From Escherichia coli (lineage in GTDB: Bacteria > Pseudomonadota > Gammaproteobacteria > Enterobacterales > Enterobacteriaceae), in NCBI RefSeq assembly GCF_016903815.1, contig NZ_CP069973.1: a stretch of 64,000 bases of DNA; one strand, 5' to 3'. Shown piece by piece: positions 1 through 64,000 of this stretch. Under the pieces are notes generated by a model. It did not search any database and was not told the origin of the DNA. It was given only the letters and a program-made list of their open reading frames with translations. Both the position numbers and the translations under genes were made by a program. Each line of letters starts with the position of its first letter. Positions within the stretch are counted from its first letter, which is position 1.

Positions 1-846
1 AAATGCCTTCGCGGCGGCTGTCTGCCAGCTATTTTTCCGCCGCAACAAAACCGCCGTTCTCTCCAGTAACGGTGGGGCAAGGGATATAGCTTTAAGCCCG
101 TCATGTTGTGTGGCAATCGCTGCTGGCAACAATGTGGAAAGGGAAGTGCGGCGAATCAGCTCCAGAACCGCGCTAATTGAGTTCGCCTCAATGACCACCT
201 GTGGATGTAGCCCCGCTTTCTCGCAGTAGTGGTCAATTTGCTCTCTGGTGGCAAATTCCGCGCTGAGCAGGACCAGTTTTTCATCATGCAAGCGACTCAA
301 CGCCACCTGTTCACAGGCAGCCAGCGGATGATGTTGCGCCACGACTAACGCTAAACTTTCTGTCAGTAAAGGAATTGCCTCCAGCTCCGGCGAATGCACA
401 GGCGTGAAGGCAATCCCAACGTCCAACTCGTCGCGACAAAGCAGATCTTCGATTTTCTCCTGCGACATTTCCTGTAGCTGGAGCGTGATGCCGGGGTAGC
501 GCGCATAGAAATCCGCCATTAAAGGGCCGATAAAGTAGCTTGTAAAGGTGGGAGTGACGGCGATACGCAGCGATCCTCGCGTCAGATCGGCAACATCATG
601 AATCGCCCGTTTACCCGCCCCCAGTTCCTGTAACGCCCGGCTGGCGTACTGTCGCCAGACTTCTCCTGCATCAGTGAGACGAATCGTTCGCCCACTACGG
701 TCAAACAGCGGCACGCCTAAACTTTCCTCTAACTGGCGAATCTGCTGGGAAAGTGCTGGCTGGGAGACGTGCAACGCACTGGCTGCACGGGTGAAGCTGC
801 CATGTTCAGCCACGGCAAGAAAATAATTGATATGTCGAGAGAGCAT
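1..846 (-). CDS. cynR: LysR-family regulator CynR, 3' end cut by window edge
   Basis: Reverse translation from ATG (complement of 844-846) reads [23 protein letters not shown]..., a LysR HTH N-terminus; divergent from cynT; ORF runs off the window start. Confidence 0.9.
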
Positions 847-955
847 TCGCCAACCTATAAGTAAATCCAATAGAACTCATCATAAATGAGTCTTTTACCT
901 TATGACAATCGGCGAGTAGTCTGCCTCTCATTCCAGAGACAGACAGAGGTTAACG

Positions 956-1615
956 GTGAAAGAGATTATTGATGGATTCCTTAAATTCCAGCGCGAGGCA
1001 TTTCCGAAGCGGGAAGCCTTGTTTAAACAGCTGGCGACACAGCAAAGCCCGCGCACACTTTTTATCTCCTGCTCCGACAGCCGTCTGGTCCCTGAGCTGG
1101 TGACGCAACGTGAGCCTGGCGATCTGTTCGTTATTCGCAACGCGGGCAATATCGTCCCTTCTTACGGGCCGGAACCCGGTGGCGTTTCTGCTTCGGTGGA
1201 GTACGCCGTCGCTGCGCTTCGGGTATCTGACATTGTGATTTGCGGTCATTCCAACTGTGGCGCGATGACCTCCATTGCCAGCTGTCAGTGCATGGACCAT
1301 ATGCCTGCCGTCTCCCACTGGCTGCGTTATGCCGATTCAGCCCGCGTCGTTAATGAGGCGCGCCCGCATCCCGATTTACCGTCAAAAGCTGCGGCGATGG
1401 TACGTGAAAACGTCATTGCTCAGTTGGCTAATTTGCAAACTCATCCATCGGTGCGCCTGGCGCTCGAAGAGGGGCGGATCGCCCTGCACGGCTGGGTCTA
1501 CGACATTGAAAGCGGCAGCATCGCAGCTTTTGACGGCGCAACCCGCCAGTTTGTGCCACTGGCCGCTAATCCTCGCGTTTGTGCCATACCGCTACGCCAA
1601 CCGACCGCAGCGTAA
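956..1615 (+). CDS. cynT: Beta-class carbonic anhydrase CynT
   Basis: 219 aa ORF, GTG start preceded by AGAGGT; sequence matches CynT as I recall it. Confidence 0.93.
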
Positions 1616-1627
1616 CCTTATTTTTAA

Positions 1628-2116
<489 letters not shown>

Positions 2117-2148
2117 CAGCCATGCGCAACCATCAAAAGACGTTCACG

Positions 2149-3303
2149 ATGCTGCTGGTTCTGGTGCTGATTGGTCTTAATATGCGACCACTGCTCACCT
2201 CCGTCGGGCCACTGCTACCGCAATTGCGCCAGGCAAGCGGAATGAGCTTTAGCGTGGCTGCCCTGTTGACCGCTCTGCCGGTGGTTACCATGGGCGGGCT
2301 GGCGCTGGCCGGAAGCTGGCTTCATCAGCATGTCAGCGAACGTCGCAGCGTCGCCATCAGTTTGTTACTGATTGCCGTCGGTGCATTGATGCGTGAGCTT
2401 TACCCCCAAAGTGCGCTGCTGCTTAGCAGCGCACTGCTTGGTGGAGTGGGGATCGGCATCATTCAGGCAGTGATGCCTTCGGTAATTAAGCGGCGGTTTC
2501 AGCACCGTACGCCACTGGTGATGGGGCTGTGGTCCGCGGCTCTGATGGGCGGCGGTGGCCTTGGTGCTGCCCTGACGCCCTGGTTAGTTCAACATAGCGA
2601 AACCTGGTATCAAACACTCGCCTGGTGGGCGCTGCCTGCCGTTGTTGCGCTCTTTGCCTGGTGGTGGCAAAGCGCCCGCGAGGTCGCCTCTTCTCACAAG
2701 ACAACAACCACTCCGGTTCGCGTGGTATTTACTCCCCGCGCCTGGACGCTGGGTGTTTACTTCGGTCTGATTAACGGCGGTTACGCCAGCCTGATTGCCT
2801 GGTTACCCGCTTTCTATATTGAGATTGGTGCCAGCGCGCAGTACAGCGGTTCCTTGCTGGCATTGATGACGCTTGGGCAAGCAGCAGGGGCATTGCTGAT
2901 GCCTGCTATGGCTCGCCATCATGATCGGCGGAAACTTTTGATGCTGGCGCTGGCGTTACAACTGGTGGGGTTCTGCGGCTTTATCTGGCTGCCGCTGCAA
3001 TTGCCGGTATTGTGGGCAATGGTGTGTGGATTAGGTCTGGGCGGCGCATTTCCGTTCTGTTTGCTGCTGGCGCTCGATCACTCTGCGCAACCGGCTATTG
3101 CTGGCAAACTGGTGGCGTTTATGCAGGGGATCGGTTTTATCATCGCCGGGCTTGCTCCCTGGTTTTCTGGCGTGCTGCGTAGTATCAGTGGCAATTACTT
3201 GATGGACTGGGCGTTTCATGCGCTGTGCGTCGTTGGGCTGATGATCATAACCCTGCGTTTTGCACCAGCACGTTTTCCGCAGCTGTGGGTCAAAGAGGCA
3301 TGA
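2149..3303 (+). CDS. cynX: MFS cyanate transporter CynX
   Basis: Hydrophobic multi-TM ORF; start set at internal ATG (MLLVLVLIG...) to give 384 aa; track ORF begins 27 nt upstream at 2122. Confidence 0.85.
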   Translation: MLLVLVLIGLNMRPLLTSVGPLLPQLRQASGMSFSVAALLTALPVVTMGGLALAGSWLHQHVSERRSVAISLLLIAVGALMRELYPQSALLLSSALLGGVGIGIIQAVMPSVIKRRFQHRTPLVMGLWSAALMGGGGLGAALTPWLVQHSETWYQTLAWWALPAVVALFAWWWQSAREVASSHKTTTTPVRVVFTPRAWTLGVYFGLINGGYASLIAWLPAFYIEIGASAQYSGSLLALMTLGQAAGALLMPAMARHHDRRKLLMLALALQLVGFCGFIWLPLQLPVLWAMVCGLGLGGAFPFCLLLALDHSAQPAIAGKLVAFMQGIGFIIAGLAPWFSGVLRSISGNYLMDWAFHALCVVGLMIITLRFAPARFPQLWVKEA

Positions 3304-3343
3304 TGCGACGCTTGTTTCGCCAGATAATGGAAGAGTGAATTAT

Positions 3344-3373
3344 TGTCGGATGTGCCCAATGGCGCATCCGACA
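3344..3373. terminator. Hairpin between convergent cynX and lacA (intrinsic terminator for cynX)
   Basis: TGTCGGATG / CATCCGACA 9-bp stem, followed by TTTATTT on the + strand. Confidence 0.7.
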
Positions 3374-3390
3374 TTTATTTCAGTGCTTAT

Positions 3391-4002
3391 TTAAACTGAA
3401 GGCTCAACTTTATAATCTTTGTAATAATAGTGCTTATCCCGGTCGTTTATTTCGCGAATAACTCGACAAGGAACGCCAGCAGCCACGACGTTTGGTGGAA
3501 TGTCTTTTGTGACGACACTACCCGCGCCAATAACAGAATTATCCCCGATGGTGACGCCTGGATTAATAACCACATGACTTCCGATCCAGACGTTATTGCC
3601 AATCGTTATCGGAAAAGAGTACATCTCACCGTTTTTTCTCAATTCATGGTGTACAGGGTGTCCCGTAACGGAAAGAGTAACATTGGGTGCAATCAATACG
3701 TTATCACCGATCGTTACCGTGTAGTCGTCTACAATGGTTAAATTGAAATTTGCATAAAAATTGCGGCCTATATGGATGTTGGAACCGTAAGAGAAATAGA
3801 CGGGTGGTTCTACCCAGGCGTTTTCCCCTACCGTGGCAAACATTTCTTTAATCAGGCTTTCTCTTTTTTCAACTTCTGATGGATGCGAGTGATTAAACTC
3901 ATACATTAACGTTTTCCCACGAAGTCTTTTTTCCGGTAAGCCTTCGCACATATCGGTAAATAGCTTGCCTGCTTTTATTCTTTCGGTCATTGGCATGTTC
4001 AT
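3391..4002 (-). CDS. lacA: Galactoside O-acetyltransferase LacA
   Basis: Hexapeptide-repeat protein; start at MNMPMTERI... (203 aa); track ORF is extended upstream into the lacY-lacA spacer. Confidence 0.93.
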   Translation of the reverse strand: MNMPMTERIKAGKLFTDMCEGLPEKRLRGKTLMYEFNHSHPSEVEKRESLIKEMFATVGENAWVEPPVYFSYGSNIHIGRNFYANFNLTIVDDYTVTIGDNVLIAPNVTLSVTGHPVHHELRKNGEMYSFPITIGNNVWIGSHVVINPGVTIGDNSVIGAGSVVTKDIPPNVVAAGVPCRVIREINDRDKHYYYKDYKVEPSV

Positions 4003-4028
4003 TGCGATCATCCGTCCTGATATGTTGG

Positions 4029-4057
4029 TCGGATAAGGCGCTCGCGCCGCATCCGAC
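4029..4057. repeat. REP-like palindrome in lacY-lacA spacer
   Basis: GTCGGATAAGGCGCTCGCGCCGCATCCGAC. Confidence 0.7.
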
Positions 4058-4066
4058 ATTGATTGC

Positions 4067-5365
<1,299 letters not shown>

Positions 5366-5371
5366 TTATTA

Positions 5372-8568
<3,197 letters not shown>

Positions 8569-9651
8569 TCACTGCCCGCTTTCGAGTCGGGAAATTTGTC
8601 GCGCCAGCTGCATTAAAGAATCTGCCAACGCCTGGGGAGAAGCGGTTTGCGTATTGGGCGGAAGGGTGGTTTTTCTTTTCACCAGTGAGACGGGCAACAG
8701 CTGATTGCCCTTCACCGCCTGGCCCTGAGAGAGTTGCAGCAAGCGGTCCACGCTGGTTTGCCCCAGCAGGCGAAAATCCTGTTTGATGGTGGTTAACGGC
8801 GGGATATAACACGAGCTGTCTTCGGTATCGTCGTATCCCACTACCGAGATATCCGCACCAACGCGCAGCCCGGACTCGGTAATGGCGCGCATTGCGCCCA
8901 GCGCCATCTGATCGTTGGCAACCAGCATCGCAGTGGGAACGATGCCCTCATTCAGCATTTGCATGGTTTGTTGAAAACCGGACATGGCACTCCAGTCGCC
9001 TTCCCGTTCCGCTATCGGCTGAATTTGATTGCGAGTGAGATATTTATGCCAGCCCGCCAGGCGCAGACGTGCCGAGACAGAACTTAATGGACCTGCTAAC
9101 AGAGCGATTTGCTGGTGACCCAATGCGACCAGATGCTCCACGCCCAGTCGCGTACCGTCTTCATGGGAGAAAATAATACTGTTGATGGGTGTCTGGTCAG
9201 AGACATCAAGAAATAACGCCGGAACATTAGCGCAGGCTGCTTCCACAGCAATGGCATCCTGGTCATCCAGCGGATAGTTAATGATCAGCCCACTGACGCG
9301 TTGCGCGAGAAGATTGTGCACCGCCGCTTTACAGGCTTCGACGCCGCTTCGTTCTACCATCGACACCACCACGCTGGCACCCAGTTGATCGGCGCGAGAT
9401 TTAATTGCCGCGACAATTTGCGACGGCGCGTGCAGGGCCAGACTGGAGGTGGCAACGCCAATCAGCAACGACTGTTTGCCCGCCAGTTGTTGTGCCACGC
9501 GGTTGGGAATGTAATTCAGCTCCGCCATCGCCGCTTCCACTTTTTCCCGCGTTTTCGCAGAAACGTGGCTGGCCTGGTTCACCACGCGGGAAACGGTCTG
9601 ATAAGAGACACCGGCATACTCTGCGACATCGTATAGCGTTACTGGTTTCAC
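8569..9651 (-). CDS. lacI: Lactose repressor LacI
   Basis: GTG start (VKPVTLYDVAEYAGVSYQTVSRVV...), 360 aa, ends ...RLESGQ; track ORF starts 9 nt upstream. Confidence 0.96.
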   Translation of the reverse strand: MKPVTLYDVAEYAGVSYQTVSRVVNQASHVSAKTREKVEAAMAELNYIPNRVAQQLAGKQSLLIGVATSSLALHAPSQIVAAIKSRADQLGASVVVSMVERSGVEACKAAVHNLLAQRVSGLIINYPLDDQDAIAVEAACANVPALFLDVSDQTPINSIIFSHEDGTRLGVEHLVALGHQQIALLAGPLSSVSARLRLAGWHKYLTRNQIQPIAEREGDWSAMSGFQQTMQMLNEGIVPTAMLVANDQMALGAMRAITESGLRVGADISVVGYDDTEDSSCYIPPLTTIKQDFRLLGQTSVDRLLQLSQGQAVKGNQLLPVSLVKRKTTLPPNTQTASPQALADSLMQLARQISRLESGQ

Positions 9652-9727
9652 ATTCACCACCCTGAATTGACTCTCTTCCGGGCGCTATCATGCCATACCG
9701 CGAAAGGTTTTGCGCCATTCGATGGTG
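9652..9727 (-). promoter_or_regulatory. lacI promoter region
   Basis: rc reads GACACCATCGAATGGCGCAAAACCTTTCGCGGTATGGCATGATAGCGCCCGGAAGAGAGTCAATTCAGGGTGGTGAATGTG, the constitutive lacI promoter as I recall it. Confidence 0.85.
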
Positions 9728-10561
9728 TCAACGTAAATGCATGCCGCTTCGCCTTCCCGCTACCAGAATAGCCTGCGATTCAACCCCTTCTTCGATCTGT
9801 TTTGCCACCCGTTGTAGCGCCGGAAGATGCTTTTCCGCTGCCTGTTCAATGGTCATTGCGCTCGCCATATACACCAGATTCAGACAGCCAATCACCCGTT
9901 GTTCACTGCGCAGCGGTACGGCAATAGAGGCGATCTTTTCTTCTTGATCCCAGCCGCGGTAGTTCTGTCCGTACCCCTCTTTGCGCGCGCGCGCCAGAAT
10001 GGCTTCCAGCTTTAACGGTTCCCGTGCCAGTTGATAGTCATCACCGGGACGGGTGGCTAATATTTCGATTAATTCCTTGCGTTCTTGTTCCGGGCAAAAG
10101 GCCAGCCAGGTCAGGCCCGAGGCGGTTTTCAGAAGCGGTAACCGTCGCCCGACCATTGCCCGGTGAAAGGATAAGCGGCTGAAACGGTGGGTGGTTTCGC
10201 GTACCACCATTGCATCAACATCCAGGGTGGACACATCTGTTGGCCAAACCACTTCGCGCAACAGATCGCCCAGCAGCGGGGCCGCCAGTGCAGAAATCCA
10301 CTGTTCGTCACGAAATCCTTCGCTTAATTGCCGCACTTTGATGGTCAGACGAAAACTATCATCGGAGGGACTACGCCGGACATATCCCTCTTCCTGCAGC
10401 GTCTCCAGCAGTCGCCGCACAGTGGTGCGATGCAGGCCGCTGAGTTCCGCCAGCAGCCCGACGCTGGCACCGCCGTCAAGTTTATTTAACATATTTAATA
10501 ACATTAGACCGCGGGTTAAGCCGCGCACGGTTTTGTATTCCGTCTGCTCATTGTTCTGCAT
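9728..10561 (-). CDS. mhpR: IclR-family activator MhpR
   Basis: 277 aa from MQNNEQTEYKTVRGL...; IclR HTH; divergent from mhpA. Confidence 0.92.
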   Translation of the reverse strand: MQNNEQTEYKTVRGLTRGLMLLNMLNKLDGGASVGLLAELSGLHRTTVRRLLETLQEEGYVRRSPSDDSFRLTIKVRQLSEGFRDEQWISALAAPLLGDLLREVVWPTDVSTLDVDAMVVRETTHRFSRLSFHRAMVGRRLPLLKTASGLTWLAFCPEQERKELIEILATRPGDDYQLAREPLKLEAILARARKEGYGQNYRGWDQEEKIASIAVPLRSEQRVIGCLNLVYMASAMTIEQAAEKHLPALQRVAKQIEEGVESQAILVAGRRSGMHLR

Positions 10562-10593
10562 ATTAATTGACATTTCTATAGTTAAAACAACGT

Positions 10594-10610
10594 TGTGCAC
10601 CTGGTGCACA
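10594..10610. promoter_or_regulatory. Perfect 17-bp palindrome in the mhpR-mhpA divergent promoter (candidate MhpR operator)
   Basis: TGTGCACCTGGTGCACA between divergent mhpR and mhpA starts; IclR-type regulators bind such palindromes. Confidence 0.65.
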
Positions 10611-10751
10611 TTCGGGCATGTTTTGATTGTAGCCGAAAACACCCTTCCTATACTGAGCGCACAATAAAAAATCATTTACATGTTTTTAACAAAATAAGTT
10701 GCGCTGTACTGTGCGCGCAACGGCATTTTGTCCGAGTCGTGAGGTACTGAA

Positions 10752-12416
10752 ATGGCAATACAACACCCTGACATCCAGCCTGCTGTTAACCATAGCGTTC
10801 AGGTGGCGATCGCTGGTGCCGGTCCGGTCGGGCTGATGATGGCGAACTATCTCGGCCAGATGGGCATTGACGTGCTGGTGGTGGAGAAACTCGATAAGTT
10901 GATCGACTACCCGCGGGCGATTGGTATTGATGACGAGGCGCTGCGCACCATGCAGTCGGTTGGCCTGGTCGATAATGTTCTGCCGCACACTACGCCGTGG
11001 CACGCGATGCGTTTTCTCACCCCAAAAGGTCGCTGTTTTGCTGATATTCAGCCAATGACCGATGAATTTGGCTGGCCGCGCCGTAACGCCTTTATTCAGC
11101 CGCAGGTCGATGCGGTGATGCTGGAAGGATTGTCGCGTTTTCCGAATGTGCGCTGCCTGTTTTCCCGCGAGCTGGAGGCCTTCAGCCAGCAAGATGACGA
11201 AGTGACCTTGCACCTGAAAACGGCAGAAGGGCAGCGGGAAACGGTCAAAGCCCAGTGGCTGGTGGCCTGTGATGGTGGGGCAAGTTTTGTCCGTCGCACT
11301 CTGAATGTGCCGTTTGAAGGTAAAACTGCGCCAAATCAGTGGATTGTGGTAGATATCGCCAACGATCCGTTAAGTACGCCCCATATCTATTTGTGTTGTG
11401 ATCCGGTGCGCCCGTATGTTTCTGCCGCGCTGCCTCATGCGGTACGTCGCTTTGAATTTATGGTGATGCCGGGAGAAACCGAAGAACAGCTGCGTGAGCC
11501 GCAAAATATGCGCAAGCTGTTAAGCAAAGTGTTGCCTAATCCGGACAATGTTGAATTGATTCGCCAGCGTGTCTACACCCACAACGCGCGACTGGCGCAA
11601 CGTTTCCGTATTGATCGCGTACTGCTGGCGGGCGATGCCGCGCACATCATGCCGGTGTGGCAGGGGCAGGGCTATAACAGTGGTATGCGCGACGCCTTTA
11701 ACCTCGCATGGAAACTGGCGTTGGTTATCCAGGGGAAAGCCCGTGATGCGCTGCTCGATACCTATCAACAAGAACGTCGCGATCACGCCAAAGCGATGAT
11801 TGACCTGTCCGTGACGGCGGGCAACGTGCTGGCTCCGCCGAAACGCTGGCAGGGTACGTTACGTGACGGCGTTTCCTGGCTGTTGAATTATCTGCCGCCA
11901 GTAAAACGCTACTTCCTCGAAATGCGCTTCAAGCCGATGCCGCAATATTACGGCGGTGCGCTGGTGCGTGAGGGCGAAGCGAAGCACTCTCCGGTCGGCA
12001 AGATGTTTATTCAGCCGAAAGTCACGCTGGAAAACGGCGACGTGACGCTGCTCGATAACGCGATCGGCGCGAACTTCGCGGTAATTGGCTGGGGATGCAA
12101 TCCACTGTGGGGGATGAGCGACGAGCAAATCCAGCAGTGGCGCGCGTTGGGCACACGCTTCATTCAGGTGGTGCCGGAAGTGCAAATTCATACCGCACAG
12201 GATAACCACGACGGCGTACTACGCGTGGGCGATACGCAAGGTCGCCTGCGTAGCTGGTTCGCGCAACACAATGCTTCGCTGGTGGTGATGCGCCCGGATC
12301 GCTTTGTTGCCGCCACCGCCATTCCGCAAACCCTGGGCAAGACCCTGAATAAACTGGCGTCGGTGATGACGCTGACCCGCCCTGATGCCGATGTTTCTGT
12401 CGAAAAGGTAGCCTGA
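10752..12416 (+). CDS. mhpA: 3-(3-hydroxyphenyl)propionate hydroxylase (FAD monooxygenase) MhpA
   Basis: 554 aa with GAGPVG FAD-binding fingerprint near N-terminus. Confidence 0.95.
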
Positions 12417-12417
12417 T

Positions 12418-13362
12418 ATGCACGCTTATCTTCACTGTCTTTCCCACTCGCCGCTGGTGGGGTATGTCGACCCGGCGCAAGAGGTGCTCGATGAGGTCAA
12501 TGGCGTGATTGCCAGCGCCCGCGAGCGTATTGCGGCTTTCTCCCCTGAACTGGTGGTGCTGTTTGCGCCAGATCACTACAACGGCTTTTTCTATGACGTG
12601 ATGCCACCGTTCTGTTTAGGCGTTGGGGCGACGGCAATTGGTGATTTCGGTAGTGCGGCAGGAGAGCTGCCCGTACCTGTGGAGCTGGCGGAGGCCTGTG
12701 CGCATGCCGTCATGAAGAGCGGGATCGATCTTGCCGTTTCTTACTGTATGCAGGTGGACCACGGGTTCGCCCAGCCGCTGGAGTTCCTGCTCGGCGGGCT
12801 GGATAAGGTGCCGGTTTTGCCTGTGTTCATCAACGGTGTCGCCACGCCGTTGCCCGGTTTCCAGCGTACCCGCATGTTGGGTGAAGCCATTGGACGTTTC
12901 ACCAGTACTCTCAATAAACGCGTGCTGTTCCTGGGTTCCGGTGGGCTTTCCCATCAGCCGCCGGTGCCAGAACTGGCGAAAGCCGATGCCCATATGCGCG
13001 ACCGTCTGTTGGGGAGCGGGAAAGATTTACCCGCCAGTGAGCGCGAATTGCGTCAGCAACGGGTGATTAGCGCCGCTGAGAAGTTTGTTGAGGATCAGAG
13101 AACGCTGCATCCCCTCAACCCGATTTGGGATAACCAGTTCATGACTTTGCTGGAGCAGGGACGCATACAGGAACTGGATGCCGTCAGTAACGAAGAGCTT
13201 TCCGCCATTGCCGGAAAGTCGACACATGAAATCAAAACCTGGGTCGCCGCTTTTGCCGCTATTTCTGCGTTTGGCAACTGGCGTAGCGAAGGGCGTTATT
13301 ACCGCCCAATCCCGGAGTGGATTGCCGGATTTGGCTCGTTAAGCGCCAGAACAGAGAACTGA
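12418..13362 (+). CDS. mhpB: Extradiol dioxygenase MhpB
   Basis: 314 aa ORF immediately after mhpA stop; matches MhpB. Confidence 0.94.
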
Positions 13363-13379
13363 ATATGCAGGAGAAGATG

Positions 13380-14246
13380 ATGAGTTATCAGCCACAAACC
13401 GAAGCCGCCACCAGCCGTTTTCTGAATGTAGAAGAAGCGGGTAAAACGCTGCGCATCCATTTTAATGACTGCGGACAAGGCGACGAAACTGTTGTCCTGC
13501 TGCATGGTTCCGGCCCGGGTGCTACTGGCTGGGCGAACTTCAGCCGCAATATCGATCCGCTGGTAGAGGCGGGCTATCGGGTGATCCTGCTGGATTGTCC
13601 GGGTTGGGGTAAGAGCGATTCGATCGTTAATAGTGGTTCGCGATCGGATCTTAATGCGCGAATCCTGAAAAGCGTGGTGGATCAACTGGATATCGCCAAA
13701 ATCCACCTGCTGGGCAACTCGATGGGCGGCCACAGTTCTGTGGCGTTCACTCTTAACTGGCCGGAGCGCGTCGGCAAACTGGTGCTGATGGGCGGCGGTA
13801 CGGGCGGTATGAGTTTGTTTACGCCGATGCCAACCGAAGGTATTAAGCGACTGAATCAGCTTTATCGTCAGCCGACTATCGAAAACCTGAAGCTGATGAT
13901 GGATATCTTCGTTTTTGATACCAGCGATTTGACCGACGCCCTGTTTGAAGCGCGCCTGAATAATATGCTGTCGCGCCGCGATCACCTGGAAAACTTCGTT
14001 AAGAGCCTGGAAGCCAATCCGAAACAGTTCCCGGATTTTGGCCCACGTCTGGCGGAAATCAAAGCGCAAACCCTGATTGTCTGGGGGCGCAACGACCGCT
14101 TTGTACCGATGGATGCGGGTCTGCGTCTGCTGTCCGGCATTGCCGGTTCTGAACTGCATATCTTCCGCGACTGTGGTCACTGGGCGCAGTGGGAACATGC
14201 CGACGCTTTCAATCAACTGGTGCTGAATTTCCTCGCACGCCCTTAA
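13380..14246 (+). CDS. mhpC: Alpha/beta hydrolase MhpC
   Basis: Start at [11 protein letters not shown]... (288 aa); GNSMGG serine-hydrolase motif; alternative ATGs at 13365 and 13377. Confidence 0.92.
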
Positions 14247-16008
<1,762 letters not shown>

Positions 16009-16012
<4 letters not shown>

Positions 16013-17022
16013 ACGGTAAAAAACTTTATATTTCGGACGTCACGTTGCGTGACGGTATGCACGCCATTCGTCATCAGTATTCGCTGGAAAATGTCCGCCA
16101 GATTGCCAAAGCACTGGATGATGCCCGCGTGGATTCGATTGAAGTGGCCCACGGCGACGGTTTGCAAGGTTCCAGCTTTAACTATGGTTTCGGCGCACAT
16201 AGCGACCTAGAATGGATTGAAGCGGCGGCGGATGTGGTGAAGCACGCCAAAATCGCGACGTTGTTGCTGCCTGGAATCGGCACTATTCACGATCTGAAAA
16301 ATGCCTGGCAGGCTGGCGCGCGGGTGGTTCGTGTGGCAACGCACTGTACCGAAGCTGATGTTTCCGCCCAGCATATTCAGTATGCCCGCGAGCTCGGAAT
16401 GGACACCGTTGGTTTTCTGATGATGAGCCATATGACCACGCCGGAGAATCTCGCAAAGCAGGCAAAGCTGATGGAAGGCTACGGTGCGACCTGTATTTAT
16501 GTGGTGGATTCTGGCGGTGCGATGAACATGAGCGATATCCGTGACCGTTTCCGCGCCCTGAAAGCAGTGCTGAAACCAGAAACGCAAACCGGCATGCACG
16601 CTCACCATAACCTGAGTCTTGGCGTGGCGAACTCTATCGCGGCGGTGGAAGAGGGCTGCGACCGAATCGACGCCAGCCTCGCGGGAATGGGCGCGGGCGC
16701 AGGTAACGCGCCGCTGGAAGTTTTTATTGCCGCCGCGGATAAACTGGGTTGGCAGCATGGGACCGATCTCTATGCGTTAATGGATGCCGCTGACGACCTG
16801 GTGCGTCCGTTGCAGGATCGACCGGTACGAGTCGATCGCGAAACGCTGGCGCTGGGATACGCTGGTGTTTACTCGAGCTTCCTGCGTCACTGTGAAACGG
16901 CGGCGGCGCGTTATGGCTTAAGCGCGGTGGATATTCTCGTTGAGCTGGGCAAACGCCGGATGGTTGGCGGCCAGGAGGATATGATCGTCGACGTGGCGCT
17001 GGATCTGCGCAACAACAAATAA
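16009..17022 (+). CDS. mhpE: 4-hydroxy-2-oxovalerate aldolase MhpE
   Basis: 337 aa; 4-bp overlap with mhpF. Confidence 0.95.
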
Positions 17023-17070
17023 TGATGACTGCCGAGAACGTGCATTTTGTATGCCCATCCCAGCACGACT

Positions 17071-17104
17071 GCCGGATGCGGCGTAAACGCCTTGTTCGGC
17101 CTAC
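17071..17104. repeat. REP element between mhpE and mhpT
   Basis: GCCGGATGCGGCGTAAACGCCTTGTTCGGCCTAC. Confidence 0.8.
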
Positions 17105-17201
17105 ATTTTCTTCGCCTGTAGGCAGTCATTAAATGGTTCTGATTACGCGGCTGGCAATGTATCAGCCGCGATTCACCTGCTCTCGCAACGAGGTTCATCT
17201 T

Positions 17202-18413
17202 ATGTCGACTCGTATCCCTTCATCATCTTCATCCCGCCTGATGCTGACCATCGGGCTTTGTTTTTTGGTCGCTCTGATGGAAGGACTGGATCTTCAGGCG
17301 GCTGGCATTGCGGCGGGTGGCATCGCCCAGGCTTTCGCACTCGATAAAATGCAAATGGGCTGGATATTCAGCGCCGGAATACTCGGTTTGCTACCCGGCG
17401 CGCTGGTTGGCGGAATGCTGGCGGACCGTTATGGTCGTAAGCGTATTTTAATTAGCTCAGTTGCGCTGTTTGGTTTGTTCTCACTGGCAACGGCGATTGC
17501 CTGGGATTTCCCCTCACTGGTCTTTGCGCGGCTGATGACCGGTGTCGGGCTGGGGGCGGCGTTGCCGAATCTTATCGCCCTGACGTCTGAAGCCGCGGGT
17601 CCACGTTTTCGTGGGACGGCAGTGAGCCTGATGTATTGCGGTGTTCCCATTGGCGCGGCGCTGGCGGCGACACTGGGTTTCACGGGGGCAAACTTAGCCT
17701 GGCAAACGGTGTTTTGGGTCGGTGGTGTAGTGCCGTTGATTCTGGTGCCACTATTAATGCGCTGGCTGCCGGAGTCGGCGGTTTTCGCTGGCGAAAAACA
17801 GGCCGCGCCTCCACTGCGTGCGTTATTTGCGCCAGAAACGGCAACCGCGACGCTGCTGCTGTGGTTGTGTTATTTCTTCACTCTGCTGGTGGTCTACATG
17901 TTGATCAACTGGCTGCCGCTGCTTTTGGTGGAGCAAGGATTCCAGCCATCGCAGGCGGCAGGGGTGATGTTTGCACTGCAAATGGGGGCGGCAAGCGGGA
18001 CGTTAATGTTGGGCGCATTGATGGATAAGCTGCGTCCAGTAACCATGTCGCTACTGATTTATAGCGGCATGTTAGCTTCGCTGCTGGCGCTGGGAACAGT
18101 GTCGTCATTTAACGGTATGCTGCTGGCGGGATTCGTCGCGGGGTTGTTTGCGACAGGTGGGCAAAGCGTTTTGTATGCCCTGGCACCGTTGTTTTACAGT
18201 TCGCAGATCCGCGCAACAGGTGTGGGAACAGCCGTGGCGGTAGGGCGTCTGGGGGCTATGAGCGGTCCGTTACTGGCCGGGAAAATGCTGGCATTAGGCA
18301 CTGGCACGGTTGGCGTAATGGCCGCTTCTGCGCCGGGTATTCTTGTTGCTGGCCTGGCAGTGTTTATTTTGATGAGCCGGAGATCACGAATGCAGCCGTG
18401 CGCCGATGCCTGA
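17202..18413 (+). CDS. mhpT: MFS transporter MhpT
   Basis: Start at MSTRIPSSSSSRLMLTIGL... (403 aa); multi-TM MFS. Confidence 0.9.
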   Translation: MSTRIPSSSSSRLMLTIGLCFLVALMEGLDLQAAGIAAGGIAQAFALDKMQMGWIFSAGILGLLPGALVGGMLADRYGRKRILISSVALFGLFSLATAIAWDFPSLVFARLMTGVGLGAALPNLIALTSEAAGPRFRGTAVSLMYCGVPIGAALAATLGFTGANLAWQTVFWVGGVVPLILVPLLMRWLPESAVFAGEKQAAPPLRALFAPETATATLLLWLCYFFTLLVVYMLINWLPLLLVEQGFQPSQAAGVMFALQMGAASGTLMLGALMDKLRPVTMSLLIYSGMLASLLALGTVSSFNGMLLAGFVAGLFATGGQSVLYALAPLFYSSQIRATGVGTAVAVGRLGAMSGPLLAGKMLALGTGTVGVMAASAPGILVAGLAVFILMSRRSRMQPCADA

Positions 18414-18514
18414 CGCGCCTTATTAAGTAGGGGCGAAAGGGACTTGCCCCCAATACACCTACGGCGTTTACAGGTATACTCGCTAAAAATTATTCAGCGG
18501 GTTTGGAAACAAAG

Positions 18515-19054
18515 ATGGCAAAACTTACCTTACAAGAGCAGTTGCTCAAAGCAGGATTAGTCACCAGCAAAAAAGCGGCGAAGGTCGAGAGAACGGCGAA
18601 AAAATCGCGTGTTCAGGCGCGTGAAGCTCGGGCGGCGGTAGAAGAAAACAAAAAGGCACAGCTTGAGCGTGATAAACAGCTTAGCGAGCAGCAAAAACAA
18701 GCGGCGTTGGCGAAAGAATATAAAGCCCAGGTGAAGCAGCTCATTGAAATGAACCGAATCACCATTGCTAATGGCGATATTGGTTTTAACTTCACTGACG
18801 GTAATCTGATTAAGAAAATCTTTGTCGATAAGCTCACGCAAGCGCAGTTAATTAATGGTCGTCTGGCGATTGCCCGCTTGTTGATCGATAACAATAGCGA
18901 AGGTGAATACGCCATTATTCCCGCCAGCGTTGCCGATAAAATTGCTCAGCGTGATGCCAGCAGTATTGTGTTGCACAGCGCGCTCAGCGCCGAAGAGCAG
19001 GATGAAGACGACCCGTATGCCGACTTCAAAGTGCCTGATGATTTGATGTGGTAA
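18515..19054 (+). CDS. yaiL: DUF2058 family protein YaiL
   Basis: Lysine/glutamate-rich ORF MAKLTLQEQLLKAGLVTSKK...; ATG chosen over upstream TTG. Confidence 0.85.
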   Translation: MAKLTLQEQLLKAGLVTSKKAAKVERTAKKSRVQAREARAAVEENKKAQLERDKQLSEQQKQAALAKEYKAQVKQLIEMNRITIANGDIGFNFTDGNLIKKIFVDKLTQAQLINGRLAIARLLIDNNSEGEYAIIPASVADKIAQRDASSIVLHSALSAEEQDEDDPYADFKVPDDLMW

Positions 19055-19086
19055 ACATAGATAAGTTGTGCGCAGATGCCTGATGC

Positions 19087-19173
19087 GACGCTATGCGCGT
19101 TTTATCATGCCTACGGCCTGCGGGCGAAATGTAGGCGGATAAGGCGTTCACGCCGCATCCGGCAGTCGTGCAC
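19087..19173. repeat. BIME: two inverted REP units between yaiL and frmB
   Basis: GCCTGATGCGACGCTATGCGCGTTTTATCATGCCTAC ... GTAGGCGGATAAGGCGTTCACGCCGCATCCGGC. Confidence 0.85.
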
Positions 19174-19178
19174 TATTA

Positions 19179-20012
19179 TTAACGCATATTCAGTTTATTG
19201 GCGTGGTAGGCAATATGCTCGCCAATAAAACTGGAGACAAAATAATAGCTGTGATCATAACCCTCGTGATAACGGATTAACGTTTTGATATTCATCTCCT
19301 GGCAGATCTTTTCAAGATTTGGAGTCCGCAGCTGTTCTGCGTAAAAATCATCACTCAACCCCTGATCAACCATTATTTCCGCAATGCGTTGACCTTGTGA
19401 AATAAGACTCACCGGATCGTAATCCAACCAGGCTTCTTTATTTTCACCAAGATATGCGGTAAAGGCTTGCTGTCCCCACGGTACTTGCGATGGGGAGACA
19501 ATGGGCGAAAACGCCGAGACGCTGACATATTCATCTGGATTACGTAACGCCAGCACCAGTGCGCCCAGCCCGCCCATAGAATGACCTGAGATAGACTTTC
19601 TGGCCGTTGCCGGAAAATGTTGCATCACTAAATCCGGCAGTTCGTTGCGGATATAGTCATACATTTTGTAATGTTCATTCCACGGCGCTTGCGTTGCGTT
19701 CAGGTAAAACCCGGCACCTTGCCCGAGATCGTAACGGTCGGCATCTGCGACATGACTGCCTCGCGGACTGGTGTCTGGCGCAACAACAATAATGTTGTGC
19801 TCCGCCGCGTAACGTTGCATCCCTGATTTAGTAATGAAATTCTGCTCGTTGCAGGTCAGGCCCGAAAGCCAGTACAACACCGGCAATTTTTCACTTGCGG
19901 CTTTTGGTGGGAGATAGACGCCGACATTCATTTCACATTTCAGTGATTGGGAATAATGCCGATACACATTTTGCCAGCCGCCAAAGCTGGCATGTTTTTC
20001 AATGAGTTCCAT
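19179..20012 (-). CDS. frmB: S-formylglutathione hydrolase FrmB
   Basis: 277 aa esterase-D family, GHSMGG motif. Confidence 0.94.
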   Translation of the reverse strand: MELIEKHASFGGWQNVYRHYSQSLKCEMNVGVYLPPKAASEKLPVLYWLSGLTCNEQNFITKSGMQRYAAEHNIIVVAPDTSPRGSHVADADRYDLGQGAGFYLNATQAPWNEHYKMYDYIRNELPDLVMQHFPATARKSISGHSMGGLGALVLALRNPDEYVSVSAFSPIVSPSQVPWGQQAFTAYLGENKEAWLDYDPVSLISQGQRIAEIMVDQGLSDDFYAEQLRTPNLEKICQEMNIKTLIRYHEGYDHSYYFVSSFIGEHIAYHANKLNMR

Positions 20013-20105
20013 CAGTCATTATCTCACGGTTAATCCCCCGGACGGCTGCCCGGGGAGAGTATTAAGAACCCCGCCTGAACTGGACGGGGTAAAACCTGCG
20101 GGAAA

Positions 20106-21245
<1,140 letters not shown>

Positions 21246-21249
21246 TCAG

Positions 21250-21525
21250 CTATTTAAGATAGGCACGAACCAGTTCAATAGTGTCGTCAACGGATTGGCT
21301 GACTTCGCGGCTGTAGCAGTCATTTCGGTCAAACGTTTCCCGGATATGGCTTTCAAGCACTTCTGCCATCAGCCCGTTAGCCGCGCCCCGAACGGCAGCG
21401 ATCTGTTGGAGTATGGCACGGCATTCGGCATCACCCTCCAGCGACCGTTCCAGAGCATCAATCTGCCCCCGAATACGACGAACTCGAGTAAGGACCTTTT
21501 TCTTCTCTTCCGGAGTACTGGGCAT
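21250..21525 (-). CDS. frmR: Formaldehyde-responsive repressor FrmR (CsoR/RcnR family)
   Basis: 91 aa from [21 protein letters not shown]...; operator palindrome immediately upstream. Confidence 0.93.
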
Positions 21526-21551
21526 TTCGCACCTCATCATCTGCACGCAAT

Positions 21552-21600
21552 ATACTATAGGGGGGTATGCTATATGTCAATGCATACCCCCCTATAGTAT
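21552..21600. promoter_or_regulatory. FrmR operator: 19-bp inverted repeat with G/C tracts
   Basis: ATACTATAGGGGGGTATGC - 11 bp - GCATACCCCCCTATAGTAT directly upstream of frmR; G/C-tract palindromes are typical of CsoR/RcnR-family operators. Confidence 0.85.
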
Positions 21601-21709
21601 ATAACACTGGAGAATAAAATTTATCCGGTGAATGTAGTCGGATAACAAAAAGTAAAGAGGGGCCTAATCGACAGGGAAGGCCGCCCCGGATAGCGGGCGG
21701 CAGAAGCAA

Positions 21710-22483
21710 TCAGAATTTCCAGGTCAGATGGGCTGCAAATTGCAGACCGTTATAATCATCAGTTGGGGTGTCGTACCACACTTTACCTGCCGTCAGCCCG
21801 AGATTAAGTTGCTCAGTCAGCGGTTGAATACGTTGCAAACTGACGCTCTTCATGCTGCCGTAGCGTGTTTCTGGCGTCCAGTCATAGGTGTAAGCGCCTG
21901 TTCCGCGGCTTAGCCATAGTTGCGTATAACCAGTGCCGCGCGGGTCATTCAGACGCACGGAAATCATATTGCTGTAACTACCACCTGCATCGCTGGAGTC
22001 ATAATGGGTATAGCGGTAGCTGGAGATCACCGGGCCAGTATAGAGTGATACGCCGCCTTGCCAGGCATCGACTTCGACATCATCGTAATATTTCGTGTAG
22101 CGATAACCGGTCGTGAAAAGCGTTTTTGGCAACAGTGCCAGGTTAATATCCTGACGAAAATCCTGGCGGGCAAAGACCGGCGTATTATCCGCAAAGGCAA
22201 TACCCGTTCGGGTTGTCAGCCAGTTATTCCATTTATACCAGACCGCACCCTGACCGCGAGTGGCATTGAAATGTTCAGTTTCATAATCACGACGCCCCTG
22301 GGAAAGATTAAAAAGCAGCGTTGCGTTTTCAACTTTCGCCACCAGTTCAGCATACGCTAAATTACGGTTGCCATGATCGCCAGAATAATCGGTAAAATCG
22401 TAGCCCGCGGTAATGGAAGTTAACCCGGCATAAGCGGGCAATGCGCTAAAAATTGCTGCCGCTAATAACGTCCGTTTTATCAT
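21710..22483 (-). CDS. yaiO: Outer membrane beta-barrel protein YaiO
   Basis: 257 aa with signal peptide and C-terminal ...HLTWKF. Confidence 0.9.
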   Translation of the reverse strand: MIKRTLLAAAIFSALPAYAGLTSITAGYDFTDYSGDHGNRNLAYAELVAKVENATLLFNLSQGRRDYETEHFNATRGQGAVWYKWNNWLTTRTGIAFADNTPVFARQDFRQDINLALLPKTLFTTGYRYTKYYDDVEVDAWQGGVSLYTGPVISSYRYTHYDSSDAGGSYSNMISVRLNDPRGTGYTQLWLSRGTGAYTYDWTPETRYGSMKSVSLQRIQPLTEQLNLGLTAGKVWYDTPTDDYNGLQFAAHLTWKF

Positions 22484-22484
22484 T

Positions 22485-23195
22485 TTAATCTCCTGTACGG
22501 ATAAGTTCTTGTCGGAGTGAATAAGTTCCGGTAGGTAAATTACGTTCTACAATCACGCGCGGGCCAAGTTGCGTGTTCGGGGAAATAATTCGCCCAGGCA
22601 AAATAATAACTTGTACGCCAAGGCGTGAACGCTGCCCGATATAACAACCTAATTTATCGCATTCGGTAGCGATAATTCCCTCTGGAGTTCGAACAGACAC
22701 GGGCTGTTGATCCAGACGATGATTACTGGTACGTACTTGTGCGCCCAAATATGCCTGGTTTGCAACTACCGAGTCGGCGATAAAGCATTGCGGACCAATC
22801 GTTGCTTCCGCTTCAATAACCGCATTTTTAATTTCGGTGGCAAAACCAATTTTTACGCCATTGCTGATTATTGTGCCAGGACGAATAAACGCATAATTAC
22901 CTATCAGGCAGTTTGCGCCAATCACTACCGGACCCTGAATAACGGCACCGTGACAAATACGGGTATTCGCGCCGATAACAACTTCACCTGCAGTTTCATC
23001 AATAATTACCTGGTCTGCAATCTGAATATTTTTCTCTTTAACATTAAGCTTCAGAAAGTTTTTCAGTTCCTGTGACAGAAGGTTGGGAATAAGCGGTTGA
23101 CGCTTCCACCAGTGCGGAATAGCGGGTGGGTTTGTCGCGCTGAGGTTCGCGTCCAGTAAAAAAGGCAATAAGTCCATAAATAATCCAGATGGCAT
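22485..23195 (-). CDS. yaiX: Hexapeptide-repeat (left-handed beta-helix) acyltransferase, uninterrupted
   Basis: 236 aa ORF with repeated [LIV]G hexapeptide pattern; 5' end overlaps yaiP by about 150 bp, so true start is uncertain. Confidence 0.7.
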   Translation of the reverse strand: MPSGLFMDLLPFLLDANLSATNPPAIPHWWKRQPLIPNLLSQELKNFLKLNVKEKNIQIADQVIIDETAGEVVIGANTRICHGAVIQGPVVIGANCLIGNYAFIRPGTIISNGVKIGFATEIKNAVIEAEATIGPQCFIADSVVANQAYLGAQVRTSNHRLDQQPVSVRTPEGIIATECDKLGCYIGQRSRLGVQVIILPGRIISPNTQLGPRVIVERNLPTGTYSLRQELIRTGD

Positions 23196-24240
23196 AAGCT
23201 AATAATACATACACAACGGAAAGCGGCGCTAAAGGCACCAACAACCAGCAACGATGAAACCAGGCGCTAAAAGCACCAATAACACAAACTACGCCGACCC
23301 AGATAAGCGGAAACATTGCCAACACCACACCATGCGGCCCGGTGGTGATGAATTCATTAAACCAGGTAGTGAGATAAATCCCAACGCCATAAAGCACAAC
23401 CAACAGCATAGGAAATATACTGAAGATACCGAAGCGGCTAAATAAAAGCCTTTTATGCAGGCGCATACAGACCGCGTAGCCCACAATCCAACGCCGCCAG
23501 CGACGCCATTCCTCACGCGGGCTGTTGCATTCCTGTGGGTATACGATGCAGCGATTCGCCTGCCGAATACGATAGCCGTTTGCCACCAATGTCCAGGTGA
23601 GATCAAGGTCTTCGACTTTAGTACGATCAGAGAAACCGAACTTACGCAATACATCAGTACGGAACATCCCGCAGGCACCGCTGATAATAAACGGTGCGCC
23701 GCCCAGGAGCTGCTGTAGCGTGCGCTTCATAACAATCATCGGCAACTTTACGGTCGCGCGGATGTGCGGTAACAGACCCGCGCCTTTCAACGCAGTAGAG
23801 GGAATGCCGCCTACGGCATCAGCACCGCGCTCTATTTCTGCCAGCATATAGCCCATTCCGTCTTGATCGGGCGGAACATAGGTGTCGGCATCACTTAAAA
23901 AAACCTGGTCGCAGGTGGCGTAATTGAGGCCATTCATCAGCGCACCACCTTTACCGGTATTTTTTTGCGTGACGGCAATAAAGCGGTCGCCCCATTTGCG
24001 TTTGACTTCCGCCATGACCGCTTCGGTATTGTCCGTGGAGCCGTCGTTAACGCAAATTACCCGGCAAAAATAAGGGTTACGCAGTAGATTATCCAGTGAC
24101 TGTGCCAGACACGGGCCTTCGTTATACGCAGGTATAATGGCGTCAATACAACCTTTTTTTGGGCTGGGCTTACGCCTTAACGTACTCAGGAACCATAGCA
24201 ATATTGCTACGGCCATACATATAAATATCCAGGTTTTCAT
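23044..24240 (-). CDS. yaiP: Family 2 glycosyltransferase, membrane-anchored
   Basis: 398 aa; N-terminal TM, GT2 core (NDGSTDNT, DAD) and C-terminal TM segments. Confidence 0.88.
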   Translation of the reverse strand: MKTWIFICMAVAILLWFLSTLRRKPSPKKGCIDAIIPAYNEGPCLAQSLDNLLRNPYFCRVICVNDGSTDNTEAVMAEVKRKWGDRFIAVTQKNTGKGGALMNGLNYATCDQVFLSDADTYVPPDQDGMGYMLAEIERGADAVGGIPSTALKGAGLLPHIRATVKLPMIVMKRTLQQLLGGAPFIISGACGMFRTDVLRKFGFSDRTKVEDLDLTWTLVANGYRIRQANRCIVYPQECNSPREEWRRWRRWIVGYAVCMRLHKRLLFSRFGIFSIFPMLLVVLYGVGIYLTTWFNEFITTGPHGVVLAMFPLIWVGVVCVIGAFSAWFHRCWLLVPLAPLSVVYVLLAYAIWIIYGLIAFFTGREPQRDKPTRYSALVEASTAYSQPSVTGTEKLSEA

Positions 24241-24249
24241 GCAATTTGC

Positions 24250-24921
24250 TCAAAGAATCATTTTATGAATTACAAAGCCTTCACCCAGATCGCTATTGAC
24301 CTGTTGCCCGCGAAATTGTGCAACTGCACGCAGGCGATCATGACGCATATAATCGCGTCGTTCCTGGCTTTTATGTTTTTTTAATGCAGCAAGTTTGACT
24401 GTGAAATATTCTTCTTTAACGGATTCAAAAACCTGAGGCATAAATGAAAGCCAGGTACTCGGGGTTTCGTAGCCGAGAATTTGTGGAATAGTGCGGCAGG
24501 CAACCATTGAAGCTTGATAAACAGCAAGATGATCCTGATGGCGGTCGGCATCATGCATGGTATATACCCGCATGATTTCAACATCAGAAGGAATTTGATT
24601 TTTAATGATGTCTTCCAGGGCGGAAATCATATCATTGAGCTGCAAATGCGCGCGGGTGTCAGCAAAATTAAGATGAATAGTTTGGTGGCACCCTAATATC
24701 TTTAGGGCGTTGCGCGATTCTTCATGGCGATCGATTATTCCATCTGTGCCAGAGTTGCCGGTAGTCATCACCACGGCTGCGATATAAATTCCTTTTTGCG
24801 CAAGACGAGCAAGCGACGCGCCACAGCCCAATTCTATATCGTCAGGATGTGCGCCAATAGCAAGGATACCCTTTCTTTTATTTGCCGAAGAAAGGATGGC
24901 TGAATCTAAAACCTTATCCAC
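24250..24921 (-). CDS. yaiS: PIG-L/LmbE-family N-acetylglucosaminyl deacetylase
   Basis: ORF with AIGAHPDDIELGCG and HxDH motifs; exact start uncertain. Confidence 0.8.
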   Translation of the reverse strand: MDKVLDSAILSSANKRKGILAIGAHPDDIELGCGASLARLAQKGIYIAAVVMTTGNSGTDGIIDRHEESRNALKILGCHQTIHLNFADTRAHLQLNDMISALEDIIKNQIPSDVEIMRVYTMHDADRHQDHLAVYQASMVACRTIPQILGYETPSTWLSFMPQVFESVKEEYFTVKLAALKKHKSQERRDYMRHDRLRAVAQFRGQQVNSDLGEGFVIHKMIL

Positions 24922-25529
24922 TTAATGACACTCCATTTTATTTATTATACTACAAGCACAACGATGCCCGCAGAGACGTAATCTCTGGCACAGACAGATG
25001 CTAATTTTTAAGTGTTAAAAATTACTGATAGCTGAAAAATAAGGGGCTTTCAAGTACGGGGATACGACTGCGTAATCTTTTATGTAGTTCATATGTTAAG
25101 TGTTTGTGTGTTTGGTTTGTATAGTTATTTTGTTTTATATATTGTATTTAGATGTGATTTAGTTTGTCAATTAATTACATATTAAAAATATGTTCTAGGC
25201 ACAAATATGGATTATATACATTATGTGAATGTATTATGTGGTTGATTGAGAATGATACAGTTATATATGCAATGTGAATATAATGATTTCATTATATGCA
25301 TTGCTGTTAATAAAATAAAAGACATTATGTTCTGCTTGTTTATGCATTAATAAAAATGAAGTGCAGTAACTTACTGAATTGTCAGAGTGGGTGTAATTGC
25401 ATATTTAATCTTTCCTTTGCCGCTTTTTTGCTAAGAATAAAATCATCTGTGCGATAACGACTAATTCTTTTAATGAATGTTTTTATTCCTGAATACTGCT
25501 CCTATAACAAGACAGGGGAGCAGACAATC

Positions 25530-26492
25530 ATGGCAATTTCATCGCGTAACACACTTCTTGCCGCACTGGCATTCATCGCTTTTCAGGCACAGGCGGTGAA
25601 CGTCACCGTGGCCTATCAAACCTCCGCTGAACCGGCGAAAGTGGCTCAGGCTGATAACACCTTTGCTAAAGAGAGCGGGGCGACGGTGGACTGGCGTAAG
25701 TTTGACAGCGGAGCCAGCATCGTGCGGGCGCTGGCTTCAGGCGATGTCCAAATCGGTAACCTCGGTTCCAGCCCATTAGCGGTGGCAGCCAGCCAACAGG
25801 TGCCGATTGAAGTCTTCTTACTGGCGTCAAAACTGGGTAACTCCGAAGCGCTGGTGGTAAAGAAAACTATCAGCAAACCGGAAGATCTCATTGGCAAACG
25901 CATCGCCGTACCGTTTATCTCCACCACCCACTACAGCCTGCTGGCGGCGCTGAAACACTGGGGTATAAAACCCGGACAAGTGGAGATAGTGAACCTGCAG
26001 CCGCCCGCGATTATCGCCGCATGGCAACGGGGAGACATTGATGGTGCTTATGTCTGGGCACCGGCGGTTAACGCCCTGGAAAAAGACGGCAAGGTGCTGA
26101 CCGATTCTGAACAGGTCGGGCAGTGGGGCGCGCCGACACTGGACGTCTGGGTGGTGCGCAAAGATTTTGCCGAGAAACATCCAGAGGTCGTGAAAGCGTT
26201 CGCTAAAAGCGCCATCGATGCTCAACAACCGTACATTGCTAATCCAGACGCGTGGCTGAAACAGCCGGAAAACATCAGCAAACTGGCACGTTTAAGCGGC
26301 GTACCTGAAGGTGACGTTCCGGGGCTGGTGAAGGGGAATACCTATCTGACGCCGCAGCAGCAAACGGCAGAACTGACCGGACCGGTGAACAAAGCGATCA
26401 TCGACACCGCGCAGTTTTTGAAAGAGCAGGGCAAAGTCCCGGCTGTAGCGAATGATTACAGCCAGTACGTGACCTCGCGCTTCGTGCAATAA
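25530..26492 (+). CDS. tauA: Taurine ABC transporter periplasmic binding protein TauA
   Basis: 320 aa from MAISSRNTLLAALAFIAFQAQA (signal peptide); SD GGGGAG. Confidence 0.94.
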   Translation: MAISSRNTLLAALAFIAFQAQAVNVTVAYQTSAEPAKVAQADNTFAKESGATVDWRKFDSGASIVRALASGDVQIGNLGSSPLAVAASQQVPIEVFLLASKLGNSEALVVKKTISKPEDLIGKRIAVPFISTTHYSLLAALKHWGIKPGQVEIVNLQPPAIIAAWQRGDIDGAYVWAPAVNALEKDGKVLTDSEQVGQWGAPTLDVWVVRKDFAEKHPEVVKAFAKSAIDAQQPYIANPDAWLKQPENISKLARLSGVPEGDVPGLVKGNTYLTPQQQTAELTGPVNKAIIDTAQFLKEQGKVPAVANDYSQYVTSRFVQ

Positions 26493-26504
26493 AAGGAGGC
26501 GCAG

Positions 26505-27272
26505 ATGCTGCAAATCTCTCATCTTTACGCCGATTATGGCGGCAAACCGGCACTGGAAGATATCAACCTGACGCTGGAAAGCTGTGAGCTACTGGTGGTG
26601 CTGGGGCCGTCCGGCTGCGGTAAAACCACCCTGCTGAATCTGATTGCCGGTTTTGTGCCTTATCAGCATGGCAGCATTCAACTGGCGGGTAAGTGCATTG
26701 AGGGACCGGGCGCAGAGCGGGGCGTGGTTTTTCAGAATGAAGGGCTGCTACCGTGGCGCAATGTACGGGACAACGTGGCGTTCGGCCTGCAACTGGCAGG
26801 TGTTGAGAAAATGCAGCGACTGGAAATCGCGCACCAGATGCTGAAAAAAGTGGGGCTGGAAGGGGCAGAAAAACGCTACATCTGGCAGCTTTCCGGCGGT
26901 CAACGTCAGCGGGTGGGGATTGCCCGCGCGCTGGCGGCAAATCCCCAGCTGTTATTACTCGATGAACCGTTTGGTGCGCTGGACGCCTTCACCCGCGACC
27001 AGATGCAAACCCTGCTGCTGAAACTCTGGCAGGAGACGGGCAAGCAGGTGCTGTTGATTACCCACGATATAGAAGAAGCGGTGTTTATGGCGACTGAACT
27101 GGTTCTGCTTTCACCCGGCCCAGGCCGCGTGCTGGAGCGGCTGCCGCTCAACTTCGCCCGCCGCTTTGTTGCCGGGGAACCGAGCCGCAGCATCAAGTCC
27201 GATCCACAATTCATCGCCATGCGCGAATATGTTTTAAGCCGCGTATTTGAGCAACGGGAGGCATTCTCATGA
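26505..27272 (+). CDS. tauB: Taurine ABC transporter ATPase TauB
   Basis: Walker [13 protein letters not shown] signature LSGGQRQR. Confidence 0.95.
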
Positions 27273-28096
27273 GTGTGCTCATTAATGAAAAACTGCATTC
27301 GCGTCGGCTGAAATGGCGCTGGCCGCTCTCGCGTCAGGTGACCTTAAGCATTGGCACGTTAGCGATTTTACTCACTGTATGGTGGGCAGTGGCGGCGCTG
27401 CAACTGATTAGCCCGCTGTTTTTACCGCCGCCGCAACAGGTACTGGCAAAACTGCTTACTATTGCCGGACCTCAAGGATTTATGGACGCCACCTTGTGGC
27501 AGCATCTGGCAGCCAGCCTGACGCGCATTGTGCTGGCGCTACTTGCGGCGGTGTTGATCGGCATTCCGGTCGGGATCGCCATGGGACTAAGCCCGACGGT
27601 GCGCGGCATTCTGGATCCGGTAATTGAATTGTATCGCCCGGTGCCGCCGCTGGCGTATTTGCCGCTGATGGTGATCTGGTTTGGTATTGGTGAAACCTCG
27701 AAGATCTTACTGATCTATTTAGCGATTTTTGCACCTGTGGCGATGTCGGCGCTGGCGGGGGTGAAAAGCGCGCAGCAGGTTCGCATTCGTGCCGCCCAGT
27801 CGCTGGGTGCCAGCCGTGCGCAGGTGCTGTGGTTTGTTATTTTACCCGGTGCGCTGCCGGAAATTCTCACCGGATTACGCATTGGTCTGGGTGTGGGCTG
27901 GTCTACCCTGGTGGCGGCGGAGCTGATTGCCGCGACGCGCGGTTTGGGTTTTATGGTCCAGTCAGCGGGTGAATTTCTCGCGACTGACGTGGTGCTGGCG
28001 GGGATCGCGGTGATTGCGATTATCGCCTTTCTTTTAGAACTGGGTCTGCGCGCGTTACAGCGCCGCCTGACGCCCTGGCATGGAGAAGTACAATGA
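27269..28096 (+). CDS. tauC: Taurine ABC transporter permease TauC
   Basis: 275 aa multi-TM permease; 4-bp overlap with tauB. Confidence 0.94.
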
Positions 28097-28944
28097 GTGA
28101 ACGTCTGAGCATTACCTCGCTGGGGCCGTATATCGGCGCACAAATTTCGGGTGCCGACCTGACGCGCCCGTTAAGTGATAACCAGTTTGAACAGCTTTAC
28201 CATGCGGTACTGCGTCATCAGGTGGTGTTTCTGCGTGAACAGGCCATTACGCCGCTGCAGCAACGCGCGCTGGCCCAACGTTTTGGCGAGCTGCATATTC
28301 ATCCTGTTTACCCTCATGCCGAAGGGGTTGACGAGATCATCGTGCTGGATACTCATAACGATAATCCGCCGGATAACGACAACTGGCATACCGATGTGAC
28401 ATTTATTGAAACGCCACCCGCAGGGGCGATTCTGGCGGCAAAAGAGTTACCCTCGACCGGCGGCGATACGCTCTGGACCAGCGGTATTGCGGCCTATGAG
28501 GCGCTCTCTGTTCCCTTCCGCCAGCTGCTGAGCGGGTTGCGTGCGGAGCATGATTTCCGTAAATCGTTCCCGGAATACAAATATCGCAAAACCGAGGAGG
28601 AGCATCAACGCTGGCGCGAGGCGGTCGCGAAAAATCCGCCGTTGCTACATCCGGTGGTGCGAACGCATCCGGTGAGCGGTAAACAGGCGCTGTTTGTGAA
28701 TGAAGGCTTTACTACGCGAATTGTTGATGTCAGCGAGAAAGAGAGCGAAGCCTTGTTAAGTTTTTTGTTTGCCCATATCACCAAACCGGAGTTTCAGGTG
28801 CGCTGGCGCTGGCAACCGAATGATATTGCGATTTGGGATAATCGCGTGACTCAGCACTATGCCAATGCGGATTACCTGCCACAGCGGCGGATTATGCATC
28901 GGGCGACGATCCTTGGGGATAAACCGTTTTATCGGGCGGGGTAA
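28093..28944 (+). CDS. tauD: Taurine dioxygenase (Fe/2-oxoglutarate dependent) TauD
   Basis: 283 aa; 4-bp overlap with tauC. Confidence 0.95.
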
Positions 28945-28951
28945 GGGGGAA

Positions 28952-28975
28952 ATGCCGGGTTGGATAACCCGGCAT
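28952..28975. terminator. Hairpin between convergent tauD and hemB
   Basis: ATGCCGGGTT-GGAT-AACCCGGCAT perfect 10-bp stem; no strong U tract. Confidence 0.5.
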
Positions 28976-28983
28976 AATGAACA

Positions 28984-29958
28984 TTAACGCAGAATCTTCT
29001 TCTCAGCCAAATCCAGCGCAAAGTAGCTGAAAATCAGATCCGCACCCGCACGCTTAATCGAACCTAAGCTTTCGAGCACGACTTTCTCTTCATCTATAGC
29101 ACCCGCCAGCGCGGCGAACTTAATCATCGCATACTCACCGCTCACCTGATACGCGCCAATCGGCAATTCAGTACGTTCACGCAGCTCACGCACGATGTCG
29201 AGGTACGCTCCAGCTGGTTTCACCATCAGGCAGTCTGCGCCCTGGGCTTCATCCAGCAGTGACTCACGAATCGCCTCACGACGGTTCATTGGGTTCATCT
29301 GATAGCTTTTGCGGTCGCCTTTTAATGCGCTTCCGGCAGCTTCACGGAACGGGCCATAAAAGGAGGAGGCGAACTTGGTCGAATACGACATAATCGCCGT
29401 ATCTTTAAAGCCCGCAGCGTCCAGCGCATGGCGAATTGCCTGTACCTGGCCGTCCATCGCGGCGGAAGGGGCGATGAAGTCTGCGCCTGCAGCAGCTGCA
29501 ACCACGGCTTGCTTGCCTAAATTTTCCAGAGTCGCGTCGTTGTCGACGCCATGCTCGCACAGCACACCGCAGTGACCGTGAGAAGTGTATTCACAGAAAC
29601 AAGTGTCTGACATGACGATCATTTCTGGCACAGTCTGCTTGCAGATGCGCGACATACGCGCCACCAGTCCATCTTCCCGCCAGGCATCGCTGCCGGTTTC
29701 ATCGGTATGGTGGGAAATGCCGAAAGTCATCACGGAACGAATACCGGCGTTGGCGATGCGTTCAATTTCGCGTGCCAGATGTTTCTCTGGAATGCGCATC
29801 ACACCTGGCATGGCTTCAACGGCTTTGTAGTCGTCAATTTCTTCTTCAACAAAGATCGGCAACACCAGGTCGTTAAGGCTAAGTGTTGTCTCTTCAAACA
29901 TAGCGCGCAGCGCAGGAGTTTTGCGCAGGCGACGAGGGCGTTGGATTAAGTCTGTCAT
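28984..29958 (-). CDS. hemB: Porphobilinogen synthase (ALA dehydratase) HemB
   Basis: 324 aa from [13 protein letters not shown]...; track ORF is extended upstream. Confidence 0.95.
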
Positions 29959-30483
29959 GGTCTGCCTGATGTTTGTGGAATCAAGGGGCATAGTATACCT
30001 GAAGCAGGGTGGGGATGTTTTACGAAAGTTGTCGCGATGTTGACAAGAAGAGAATGAAAGAGAGACCAGGACATCTTTGTAATAGAAGCAGCAATAATTT
30101 CATATTCACTGAAAATATTTTTAATTTTTATTTATAGCCATAGATTATTGTTTTTGGGAATTTGGTGACGTTTTCAAAAAGTGAATAACTTAAAGTTCAT
30201 TGCTTATTGATACATTATTTGTCTGTTTTAGTTGTTTTATATTTTCATGGTCTATGTTTTAAAATTAACGCTTTCATTAACGTATTGAAATATTGTGTTT
30301 TTGTTATTTCTTTCTGTGTGTGTGTTCACGTGCTTTATATATGTCCGCAATCGGACTTAGGGGAAAGAATAATTGAACCATTCCTCTATAACGCCGCATA
30401 ATCGTCAACGCGAAACATAATATGTTTTCTATGCATTGATAATTGATGGATCAACTTATTACGTCCCTGAGGAGGGATGACAA

Positions 30484-33444
<2,961 letters not shown>

Positions 33445-33458
33445 TGAAGAAATAGGTT

Positions 33459-34141
<683 letters not shown>

Positions 34142-35299
34142 TCAGGATGCGGGGATAACCAACGGTTTATTCCCGCTTAGCTCGGTCACCAGGTCATTGA
34201 TGCCATCGCTCATATTTTTAAAGCGCGTCAACGGCGAACGAGTGACCACCACAAACGCGCCAATATTCTTCTGCGGGATCATCGCCATATAGGTAATGAA
34301 ACCGCCACCACCACCTGTCTTCTGAATAATCCCCGGACGACCCTCTTTCGGGGCCATATATACCCAGCCTAAACCAAGCGCATCCGCTTTGCCGGGGACA
34401 TCCATGCCAATCACTTTCGTAAACTGCGCGCGCTGATAAATCAACGTCTGCATGCGATCAGCCTGGTTACTGCGCTGATAAAAATCGGATGACAAATACT
34501 GCTGCATCCAGCGCATCATATCGCCAGGCGTGGAATAGACGCCGCCGCTGCCAATTGCCGCCAGCGTGTTATTGCACGGACTGGCACCACGCTCAGCAAC
34601 CATTAAACGGCGGCACTGATCCGGCGAGGGGGTGTAGGTGGTGTCTTTCATCCCCAATGGACGGGTAATCTGCTCTTCAAACAACTGGGTATAAGGCTTG
34701 CCGGACGCATTCGCCAGTGCATCTGCCAGCAGATCGAATGCGAGGTTGGAGTACGCGGCCTGGCTGCCCGGCGCGGCTTTTAGTTTGGCAGTGGAAAGGT
34801 ATTTCCAGCGTTGCTCGCGCGTTGGCCAGACAAACACCGGACGATGTGCCGCGCCACCGGGCTGTTCACGGGGCAGGGCGCTGGTATGGGTTGCCAGATT
34901 GACCAGCGTAATGGGCGTCCCATTGTAGGTTGGCACGCGTGCGCCTGGCGGAGCATATTTACTTAGCGGATCGTTTAACTTCACGGTCCCCTGGTCGAGC
35001 AATTTCACCAGCATCTCACTGGTCATTAGCTTGGTGAGGGAAGCAATACGTATGACCGAATCCAGCTGCGGGCGAACGTTATTACCAGGTCGCGTTTCGC
35101 CATAACTGCGAAAGACGCGCTGGTTACCGTCGATAACAACCAGCGCCATCCCCGTGGCACCGCTGCCGTAAAAAATATGATCGGCATAACGATCGACAAT
35201 ATCAGAGGCGAACTCCGGTTCAGTGATCGGCTGCGCCGCATGGACGGAGGTCAATGACGCCGCACACAGCACGGCAGAAAAAAGCAGACTACGTTTCAA
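34142..35299 (-). CDS. ampH: Class C beta-lactamase-like peptidoglycan hydrolase AmpH
   Basis: 385 aa with signal peptide and SxxK active-site motif (ASLTK). Confidence 0.93.
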   Translation of the reverse strand: MKRSLLFSAVLCAASLTSVHAAQPITEPEFASDIVDRYADHIFYGSGATGMALVVIDGNQRVFRSYGETRPGNNVRPQLDSVIRIASLTKLMTSEMLVKLLDQGTVKLNDPLSKYAPPGARVPTYNGTPITLVNLATHTSALPREQPGGAAHRPVFVWPTREQRWKYLSTAKLKAAPGSQAAYSNLAFDLLADALANASGKPYTQLFEEQITRPLGMKDTTYTPSPDQCRRLMVAERGASPCNNTLAAIGSGGVYSTPGDMMRWMQQYLSSDFYQRSNQADRMQTLIYQRAQFTKVIGMDVPGKADALGLGWVYMAPKEGRPGIIQKTGGGGGFITYMAMIPQKNIGAFVVVTRSPLTRFKNMSDGINDLVTELSGNKPLVIPAS

Positions 35300-35530
35300 C
35301 GGTGGTGTCCATAGATTGAATGAAGGTAACTGAGCGTATTTATACTACTCATTGATGGATTGCAAAGGGCGAATTAGAGCAATAATAGTGTTAAAAACGT
35401 AACGGCGCGTAAACACGATCTTTTTCCTGCTCACCAATGCCTGCATTTGTGATCCTGCGCGTGTTAATCCGCTTATGTAAACAATCTTTGGTTTGTGAAA
35501 TCCGTCGAAACAATTTTTATGCTCAGGCTG

Positions 35531-35560
35531 GCGAACTAAGCGCCTTGCTATGGGTCACAA
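35531..35560 (+). promoter_or_regulatory. Candidate sigma-E type promoter upstream of sbmA
   Basis: GAACTA - 16 nt - TCACA resembles the GGAACTT-N16-TCNAA sigma-E consensus; position about 90 bp upstream of sbmA start. Confidence 0.3.
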
Positions 35561-35650
35561 TGGGCGGTTTCATTTGGCTGACTCTTTGTAGCGGTCATGC
35601 GGTTAATACACAGCAGTTGTTAAAACGATAAGAAGTTAGCAGGAGTGCAT

Positions 35651-36871
35651 ATGTTTAAGTCTTTTTTCCCAAAGCCGGGAACGTTTTTTCTCTCGGCCTT
35701 TGTTTGGGCATTGATTGCCGTTATCTTCTGGCAAGCAGGTGGGGGTGACTGGGTGGCGCGTATCACCGGAGCTTCCGGGCAGATCCCGATTAGCGCCGCG
35801 CGTTTCTGGTCGTTGGATTTTCTGATTTTTTACGCTTACTACATTGTTTGTGTAGGACTTTTTGCATTGTTCTGGTTTATCTACAGCCCGCATCGTTGGC
35901 AATACTGGTCAATACTCGGTACTGCACTGATCATCTTCGTCACCTGGTTTTTGGTGGAAGTCGGGGTCGCCGTCAACGCCTGGTATGCGCCGTTCTATGA
36001 TCTGATTCAAACCGCGCTAAGTTCGCCGCATAAAGTCACCATCGAACAATTTTACCGCGAAGTGGGCGTCTTTCTGGGGATTGCGCTGATCGCGGTAGTG
36101 ATCAGTGTGCTGAACAACTTCTTTGTCAGTCACTACGTGTTCCGCTGGCGTACGGCGATGAACGAATATTACATGGCGAACTGGCAACAACTGCGTCATA
36201 TCGAAGGTGCCGCCCAACGTGTGCAGGAAGATACCATGCGTTTTGCTTCAACGCTGGAGAATATGGGCGTCAGCTTTATCAACGCTATCATGACGTTGAT
36301 CGCCTTCCTGCCGGTGCTGGTAACGCTCTCCGCGCATGTGCCGGAGCTGCCGATTGTCGGGCACATTCCGTATGGCCTGGTGATTGCCGCTATCGTCTGG
36401 TCGCTAATGGGGACCGGATTGCTGGCAGTGGTAGGGATCAAACTGCCGGGGCTGGAGTTTAAAAACCAGCGTGTAGAGGCTGCCTACCGTAAAGAGCTGG
36501 TTTATGGTGAAGACGATGCCACGCGCGCGACGCCGCCTACGGTACGCGAGCTGTTTAGCGCCGTACGGAAAAACTATTTCCGCCTCTATTTTCACTATAT
36601 GTATTTCAACATCGCCCGCATTCTCTATTTGCAGGTCGATAACGTTTTCGGTTTGTTCTTGCTGTTTCCGTCAATTGTTGCCGGTACGATTACGCTCGGC
36701 CTGATGACGCAGATTACCAACGTTTTTGGTCAGGTTCGCGGAGCTTTCCAGTACCTGATTAACTCATGGACCACACTGGTTGAGTTGATGTCTATCTACA
36801 AACGTCTGCGCAGCTTTGAACATGAGCTGGATGGTGACAAAATTCAGGAAGTAACCCATACCTTGAGCTAA
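35651..36871 (+). CDS. sbmA: Peptide antibiotic / microcin importer SbmA
   Basis: 406 aa from [24 protein letters not shown]...; ABC-type transmembrane domain without ATPase. Confidence 0.94.
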
Positions 36872-36883
36872 AAAGGAGAAGTA

Positions 36884-37978
36884 ATGTCGCGCGTCAATCA
36901 TCTATCTTCGCTGTCATTGTTGGCGGTTCTGGTTTTAGCGGGGTGTAGTAGTCAGGCTCCGCAACCGTTGAAAAAGGGCGAAAAAGCGATAGATGTGGCG
37001 AGCGTCGTGCGGCAGAAGATGCCTGCGAGCGTGAAAGACCGCGATGCCTGGGCGAAAGATCTCGCCACCACGTTTGAAAGTCAGGGGCTGGCACCGACGC
37101 TGGAAAACGTCTGCTCGGTGCTGGCGGTGGCACAGCAGGAGTCAAATTATCAGGCAGATCCGGCCGTTCCGGGCTTAAGCAAGATCGCCTGGCAAGAGAT
37201 TGACCGTCGTGCTGAACGGATGCACATTCCTGCTTTTCTGGTGCATACCGCGCTAAAAATCAAATCGCCAAACGGCAAAAGCTATAGCGAACGGTTAGAT
37301 TCGGTGCGTACAGAAAAGCAATTGAGCGCGATTTTTGACGATCTGATCAGCATGGTGCCAATGGGGCAGACGTTGTTTGGTTCGCTTAATCCGGTGCGCA
37401 CCGGTGGGCCGATGCAGGTCAGCATTGCCTTTGCCGAACAGCATACCAAAGGGTATCCGTGGAAAATGGACGGTAAAGTCCGTCAGGAAGTCTTCAGTCG
37501 TCGCGGCGGGTTGTGGTTTGGTACTTACCATTTACTGAATTATCCCGCCAGCTATAGCGCGCCGATATACCGTTTTGCTGATTTTAACGCTGGCTGGTAC
37601 GCCAGCCGTAATGCCGCGTTTCAGAACGCGGTCAGTAAAGCCAGCGGCGTGAAGCTGGCACTGGACGGTGATTTAATTCGTTACGACAGTAAAGAGCCCG
37701 GGAAAACCGAACTGGCAACGCGCAAACTGGCGGGAAAACTGGGGATGAGTGACAGTGAAATTCGCCGCCAGTTAGAGAAAGGGGACAGCTTCTCTTTTGA
37801 GGAGACGGCGCTGTACAAGAAAGTTTATCAACTTGCCGAAGCGAAAACGGGTAAATCACTACCCCGCGAAATGTTGCCTGGCATTCAACTGGAAAGCCCG
37901 AAAATCACCCGCAACCTGACTACGGCCTGGTTTGCGAAGCGCGTAGACGAACGGCGGGCGCGTTGTATGAAACAGTGA
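36884..37978 (+). CDS. yaiW: Outer membrane lipoprotein YaiW
   Basis: 364 aa; lipobox LAGCSS; 12 bp after sbmA stop. Confidence 0.92.
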   Translation: MSRVNHLSSLSLLAVLVLAGCSSQAPQPLKKGEKAIDVASVVRQKMPASVKDRDAWAKDLATTFESQGLAPTLENVCSVLAVAQQESNYQADPAVPGLSKIAWQEIDRRAERMHIPAFLVHTALKIKSPNGKSYSERLDSVRTEKQLSAIFDDLISMVPMGQTLFGSLNPVRTGGPMQVSIAFAEQHTKGYPWKMDGKVRQEVFSRRGGLWFGTYHLLNYPASYSAPIYRFADFNAGWYASRNAAFQNAVSKASGVKLALDGDLIRYDSKEPGKTELATRKLAGKLGMSDSEIRRQLEKGDSFSFEETALYKKVYQLAEAKTGKSLPREMLPGIQLESPKITRNLTTAWFAKRVDERRARCMKQ

Positions 37979-38035
37979 TCAAACAGGAATGTCATGCCAG
38001 ATAAAGCGTTTTAGGTCCTATCTGGCAAGTAAATC

Positions 38036-38344
38036 TTACTGGCGGCGATGTCGCCAGTGCAGCCATAGCGCCACTACTGCAAAAATGAGGCAGCCAACTA
38101 AAAACGGGATCAGCCCGAAAATGGTGCCGACACCTAAACCAATTTCCACCCGTGGGCGACCTGTTTCCTGGACCTGCATTAAACGCTCATAGACGCCGGG
38201 CGCATGCACTAGCAGGTTCAGCAATTGCGCCCCAGCCCAAAAGCAAAACAGCACAAACAACGCATAGGCAATATTGCCAGGCGTTGAAGAGGCATTGCGA
38301 TATTTTCCGCTAAACAGCGATTTTGACAGGGTGAAATCAGCCAT
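38036..38344 (-). CDS. yaiY: Small inner membrane protein YaiY
   Basis: 102 aa with two hydrophobic TM stretches. Confidence 0.88.
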
Positions 38345-38603
38345 AAAAACCTCCGGAAGTCATCTGCTTCTCTTCTGGTGTGATACCAGCGGCTTATGGC
38401 AAGTCTGACAGGTCATTAAGATTGTCAATATCAGAATCATGGTAAATTGATGTTGGGAATATTCCCGAAGCGTGAATCTTCGTCGTAAGTCACAAAATGA
38501 CAACCTTAAGTTAAATTTATTAACAATTACGGAAATGTTGTCTACGCCACAGACGGATGTTGCAGAATATGCAAGGATGTTGTTTTTCGTTAACGGAGCT
38601 GCC

Positions 38604-38816
38604 ATGAACTTGCCTGTAAAAATCCGCCGTGACTGGCACTACTATGCGTTCGCCATTGGCCTTATATTCATTCTTAATGGCGTGGTGGGGTTACTGGGAT
38701 TTGAAGCAAAAGGTTGGCAGACCTATGCCGTCGGTCTGGTGACGTGGGTGATTAGTTTCTGGCTGGCGGGGCTGATTATTCGTCGTCGCGATGAAGAAAC
38801 TGAAAACGCCCAATAA
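38604..38816 (+). CDS. yaiZ: Small membrane protein YaiZ
   Basis: 70 aa from MNLPVKIRRDWHYYAFAIGLIF...; SD ACGGAG; track ORF extended upstream. Confidence 0.85.
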   Translation: MNLPVKIRRDWHYYAFAIGLIFILNGVVGLLGFEAKGWQTYAVGLVTWVISFWLAGLIIRRRDEETENAQ

Positions 38817-38832
38817 GAATATTATCGGGCGT
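38803..38832. terminator. Hairpin between convergent yaiZ and ddlA
   Basis: CGCCCAATA...TATCGGGCG inverted repeat spanning the yaiZ stop codon. Confidence 0.5.
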
Positions 38833-38839
38833 TTAAATA

Positions 38840-39934
38840 TTACATTGTGGTTTTCAATGCGTTATCCGCAGCGTGACGCTCCAGCGCCAGCTCAATCAAA
38901 CGGGTGATCAGGTCGGTGTAACCCAGACCGCTGGCTTGCCACAGCTTCGGATACATACTGATGTTGGTGAAGCCAGGCAGTGTGTTGATCTCGTTGATCA
39001 CCACTTCGTTCTCTGGGGTTAAAAACACGTCTACACGCGCCATGCCTGCGCATCCCAACGTCTGATAAGCCTGAACGGCAATCGCCCGGATCTTATCGTT
39101 GATTTCTGGCGCAATGGCTGCCGGAACTACCACTTTCGCGCCATCTTCGTCAATGTACTTGGTGTCGTAGGCATAAAAATCGCTGGTGAGTACGATCTCG
39201 CCACAGGTGCTGGCTTGCGGATTGTCGTTGCCCAGAACTGCGCATTCGATCTCACGACCTTTGATCCCTTGCTCAACGATCACTTTATGGTCGAACTCGA
39301 ACGCCAGATCGACGGCAATTGCGTACTGTTCTTCACTGGTTACTTTGCTGACACCAACAGAAGAGCCCTGATTAGCCGGTTTTACAAACAGCGGTAACCC
39401 CAGTTTAGACTCCACTTCGGCAAAACTGATGTTGTGACGATTAGCGCGCGTCAGGGTAATAAATGGCGCAATGTTCAGCCCGGCATCGCGCAGCAGACGT
39501 TTGGTGACATCTTTATCCATACAGGCCGCTGAAGCCAGAACATCAGAACCTACAAACGGTAAATTGGCGACCCGCAGCATTCCCTGCAAGGAACCATCTT
39601 CGCCCAGCGTACCGTGGACAATCGGGAAAATGACATCCACCGTCGGCAACGGCTGACCGTTTTGCGCGTCGATAAGCTGATGTTCATGTTTACCAGGCAC
39701 CTGCGCAAGGCTGGTCGCCGAAGGGCGCAACGCAATATGGGCAGGATCGTCTGCATTTAGCAGATAATTGCTGGCATCGCTGACGTGCCATTGCCCTTGT
39801 TTATCAATGCCCAGCAGCACAACGTCGAAGCGACTTTTATCAATGGCATCGACAATGTTTTTTGCCGATTGCAGAGACACTTCATGTTCCGCTGATTTAC
39901 CACCAAAAACGATTCCTACCCGCAGTTTTTCCAT
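38840..39934 (-). CDS. ddlA: D-alanine--D-alanine ligase A
   Basis: 364 aa ATP-grasp enzyme [24 protein letters not shown]... Confidence 0.95.
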
Positions 39935-40396
39935 CTTAAAAACCTATCCCGTCTAACACAAAGTGCATACATTACCACGACAAAACGGGGGATTCGCGGC
40001 CTTCTGACAGAATGTTGCAATCTTCTGCTGACAAAGCGTGCAACGTACTGGTGAAGAAAGCGCGTTATCTCAATGATGTGCGCAAGATCACAAAAATGAT
40101 GAACGGGAAGCTAATTTATTCCTGGCTTGTATGGCCATGCAGTGAGTTTTTTTCTCTTAATTATAAGTTTACGAAGAGAATATATTTCATAACTTTTATT
40201 TATAATAAAGGTTGATAATTAAAAGCCTATATTTTGTGTGGGTAATTATTAAAATAAGAGAAACGTTTCGCTGGTAATCAAACAAAAAATATTTGCGCAA
40301 AGTATTTCCTTTGTCATAAAAATAATACTTCCAGACACTATGAAGTTGTGAAACATAATGTTAACTTCTCCATACTTTGGATAAGGAAATACAGAC

Positions 40397-40657
40397 ATGA
40401 AAAATCTCATTGCTGAGTTGTTATTTAAGCTTGCCCAAAAAGAAGAAGAGTCGAAAGAACTGTGCGCGCAGGTAGAAGCTTTGGAGATTATCGTCACTGC
40501 AATGCTTCGCAATATGGCGCAAAATGACCAACAAAGGTTGATTGATCAGGTAGAGGGGGCGCTGTACGAGGTAAAGCCCGATGCCAGCATTCCTGACGAC
40601 GATACGGAGCTGCTGCGCAATTATGTAAAGAAGTTATTGAAGCATCCTCGTCAGTAA
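40397..40657 (+). CDS. iraP: Anti-adaptor protein IraP (RpoS stabiliser)
   Basis: 86 aa [30 protein letters not shown]... Confidence 0.93.
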
Positions 40658-40677
40658 AAAGTTAATCTTTTCAACAG

Positions 40678-40714
40678 CTGTCATAAAGCTGTCACGGCCG
40701 AGACTTATAGTCGC
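40678..40714 (+). promoter_or_regulatory. Pho box (PhoB binding site) of the phoA promoter
   Basis: CTGTCATAAAGCTGTCAC followed by -10 region TATAGT; matches the Pho box consensus CTGTCATA(A/T)A(T/A)CTGTCA(C/T). Confidence 0.9.
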
Positions 40715-40757
40715 TTTGTTTTTATTTTTTAATGTATTTGTACATGGAGAAAATAAA

Positions 40758-42173
40758 GTGAAACAAAGCACTATTGCACTGGCACTCTTACCGTTACTGT
40801 TTACCCCTGTGACAAAAGCCCGGACACCAGAAATGCCTGTTCTGGAAAACCGGGCTGCTCAGGGAGATATTACTGCACCCGGCGGTGCTCGCCGCTTAAC
40901 GGGTGATCAGACCGCCGCTCTGCGTGATTCTCTTAGCGATAAACCCGCCAAAAATATTATTTTGCTGATTGGCGATGGGATGGGGGACTCGGAAATTACT
41001 GCTGCACGCAATTATGCCGAAGGTGCGGGCGGCTTTTTTAAAGGTATCGATGCATTACCGCTTACCGGGCAATACACTCACTATGCGCTGAATAAAAAAA
41101 CCGGTAAACCGGACTACGTCACCGACTCGGCTGCATCAGCAACCGCCTGGTCAACTGGTGTCAAAACCTATAACGGCGCGCTGGGCGTCGATATTCACGA
41201 AAAAGATCACCCAACGATTCTGGAAATGGCAAAAGCCGCAGGTCTGGCGACCGGTAACGTTTCTACCGCAGAGTTGCAGGATGCTACGCCCGCTGCGCTG
41301 GTGTCGCATGTGACCTCGCGCAAATGCTACGGTCCGAGCGTGACCAGTGAAAAATGTACGGGTAACGCTCTGGAAAAAGGCGGGAAAGGATCGATTACCG
41401 AACAGCTGCTTAACGCTCGTGCCGATGTTACGCTTGGCGGCGGCGCAAAAACCTTTGCTGAAACGGCAACCGCCGGTGAATGGCAGGGAAAAACGCTGCG
41501 TGAACAGGCACAGGCGCGTGGTTATCAGTTGGTGAGTGATGCTGCCTCGCTAAATGCGGTGACGGAAGCGAACCAGCAAAAACCCCTGCTAGGACTGTTT
41601 GCTGACGGCAATATGCCAGTGCGCTGGCTAGGACCGAAAGCAACGTACCACGGCAATATCGATAAGCCCGCAGTCACCTGTACGCCTAATCCGCAACGTA
41701 ATGACAGTGTACCGACCCTGGCGCAGATGACCGACAAAGCCATTGAATTGTTGAGTAAAAATGAGAAAGGCTTTTTCCTGCAAGTTGAAGGTGCATCCAT
41801 CGATAAACAGGATCACGCTGCGAATCCTTGTGGGCAAATTGGCGAGACGGTCGATCTCGATGAAGCCGTACAACGTGCGCTGGAATTCGCTAAAAAGGAT
41901 GGCAACACGCTGGTCATAGTCACCGCTGATCACGCCCACGCCAGCCAGATTGTCGCGGCGGACACCAAAGCGCCGGGCCTCACCCAGGCGCTAAATACCA
42001 AAGATGGCGCAGTGATGGTGATGAGTTACGGGAACTCCGAAGAGGATTCACAAGAACATACCGGCAGTCAGTTGCGTATTGCGGCGTATGGCCCACATGC
42101 TGCCAATGTCGTTGGACTGACCGACCAGACCGATCTCTTCTACACCATGAAAGCCGCCCTGGGGCTGAAATAA
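40758..42173 (+). CDS. phoA: Alkaline phosphatase PhoA
   Basis: GTG start ([21 protein letters not shown] signal peptide), 471 aa; Pho box upstream. Confidence 0.96.
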
Positions 42174-42291
42174 AACCGCGCCCGGCGGTGAATTTTCGCT
42201 GTCGGGTGGTTTTTTTGCTGTTAGCAACCAGACTTAATGGCAGATCACGGGCGCAAACGCTCATGGTTAAAACATGAAGAGGGATGGTGCT

Positions 42292-42612
42292 ATGAAAATA
42301 ACATTACTGGTTACCTTGCTTTTCGGACTGGTTTTTTTAACCACCGTCGGCGCTGCCGAGAGAACCTTAACCCCGCAACAACAGCGTATGACCTCCTGTA
42401 ATCAGCAGGCGACGGCGCAGGCGTTGAAAGGGGATGCTCATAAGACCTACATGAGTGATTGCCTGAAGAACAGCAAGTCTGCGCCTGGTGAAAAAAGTTT
42501 GACGCCACAGCAGCAAAAGATGCGCGAATGTAATAATCAAGCAACGCAACAATCTCTGAAAGGTGATGATCGTAATAAGTTTATGAGCGCCTGCCTCAAG
42601 AAAGCCGCCTGA
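42292..42612 (+). CDS. psiF: Phosphate starvation-inducible protein PsiF
   Basis: 106 aa with signal peptide and two SLTPQQQ...CN.QAT repeats. Confidence 0.92.
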   Translation: MKITLLVTLLFGLVFLTTVGAAERTLTPQQQRMTSCNQQATAQALKGDAHKTYMSDCLKNSKSAPGEKSLTPQQQKMRECNNQATQQSLKGDDRNKFMSACLKKAA

Positions 42613-42713
42613 TATCTGATAGTGCTAACGGGTGAGCTACGAAAATGGCTCACCCGAAATTTCATACTTCTGCCTTTAGCCCCGTCTCTATAATTTGGGA
42701 AAATTGTTTCTGA

Positions 42714-43829
42714 ATGTTCCCAAAAATAATGAATGATGAAAACTTTTTCAAAAAAGCGGCGGCGCATGGGGAGGAACCTCCTTTAACTCCTCAAAACGAT
42801 CATCAGCGATCCGGGCTGCGCTTCGCCCGTCGCGTCAGACTACCCCGCGCGGTTGGCCTGGCTGGCATGTTCTTACCGATTGCTTCAACGCTGGTTTCGC
42901 ACCCGCCGCCGGGCTGGTGGTGGCTGGTGTTGGTCGGCTGGGCGTTCGTCTGGCCGCATTTAGCCTGGCAGATAGCGAGCAGGGCCGTCGATCCGCTTAG
43001 CCGGGAAATTTACAACTTAAAAACCGATGCAGTATTAGCGGGAATGTGGGTAGGCGTAATGGGCGTAAACGTGCTGCCTTCCACCGCGATGTTGATGATT
43101 ATGTGTCTGAATTTGATGGGGGCAGGCGGCCCCCGTCTGTTTGTCGCGGGTCTGGTGTTGATGGTGGTTTCCTGCCTTGTCACCCTCGAACTGACGGGCA
43201 TCACCGTGTCGTTCAATAGTGCGCCGCTGGAATGGTGGCTCTCCCTTCCCATTATCGTCATTTATCCTCTGCTGTTTGGCTGGGTCAGCTACCAGACGGC
43301 GACTAAACTGGCGGAACATAAACGCAGGTTGCAGGTCATGAGTACCCGCGACGGTATGACGGGCGTGTATAACCGACGTCATTGGGAAACTATGTTACGC
43401 AATGAATTTGATAACTGTCGGCGGCATAACCGCGATGCGACATTACTGATTATCGATATCGACCATTTCAAGAGCATCAACGATACCTGGGGCCATGATG
43501 TGGGCGATGAAGCGATTGTGGCGCTTACCCGACAGTTACAAATAACCCTGCGCGGTAGCGATGTGATTGGTCGGTTTGGCGGCGATGAGTTTGCGGTAAT
43601 CATGTCCGGTACGCCAGCTGAGAGCGCCATTACCGCCATGTTACGAGTGCATGAAGGGCTAAATACATTACGTCTGCCGAATACGCCACAGGTAACTTTA
43701 CGGATTAGTGTGGGGGTTGCGCCGCTGAACCCACAAATGAGTCACTATCGTGAGTGGTTGAAATCGGCAGATTTGGCGCTTTACAAAGCAAAGAAAGCCG
43801 GACGTAACCGCACCGAAGTGGCGGCCTGA
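42714..43829 (+). CDS. dgcC: Diguanylate cyclase DgcC (AdrA/YaiC)
   Basis: 371 aa; N-terminal membrane MASE2-like region; GGDEF motif (RFGGDEF). Confidence 0.93.
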   Translation: MFPKIMNDENFFKKAAAHGEEPPLTPQNDHQRSGLRFARRVRLPRAVGLAGMFLPIASTLVSHPPPGWWWLVLVGWAFVWPHLAWQIASRAVDPLSREIYNLKTDAVLAGMWVGVMGVNVLPSTAMLMIMCLNLMGAGGPRLFVAGLVLMVVSCLVTLELTGITVSFNSAPLEWWLSLPIIVIYPLLFGWVSYQTATKLAEHKRRLQVMSTRDGMTGVYNRRHWETMLRNEFDNCRRHNRDATLLIIDIDHFKSINDTWGHDVGDEAIVALTRQLQITLRGSDVIGRFGGDEFAVIMSGTPAESAITAMLRVHEGLNTLRLPNTPQVTLRISVGVAPLNPQMSHYREWLKSADLALYKAKKAGRNRTEVAA

Positions 43830-43845
43830 CGTCCGGCAAAAGTCA

Positions 43846-44655
43846 TCAGGATTTACTGAGTTTTTCTGATTTTTCCATACACTTCGTCATCGCTTCGATC
43901 ACTGCGGCACGGAAGCCTTTCTCTTCCAGTACGCGTACCGCCTCAATGGTGGTGCCTCCCGGTGAGCAGACCATATCTTTCAGTGCCCCCGGATGTTCTC
44001 CCGTTTCCAGCACCATTTTTGCGGAACCCATTACCGCCTGAGCGGCAAATTTATACGCCTGGGCGCGAGGCATCCCGCCCAGCACGGCGGCGTCGGCCAT
44101 CGCTTCGATAAACATAAAGACGTAGGCTGGGGAAGAACCGCTCACACCGACCACCGGGTGGATCATCGGCTCGGCAATTACTTCCGCTTCGCCAAAGCAG
44201 CGGAAAATATTCAGCACATCAGCGGTATCTTCTGGGGTTACCAGCGCGTTTGGCGTTACGGAGGTCATCCCTGCATTAACCAGCGCGGGAGTGTTCGGCA
44301 TGGCGCGGATAATTTTCCGGTCATGGCCCAGCGCACGGGCAAGCTGGTCGAGCGTGACACCTGCTGCAATAGAAACGACCAGAGAGTCTTTATTCAGGCT
44401 GGAGGTGATTTCGCTAAGCACTTTAATCATGATGCCTGGTTTAACGGCGGCAAAAATGATGTCAGCGATTTGCGCCACTTCTTGCGCCGATTCTGCGGCG
44501 TTGATGCCGAACTGGTCATGCAGGGCGGCGACTTTATCCGGGGAGGGGGTATATACCCAGATTTGCCCTGGAAGCACCTGACCGCTGGCAATCAGACCGC
44601 CGAGAATGGCTTTTCCCATATTGCCGCAGCCAATAAAACCGATTTTCTTTTCCAT
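43846..44655 (-). CDS. proC: Pyrroline-5-carboxylate reductase ProC
   Basis: 269 aa from [20 protein letters not shown]...; track ORF extended upstream. Confidence 0.95.
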
Positions 44656-44774
44656 TGCCTCACTCCTGCCGTGAAATTCATTGTTTTGATAATCGCTGGC
44701 AGAAGCATAAACAGAACTATGCCGGAAGGCAAAAGCGCGACACAATAGAGAATTACCCAACAAAGGATGACTTT

Positions 44775-45233
44775 ATGACAATTTGGGTGGATGCCGACGC
44801 GTGTCCCAATGTAATTAAAGAGATTTTGTATCGCGCGGCTGAACGTATGCAGATGCCGCTGGTACTGGTAGCAAACCAGAGTTTACGCGTACCGCCTTCG
44901 CGATTTATTCGAACGCTGCGCGTCGCGGCAGGTTTCGACGTTGCCGATAACGAAATTGTCCGGCAGTGTGAAGCTGGCGATTTGGTGATCACCGCAGATA
45001 TTCCTTTGGCTGCTGAAGCCATCGAGAAAGGCGCGGCGGCGCTTAATCCACGCGGCGAACGTTACACGCCAGCGACCATTCGTGAGCGCCTGACGATGCG
45101 CGATTTTATGGATACCTTACGCGCCAGTGGGATCCAGACCGGGGGACCAGATAGCCTTTCACAACGTGACCGCCAGGCCTTTGCCGCGGAGCTGGAGAAG
45201 TGGTGGCTGGAAGTGCAACGTAGTCGTGGCTGA
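44775..45233 (+). CDS. yaiI: UPF0178 family protein YaiI
   Basis: 152 aa from [18 protein letters not shown]... Confidence 0.9.
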
Positions 45234-45234
45234 A

Positions 45235-45252
45235 TGTAATTTATTATTTACA
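45235..45252 (+). promoter_or_regulatory. TyrR box (aroL regulatory region)
   Basis: TGTAATTTATTATTTACA fits TGTAAA-N6-TTTACA. Confidence 0.85.
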
Positions 45253-45310
45253 CTTCATTCTTGAAAATTTATTGGTATAGTAAGGGATGTATTAAAATTT
45301 TCACTTTAAG

Positions 45311-45328
45311 TGGAATTTTTTCTTTACA
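45311..45328 (+). promoter_or_regulatory. TyrR box 2 (aroL regulatory region)
   Basis: TGGAATTTTTTCTTTACA, a weaker TyrR box. Confidence 0.7.
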
Positions 45329-45335
45329 ATCGAAA

Positions 45336-45355
45336 TTGTACTAGTTTGATGGTAT
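45336..45355 (+). promoter_or_regulatory. Candidate TrpR operator half-sites upstream of aroL
   Basis: Contains GTACTAGTT, the core of the TrpR operator consensus. Confidence 0.55.
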
Positions 45356-45415
45356 GATCGCTACTCTCATGACACCGGCTTTCGCCGCATTGCGACCTAT
45401 TGGGGAAAACCCACG

Positions 45416-45940
45416 ATGACACAACCTCTTTTTCTGATCGGGCCTCGGGGCTGTGGTAAAACAACGGTCGGAATGGCTCTTGCCGATTCGCTTAACCGTC
45501 GGTTTGTCGATACCGACCAGTGGTTGCAATCACAGCTCAATATGACGGTCGCGGAGATCGTCGAAAGGGAAGAGTGGGCGGGATTCCGCGCCAGAGAAAC
45601 GGCGGCGCTGGAAGCGGTAACTGCGCCATCCACCGTTATCGCCACGGGCGGCGGCATTATTCTGACGGAATTTAATCGTCACTTTATGCAAAATAACGGG
45701 ATCGTGGTTTATTTGTGTGCGCCAGTATCAGTCCTGGTTAACCGACTGCAAGCTGCACCGGAAGAAGATTTACGGCCAACCTTAACGGGGAAACCGCTGA
45801 GCGAAGAAGTTCAGGAAGTGCTGGAAGAACGCGATGCGCTATATCGCGAAGTTGCGCATATTATCATCGACGCAACAAACGAACCAAGCCAGGTGATTTC
45901 TGAAATTCGCAGTGCCCTGGCACAGACGATCAATTGTTGA
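45416..45940 (+). CDS. aroL: Shikimate kinase II AroL
   Basis: 174 aa; Walker [10 protein letters not shown]; TyrR/TrpR boxes upstream. Confidence 0.96.
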
Positions 45941-45980
45941 TTTTCGAGCGCCTATACTTAACGTTCATCCCGTGAAATAA

Positions 45981-46181
<201 letters not shown>

Positions 46182-46438
46182 CCGCATCAGACTGCTCGGA
46201 AGGGATTCTGAGTGCCACCACAAGGGATCTGCGTCACATTTTTCACAATTCATGTTTTTCAAATAATTAGAATATTAAACAATAACAATCCATTACTGGA
46301 ATCATTTGGAATCTTTACATTATGCCGTGCAGGTCTGCTGCTACGCTTTTTGTCATTTGTAGCACAGGTAAGTGTCAGCAGTGGTGCTTAGCGCTTGCCC
46401 GGTAATTAACGACGAAATAAAAGTAAGGTGGAAGAACA

Positions 46439-47116
46439 ATGAGTGCGTCGTTGGCGATTCTAACCATCGGCATTGTACCTATGCAGGAAGTTTTGCCGCT
46501 CCTGACAGAATACATTGACGAAGATAATATTTCCCATCATAGCCTGCTGGGGAAGTTAAGCCGCGAAGAAGTGATGGCGGAGTACGCGCCAGAAGCAGGC
46601 GAAGACACCATTCTCACATTATTAAATGACAACCAGCTGGCCCATGTTTCGCGTCGTAAAGTGGAACGAGACCTGCAAGGTGTGGTTGAAGTGCTCGATA
46701 ATCAGGGTTACGACGTCATTATATTAATGAGTACAGCAAACATTAGTAGTATGACCGCGCGTAATACGATCTTTCTTGAGCCGTCGCGGATATTGCCACC
46801 GCTGGTTTCCTCTATTGTTGAAGATCATCAGGTGGGGGTTATCGTACCGGTTGAGGAGTTGCTGACCGTTCAGGCGCAAAAATGGCAAATTTTGCAGAAA
46901 CCGCCAGTATTTTCATTGGGTAACCCCATTCATGATTCAGAACAAAAAATCATTGATGCCGGGAAAGAATTACTGGCAAAAGGGGCTGATGTCATCATGC
47001 TGGATTGTTTGGGATTTAACCAGCGTCATCGCGATTTACTGCAAAAACAGCTCGATGTTCCTGTCTTGCTCTCTAACGTATTGATTGCACGGCTGGCTGC
47101 GGAATTACTGGTGTAA
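46439..47116 (+). CDS. aroM: AroM family protein
   Basis: 225 aa [22 protein letters not shown]... Confidence 0.9.
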
Positions 47117-47187
47117 TTTTGCGTGACAGCCAGCGCCTCTGGCCCCTATAGTGAAGTAGATGTTCAACTACCAGACAGGGCCAGTTT

Positions 47188-47472
47188 ATGCTTCAAAGTA
47201 ATGAGTACTTTTCCGGCAAAGTGAAATCGATCGGCTTTTCCAGCAGCAGCACTGGTCGCGCCAGCGTGGGTGTTATGGTTGAAGGCGAATACACCTTCAG
47301 CACCGCTGAGCCGGAAGAGATGACGGTAATCAGTGGCGCGCTGAATGTGTTACTGCCTGACGCGACCGACTGGCAAGTGTATGAAGCCGGTTCGGTGTTT
47401 AATGTTCCCGGTCACAGTGAGTTTCATCTGCAAGTTGCCGAACCCACCTCTTATCTGTGCCGCTATCTGTAA
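47188..47472 (+). CDS. ppnP: Pyrimidine/purine nucleoside phosphorylase PpnP (YaiE)
   Basis: 94 aa [17 protein letters not shown]... Confidence 0.92.
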
Positions 47473-47679
47473 TTCCTCGCCTTCCCCTTGAACGGGAGGG
47501 CATTTTTCTGAAATGTTCTCTCATAAACCCATAATAATATTTCCTTTGCTGCGATTTTTTCGATTTCCGATATATTCATAATTCATCAAGGTTGATATAA
47601 ATATCAGCGAAGATCTCCAGATATTGTTGCGGAACTGGCGACGATAAAAGATAAATCAGATGATGAATGGTGGCGTGCA

Positions 47680-47961
47680 TTGCTGCAAAGTCGCAATGAT
47701 CATTTGCGCCAAACGGCATTGCGCAACGCACATACCCCGGCGTCGTTGTTAACGGCATTGACTGAGCCTCAGGATCGGGCGTTGGTTATTAATAATCCAC
47801 AGTTGGCTGCCGATGTGAAAACGATGTGGTTAAAAGATGATCCATCATTACTCTTATTTGTCGATCAACCCGATCTTTCGCTGTTACGTGATTTAGTGAA
47901 AACCGGGGCAACGCGGAAAATTCGCAGTGAAGCGCGTCACCGGCTTGAGGAAAAACAATGA
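47680..47961 (+). CDS. Hypothetical protein, possibly ykiA-like
   Basis: 93 aa ORF from the six-frame track in the ppnP-rdgC spacer; no recognisable domain; identity not verified. Confidence 0.3.
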   Translation: MLQSRNDHLRQTALRNAHTPASLLTALTEPQDRALVINNPQLAADVKTMWLKDDPSLLLFVDQPDLSLLRDLVKTGATRKIRSEARHRLEEKQ

Positions 47962-48047
47962 CACAACGCCCATGGAGCAAGTTACAGCGTAAAACGCATA
48001 ATATTGCTGCGCTAAAAATTATTGCCCGCCGTAGCGAATAATTATAT

Positions 48048-48102
48048 GCCTGGTGTGGCTTCGTACGCCGGATAAGACGCGGCAGGCGTCGCATCCGGCA
48101 TT
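48048..48102. repeat. REP-like palindromic unit downstream of the ykiA-like ORF and rdgC
   Basis: GCCTGGTGTGGCTTCGTACGCCGGATAAGACGCGGCAGGCGTCGCATCCGGCA. Confidence 0.7.
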
Positions 48103-48118
48103 AAAGGTAAATCAGCAA

Positions 48119-49030
48119 TTAACGTTGTGCTTCGCCACCTAATCCTTCAATCAGGTTTTGAATTAACGCTGCCAGTTCACCAGTCATCAGGATGAAATCG
48201 GCATCAAAACGCTGGGCGAAATCTTCACGGTCGATATCTTCGTTTTGATCGCGCAGCTCGTCGCAGAACTTCAGACGCTTGAGCGAACCATCGTCGCACA
48301 TCACAAACTGAATGCGCTGCTGCCAGTCGAGCGCCAGTTTAGTCACCACTTTTCCGGCTTCAATGTGATTGGTGATCTCTTCGCTGGTCAGATCTTGTTT
48401 CTTCGCGCGGATCACTCCACCATCTTCCAGCAGCGATTTCAGCTCGGCTTCATCAAGCAGCTGGAAGCCCTGTGCCGCGCTGCCGGAGCGTACCCATTCG
48501 GTCAGCGTCAGTTCAATCGGGTTTTCCATGCTCAATGGTACAACCGGTAACGACCCCAGGCTTTTACGCAGTAATGCCAGCGTATCTTCCGCTTTTTTGG
48601 CACTGGCGCAGTCCACCATAATCAAACCGTTAACCGTGTCGATCCACATCATTGTCTGGCTAAAACGGCTGAAAGCACGTGGCAGCAGAGAGTGCAGCAC
48701 TTCGTCTTTCAGCGAATCTTTTTCGGTTTTCTTCAGCTTACGCGCCTGTTCCGCTTCCAGTTTGGCGATTTTCGCTTCCAGCGCCTGTTTAATCACCGGA
48801 GACGGGAGGATTTTTTCTTCTTTGCGCGCGCAGATAACAATTTGACCATTGGCAACGTGCGTTAACGCATCGCTGTGCGATCCCATCGGAGGAACCCAGC
48901 CCATCTTCGCCATGTCCTGGCTGCCGCATGGGGTAAATGCCATCGAGGCTAGCTGTTTTTCCATCTCTTCTGCACGCAACGAAATCTCGCGGCTAAGACG
49001 GTAAACCATTAAATTTTTGAACCACAGCAT
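48119..49030 (-). CDS. rdgC: Recombination-associated protein RdgC
   Basis: 303 aa from [27 protein letters not shown]... Confidence 0.95.
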
Positions 49031-49154
49031 GATAATTTCCACGGCCTTGTCGTTAAATTTAGCGGGCATGATAACGAATTGTCGGCGGCCTTGCATTGCC
49101 AATCCAGTTGTCCGTCTCTACGCTATTGATATTGAAAAAAATAAGGAGAGTACC

Positions 49155-50063
49155 GTGCGTATAGGTATCGATTTAGGCGGCACCAAAACTGAAGTGATTG
49201 CACTGGGCGATGCAGGGGAGCAGTTGTACCGCCATCGTCTGCCCACGCCGCGTGATGATTACCGGCAGACTATTGAAACGATCGCCACGTTGGTTGATAT
49301 GGCGGAGCAGGCGACAGGGCTGCGCGGAACGGTAGGTATGGGCATTCCTGGCTCAATTTCGCCTTACACCGGCGTGGTGAAGAATGCCAATTCAACCTGG
49401 CTCAACGGTCAGCCATTCGATAAAGACTTAAGCGCGCGGTTGCAGCGGGAAGTGCGGCTGGCAAATGACGCCAACTGTCTGGCGGTTTCAGAAGCAGTAG
49501 ATGGCGCGGCAGCGGGAGCGCAGACGGTATTTGCCGTGATTATCGGCACGGGATGCGGCGCGGGCGTGGCATTCAATGGGCGGGCGCATATCGGCGGCAA
49601 TGGCACGGCAGGTGAGTGGGGACACAATCCGCTACCGTGGATGGACGAAGACGAACTGCGTTATCGCGAGGAAGTCCCTTGTTATTGCGGTAAACAAGGT
49701 TGTATTGAAACCTTTATTTCGGGCACGGGATTCGCGACGGATTATCGTCGTTTGAGCGGACATGCGCTGAAAGGCAGTGAAATTATCCGCCTGGTTGAAG
49801 AAAGCGATCCGGTAGCGGAACTGGCATTGCGTCGCTACGAGCTGCGGCTGGCAAAATCGCTGGCACATGTCGTGAATATTCTCGATCCGGATGTGATTGT
49901 CCTGGGGGGCGGGATGAGCAATGTAGACCGTTTATATCAAACGGTTCCGCAGTTGATTAAACAATTTGTCTTCGGCGGCGAATGTGAAACACCGGTGCGT
50001 AAGGCGAAGCACGGTGATTCCAGCGGCGTACGCGGCGCTGCGTGGTTATGGCCACAAGAGTAA
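49155..50063 (+). CDS. mak: Fructokinase / manno(fructo)kinase Mak (ROK family)
   Basis: GTG start after AAGGAGAG SD; 302 aa [14 protein letters not shown]...; ROK zinc motif CYCGKQGC. Confidence 0.93.
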
Positions 50064-50074
50064 AAAACGTAGGC

Positions 50075-50106
50075 AATTGGCGCATCATGCCTGATGCGAC
50101 GCTTGC
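50075..50106. repeat. Left half of a REP palindromic unit split by the IS insertion
   Basis: ...ATGCCTGATGCGACGCTTGC abuts the IS terminal repeat. Confidence 0.75.
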
Positions 50107-50740
<634 letters not shown>

Positions 50741-50753
<13 letters not shown>

Positions 50754-51034
50754 TGTTTTGCCACTGAACTTAACCGGGCAGCTACCCGGGGTAGAGACTC
50801 AGAATGCCCGAGAGCATAAAGAACCACGCAAAGTTTATCTTCAGGAGAATAGCTACGCCTGTGTCTGCAATCCAGTGCCCGAGGACCGTGAAGAAGAAAA
50901 AGATTAATCCAGTGTGAGAGGCTGGTGTGAGAAAGTTGAAAGAGTTTTGCCGTAGAAATGATGCCTGCATGACCAGCCAGGTAATGATTTACAGCGGCAA
51001 GTTTTACTTCAAATGAATGTTTCATAAACTGCAC
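50741..51034 (-). pseudogene. IS3-family OrfA (HTH) fragment, C-terminally truncated
   Basis: 97 aa MQFMKHSFEVKLAAVNHYLAGHAGIISTAKLF... resembling IS150-type OrfA N-terminus; no frameshift window or leucine zipper remains. Confidence 0.7.
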
Positions 51035-51076
51035 CTTCAGATGTCAGATTATGTACAACATTTGGGGTGCAGTTCA

Positions 51077-51150
51077 TGACGCGTCTTATCAGGCCTACAA
51101 AATGTGCCAGAACCGCGTAGGGCGGATAAGGCGTTCACGCCGCATCCGGC
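51077..51150. repeat. Right half of the split REP plus a second REP unit (BIME)
   Basis: TGACGCGTCTTATCAGGCCTAC ... GTAGGGCGGATAAGGCGTTCACGCCGCATCCGGCA. Confidence 0.75.
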
Positions 51151-51178
51151 AATAAGCAACGCGCACCGTGACAGTAAT

Positions 51179-52363
51179 CTACCCCAGTGGTTTCGCCAGC
51201 ACCGGACTATCCGCCGCTTGCTGGCGCTTATAGCGACCATACAGCAGCAACGACGACATCGCAGCAAACGAAAGCAGGGCGGCAGGCAGCGCCACGTAAT
51301 TATATGCCAGCCCCAGCGTCAGCATCATACCACCGCAATATGCGCCGACGGCGCTACCGAGGTTAAACGCTATTTGCCCACCTGCGGCACCTAATAACTC
51401 TCCGCCTTTGGCATTTTGCAGTAACAATATTTGCAGTGGTGCTGAAAGGGCAAATAATCCCGCGCAACAAATAAATGCAAAAATAAGCGACGTTGTTTTC
51501 ATGCCGCCGAAGAAAAAGAGCATCAGCAGTGCCAGCACAATAATAAAGTCAGTTACTGCCGCAATGCGCAGTGGTGAATAACGTCCTGAAATCCGGCCAC
51601 TTAGCACATTCCCCAGCACCATCCCTAGCCCAACTAACATCATAATAAAAGTCATCGCCGTTTCCGAAAAACCGGAAATAAACATCATGTATGGCTTTAC
51701 GTAGCTGAACCAGGCAAACACACCTGCGTTGCCAAACATGGTGGCGGCGAAAATTAACCACGGGGCCGGGCTGCGCAAAAAGTGAAATTGTTCGCGTAGC
51801 TTCCCTTTCGCCTCGTCGCGAATATCCGGCACCCAAAAATAGACCGATGCCATCACCGCAATATTAAAAACAGCGATCAATAAAAAGGTGTAACGCCAGC
51901 TAAATTCCTGACTTAAATACGTTCCCAGCGGAATGCCCAGCAAATTGGCGACTGTCATCCCGGAAACCATCCCCGCCACGGCGGCGGTGACTTTGCCGGG
52001 TTTGATAATTTTCGATAACACGATCGCGCCGACGCCAAAAAATGCACCATGCGGAAAGCCGGAAACCAGCCGACCAATGGCGAGCATCAGGTAAGACGAA
52101 GAGAGCGTGAACATGGCGTTGCCAATGACGCACAACGCCACCAGAAACAATAAGATATGTTTGAGTGAGTAGCGGCTGGAAAAGAGTGCGATGATTGGCG
52201 CACCGACCACCACCCCCAGCGCATAATACGAGATCATATGCCCGGCAGCAGGAATCGAAATTCCTACGTTATGCGCCAGCTCCGTGAGCACGCCCATAAT
52301 GCCAAATTCGGCCATCCCCAAACCAAACGTGCCCAGAGCCAAAGATAAAATGACTTTTTTCAT
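51179..52363 (-). CDS. araJ: MFS transporter AraJ
   Basis: 394 aa from MKKVILSLALGTFGLGMAEFGIMGVL... Confidence 0.93.
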   Translation of the reverse strand: MKKVILSLALGTFGLGMAEFGIMGVLTELAHNVGISIPAAGHMISYYALGVVVGAPIIALFSSRYSLKHILLFLVALCVIGNAMFTLSSSYLMLAIGRLVSGFPHGAFFGVGAIVLSKIIKPGKVTAAVAGMVSGMTVANLLGIPLGTYLSQEFSWRYTFLLIAVFNIAVMASVYFWVPDIRDEAKGKLREQFHFLRSPAPWLIFAATMFGNAGVFAWFSYVKPYMMFISGFSETAMTFIMMLVGLGMVLGNVLSGRISGRYSPLRIAAVTDFIIVLALLMLFFFGGMKTTSLIFAFICCAGLFALSAPLQILLLQNAKGGELLGAAGGQIAFNLGSAVGAYCGGMMLTLGLAYNYVALPAALLSFAAMSSLLLYGRYKRQQAADSPVLAKPLG

Positions 52364-52488
52364 ACCACCATCACAACCACCAGAACGGCTACCAATCACC
52401 GTAGCCAATAAAGTGATAGCTTGCAGGATAACGACCAGCAAGGCCAAGAGATAATTCGCCCCTCTGTATTCATTATCCTGCTGAATAG

Positions 52489-55400
52489 TTATTTCACTGC
52501 AAACGCACTTTCCAGTTTGCTGTAGCCCAGGCCGTTGATCTTCTTCACTTTGATCTGCACCGGAATACGCTCTTTCATCGCTTCAACGTGGCTAATCACA
52601 CCGATGGTTTTGCCACTGGCATTCAGGGCATCCAGCGCATCAAGGGCGGTATCCAGCGTTTCGCTATCCAGCGTGCCAAAACCTTCATCAAGGAACAGCG
52701 AGTCAATACGCGTTTTATGGCTGACCAGATCCGAAAGCGCCAGCGCCAGCGCCAGACTGACGAGGAAACTTTCGCCGCCGGAAAGGGTACGGGTATCGCG
52801 TACCGCATCTGCCTGCCAGGTATCAACAACCTCGACTTCCAGCGCCTCGCTGGCTTTGCGCTGTAACAGATAGCGCCCGTGCAGCCGGGTAAGTTGCTGA
52901 TTAGCGAGATGGACTAAATTATCCAGCGTCAGCCCCTGGGCAAACTTGCGGAATTTATCGCCCTCTTTGGAACCTATTAGCGAATTCAGATATCCCCAGT
53001 CCTCAACCTGCTGCGTCATTTGAGCAATTTGCTGCATTAAGGTTTGCTGTTGCTGACGGTTGTCTGCATCCTGCTTCAGCTGCTGGCGAATCTCGCCCTG
53101 ACTGGTGGTGTTTTCACGCAACTTTTGGTGAGTTTGCGCTAACTCTTGCTGAATCTGCTTCACCGTCACAGTGAGAGTCAACCCGTCAGGTCGGTGTTGC
53201 TGATGCTGTGCCAGCGCTTCTGCTGTCTGAGTGACCAGCGTTTGCGCCTGACGGCGCTGGTTTTCCAGATTCTGCTTGAGCTGTTCCAGCTGCGTTAGTG
53301 TTTGTTCATCCATTAGCGCCGCAAGGAACGCCTGCTGATCGTCAAAGACGCTGGCCTGTAGCGCGGTGTCAAACTGCGCCTGGGCTTTTTGCAGACTTTG
53401 CGCCGCCAGAACGTCCTGTTGCTGTAACGTCTGCTGCTGGCTGTGTAATGCGAGACATTGTTCATGAACCTGCCGCCAGTTTTCCAGCACCACAGTTTCT
53501 TCGCTGTGCGGGAGTTCATCACTTTGCGGCAACGTTTCCAGAATCGGCGTCAGTTGCTGAATACGGTTTTGCAGCGCGGTTAATTCGTTCTGGCGATGCT
53601 GCCAGCTCTGCGCTTCTTGCTGACGCGTCGCCAACCAGCTCTCTTCTTCATCTTCCTGTGGCAATGTCAGTGCATAACCCGCCAATGCCGTTAAGAGCTG
53701 CTGCTGGCGTTGTTCAATTTGCTGTTGATACTGAATAATTTGCTGATTATGCGCGGCAATCTGCCCTTGTAATTCATGCCGTTGGCTGAGTAACCGCAGC
53801 TGGCGTTCGTGCTCATCTTGTGCATCCAGCCACGGTTGAATATCGTCCTGTGGCTGCAAGGTGATATTGAGGCTGGCCGTGACGGCTTGCCATTGTTGAG
53901 TAAGTGCTTGCTCATCTTGTCGGAGGCTTTGCGCTTCGTTTTCATCGCGCTGAAGCTGCTTCGTTAATGCATCCAGTTGCCCACGTAGCGCCGCACCTTC
54001 TTCGCCGAGCTTTTTCACTTCTTTTTCCAGCGTTAATAGCCGGGCCTGATTAACGCCCGGTTCCAGCGCCTGATACGCCTCGACCGCCGGGTGGCTGGTG
54101 GAACCACAAAGTGGACAAGGCTGACCCGCCTGTAACTGCGCGCGCTGGGCTTCCAGCGTTTTGATGCGCGCTTCCTGCTCGCAAATGGTTTTGACATCGG
54201 CAAGTTGCTGCGTCTTTTCTTTATAACGCTGGCGCATTTCGTTAAGTGCGGCGTTACGTTGCGTCTGTTCTTGCGTGACATTCTGGATAGTGACCTGTAA
54301 TTGCGCCAGGCGTTTTTGTTGGGGAACAATCTGTCCATGCAACGCGACCAGGCGCTGACGCAGCGTGCGTTGCTCAGCATGTTGCGCCAGGGCGGTAGCA
54401 ACTTCATCGGCGGTTAACGTCAACGTGATCGCCGCAAGCGCATTAAGTTTTTGCTCAGCATGGGTTAACTGTTGCTGCCATTGCCGCAGATGCTCGCGAT
54501 CGCTGGTTTGTTGGGAGAACTGCGCACGCCAACCCGCCAGTTCGTTGTTCCACTGACGGAAGCGGTCGTATTCCTGTAACCAGGTATTCAGGCTTTGTTG
54601 CTGCTGCTGTAATTCTGCTGACTGCTTCGCCGCGTGGTGGCGAATGCTCGCGCGAAGCGCCATTGTGCTCTGTAAGCGAGTATTTACTTCTTCAATCTGC
54701 TGGCGAGTATGCGCCAGCGCCGCGCTGTGTTCTGCGATGCGTTCCCAGTGCGGACGAAGATTTCGTGCCGGTTGTGCCAGACTGAGCGCCGCCAGTTGAG
54801 GTTGCGCTTTTTCTTCTTCGGCTAACGCCTGTTGCAAGGCCTGCTGACGGCGGCTGGCTTCTTGCTGCAATTCGTCCAGACGCGTTAACCAGTTTAGTGA
54901 TTGTTGTTCTTGCTGCTGCGCGGTAAGTAACTGTTTTTCTTCGTCAGTAAGTACCTGCAAACTCGCTGTCAGCGATTGCACTTGTTCCGGCGTGAGCAAC
55001 GCGACGCCGCTGGCCTGCGCTTGCAGCTTCTCCAGCTCTGTGCGGGCTGATTTGTGCTGCTCAAAAACCATCGCCGAGATTTGCCCGTAGATTTCAGTGC
55101 CAGTTAACTCCTCGAGCAATTCCGCGCGTTCTTTGGGTTTGGCATTCAGGAAGGCAGCAAATTGCCCCTGCGAAAGCAGCATCGAACGGGTGAAGCGCCC
55201 GTAATCCAGTCCGGTTAACGTCGCCGTCAGTTCCAGCTTATCTTTCACTTTGTCGGCGAGAATTTTGCCATCGGCGCAGCGCGCCAGCTCTACGCGTGGC
55301 ACCTGCAAATTACCGTCCGGCTGGTTACGCGCCCGATTCTGGCTCCAGAACGCGCGATACGCTTCACCTTTCACTTCAAACTCCACCTCCGCCAGACATT

Positions 55401-55632
55401 CGGCGGTATCGCGGGTCATGAGATCATTTTGCGATTGTGAAACGTTAGAGAGGCGCGGAGTTTCGTGATACAGCGCCAGACAAATGGCGTCCAGCAGGGT
55501 GGTTTTCCCCGCACCGGTTGGGCCGGTAATGGCAAACAGCCCGTTGCTGGCGAACGGCTCGCGGGTGAAATCAATCTTCCATTCGCCTTTTAATGAGTTC
55601 AGGTTTTTCAGGCGCAGGCTGAGAATTTTCAT
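52489..55632 (-). CDS. sbcC: SbcC nuclease ATPase subunit (Rad50/SMC-like)
   Basis: 1047 aa; N-terminal Walker [10 protein letters not shown], long Q-rich coiled coil with CPLCGS zinc hook, C-terminal signature and Walker B. Confidence 0.96.
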
Positions 55633-56831
55633 ACTTCGTGTTCTCCGGCGAGGGTATGCAACGTCGTGGTGAAAAGATACTGCAGACGTTGCTGCTGCGA
55701 TTCATCCAGTTCTTCCAGTGCCAGACGGCGATTGAACACCTCTTCGACGCTGAGTTCGCTGAGGGTTTCACGCTGTTGGCTGGCTAACACACGCTCGCGC
55801 TGTTCACGACTCCGGCGTACCAGCAATACTTCGACAGGCAATGATTCGGTTAATGCCTGGATTTTGCGCTGAATATCATGCAGATACTCATCAGTAGTGA
55901 TTTCGATATCCAGCCAGACAGGTGGCTCCTGTGATACATCGCGCCACTGTTCCAGCTGTTCGGTAATCGACGCCAGATCGCCTTTCAGCACCGCCATGGG
56001 TTGCGTTACCGGTACGTTCAGGTTTTCCACGCTCTCTAATTTGCCGTTTGAAAATGTCACCAGATGGACATATTTACTCTTACCGCATTCATCAAAACTC
56101 AGTGGAATGGGGGAACCGCAATAGCGAACATGTTCCATGCCGCCAATAATCTGTGCGCGGTGAATATGCCCGAGCGCGATGTAGTCGGCTGGTGGAAAGT
56201 TTTGTGCCGGAAACGCGTCCAGCGTGCCAATATAAATGTCACGCACGGCGTCACTTTTACTGGCACCCACGGTCGTTAAATGTCCCGTGGCGATGATGGG
56301 CAGAGGCTGATCGCCGCGCAGTTTGCAGGCATCGGCATAGTGTTGTTGGTAATAATCGGTAATCGCTGCCAGCAAATGCTGCTGTTTTTCAATACCGTTA
56401 AGCCCCGCCTGGCTGGTAATAATGTCACGCGGACGTAAAAACGGAATGGGGCACAGCACTGCGCCTGGCGTCCCGTCGCGACGAGGCAAGATTTGCGGCG
56501 CATGTCCGGCGCTGGCGACCACGGTCGTATTGAGGAACGCCATGATATCGCGCGATTCATTCAGCGTGGCGACCGAGTCATGGTTTCCTGCCAGTACCAC
56601 CAGATGACAGCCAGTTTGCTGTAAATTGACAACAAAACGGTTGTATAACGTGCGGGCGTAACTGGGCGGCGAGCCGGTATCGAAAACATCACCAGCAACA
56701 ATAATCGCATCCACCTGATGGGTTTGTGCTGTCTCCAGCAGCCAGTCAAGAAAAGCCTGATGTTCAGCTTCGCGGCTTTTACTGTAGAAGTTCTGGCCGA
56801 GATGCCAGTCTGAGGTGTGAAGGATGCGCAT
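55629..56831 (-). CDS. sbcD: SbcD nuclease subunit (Mre11-like phosphoesterase)
   Basis: 400 aa from [12 protein letters not shown]...; 4-bp overlap with sbcC. Confidence 0.95.
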
Positions 56832-56938
56832 AACGGTTCCCTGGCGAAAAAGCATGGGCGCGATTATACCCAAACAGATGTGCCATTTGCTTTTTTCTGC
56901 GCCACGGAAATCAATAACCTGAAGATATGTGCGACGAG

Positions 56939-56980
56939 CTTTTCATAAATCTGTCATAAATCTGACGCATAATGACGTCG
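56939..56980 (+). promoter_or_regulatory. Tandem Pho boxes of the phoBR promoter
   Basis: TTTTCATAAATCTGTCATAAATCTGACGCATAATGACGTCGC about 40 bp upstream of phoB. Confidence 0.9.
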
Positions 56981-57020
56981 CATTAATGATCGCAACCTAT
57001 TTATTACAACAGGGCAAATC

Positions 57021-57710
57021 ATGGCGAGACGTATTCTGGTCGTAGAAGATGAAGCACCAATTCGCGAAATGGTCTGCTTCGTGCTCGAACAAAATGGCTT
57101 TCAGCCGGTCGAAGCGGAAGATTATGACAGTGCTGTGAATCAACTGAATGAACCCTGGCCGGATTTAATTCTCCTTGACTGGATGTTACCTGGCGGCTCC
57201 GGTATCCAGTTCATCAAACACCTCAAGCGCGAGTCGATGACCCGGGATATTCCAGTGGTGATGTTGACCGCCAGAGGGGAAGAAGAAGATCGCGTGCGCG
57301 GCCTTGAAACCGGCGCGGATGACTATATCACCAAGCCGTTTTCGCCGAAGGAGCTGGTGGCGCGAATCAAAGCGGTAATGCGCCGTATTTCGCCAATGGC
57401 GGTGGAAGAGGTGATCGAGATGCAGGGGCTAAGCCTCGACCCGACATCTCACCGGGTGATGGCGGGCGAAGAGCCACTGGAGATGGGGCCGACAGAATTT
57501 AAACTGCTGCACTTTTTTATGACGCATCCTGAGCGCGTGTACAGCCGCGAGCAGCTGTTAAACCACGTCTGGGGAACCAACGTGTATGTGGAAGATCGTA
57601 CGGTCGATGTCCACATTCGTCGCCTGCGTAAAGCACTGGAGCCCGGTGGGCATGACCGCATGGTGCAGACCGTGCGCGGTACAGGATATCGTTTTTCAAC
57701 CCGCTTTTAA
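57021..57710 (+). CDS. phoB: Phosphate regulon response regulator PhoB
   Basis: 229 aa [18 protein letters not shown]...; Pho boxes upstream. Confidence 0.97.
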
Positions 57711-57767
57711 CGCCTTGCTCATCGGACGCAGAGCAGGGCTTATGATTTCTTAACTGGAGTATCTTAC

Positions 57768-59063
57768 GTGCTGGAACGGCTGTCGTGGAAAAGGCTGGTG
57801 CTGGAGCTGCTACTTTGTTGCCTCCCGGCTTTCATCCTGGGTGCATTTTTTGGTTACCTGCCCTGGTTTTTGCTGGCATCGGTAACGGGACTGCTTATCT
57901 GGCATTTCTGGAATTTATTGCGCCTTTCATGGTGGCTGTGGGTGGATCGTAGTATGACCCCGCCACCGGGGCGTGGTAGCTGGGAACCGCTACTATACGG
58001 CTTACACCAGATGCAGCTGCGAAATAAAAAACGCCGCCGTGAACTGGGCAATCTGATTAAACGCTTTCGTAGCGGCGCGGAGTCGCTACCCGACGCAGTG
58101 GTGCTGACCACGGAAGAGGGCGGTATTTTCTGGTGTAACGGTCTGGCGCAACAGATTCTTGGTTTGCGCTGGCCGGAAGATAACGGGCAGAACATCCTTA
58201 ACCTGCTGCGTTACCCGGAGTTTACGCAATATCTGAAAACGCGTGATTTTTCTCGCCCGCTCAATCTGGTGCTCAACACCGGGCGGCATCTGGAAATTCG
58301 CGTCATGCCTTATACCCACAAACAGTTGCTGATGGTGGCGCGTGATGTCACGCAAATGCATCAACTGGAAGGGGCGCGGCGTAACTTTTTTGCCAACGTG
58401 AGCCATGAGTTACGTACGCCATTGACCGTGTTACAGGGTTACCTGGAGATGATGGATGAGCAACCGCTGGAAGGCGCGGTACGTGAAAAAGCGTTGCACA
58501 CCATGCGCGAGCAGATCCAGCGGATGGAAGGGCTGGTGAAGCAATTGCTGACGCTGTCGAAAATAGAAGCCGCACCGACGCATTTGCTCAATGAAAAGGT
58601 TGATGTGCCAATGATGCTGCGCGTTGTTGAGCGCGAGGCTCAGACTCTGAGTCAGAAAAAACAGACATTTACCTTTGAGATAGATAACGGCCTCAAGGTG
58701 TCTGGCAACGAAGATCAGCTACGCAGTGCGATTTCGAACCTGGTCTATAACGCCGTAAATCATACGCCGGAAGGCACGCATATCACCGTACGCTGGCAGC
58801 GAGTGCCGCACGGTGCCGAATTTAGCGTTGAAGATAACGGACCGGGCATTGCACCGGAGCATATTCCGCGCCTGACCGAGCGTTTTTATCGCGTTGATAA
58901 AGCGCGTTCCCGGCAAACCGGCGGTAGCGGATTAGGGTTAGCGATCGTGAAACATGCGGTGAATCATCACGAAAGTCGCCTGAATATTGAGAGTACAGTA
59001 GGAAAAGGAACACGTTTCAGTTTTGTTATCCCGGAACGTTTAATTGCCAAAAACAGCGATTAA
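57768..59063 (+). CDS. phoR: Phosphate regulon sensor histidine kinase PhoR
   Basis: 431 aa with N-terminal TM, H-box [11 protein letters not shown] and ATPase domain. Confidence 0.96.
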
Positions 59064-59090
59064 TCCGCCTTTGTCATCTTTTATTGCCAT

Positions 59091-59118
59091 AAGCCAGCCG
59101 ATGCTGGCTTATTTTCTT
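59091..59118 (+). terminator. Rho-independent terminator after phoR
   Basis: AAGCCAGC-CGAT-GCTGGCTT stem followed by ATTTTCTTT. Confidence 0.8.
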
Positions 59119-59469
59119 TGCAGTCAAAATACGGGCGTTAGATTTTACAACGGTTGGTGATTTTTTGTTCGCATGATTAGCCATGTCTTTTTCACGGAAA
59201 TAGTGTTTTATACTGGTTGGTGATTTCTTATCGCTATATACCTCTGGTTTTTAGATCCCTTCTTGCTTTAAAACGTTATAAGCGTTTAAATTGCGCTTCA
59301 GGTGCTGTCATACTGACTGCATTCACGCGGTAAATCGAAAAACTATTCTTCGCCGCGCCTGGTTGGGAGTATTTCCCGCTAAAATTGTTTAAATATACCG
59401 CTGTATCATCCCCAGGGATTGGCACAAAAATTTAACGTTACAACACCACATCCACAGGCAGTATGATTT

Positions 59470-60789
59470 ATGACCCATCAATTAAGATCGCGCGATATCA
59501 TCGCTCTGGGCTTTATGACATTTGCGTTGTTCGTCGGCGCAGGTAACATTATTTTCCCTCCAATGGTCGGCTTACAGGCAGGCGAACACGTCTGGACTGC
59601 GGCATTCGGCTTCCTCATTACTGCCGTTGGCCTGCCGGTATTAACGGTAGTGGCGCTGGCAAAAGTTGGCGGCGGTGTTGACAGCCTCAGCACGCCAATC
59701 GGTAAAGTCGCTGGCGTGCTGCTGGCAACGGTGTGTTACCTGGCGGTGGGGCCGCTTTTCGCTACGCCGCGTACAGCTACCGTTTCTTTTGAAGTGGGCA
59801 TTGCGCCGCTGACGGGTGATTCCGCACTGCCGCTGTTTATCTACAGCCTGGTTTATTTCGCTATCGTTATTCTGGTTTCGCTCTATCCGGGCAAACTGCT
59901 GGATACCGTGGGCAACTTCCTTGCGCCGCTGAAAATTATCGCGCTGGTCATCCTGTCTGTTGCCGCGATTGTCTGGCCGGCGGGTTCTATCAGCACGGCG
60001 ACTGAGGCTTATCAAAACGCTGCGTTTTCTAACGGCTTCGTCAACGGCTATCTGACCATGGATACGCTGGGCGCGATGGTGTTTGGTATCGTTATTGTTA
60101 ACGCGGCGCGTTCTCGTGGCGTTACCGAAGCGCGTCTGCTGACCCGTTATACCGTCTGGGCTGGCCTGATGGCGGGTGTTGGTCTGACTCTGCTGTACCT
60201 GGCGCTGTTCCGTCTGGGTTCAGACAGCGCGTCGCTGGTCGATCAGTCTGCAAACGGCGCTGCTATTCTGCATGCTTACGTTCAGCATACCTTTGGCGGC
60301 GGCGGTAGCTTCCTGCTGGCGGCGTTAATCTTCATCGCCTGCCTGGTCACGGCGGTTGGCCTGACCTGTGCTTGTGCAGAATTCTTCGCCCAGTACGTAC
60401 CGCTCTCTTATCGTACGCTGGTGTTTATCCTCGGCGGCTTCTCGATGGTGGTGTCTAACCTCGGCTTGAGTCAGCTGATTCAGATCTCTGTACCGGTGCT
60501 GACCGCCATTTATCCGCCGTGTATCGCACTGGTTGTATTAAGTTTTACACGCTCATGGTGGCATAATTCGTCCCGCGTGATTGCTCCGCCGATGTTTATC
60601 AGCCTGCTTTTTGGTATTCTCGACGGGATCAAAGCATCTGCATTCAGCGATATCTTACCGTCCTGGGCGCAGCGTTTACCGCTGGCCGAACAAGGTCTGG
60701 CGTGGTTAATGCCAACAGTGGTGATGGTGGTTCTGGCCATTATCTGGGATCGCGCGGCAGGTCGTCAGGTGACCTCCAGCGCTCACTAA
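59470..60789 (+). CDS. brnQ: Branched-chain amino acid transporter BrnQ (LIVCS family)
   Basis: 439 aa multi-TM ORF; rho-independent terminator follows. Confidence 0.94.
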
Positions 60790-60809
60790 ATCACTGAACA
60801 TTTGTTTTA

Positions 60810-60842
60810 ACCACGGGGCTGCGATGCCCCGTGGTTTTTTAT
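60810..60842 (+). terminator. Rho-independent terminator after brnQ
   Basis: CCACGGGGC-TGCGAT-GCCCCGTGG stem followed by TTTTTTAT. Confidence 0.9.
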
Positions 60843-60864
60843 TGTGTTGATGGGTTAGGAATTG

Positions 60865-62238
60865 ATGGAAAGTAAGAACAAGCTAAAGCGTGGGCTAAGT
60901 ACCCGCCACATACGCTTTATGGCACTGGGTTCAGCAATTGGCACCGGGTTGTTTTACGGTTCGGCAGACGCCATCAAAATGGCCGGTCCGAGCGTGTTGT
61001 TGGCCTATATTATCGGTGGTGTCGCGGCGTATATCATTATGCGCGCGCTGGGGGAAATGTCGGTACATAACCCGGCCGCCAGCTCTTTCTCGCGTTATGC
61101 GCAGGAAAACCTCGGACCGCTGGCAGGTTACATTACCGGCTGGACCTACTGCTTTGAAATCCTTATTGTCGCCATCGCCGATGTGACCGCTTTTGGTATC
61201 TATATGGGTGTCTGGTTCCCGACGGTGCCGCACTGGATTTGGGTACTGAGCGTGGTGCTGATCATTTGCGCCGTAAACCTGATGAGCGTGAAGGTATTCG
61301 GTGAGCTGGAGTTCTGGTTCTCGTTCTTTAAAGTCGCCACCATCATCATCATGATTGTCGCCGGTTTCGGCATCATCATCTGGGGGATTGGCAACGGCGG
61401 GCAACCGACCGGTATTCATAACCTGTGGAGCAACGGCGGCTTCTTCAGTAACGGCTGGCTTGGGATGGTGATGTCGTTGCAAATGGTGATGTTTGCTTAC
61501 GGTGGGATCGAAATTATCGGGATTACCGCCGGTGAAGCGAAAGATCCTGAGAAATCGATACCGCGTGCGATTAACTCCGTGCCGATGCGTATTCTGGTGT
61601 TCTACGTCGGTACGCTGTTCGTCATTATGTCTATCTACCCGTGGAATCAGGTTGGCACTGCCGGTAGCCCGTTCGTGCTGACGTTCCAGCATATGGGCAT
61701 TACCTTTGCCGCCAGCATTCTTAACTTTGTTGTGCTGACTGCTTCGCTGTCGGCAATTAACAGTGACGTATTTGGCGTAGGCCGTATGCTCCACGGTATG
61801 GCAGAGCAGGGCAGCGCGCCGAAAATTTTCAGCAAAACGTCGCGTCGCGGTATTCCGTGGGTTACGGTGCTGGTGATGACTACCGCGCTGCTGTTTGCGG
61901 TGTATCTGAACTACATCATGCCGGAAAACGTCTTCCTGGTGATCGCTTCGCTGGCAACCTTCGCCACGGTGTGGGTGTGGATTATGATCCTGCTGTCGCA
62001 AATTGCCTTCCGTCGCCGTTTGCCGCCAGAAGAAGTTAAGGCGCTGAAATTTAAAGTGCCGGGTGGGGTAGCAACGACCATCGGCGGGCTGATTTTCCTG
62101 CTCTTTATTATCGGGTTGATTGGTTATCACCCGGATACGCGTATCTCGCTGTATGTCGGTTTCGCGTGGATTGTTGTGCTGTTGATTGGCTGGATGTTTA
62201 AACGCCGCCACGATCGTCAGCTGGCTGAAAACCAGTAA
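60865..62238 (+). CDS. proY: Proline-specific permease ProY (APC family)
   Basis: 457 aa from [28 protein letters not shown]...; track ORF starts at upstream TTG. Confidence 0.94.
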
Positions 62239-62396
62239 TACTTGCGTTCTGTAAGCCGGTTCAGGAGGAAATCCTGATCCGGCTATTCCGAAAGTTATCC
62301 GCCCCCGTCCTCCTCCCCCAAATATCCTTCAGATGATGAGTGATCCTGCATTAGGCTATGGCAAGGTGATCAGATTTTCATCACAGGGGAATTATG

Positions 62397-64000
62397 ATGT
62401 TAAATGCATGGCACCTGCCGGTGCCCCCATTTGTTAAACAAAGCAAAGATCAACTGCTCATTACACTGTGGCTGACGGGCGAAGACCCACCGCAGCGCAT
62501 TATGCTGCGTACAGAACACGACAACGAAGAAACGTCAGTACCGATGCATAAGCAGCGCAGTCAGCCGCAGCCTGGCGTCACCGCATGGCGGGCGGCGATC
62601 GATCTCTCCAGCGGGCAACCCCGGCGGCGTTATAGTTTCAAATTGCTGTGGCACGATCGCCAGCGTTGGTTTACACCGCAGGGCTTCAGCCGAATGCCGC
62701 CAGCACGACTGGAGCAGTTTGCCGTCGATGTCCCGGATATCGGCCCACAATGGGCTGCGGATCAGATTTTTTATCAGATCTTCCCTGATCGTTTCGCCCG
62801 TAGTCTTCCTCGTGAAGCTGAACAGGATCATGTTTATTACCATCACGCAGCCGGACAAGAGATCATATTGCGTGACTGGGATGAACCGGTCACGGCGCAG
62901 GCGGGCGGATCAACGTTCTATGGCGGCGATCTGGACGGTATCAGCGAAAAACTGCCGTATCTGAAAAAACTTGGCGTGACGGCGCTGTATCTTAATCCGG
63001 TGTTTAAAGCTCCCAGCGTACATAAATACGATACCGAGGATTATCGCCATGTCGATCCGCAGTTTGGCGGTGATGGGGCATTGCTGCGTTTGCGACACAA
63101 TACGCAGCAGCTGGGAATGCGGCTGGTGCTGGATGGCGTGTTTAACCACAGTGGCGATTCCCATGCCTGGTTTGACAGGCACAATCGTGGCACGGGGGGA
63201 GCTTGTCACAACCCCGAATCGCCCTGGCGCGACTGGTACTCGTTTAGTGATGATGGCACGGCGCTCGACTGGCTGGGCTATGCCAGCTTGCCGAAACTGG
63301 ATTATCAGTCGGAAAGTCTGGTGAATGAAATTTATCGCGGGGAAGACAGTATTGTCCGCCACTGGCTGAAAGCGCCGTGGAATATGGACGGCTGGCGACT
63401 GGATGTGGTGCATATGCTGGGGGAAGCCGGTGGGGCGCGCAATAATTTGCAGCACGTTGCCGGGATCACCGAAGCGGCGAAAGAAACCCAGCCGGAAGCG
63501 TATATAGTTGGAGAGCATTTTGGCGATGCACGGCAATGGTTACAGGCCGATGTGGAAGATGCCGCCATGAACTATCGCGGCTTCACATTCCCGTTGTGGG
63601 GATTTCTCGCCAATACCGATATCTCTTATGATCCGCAGCAAATTGACGCCCAAACCTGTATGGCCTGGATGGATAATTACCGCGCAGGACTTTCTCATCA
63701 ACAGCAATTACGTATGTTTAATCAGCTCGATAGCCACGATACTGCGCGATTTAAAACGCTGCTCGGTCGGGATATTGCGCGCCTGCCGCTGGCGGTGGTC
63801 TGGCTGTTCACCTGGCCTGGTGTACCGTGCATTTATTACGGTGATGAAGTAGGACTGGATGGCAAAAACGATCCGTTTTGCCGTAAACCGTTCCCCTGGC
63901 AGGTGGAAAAGCAGGATACGGCGTTATTCGCGTTGTACCAGCGAATGATTGCGCTGCGTAAGAAAAGTCAGGCGCTGCGTCGTGGCGGCTGTCAGGTGCT
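62397..64000 (+). CDS. malZ: Maltodextrin glucosidase MalZ, 3' end cut by window edge
   Basis: Reading from ATG at 62397: [45 protein letters not shown]...; GH13 motifs further in; no stop before window end. Confidence 0.9.

Follow-up and report, generated by a model that had tools for sequence, protein, structure and literature searches.

A 134-nucleotide same-strand overlap of yaiP and yaiX in Escherichia coli, probably grown by loss of the ancestral gene-boundary signals

The window analysed here, a stretch of 64,000 nucleotides from Escherichia coli (contig NZ_CP069973.1), carries on its minus strand the genes yaiS, yaiP, yaiX and yaiO, in this order (Table 1). The four-gene operon is conserved as a whole across loci. 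Upstream of yaiS lies a promoter-like sequence, called as a consensus match only; no second sigma-70-like site was found by consensus match in 22400..25200, the interior of yaiP included. An internal promoter within yaiP is discarded, the sole match being the one that precedes yaiS. At the other end, yaiO has a strong Shine-Dalgarno sequence (-7.4 kcal/mol) embedded in the 3' end of yaiX. An Rfam scan of 21500..25500 (E ≤ 1) places no element within the yaiP-yaiX overlap; a hairpin at 21534..21617 drew weak matches to miRNA models in the same scan. In strain K-12, yaiX is split by an IS2 and yaiS carries a nonsense codon; repair of yaiX leads to a clumping phenotype that depends on yaiP (PMC3531124). 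Of 5426 E. coli genomes, 4455 contain at least 80% of a 1001-nt query covering yaiX and the adjoining ends of yaiP and yaiO. The sequence is identical across independent assemblies, which excludes a sequencing error. The literature on yaiX, yaiP and yaiO comes down to an EcoGene note that describes a repaired yaiX, plus a 2026 study of the 71-aa K-12 fragment; translation-start data (ribosome profiling, start-site profiling or N-terminal proteomics) for strains with an intact yaiX were not found in it, most data of this kind coming from K-12, with its split yaiX.

Table 1. Features of the yaiS-yaiP-yaiX-yaiO locus, with positions in the window
Feature	Position	Strand	Remarks
sigma-70-like promoter match	25141..25170	-	TTGACA, 18-nt spacer, TACAAT; 11/12 positions; upstream of yaiS
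yaiS	24250..24921	-	PIG-L family deacetylase; first gene of the operon; full length (223 aa)
yaiP	24240..23044	-	CDS, family 2 glycosyltransferase, 398 aa; nearest likeness PgaC
yaiX-frame ORF	22485..23195	-	236 aa, open from ATG 23195
six extra codons, MPSGLF	23178..23195	-	from ATG 23195
GGA, Shine-Dalgarno-like	23184..23186	-	weak 3-nt match, 6 nt before ATG 23177; duplex -3.1 kcal/mol
proposed yaiX CDS	22485..23177	-	230 aa, N-terminus MDLLPFLLD
segment A1	23151..23177	-	yaiX codons 7-15 (MDLLPFLLD) = yaiP codons 355-363 (YGLIAFFTG)
T6 run (CCTTTTTTAC)	23158..23163	-	GCC UUU UUU ACU, in A1; only candidate slippery site from yaiP to yaiX
segment A2	23112..23150	-	yaiX codons 16-28; shared with YaiP motif REPxRDKPTRY, which is highly conserved
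ancestral Shine-Dalgarno position	23122..23124	-	CGC, Arg of YaiP motif TRY; CGN in enterobacterial loci
ancestral yaiX start position	23112..23114	-	CAC, His28 of the 236-aa frame; ATG/GTG in distant homologues
segment B	23044..23111	-	WW to yaiP stop; last ~22 yaiP codons
WW motif, TGG TGG	23106..23111	-	63-68 nt before the final nucleotide of the yaiP stop
ancestral yaiP TGA stop position	23101..23103	-	GCG (Ala in YaiP); arrangement ATGTGGTGGNNTGA
RefSeq CTG start	23076..23078	-	197-aa version, UTI89
RefSeq CTG start	23064..23066	-	193-aa 'acetyltransferase' WP_072170828.1
RefSeq GTG start	23007..23009	-	174-aa version in some strains; GTA in this window
yaiO	21710..22483	-	outer-membrane beta-barrel gene; start 1 nt past the yaiX stop

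Against the PgaC/IcaA model TIGR03937, YaiP scores 99.5 bits for a cutoff of 422.3, and on sequence it is assigned to the GT2 family only. YaiX matches the Pfam Hexapep family (PF00132) with 64.3 bits (cutoff 27), and its AF2 model (pLDDT 89.6) matches the left-handed β-helix (LbH) domains of ST0452, GlmU and LpxD. The nearest solved structure is the C-terminal domain of Sulfolobus tokodaii ST0452 (5z09, 2ggo), to whose LbH domain the AF2 model aligns with 33% identity over 185 columns (E = 1.5e-11). YaiX shares the hexapeptide repeats of GlmU-type LbH domains but has no nucleotidyltransferase half: all NCBIfam GlmU models stay far below their cutoffs, the best one reaching 127.6 bits instead of 292 and covering profile positions 233-393 only. 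Also unlike GlmU, it carries an N-terminal WW segment and an enterobacterial extension, MDLLPFLLD. YaiX is predicted to be a stand-alone LbH acetyltransferase with a family-specific N-terminal segment. The operon resembles PgaABCD operons in combining a membrane GT2 synthase (best match PgaC/IcaA), a deacetylase and an outer-membrane β-barrel, and in the cell clumping obtained with the repaired yai operon (PMC3531124). It differs from them by its deacetylase, which is of the PIG-L and not the PgaB type, by its barrel, YaiO, and by the additional LbH acetyltransferase.

The yaiX frame is +1 relative to yaiP. Read from the ATG at 23195, as in the earlier note on this DNA, it has 152 nt in common with yaiP, whose TAA stop occupies 23046..23044 (minus strand); the ORF list and the sequence bear out this long same-strand overlap. 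The note's second observation, that no in-frame ATG of yaiX follows just past the yaiP stop, is also correct, none occurring before the hexapeptide domain, which sets in at about residue 53, just past that stop. The in-frame canonical starts of yaiX are ATG 23195, ATG 23177 and TTG 23168 only; from 23168 to the acetyltransferase domain, ATG, GTG and TTG were sought and none was found. A further ATG, on the yaiP stop itself (TAATG, opening a 12-codon ORF), was set aside: it belongs to the third frame and not to that of yaiX, and the kind of stop codon varies between loci. A rough estimate puts the chance of an open +1 frame of ~50 codons in random sequence at ~0.09; such a frame is thus not improbable by chance, and the bare observation of an overlap is weak evidence alone. 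The comparisons below indicate an overlap that is more than chance.

The yaiX genes of Pseudomonas, Acinetobacter, Sphingomonas and related loci begin with ATG/GTG-TGG-TGG (M-W-W). The yaiX start of the seven distant proteobacterial loci is located 14 nt inside yaiP, in the arrangement ATGTGGTGGNNTGA and with the same +1 frame relation as in E. coli. Their yaiP genes all end in ...RYxxVVx*, with an Arg codon that is AGG in 7/7, yielding a GAGG 7 nt before the yaiX start. This GAGG sits within Thr-Arg codons of yaiP, and synonymous variation is locally reduced there. The outgroup hence has the same gene pair with a 14-nt overlap (ATG/GTG-TGG-TGG-NNTGA), in which the boundary codons can be located; at the corresponding positions of the E. 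coli sequence the Shine-Dalgarno sequence, the yaiX start codon and the yaiP stop have all three been lost (Table 1). In two candidate-phyla-radiation loci, where yaiP is missing upstream, yaiX also begins M/V-W-W, and none of the 61 family members in the alignment departs from WW (W23 and W24 in the 230-aa numbering). As WW and the segment that follows it are conserved family-wide, the alignment does not have the appearance of the annotation artefacts by 5' and 3' extension described by Palleja et al., of which 5' extension of a downstream gene forms classes i and v. The earlier note had suggested aligning the orthologues, with conservation solely past the yaiP stop and an alternative start there as the result that would speak against it; the alignment gives the opposite. 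On protein-conservation grounds, the overlap should be at least 68 nt long. Similarity in the yaiX frame of distant loci before WW (tblastn, to residue 1-4) was rejected as coding evidence because it is a by-product of the YaiP motif REPxRDKPTRY, and those frames often carry stops. The ancestral pair, with its 14-nt overlap and its Shine-Dalgarno sequence inside the upstream gene, resembles ATGA/TAATG coupled overlaps, from which E. coli would depart by a yaiX start 134 nt before the yaiP stop and an mRNA translated in two frames.

The enterobacterial-type set comprises 19 aligned loci, in all of which both frames are intact. A yaiX-frame ATG at the [Y/H]G site of YaiP, which is ATG 23177 in the window, occurs in 19/19 of them versus 3/7 distant loci. 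The position of the yaiP stop varies within the set, giving overlaps of 83-134 nt, and four of the 19 have a stop codon immediately before the equivalent of ATG 23177. The 230-aa version of the protein (cluster P0001) has 1737 member sequences. Conservation of this ATG by itself was down-weighted as proof, and is weak evidence alone, because the Tyr/His-Gly pair of YaiP partly forces an ATG and the Tyr codon TAT is preferred in these genes (0.74). The surroundings of ATG 23177 are AU-rich, with a 63-nt fold of -3.9 kcal/mol where the region averages -12.9 (sd 4.7); its duplex and fold energies are comparable to those of yaiP's own start (-1.9 and -4.1). Residues 7-28 of the yaiX frame are missing from distant orthologues; within the enterobacterial clade they are conserved and under selection. 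The N-terminal peptide differs in a Salmonella/Enterobacter sub-clade (L019-L021), where it reads MDYQASLPD or MELHHSLPD.

Selection was followed by pN/pS in each frame over a 16-locus main clade (L019-L021 excluded), with control values of 0.17 for yaiP-only and 0.29 for yaiX-only sequence. Along the overlap, three segments alternate in the frame that is constrained. In segment A1, pN/pS is 0.13 for yaiX and 4.43 for yaiP; the signal comes from 16 related sequences, in which two codons account for perhaps 5-6 independent substitutions. Several of the loci are closely related, and some probably represent paralogues acquired by horizontal transfer. At residue 357, YaiP has L, F, P, S or I, against a constant Leu at the matching yaiX position. 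Over the 10 codons from ATG 23177, third-position diversity of yaiP falls to 0.069, compared with a background of 0.491 (sd 0.054, minimum 0.348), and none of 344 background windows is as low; the equivalent segment in distant loci exhibits no such dip (0.69 vs 0.66). The two Gly codons in A1 are GGA in 19/19 loci, whereas elsewhere in yaiP a single codon is kept at 0/87 invariant four- or sixfold columns. Upstream of 23177, synonymous sites of yaiP are unconstrained. The regime is inverted in segment A2, with 1.55 for yaiX, 0.15 for yaiP and a yaiP third-position diversity of 0.45: A2 is a poorly constrained linker of YaiX, held by the constraint on yaiP. In segment B, codon periodicity changes to the yaiX frame and pN/pS is 0.37 for yaiX and 1.36 for yaiP, making of this C-terminal tail of YaiP a lineage-specific, unconstrained addition. 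Purifying selection on the yaiX frame is accordingly found in A1 and B and not in A2, and the body of yaiX has a pN/pS of 0.29 across genera. The AF2 pLDDT values by block (78, 57, 81, 89, 89) mirror this pattern, in a prediction where one model out of five is confident and the other four are low: the lowest value, 57, falls on model residues 11-20 (A2), and segment B has 81-89.

Taken together, we consider it likely that yaiP and yaiX form a real co-directional overlap that has grown by loss of boundary signals, and that yaiX initiates independently at 23177, 134 nt before the end of yaiP. The conserved start being 23177 and not 23195, the meaningful overlap is 134 nt and not 152. We infer from the sequence that ribosomes start at 23177. 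The first of the earlier note's three options, that yaiX initiates inside yaiP, is supported by both WW, 63-68 nt before the yaiP stop, and the conserved ATG at 134 nt.

In the history that we propose, the ancestral yaiX began with M-W-W at an ATG/GTG 14 nt inside yaiP (ATGTGGTGGNNTGA), served by the GAGG. In the enterobacterial-type lineage the GAGG was lost (AGG to CGN), and with it the stop of yaiP and the yaiX start codon (to CAC in E. coli); YaiP now continues into yaiX and has gained a tail that is variable and unconstrained, 3 to ~28 residues long. An upstream ATG, pre-existing by virtue of the YaiP Tyr/His-Gly codons (TAT GGN), probably captured the translation of YaiX, adding ~22 residues to it. 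The first nine of these (MDLLPFLLD) would later have come under protein-level selection, the next 13 serving as a free linker. Initiation at 23177 would make use of the weak GGA match and of an unusually unstructured region, on a single yaiS-yaiP-yaiX-yaiO transcript. With a start 134 nt before the yaiP stop, reinitiation by terminating ribosomes is implausible and initiation would have to be de novo.

Such a history fits a published model of unidirectional overlaps, in which a start or stop codon is lost and then replaced (PMC3887535). A systematic survey of 968 overlaps longer than 60 bp in 2008 retained no real co-directional case, the longest that it accepted being holD-rimI in Enterobacteria, with 32-56 bp (PMC2478687). 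Like holD-rimI, yaiP and yaiX are same-strand operon neighbours in which the upstream stop and the downstream start have moved to pre-existing codons, and the length of the overlap is lineage-specific, outgroups keeping a short one. Unlike holD-rimI, the yaiP-yaiX overlap measures 134 nt (at least 68 nt), both boundaries have moved, and it is divided into three alternating selective segments.

The best surviving alternative, which we regard as unlikely, is that yaiX uses a non-canonical or downstream start (CTG 23066, CTG 23078, GTG 23009 or the near-cognate ATT 23120 beside the ancestral start position), with an overlap of 0-77 nt, the open yaiX frame upstream being a by-product of yaiP coding. 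The suggestion of a non-canonical start, also made in the earlier note, agrees with RefSeq, which places these CTG/GTG starts in thousands of genomes, but the choices are inconsistent between strains, and the three starts at 23066, 23078 and 23009 all leave out conserved sequence, namely the WW invariant in 61/61 members and the yaiX segment with a pN/pS of 0.37. Across several lineages, position 23066 is occupied by CTG, GTG or ATG, and an AGGA comes just before it, yet this AGGA is only 1 nt from the CTG; CTG 23078 has no Shine-Dalgarno match (+1.9 kcal/mol), and neither has ATT 23120, whose window is the most structured one (-17.5 kcal/mol). In three lineages an ATG precedes WW by 1-3 codons, and the yaiX-frame similarity at residues 16-28 is a by-product of YaiP conservation, as this alternative would have it. 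Against it, the ancestral GAGG has been lost, and the scarcity of yaiP synonymous changes together with the yaiX-synonymous pattern, both starting exactly at ATG 23177, are left unexplained. The RefSeq CTG/GTG starts and ATT 23120 are disfavoured by their initiation context, by WW and by pN/pS.

Initiation at ATG 23195 in Escherichia (236 aa, 152-nt overlap), or at both ATGs, is improbable. This ATG, from which the earlier note took the frame to be open, is present in E. coli and E. whittamii with an open frame, but beyond Escherichia it is not conserved and is replaced by a stop or by the lack of an ATG, four loci having a stop between the equivalents of 23195 and 23177. It has no Shine-Dalgarno match (duplex energy +0.9 kcal/mol), and the yaiP synonymous sites from 23178 to 23195 are free to vary. 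ATG 23195 is rejected as the conserved start on these three counts, and the MPSGLF codons are probably outside the conserved protein.

We give a comparably small chance to an extension of the preferred reading, initiation at 23177, by which A1 would do more than satisfy a dual protein constraint. It might act as a regulatory device for the YaiP:YaiX ratio, through a low-level +1 shift producing a synthase-acetyltransferase fusion or through initiation at 23177 gated by yaiP ribosome traffic; alternatively, MDLLPFLLD might dock YaiX on the C-terminal region of YaiP, the one encoded by the same nucleotides. The device reading has as its basis the nucleotide invariance of A1 and the T6 run.

Still less probable is that yaiX is decaying in E. 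coli, as an untranslated relic whose start is lost, or that the overlap is an annotation artefact. The loss of the ancestral start, Shine-Dalgarno sequence and stop, the IS2 in yaiX and the nonsense codon in yaiS of K-12, as well as the survey's lack of any real co-directional overlap longer than 60 bp (PMC2478687), would be in line with this. However, across genera the yaiX frame is under selection (pN/pS of 0.29 for the body, 0.37 for segment B), 4455 of 5426 E. coli genomes retain the region intact, the four-gene operon is conserved as a whole, repair of yaiX yields a phenotype (PMC3531124), and the identity of independent assemblies excludes a sequencing error.

At a prfB frameshift site, the A site is occupied by a stop or slow codon and a Shine-Dalgarno stimulator lies 3 nt upstream. 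By analogy, yaiP ribosomes could shift +1 at the T6 run and make a YaiP-YaiX fusion without any yaiX start, as the +1 relation of the frames, the homopolymeric run in the overlap, the perfect tRNA-Phe re-pairing that it permits and its invariance in 13/16 main-clade loci would allow. This recoding, which the earlier note had listed as an option, is the least probable reading of all, as selection on the yaiX frame begins exactly at ATG 23177, ahead of the only slippery run and already covering the three codons before it (D-L-L kept against YaiP L/F/P/S/I and I/V), the T6 stretch is disrupted in L004, L026 and L019-L021, it has neither a slow, rare or stop codon in the A site nor a Shine-Dalgarno stimulator 3 nt upstream and possesses, unlike prfB, a conserved independent ATG, no Rfam element lies at the overlap (scan of 21500..25500), no fused GT2-LbH homologue is present among the matches listed, and the T6 invariance is fully explained by the two protein constraints, AFFTG and PFLLD.

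The yaiP-yaiX pair is a well-supported exception to the survey of 968 overlaps (PMC2478687), with a datable ancestral state and frame-specific selection. It makes visible a route by which an overlap may grow: the signals are lost, and an ATG provided by the Tyr-Gly codons of the neighbouring gene is then captured. The three non-ATG starts in RefSeq delete WW, and constructs or structures built on them would be N-terminally truncated. In K-12, the IS2 in yaiX silences an operon of the clumping/exopolysaccharide type, whose repair needs the correct gene boundaries. If the device or docking reading were true, the locus would be a chromosomal, non-viral case of same-strand dual coding, in an overlap whose length exceeds twice that of the longest one accepted in the 2008 survey.

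yaiP and the yaiX frame share 152 nt in the window, which bears out the earlier note (ORF list and sequence); the latter frame opens just upstream of ATG 23195. The canonical in-frame yaiX starts are ATG 23195, ATG 23177 and TTG 23168; none is found in frame between TTG 23168 and the hexapeptide domain, which begins at about residue 53, directly past the yaiP stop (Pfam). An alternative frame that stays open over ~50 codons is not a rare chance event, so the overlap needs comparative support.

Features of the yaiS-yaiO region; pN/pS values are from a 16-locus main clade, set apart from the Salmonella/Enterobacter sub-clade L019-L021
Feature	Position	Strand	Description	pN/pS, yaiX frame	pN/pS, yaiP frame
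yaiS	24250..24921	minus	PIG-L deacetylase; same operon as yaiP		
yaiP	24240..23044	minus	family 2 glycosyltransferase (GT2), 398 aa; stop TAA 23046..23044 (ORF list and sequence); nearest PgaC, but far under the PgaC cutoff		
yaiX frame	ATG 23195 to stop 22487..22485	minus	left-handed beta-helix (LbH) acetyltransferase, 236 aa; +1 relative to yaiP		
yaiO			outer-membrane barrel		
Segment A1	23177..23151		MDLLPFLLD	0.13	4.43
Six-T run in A1	23163..23158				
Segment A2	23150..23112			1.55	0.15
Segment B	23111..23044			0.37	1.36
yaiP-only control					0.17
yaiX-only control				0.29	
Paired Trp codons	23111..23106				
RefSeq start, strains 7/2 and cM8a	CTG 23066		193 aa, 23-nt overlap		
RefSeq start, UTI89	CTG 23078		197 aa		
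RefSeq start, an O25b strain	GTG at 23009		174 aa, no overlap; window has GTA		
Third-frame ORF	23045..23007	minus	12 codons		
YkiC ORF	24265..24384	plus	39 aa		
Hairpin-like element	21534..21617	both	between frmR and yaiO		

At ~50% identity, homologues measure about 206 aa and have MWW or VWW as their first residues, which align with H28-W29-W30 of the E. coli yaiX frame; both tryptophans are invariant in a 61-sequence alignment. Their codons precede the final base of the yaiP stop by 63-68 nt, and every start that retains them entails at least 68 nt of overlap. In the orthologue alignment, a check suggested in the earlier note, the conserved N-terminus lies inside yaiP.

A genome-collection scan yielded 15 loci, seven of them distant proteobacterial (a Pseudomonadota MAG, Pseudomonas viridiflava, Acinetobacter, Sphingomonas and others). 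Each of the seven has a yaiP homologue whose product ends in ...GREPxRDKPTRYxxVVx, with TGA as the stop; yaiX begins with ATG/GTG-TGG-TGG, 14 nt ahead of the end of that TGA, and is again +1 relative to yaiP. The TRY arginine is encoded by AGG (7/7), creating a GAGG 7 nt upstream of the yaiX start, and synonymous variation in yaiP is reduced towards its 3' end, in the last few codons. Two candidate-phyla-radiation loci that have no yaiP upstream likewise start with M/V-W-W.

The enterobacterial-type copies are arranged otherwise; those covered belong to E. coli, E. whittamii, Citrobacter, Superficieibacter, Enterobacter, Salmonella, an Ignatzschineria MAG and others, and 19 of the loci were aligned. 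The TRY arginine is CGN, which abolishes the GAGG, and the ancestral start position reads CAC, CCN or similar. The ancestral TGA is also lost (GCG in E. coli), so that YaiP runs 3 to about 28 residues longer; the added residues are poorly conserved, and the varying stop position gives overlaps of 83-134 nt. ATG 23177, formed by the conserved Tyr/His-Gly of YaiP (TAT GGN), is present in 19/19 loci with the yaiX frame open up to it, and a stop codon directly precedes it in four. An equivalent ATG already exists in three of the seven distant loci, where yaiX-frame stops often come after. At the yaiP stop itself, a third-frame ATG overlaps it (TAATG) and opens a short ORF, MLKRKIFRLQTR; the motif is not conserved, as the stop type varies by genus (TAA, TGA, TAG).

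In the 16-locus main clade, third-position pairwise diversity in non-overlapping yaiP averages 0.491 per 10-codon window (sd 0.054, minimum 0.348), as compared to 0.069 in the 10 codons from ATG 23177, a value as low as which none of 344 background windows falls. The dip stops sharply past yaiX codon 15 and is absent from the homologous segment of distant loci (0.69 vs 0.66). YaiP residue 357 varies among L, F, P, S and I, yet the yaiX codon across it encodes Leu throughout, by four different Leu codons; residue 358 is I or V and the yaiX codon stays TTG. Both Gly codons of A1 are GGA in 19/19 loci, a codon that makes up just 18% of Gly usage in these genes; a single codon is kept in 0/87 invariant four- or sixfold columns elsewhere in yaiP. 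Judged from these alignments, the yaiX extension experiences purifying selection of its own in its upstream part. Segment by segment, only ~27 nt are doubly constrained, the remainder of the overlap being constrained in one frame or the other.

The overlap is thus real, with a length of 134 nt rather than 152 nt, the conserved ATG being 23177. Initiation there, yielding 230 aa, is the probable reading of the sequence. This ATG has a weak GGA at -9..-7 (-3.1 kcal/mol) and falls in a 63-nt window that is among the least structured in the region (-3.9 kcal/mol; mean -12.9, sd 4.7), resembling yaiP's own start. No Shine-Dalgarno match was seen at ATG 23195 or at ATT 23120, the latter in a structured window (-17.5 kcal/mol); CTG 23066 has an AGGA just 1 nt away. 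AF2 modelling of the 230-aa YaiX gave a mean pLDDT of 89.6, with only one of five models confident; confidence by block (78 for residues 1-10, 57 for 11-20, then 81, 89, 89 and >95) parallels A1, A2 and B. The predicted fold matches the LbH domain of Sulfolobus ST0452 (33% identity). No experimental start-site data for yaiX were found in the literature.

Among the options raised in the earlier note, a start within yaiP is favored by A1 selection and the tryptophans. Non-canonical downstream starts are possible as minor isoforms, but leave both the conserved tryptophans and the A1 signal unexplained. Recoding by a +1 shift at the six-T run is disfavored: yaiX-frame selection is already present upstream of the run, which is broken in several loci, and stimulators are absent. 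Decay of yaiX is contradicted by the yaiX-frame selection, the wide retention of the region and the reported phenotype of repaired yaiX.

Displacement of starts and stops is known to give rise to unidirectional overlaps (PMC3887535), and it can explain how the yaiP-yaiX overlap originated. The survey of Palleja et al. 2008 accepted no real co-directional overlap >60 bp, the longest being holD-rimI, 32-56 bp (PMC2478687). Its length-versus-orthologue rule would mark yaiP-yaiX as a 5'-and-3' extension error; in this pair the extensions do exist in the sequence.

A single strong promoter-like site is predicted upstream of yaiS, and the same scan saw none within yaiP. At >=80% coverage, the region occurs in 4455/5426 complete E. 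coli genomes; strain 7/2 matches the window at 100%. In K-12, IS2 splits yaiX, and the EcoGene group reported yaiP-dependent clumping once yaiX is repaired (PMC3531124). Compared with the window, yaiS of K-12 also has a nonsense codon (CAG->TAG, Q186*; 185 aa vs 223 aa), so the K-12 operon bears two lesions. The full-length yaiS of strain 7/2 is oddly labelled an incomplete pseudogene in RefSeq; antisense within the 3' end of this frame lies an ORF called YkiC elsewhere (Pfam PF23686). At the operon level (L004-L013, L016-L029), the four-gene set of PIG-L deacetylase, GT2, LbH acetyltransferase and YaiO is complete in enterobacterial loci with called genes, and the synthase-acetyltransferase pair, in unchanged order, reaches Pseudomonas, Acinetobacter and Sphingomonas. 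Fimbrial/adhesin genes (Fimbrial, MrpH/PapG) adjoin the set in several enterobacterial contigs, Citrobacter braakii ATCC 51113 holds two copies that have diverged (L005, L008), and a plasmid-borne label is given to one homologue (P0051). Taken together, these features suggest that the set is a mobile module for adhesion or exopolysaccharide. In Enterobacter sp. PGRG2 (L026, 3141..3226), the called yaiX (241 aa) has a C-terminal extension and so shares 86 nt with the yaiO call that follows it. Another lineage thereby shows a second long overlap within this operon, which could be either real or due to a miscalled yaiO start. The hairpin-like element, with weak sub-threshold miRNA-model matches (E 0.017-0.15), is probably a palindromic terminator or operator.

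A 2026 paper describes multidrug resistance conferred by an overexpressed 71-aa K-12 "YaiX" fragment (PMC13058169); this is the IS2-truncated N-terminal piece, with its start annotated further downstream, and not the native protein. Depending on the strain, RefSeq assigns the acetyltransferase one of three start codons, all of which delete the paired tryptophans, while other gene callers give a 230-aa protein beginning MDLLP (cluster P0001, 1737 member sequences). The overlap finding has practical consequences for annotation.

Follow-up and report, generated by a model that had tools for sequence, protein, structure and literature searches.

Why are the divergent genes yaiS and tauA of Escherichia coli separated by so long and so AT-rich a stretch of DNA, and do the motif copies in it mark regulator sites? 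We examined this locus in 64,000 nucleotides of contig NZ_CP069973.1 (hereafter the window). Because the yaiS GTG start codon lies at 24919-24921 (minus strand) and the tauA ATG begins at 25530, the spacer occupies 24922-25529 and measures 608 bp. Gene order is frmR, then yaiO, yaiX, yaiP and yaiS (all on the minus strand), then tauABCD and hemB, as in K-12, and the islet genes encode a YaiO beta-barrel, a hexapeptide acetyltransferase, a GT2 glycosyltransferase and a PIG-L deacetylase. The answer that we consider probable is a composite divergent control region, in which a Cbl-dependent tauA promoter and a yaiS promoter flank an AT-rich promoter island bound by H-NS. For K-12 the locus, its tauA promoter, the prediction of a yaiS promoter, H-NS binding and promoter-island status are already in print. 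Features are collected in Table 1.

Table 1. Features of the yaiS-tauA spacer and adjoining DNA, in window coordinates.
Feature	Coordinates	Strand	Details
Segment present or absent among E. coli genomes: yaiO-yaiX-yaiP-yaiS plus spacer up to the tauA -10	21629..25491	.	164 bp in island-free E. coli
yaiS-tauA divergent intergenic spacer	24922..25529	.	608 bp, GC 30%
Conserved yaiS-proximal end of putative leader	24922..24985	-	2/64 differences vs K-12, Fisher p=0.04
Fast-evolving segment within putative yaiS leader	24986..25085	.	23/99 differences vs K-12, Fisher p=0.002
Counterpart of K-12 promoter island 383994_309 (U00096.2)	25075..25374	.	placed through the K-12 alignment, +/- 2 bp
Segment between fast-evolving segment and motif block	25086..25210		13/125 differences vs K-12, about the synonymous rate
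Conserved yaiS promoter block	25122..25181	-	-35 TTGACA 25170..25165, 18-bp spacer, -10 TACAAT 25146..25141
Motif block of the first-pass annotation (ATTATGTGAATGTATTATGTGG, ATATGCAATGTGAATATAATG, CATTATATGCATTG)	25211..25303	.
Most variable segment	25301..25392	.	25/90 differences plus 11 gap columns vs K-12, Fisher p=5e-5
Inferred Cbl-binding region of the tauA promoter	25392..25437	+	from conservation; element CTTTCCTTTGCCGCTTTTTTGCTAAGAA at 25410-25437
tauA-proximal block	25393..25529		3/137 differences vs K-12, below synonymous, Fisher p=3e-4
tauA core promoter and leader	25462..25529	+	TAATTCTTTTA 25462-25472, -10-like AATACT 25492-25497, Shine-Dalgarno GGGGAG 25515-25520

An earlier reading of the sequence, which we call the first-pass annotation, had described the gap as unusually long and AT-rich, and it was right on both counts. 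When the roughly 38 intergenic gaps in 40 kb are ranked by length from the annotation of strain 7/2, whose spacer core is identical to that of the window, the spacer comes first, followed by gaps of 525 and 351 bp. Between 25000 and 25500 the GC content is 24-30%, against 45-60% in the flanking genes, and the 400-bp tile starting at 25101 (GC 26%) is the lowest in the whole window. A relic of a mobile element was ruled out, the spacer being single-copy (median of one place per genome).

Several features of the neighbourhood are worth recording in their own right. In the window yaiS is an intact ORF of 223 aa in the PIG-L family, starting at the GTG at 24921 on the minus strand and as long as its counterpart in Citrobacter sp. 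FP75; the K-12 copy is a PGAP pseudogene with an internal stop. Antisense inside the 3' part of yaiS (24250-24921, minus strand) lies the small ORF ykiC (24265-24384, plus strand). K-12 is reported to express it as a small protein (VanOrsdel 2018, PMC6001520), from which the window copy differs by one residue, S15P. Upstream of frmR, a sigma-70-like site TTGACA-17-TAGTAT (21552-21580, minus strand), the second best in 20 kb, sits beside a long GC-rich palindrome, ATACTATAGGGGGGTATGC...GCATACCCCCCTATAGTAT, which may be the FrmR operator.

We turn to the repeats. The copies at issue are those of ATGTGAAT / TATGCATT, together with three motif strings that the first-pass annotation quoted and that do occur verbatim, at 25220, 25265 and 25290. 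It had seen in them a repeat organisation pointing to additional binding sites. Set against 200 dinucleotide-preserving shuffles of the spacer, that organisation does not rise above chance. Repeated 7-mers number 43 against 32.7 +/- 7.4 in shuffled sequence (17/200 shuffles reach the observed value) and repeated 8-mers 16 against 10.1 +/- 4.5 (25/200); the longest exact repeat is 9 nt against 9.5 (170/200), and the best 22-nt pair matches at 17/22 positions against 16.1 +/- 0.7 (41/200). Tandem Repeats Finder returned no array in the spacer even at score 30, and a repeat search found two-copy families only, at 73-92% identity: besides short inverted pairs, these are a 22-nt family (77%, copies 49 bp apart) and a 12-nt family (92%). 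ATGTGAAT itself, a string picked after the data had been inspected, occurs twice in 64 kb, both times in the spacer, where 2.9 occurrences are expected for the whole window. The shuffles, the two repeat searches and this count rule out a tandem or dispersed repeat array.

Motif searching gave the same picture. The annotation's idea of extra regulator sites, for which it had proposed motif searches against CysB/Cbl, H-NS and Fis matrices, found no backing here, as matches in the spacer to the consensus sequences of H-NS (tCGwTwAATT), Fis, IHF, CRP and the LTTR box are as frequent as composition predicts. By a simple autocorrelation, the A-tracts of the spacer lack phasing at a period of about 10-11 bp. 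The motif repeats are a by-product of AT-rich composition and not an ordered array of sites, and the locus can serve as a worked example of how AT-rich intergenic DNA yields convincing 'motif repeats' through composition alone.

Conservation was measured by comparing the window with K-12, the B2 strain ABU 83972 and E. fergusonii. As a yardstick against K-12 we used the pooled synonymous divergence of the flanking genes (p=0.114); in the comparison with E. fergusonii these sites have reached saturation (p=0.62). Two segments, 24986-25085 and 25301-25392, diverge from K-12 two to three times above the synonymous rate, the second also carrying a 9-bp indel. Against E. fergusonii two blocks stand out, 25122-25181 (53/60 identical) and the tauA-proximal DNA (32/38 from the -10 to the ATG). 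Among 5426 complete E. coli genomes, the 400-bp core occurs as haplotypes at least 95% identical to the window's (about 580 genomes), about 93% identical (about 455) and about 82% identical (about 3250); the K-12 core is only about 82% identical. Conservation across haplotypes and species tells functional blocks, the two promoters, from filler, and as part of the composite reading as a whole it is probable that sequence-specific function is confined to the two promoters at the spacer ends.

Alternatively, the motif block might be an array of specific regulator sites tuning both divergent promoters, either multiple CysB sites upstream of the Cbl site or sites for an activator or repressor of yaiS. 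Its position would suit such a role, since it lies between the promoters, at -77 to -169 relative to the predicted start of yaiS and roughly -201 to -293 relative to the tauA start inferred below. Degenerate, AT-rich sequence is typical of CysB sites, which fits the block; CysB footprints reportedly lie upstream of the Cbl site in K-12, and because these could overlap the block, some specific binding within it is possible. A RegulonDB-derived text also lists CysB as a repressor of tauABCD (PMC3680503). The block is, moreover, less diverged from K-12 than the two segments beside it (p=0.133 against 0.232 and 0.278). Yet its 12 differences in 90 positions (25211-25300) match the synonymous rate (p=0.133 against 0.114; Fisher p=0.6), while its repetition lies within the range of the shuffles and the LTTR-box, CRP, Fis, IHF and H-NS counts at chance. 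Nor are the repeats well kept in relatives: in 3249 genomes the block reaches about 88% identity, short of the 95% or more seen for the promoter block, and only 52 of 112 columns are identical in E. fergusonii, where indels of 28 and 15 bp break the alignment. K-12 does not retain the second copy of ATTATGTG, and the whole block is missing both in island-free E. coli and in other genera that retain the conserved elements of the tauA promoter core. We therefore regard a site array as unlikely.

At the tauA end, the picture is one of strong constraint. Of the 137 positions from 25393 to 25529, 134 are identical to K-12 (98%), and CTTTCCTTTGCCGCTTTTTTGCTAAGAA, TAATTCTTTTA, AATACTGC (25492-25499), the string ATAACAA and the Shine-Dalgarno region are invariant or nearly so in Escherichia, Citrobacter, Enterobacter and Klebsiella. 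This pattern suggests that the proximal ~138 bp (25392-25529) act as the sulfate-starvation promoter of tauA, which would combine a weak -35, the AATACT hexamer as -10 and an upstream Cbl activator site, with transcription probably starting near 25504. The Cbl footprint reportedly mapped by van der Ploeg et al. in 1997 spans -112 to -68, with the tauA start about 26 nt ahead of the ATG. Taking AATACT as the -10, and so the start at about 25504, would put that footprint at roughly 25392-25436 of the window. Its putative left limit matches the start of the block conserved within E. coli, and its right limit the end of the cross-genus element. Literature text searches on the tauA promoter and its footprints returned nothing specific.

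The comparison with the known Cbl/CysB-dependent sulfate-starvation promoters, namely tauAp and ssuEp, which van der Ploeg is said to have described in 1997 and 1999, points the same way. The proximal 138 bp share 98% identity with the experimentally characterised K-12 promoter, and CTTTCCTTTGCCGCTTTTTTGCTAAGAA, kept across genera in the inferred Cbl region, resembles an element upstream of ssuE, CTTTCTTTAGTTTATTTTCAGAAAAAGA. What differs is that the tauA promoter takes up less than a quarter of its spacer here, and that the motif block falls outside it.

Facing the other way, the spacer carries a site, TTGACA-18-TACAAT (25170..25141), that agrees with 11 of 12 consensus positions and is the best sigma-70-like match in 20 kb. 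In 4033 of 4269 E. coli genomes a 68-bp block around it (25118-25185) reaches 95% identity or more; in E. fergusonii, 27 of the 30 positions from -35 to -10 are retained and the 18-bp spacing is intact. The predicted start lies near 25134, giving a leader of about 213 nt with a Shine-Dalgarno sequence, GGAG (24934..24931), 9 nt ahead of the GTG. The first-pass annotation's suggestion of a promoter for the yaiS cluster is thereby strengthened, all the more as Shimada et al. named the K-12 match, TTGACA-18-TACAAT, as a constitutive RpoD promoter of yaiS and marked the spacer 'HNS' (PMC3946193).

Conservation in this part of the spacer might instead reflect an unannotated gene, either a 30-aa ORF at 25093-25185 (plus strand) or a small or cis-regulatory RNA in the yaiS leader. 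Neither the window nor K-12, where it has 35 aa, interrupts this ORF, and it overlaps the conserved segment 25086-25210, but that conservation is accounted for by the minus-strand yaiS promoter. Its ATG has no Shine-Dalgarno sequence upstream, haplotype changes within it are mostly non-synonymous, and in E. fergusonii a GTG replaces the ATG and a stop follows about ten codons on; we rejected the ORF on this last ground. As to RNA, CACUUAA close to the 5' end of the leader (about 25097-25103, minus-strand RNA) can pair with UUAAGUG (24919-24925) across the yaiS GTG start. This pairing appears in the predicted folds of both the window and K-12, and each partner falls within a conserved block. 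As a whole the fold lacks significance: with z-scores of -0.42 and -0.37 in the two folds, the leader is no more stable than its shuffles. Rfam gave no match in the spacer at E up to 1, which together with the fold scores speaks against a known RNA family or riboswitch in the leader, and the spacer scan found no terminator-like site. A hidden gene or RNA is, in our judgement, extremely improbable.

What, then, occupies the DNA between the two promoters of the composite region? In K-12, Panyukov and Ozoline list '383994_309 yaiS(-)/tauA(+)' among 78 promoter islands (PMC3661553 Table 1). The class, with which Shavkunov's name is also linked, is defined with the program PlatProm: predicted transcription start points must be packed extremely densely over 300 bp or more. 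Its other hallmarks are RNA polymerase binding that yields little transcript, occupancy by H-NS and horizontally acquired neighbours. In the comparison by Panyukov and Ozoline this island carries the mark 'A', for H-NS binding in all ChIP-chip studies compared, and its adjoining genes are predicted to be foreign by three methods (PMC3661553). Mapped to the window, using a coordinate offset of 777 verified against hemB and tauA, the island takes in the motifs of the first-pass annotation. Peaks of genomic SELEX with K-12 RpoD holoenzyme, from which a site TTGAGA-16-TACAAT was assigned to tauABCD (PMC3946193), and with RpoS holoenzyme (PMC5493296) also fall in the spacer. Kim 2012, the one K-12 TSS table that we checked, lists no transcription start in the spacer (PMC3415461 supplement), and its only nearby entry is a 2-read antisense start inside tauA. 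The annotation's proposal of extra nucleoid-protein or regulator sites is thus borne out as far as H-NS occupancy of the K-12 spacer goes, though its argument from repeats fails and regulator consensus matches are at chance. Where it had looked to published binding and start maps, the H-NS, RpoD and RpoS signals are present and a start in the single table consulted is absent; all these binding data stem from the K-12 allele, whose core is about 82% identical to the window haplotype.

The window resembles the K-12 islands in being the same locus with homologous sequence, in its extreme AT content and dense -10-like hexamers, and in its foreign-gene neighbours. Such hexamers occur at 42.8 per kb in the spacer against 7.7 per kb in the window (5.5 times), a density equal to that of the spacer's own shuffles; a strict -35/-10 consensus scan found two promoter-like sites, below the 4.4 +/- 1.9 of the shuffles. 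It differs in haplotype, the window core being about 82% identical to that of K-12, and in the tauABCD-facing SELEX site, which reads TTGAGA-16-TGCAAT in the window (25246-25273) and in B2, a change that deprives the -10 of its key second base. Sulfur-regulon genes neighbour three of the 78 published islands, namely yaiS/tauA, ssuE/elfA and cysB/ymiA (PMC3661553 Table 1).

Taken with the conserved promoters, these data suggest how the composite region may work. The ~300-bp core (about 25075-25374), through its extreme AT content, would present many -10-like hexamers and a platform for H-NS, while the near-consensus site at 25170..25141 would drive transcription toward yaiS; H-NS would silence this strong promoter and the islet under laboratory conditions. 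Because a strongly conserved, near-consensus site has no start in the K-12 table, something arguably represses the yaiS promoter, and the absence of a start is consistent with, if weak evidence for, silencing. By analogy with K-12, the yaiS promoter and islet may be silenced in the window strain too. The likeness to xenogeneic silencing by H-NS includes the low GC content (26% against about 50% in the flanking genes), the patchy islet and a strong promoter that lacks a start in the table checked; the difference is that the region abuts tauABCD, a housekeeping operon that depends on an activator, and that the two share one spacer.

One could also deny the core any role and see in it functionless filler, a scar of recombination or insertion subject to neutral drift and incidentally bound by H-NS and RNA polymerase. 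Segments that evolve at or above the synonymous rate, indels among haplotypes and species, absence of the core from 11% of genomes and tolerance of independent IS1 insertions are all what such filler would show. This account departs from the composite reading only in denying silencing, however, and a conserved near-consensus yaiS promoter without a start in the K-12 table argues for repression; E. coli and E. fergusonii, moreover, have maintained a spacer length of 608-676 bp. We hold pure filler to be very unlikely. The IS1 insertions within the spacer are found in WCHEC4533 (at about 25065) and EC29 (at about 25285), which carry differing haplotypes. The locus is a mosaic of deep haplotypes: dS against K-12 is 0.12-0.18 for tauA, tauB and tauC (25530-28096) and 0.055 for yaiS (24250-24921), and between the B2 and window alleles of yaiS it is 0.38.

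The length of the spacer appears to be bound up with the history of the islet. The yaiOXPS islet and the spacer are absent from 594 of 5426 complete E. coli genomes (about 11%); in these, 305 bp separate frmR from tauA, and the AATACT hexamer marks the exact right junction. The island-free tauA promoter closely resembles that of Citrobacter, while the islet-linked version is common to E. fergusonii, whose yaiS-tauA spacer measures 676 bp. Upstream of the junction the two promoter types align with a score of 59 against 30 +/- 7 for shuffled sequence, mostly through the putative Cbl element. In Citrobacter, Enterobacter and Klebsiella the tauA spacers are about 240-260 bp long, with the same promoter elements and unrelated neighbour genes. 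In these genera, compared along the lines that the first-pass annotation had proposed, the tauA promoter elements are kept, whereas the long AT-rich core and the motif block are missing. Because these genera manage with so short a spacer, some 470 bp would be unneeded for a Cbl-type tauA promoter and would belong historically with the islet.

Like other promoter islands, the spacer adjoins horizontally acquired genes: the islet is patchy, tauA spacers in other genera are short, and the only close relative of YaiS in the species-representative collection, that of Citrobacter sp. FP75 (81% identical, the next being just 48%), is encoded by a cluster at another locus. Travel of the spacer with the islet was rejected, since the AT-rich region upstream of yaiS in Citrobacter sp. 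FP75 is unrelated to it beyond chance. The extra length probably derives from AT-rich DNA that either came in together with the horizontally acquired yaiO-yaiX-yaiP-yaiS islet or expanded next to it.

This history recalls the 'horizontal regulatory transfer' of which Oren et al. reportedly wrote in 2014, and the switched intergenic regions between conserved genes that Thorpe et al. are said to have described with Piggy. As in those cases, identity is 96-99% in the flanking genes but 72-77% in spacer segments, and two tauA promoter types segregate in the species. Unlike them, replacement here is coupled to a 3.9-kb islet that some genomes have and others lack, and its haplotypes can still be aligned. 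The junction at the tauA -10, the two promoter types and the segments that diverge faster than synonymous sites are minor new points that may interest those who study regulatory variation in E. coli.

A bolder reading would be that E. coli harbours two anciently diverged tauA control regions, one short, ancestral, Citrobacter-like and next to frmR, the other linked to the islet, that alter the response to sulfate starvation. We give this only a slim chance. Were it true, everything upstream of the -10 would have been replaced in the islet-linked type, and a fast-evolving island bound by H-NS would have been set against the Cbl site; the segments that outpace synonymous sites could then reflect selection on silencing strength and not drift. 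If spreading of H-NS or the diverged Cbl and -35 region alters induction, strains of E. coli would differ heritably in taurine scavenging.

Follow-up and report, generated by a model that had tools for sequence, protein, structure and literature searches.

The ykiA–ykiD locus of Escherichia coli as a probable deletion remnant of a two-gene cassette between ppnP and rdgC

In Escherichia coli K-12, the gene ppnP is followed by ykiA (b0392), ykiD, a REP element and rdgC. The intergenic region between ppnP and ykiA contains a ykiA promoter mapped by 5'-RACE, which is described as weak on its own and activated by the BglJ-RcsB heteromer; the BglJ-RcsB regulon also includes the rhs and molR loci (PMC3950696). 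In MG1655 grown in rich medium, chromosomal SPA tagging detected the ykiD product, whose entry in that small-protein paper carries no comment on its origin (PMC6001520). Both features are already known, ykiA as an annotated pseudogene and YkiD as an annotated small protein that was also detected experimentally. Here we add the explicit derivation of YkiD from an SF0329-family gene, together with a series of alleles documenting the decay of the locus.

The DNA analysed here, referred to as the window, is a stretch of 64,000 nucleotides of the E. coli chromosome with the order aroL-yaiA-aroM-ppnP-ykiA-ykiD-REP-rdgC (minus strand)-mak. It contains the same locus as K-12 under the same RefSeq annotation, with no structural difference; over 47400-48200 the two alleles differ by about 3% point substitutions, more than in the flanks. 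An 801-bp segment around ykiA and ykiD shows 100% identity with strain 7/2 (NZ_CP023820) and 97% with K-12, and finds matches in 5,424 of the 5,426 complete E. coli genomes. In the RefSeq annotation of strain 7/2, which is identical in sequence, and likewise of K-12, ykiA is a pseudogene at 47620-47961 (+) labelled 'DUF2773 domain-containing protein; incomplete; missing N-terminus', and ykiD is a 27-codon gene at 47958-48041 (+) labelled 'protein YkiD' (WP_120795376.1). Upstream, ppnP ends at 47472 (RefSeq), and a terminator scan placed its intrinsic terminator, an 8-bp GC-rich stem followed by a T-run, at 47479-47501 (+).

A preliminary description of this DNA had reported a 93-codon ORF at 47680-47961 (+) ending in GAA AAA CAA TGA, and an ATG at 47958 that overlaps this stop codon (ATGA, 47958-47961) and opens a 27-codon ORF; both are present as described. 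The product of the short ORF (47958-48041), MTQRPWSKLQRKTHNIAALKIIARRSE, is indeed basic, with a computed pI of 12 and a net charge of about +5.6, and is identical at 27/27 residues to the K-12 sequence in Table 1 of PMC6001520; a cluster look-up returned the UniProt name YKID_ECOLI. The REP element that had been placed past this ORF was also recovered, as a palindrome (GCCGGATAAGACGC/GCGTCGCATCCGGC), at 48067-48099, 26 nt after the stop codon and before the convergent rdgC, and it occupies the same site in the intact alleles described below. Its core occurs in 4 copies in the window versus 0 expected when a variable-gap pattern is used, and a fixed-spacing REP pattern found no match in the window; an Rfam scan of 47300-48300 returned only a sub-threshold naRNA4/REP match. 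Further REP palindromes sharing this core lie at 4031-4054, 19137-19160 and 51124-51147 (-), and the one at 51124 adjoins a fragment of IS1397. This fragment belongs to an insertion at 50139-51025 (-) in the mak-araJ interval, which comprises an IS3-family IS1397 transposase fragment lacking its N-terminus and a helix-turn-helix ORF, and which is absent from O157 and BS-04.

The boundaries drawn for the longer ORF hold only in part. The 93-codon version is a putative unit obtained by translation from the first TTG of the ykiA frame, and this TTG at 47680 is simply the first canonical start within a longer frame that is open from 47596, with homology to a parent gene starting at 47614/47620. 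Translation of 47596-47958 matched PF10971 (DUF2773) over profile positions 1-81 of the 81-position HMM, with an E-value of 1.8e-42 and 143.8 bits against a gathering cut-off of 25 bits; the earlier statement that neither ORF has a recognisable domain thus fails for the long one. Comparison with intact alleles revealed that ykiA consists of the last ~113-115 codons plus the stop codon of a 2,280-bp gene encoding a 759-aa DUF2773 protein, and that it shares 95.4% identity with the 3' part of this gene in O157 (positions 2501-2870 of our O157 allele, L003). Only codons 357-362 and 651-759 survive from the 759-codon gene and the ATG has been deleted, so that ykiA has neither the native start nor the N-terminal domains of a full-length DUF2773-type gene.

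The preliminary description had suggested looking for a longer intact ancestor, and a longer intact counterpart is found at the same locus in a few lineages, among them O157:H7 and WL297. The ppnP-rdgC interval of O157:H7 harbours the 2,280-bp DUF2773 gene (759 aa) followed by a 450-bp SF0329-family gene (149 aa). The divergent E. coli strain WL297 (~93% nucleotide identity) carries a pair encoding 759 and 151 aa, with an SF0329 protein ending in ...RRKTHNIAALKIIARRSE. In addition, Escherichia sp. E4930 has a 759-aa gene with 73% amino-acid identity between ppnP and rdgC. The intact O157 cassette (L003 563-3288) is AT-rich, with 36-48% GC versus 50-57% in its flanks, a composition that fits horizontally acquired DNA.

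Alignment of the window against the O157 allele resolved the locus into ordered segments. Positions 47400-47614 correspond to L003 347-561 at 97.2% identity, covering the ppnP 3' end and the cassette upstream region to within 1-2 nt of the ATG; the part at 47473-47613 (+) is collinear with the O157 upstream region and represents the kept 5' regulatory region of the ancestral cassette. Positions 47620-47989 correspond to the last 342 bp of the DUF2773 gene and the first 32 nt of the SF0329 gene, and 47980-48200 to the last ~56 nt of the SF0329 gene, the REP element and rdgC. Between the two junctions in the DUF2773 gene lies an 18-nt island at 47614-47631 (+), TCTCCAGATATTGTTGCG, which matches L003 1631-1648 at 18/18 nt and encodes SPDIVA, that is, codons 357-362 of the intact gene; the deletion coordinates around it were worked out from the nucleotide alignments to L003. 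Upstream of the island, 1,070 bp including the start codon are missing, and a second deletion removed 864 bp (288 codons, in frame) bounded by the near-identical 12-mers GATATTGTTGCG and GATATTTTTGCG, so that the DUF2773 gene of the window has lost 1,934 bp in all. The ATGA overlap is the same in the intact O157:H7 and WL297 pairs as in the window; by this sequence comparison it is not a chance arrangement and was inherited unchanged from the intact two-gene cassette.

The short ORF has a similar origin. YkiD is an in-frame fusion of residues 1-11 and 136-151 of the 151-aa SF0329-family protein: 47958-47989 aligns to the first 32 nt, and 47980-48041 to the last ~56 nt, of the SF0329 gene in O157, WL297 and CREC-544. 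The two BLAST segments share exactly the 10 nt at 47980-47989 (+), which are the one copy left of an imperfect direct repeat of 10 bp (AGTTACAGCG / AGTTACGGCG) flanking a deletion of 372 bp (124 codons, in frame; codons 12-135). The orthologous position and the collinearity at both ends establish descent of ykiD from the SF0329 gene. At 27 aa, YkiD is too short for a profile match, and it matched neither the Pfam nor the NCBIfam HMMs, including those of the SF0329 family (PF25753 / NF049912), on which the intact SF0329 protein of a neighbour allele scores 81.4 and 93.7 bits, respectively. YkiD is a derivative of the SF0329 family, not a member of it. A 30-sequence alignment gave the family C-terminal consensus RKTHNxAAxKVIxxR, which indicates that the tail of YkiD is native; the O157 tail NYCPP results from a later +1A frameshift (A5-to-A6, L003 3255-3288) that replaced the last 7 residues, IIARRSE. 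This frameshift removes the family-invariant R149, so that the O157 copy may itself be impaired despite being classed as 'intact'.

As to the parent families, the AF2 model of the 759-aa DUF2773 protein (pLDDT 90) comprises a beta-solenoid (residues 68-176) and a long alpha-solenoid (residues 240-758), preceded by an N-terminal hydrophobic helix that we predicted, by inspection, to be a signal peptide. The PF10971 label covers only the last 81 residues of this protein, and the ykiA remnant would amount to only the last 4-5 helices of the predicted ~500-residue alpha-solenoid. The family has 171 representatives, mostly of 750-820 aa (746-819 aa among intact relatives), and relatives carry LRV/HEAT Pfam repeats; PDB matches of the model were generic HEAT/ARM solenoids only and gave no functional clue. 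SF0329 homologues gave 550 matches across phyla at ~55-69% identity, and the AF2 model of SF0329 (pLDDT 87), a compact alpha/beta fold, had no solved structural relative that we could find. A search of the PDB by sequence found no relative, a literature search on SF0329, DUF2773 and their Pfam accessions returned nothing relevant, and PADLOC returned no match for either intact protein, which leaves the pair unmatched to any known defence or TA model. An obligate toxin/immunity-like pair was considered and rejected, since DUF2773 relatives stand alone in other taxa and no constant neighbour recurs in eight SF0329 contexts. Some SF0329 homologues are found in integrase-linked small-gene arrays (with Imm10, Macro or SUKH-3), or beside RM/Abi/BREX-like genes, a weak hint at a role in conflict/immunity islands. 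The SF0329 parent family thus combines ~60% identity across phyla and a confident AF2 model with an occurrence in variable or immunity-like islands.

A survey of the 5,426 complete genomes separated several classes of alleles. The K-12-like allele accounts for ~4,490 genomes (83%); a large DUF2773 segment is kept in 447 (8%) and the SF0329 interior in 921. A chimeric query retrieved an intermediate allele in 54 of the 5,426 genomes, which combines a ykiA junction identical to that of the window with a full 151-aa SF0329 gene; in one of them, CREC-544, the junction agrees base for base and the ykiA remnant contains an internal stop (W to stop). The existence of this allele indicates that the DUF2773 gene (gene 1) was gutted before the SF0329 gene (gene 2), and that the K-12 type and the IAI1/NN5 type are two derived states that arose afterwards. 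In a third class of ~420 genomes, typified by IAI1 and NN5, the rest of ykiA has been deleted down to the SF0329 ATG and SF0329 carries a +1 frameshift at codon 5; BS-04, of the same class, shows further SF0329 frameshifts and stops. In Escherichia sp. E4930 (positions 5270-5345 of its locus, L023), SF0329 has undergone a second in-frame internal deletion with a different junction, leaving a 21-codon ORF, MRLRRKTHNIAALKIIIRRSE, which also overlaps the upstream stop as ATGA behind a 759-aa gene that is intact there. The chance probability of two in-frame deletion outcomes is ~1/9, which is not significant. The E4930 deletion and the frameshifts in other lineages fit a repeated decay of SF0329 in Escherichia.

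We then compared sequence variation in the remnants with that in their surroundings, using 10 K-12-like alleles picked at regular intervals along the identity ranking and segments of 27 to 109 codons. The pN/pS ratio is 0.54-0.57 for ykiA and 0.39 for ykiD, compared with ratios of 0.02 in ppnP and 0.04 in rdgC; ykiA and ykiD have a nucleotide diversity of 0.048 and 0.059, respectively, versus 0.013-0.016 in the flanking segments, which makes the remnant 3-4 times as diverse as the flanking genes. The counts of nonsynonymous and synonymous segregating sites, 29:17 in ykiA and 7:3 in ykiD, differ from the 4:23 of the flanks (Fisher p = 7e-5 and 0.003, respectively). Between the intact alleles of O157 and WL297, pN/pS is 0.19 for DUF2773 and 0.04 for SF0329, and the rise from the latter value to 0.39 in ykiD indicates that constraint on the reading frame has collapsed in the remnant. 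Furthermore, pN is ~6 times higher for ykiD among K-12-like alleles (0.034) than between the deeply split intact SF0329 genes (0.006). The ykiA frame carries an indel of 3 bp as well as a 1-bp insertion near its 5' end, the latter in a single allele. As to conservation of the frames across strains, which had been put forward as a check, no premature stop occurs in the 93-codon ORF or in ykiD among the 10 K-12-like alleles, and the ykiD ATG and frame are kept in >80% of E. coli genomes. By their ratios relative to the flanks, both remnants evolve almost neutrally in this small sample. That pN/pS among the 10 alleles remains below 1, at 0.4-0.6, could reflect either weak residual constraint or variation recombined in from intact alleles.

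Expression of the remnants can be rationalized by the parts of the cassette that survive. Given the ppnP terminator, ykiA and ykiD need a promoter of their own, retained from the cassette, and a sequence scan found a candidate sigma-70-like promoter at 47508-47535. A Shine-Dalgarno sequence, GAGG, lies at 47947-47950 (+), 7 nt 5' of the ykiD ATG, with a predicted SD/anti-SD duplex energy of -6.2 kcal/mol, a value that falls inside the span of the real genes nearby (-3.1 to -9.3). It is identical in O157, where it serves as the ribosome-binding site of SF0329 and lies within the 3' end of the gene upstream, and was thus inherited. Since ykiD has this Shine-Dalgarno sequence, coupling is not needed, and YkiD would start on it rather than by coupling. 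The claim that the two ORFs are translationally coupled is accordingly the part of the preliminary description that found no support: the stop/start overlap of a coupled pair is there, but the ykiA start is lost, ykiD has its own ribosome-binding site, and in the intermediate allele SF0329 stays intact behind a stop-bearing ykiA. Coupling belongs to the history of the intact cassette.

Taken together, these data lead us to propose, with a probability of about 90%, that both ORFs were left behind by deletions in an AT-rich cassette of two genes, which ancestral Escherichia carried between ppnP and rdgC; the guess that a larger decayed gene lay behind the arrangement was correct, and the alignments to intact alleles extend it to both ORFs. 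The opposite polarity, in which the locus began with the short arrangement and gained the long DUF2773 and SF0329 cassette by a later insertion or expansion, might be favoured by the horizontally acquired look of the AT-rich cassette and by the minority status of the long allele, present in 8% of genomes. The short allele, however, holds ordered in-frame fragments of both genes, among them the 18-nt island, which stems from the middle of gene 1, and the two ends of gene 2, a pattern that no insertion can create. Moreover, SF0329 is full-length across phyla at ~60% identity, which makes the 151-aa form the family norm, gene 1 is intact at the same locus in the distinct lineage E4930, and the intermediate allele exists. 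These observations argue for deletion rather than insertion, and the deletions would represent the derived state; we assign the insertion reading a negligible probability and consider it effectively refuted by the junction structure. Accepting the deletions, one might still regard the ykiA ORF (93 aa or longer) as a real, if truncated, gene whose translation starts at TTG 47680 and yields a free-standing DUF2773 helical-repeat domain, with ATGA coupling it to ykiD in a two-small-protein operon. The TTG has an SD-like GGUGG 6 nt upstream (predicted duplex energy -6.0 kcal/mol), the frame from 47680 to the stop is open in 10/10 K-12-like alleles, the promoter is active and regulated, and ATGA is the classical arrangement for coupling. 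Coupling from this TTG is nevertheless unsupported, given that ykiA has no start of its own, although the GGUGG may allow for it. The native start codon and signal peptide have been deleted, RefSeq lists a pseudogene, and the pN/pS of 0.54-0.57, the 29:17 sites and the indels near the 5' end speak against a maintained protein, as do the internal stop in the intermediate allele, the loss of the whole remnant in ~420 IAI1-type genomes, and the few helices that would be left of the predicted solenoid. Literature searches found no published detection of a ykiA product. We thus judge a translated ykiA to be very improbable, and the earlier alternative of a small-protein pair stands only insofar as YkiD is translated in K-12 (SPA tag), with no evidence found for translation of the ykiA remnant.

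A more specific question is whether YkiD, which is produced, has been selectively retained as a functional micro-protein that keeps the end motifs of SF0329 and either binds the family partner or ligand or acts alone. Besides its production in K-12, this view can draw on the in-frame deletion that spares the two best-conserved end motifs of the family (WSKLQR at the N-terminus and, at the C-terminus, the basic helix RKTHNxAAxKxIxxR), on the presence of the ORF in ~83% of E. coli genomes, on a pN/pS of 0.39, below 1, and on the independent in-frame deletion in E4930, which also keeps the ATG and the same C-terminal 20 residues. The polymorphism data point the other way, with 7:3 segregating sites against 4:23 in the flanks and the ~6 times higher pN than between intact SF0329 genes. 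Five YkiD variants each occur in at least 1,000 contigs, namely the reference, R11H, T13K, L19Q+K20N, and R11H+K20R+R25C with the last codon lost; common variants alter SF0329-invariant positions (K144N/R, R149C) or truncate the peptide, and rarer ones change W6, L9, K144 or R149 (family numbering). In addition, two in-frame deletions are not a significant coincidence, the same gene is frameshifted elsewhere (IAI1, NN5, BS-04 and the O157 tail) in keeping with general decay, and only 27 of the 151 residues of a compact alpha/beta fold are left. Detection of a tagged protein demonstrates translation and is neutral on function. On balance, a functional YkiD seems unlikely, with a slim chance of being right, and YkiD probably has no function. 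We give similarly little credence to the idea that YkiD-type mini-ORFs of the K-12 type and of E4930 are convergently retained fragments in which a start codon is fused to the basic C-terminal helix of SF0329 (...RKTHNIAALKII.RRSE); if it were true, a 21-27-aa remnant of a widely conserved orphan-fold protein would keep partial or dominant-negative activity.

On the deletion-remnant reading, we propose a putative two-step model for the origin of the locus. Initially, on the branch from which most E. coli descend, the 1,070-bp and 864-bp deletions would have stripped gene 1 of its start and 85% of its coding sequence, yielding ykiA. Afterwards, the 372-bp in-frame deletion between the 10-bp imperfect repeats would have taken codons 12-135 of gene 2, leaving the 27-codon ykiD. 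Because the promoter region and the gene 2 Shine-Dalgarno sequence and ATG survive, the scar is still transcribed and YkiD still made; the simplest mechanism would be leftover transcription combined with autonomous initiation at the inherited ribosome-binding site. The remnants would since have drifted almost neutrally, most probably without a function of their own. YkiD, a 'validated' small protein of K-12, would thereby be a translated, near-neutral deletion scar, a case in which an epitope-tag or ribosome signal does not imply function. The natural series from the intact cassette through deletion of gene 1 to deletion or frameshift of gene 2 offers a worked example of stepwise decay and a lineage marker for E. 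coli.

In comparison with known systems, the window matches the cassette of O157:H7, WL297 and Shigella flexneri (locus tag SF0329) in position, upstream region, ATGA overlap, Shine-Dalgarno sequence and downstream REP element, and differs from it by the loss of 1,934 bp from gene 1 and of 372 bp from gene 2. With coupled overlapping pairs (ATGA/TGATG) of the trpB-trpA type, ykiA and ykiD share the 4-nt stop/start overlap, the common strand and a Shine-Dalgarno sequence within the upstream ORF, but ykiA is a pseudogene without a native start codon. The arrangement is also reminiscent of small ORFs derived from pseudogenes, which YkiD resembles in being translated, in taking its promoter, Shine-Dalgarno sequence and ATG from a disabled parent, and in its near-neutral evolution; YkiD is distinct from them in that it is an in-frame fusion of the N-terminus and the C-terminus of its parent, rather than a frameshifted or truncated N-terminal fragment.
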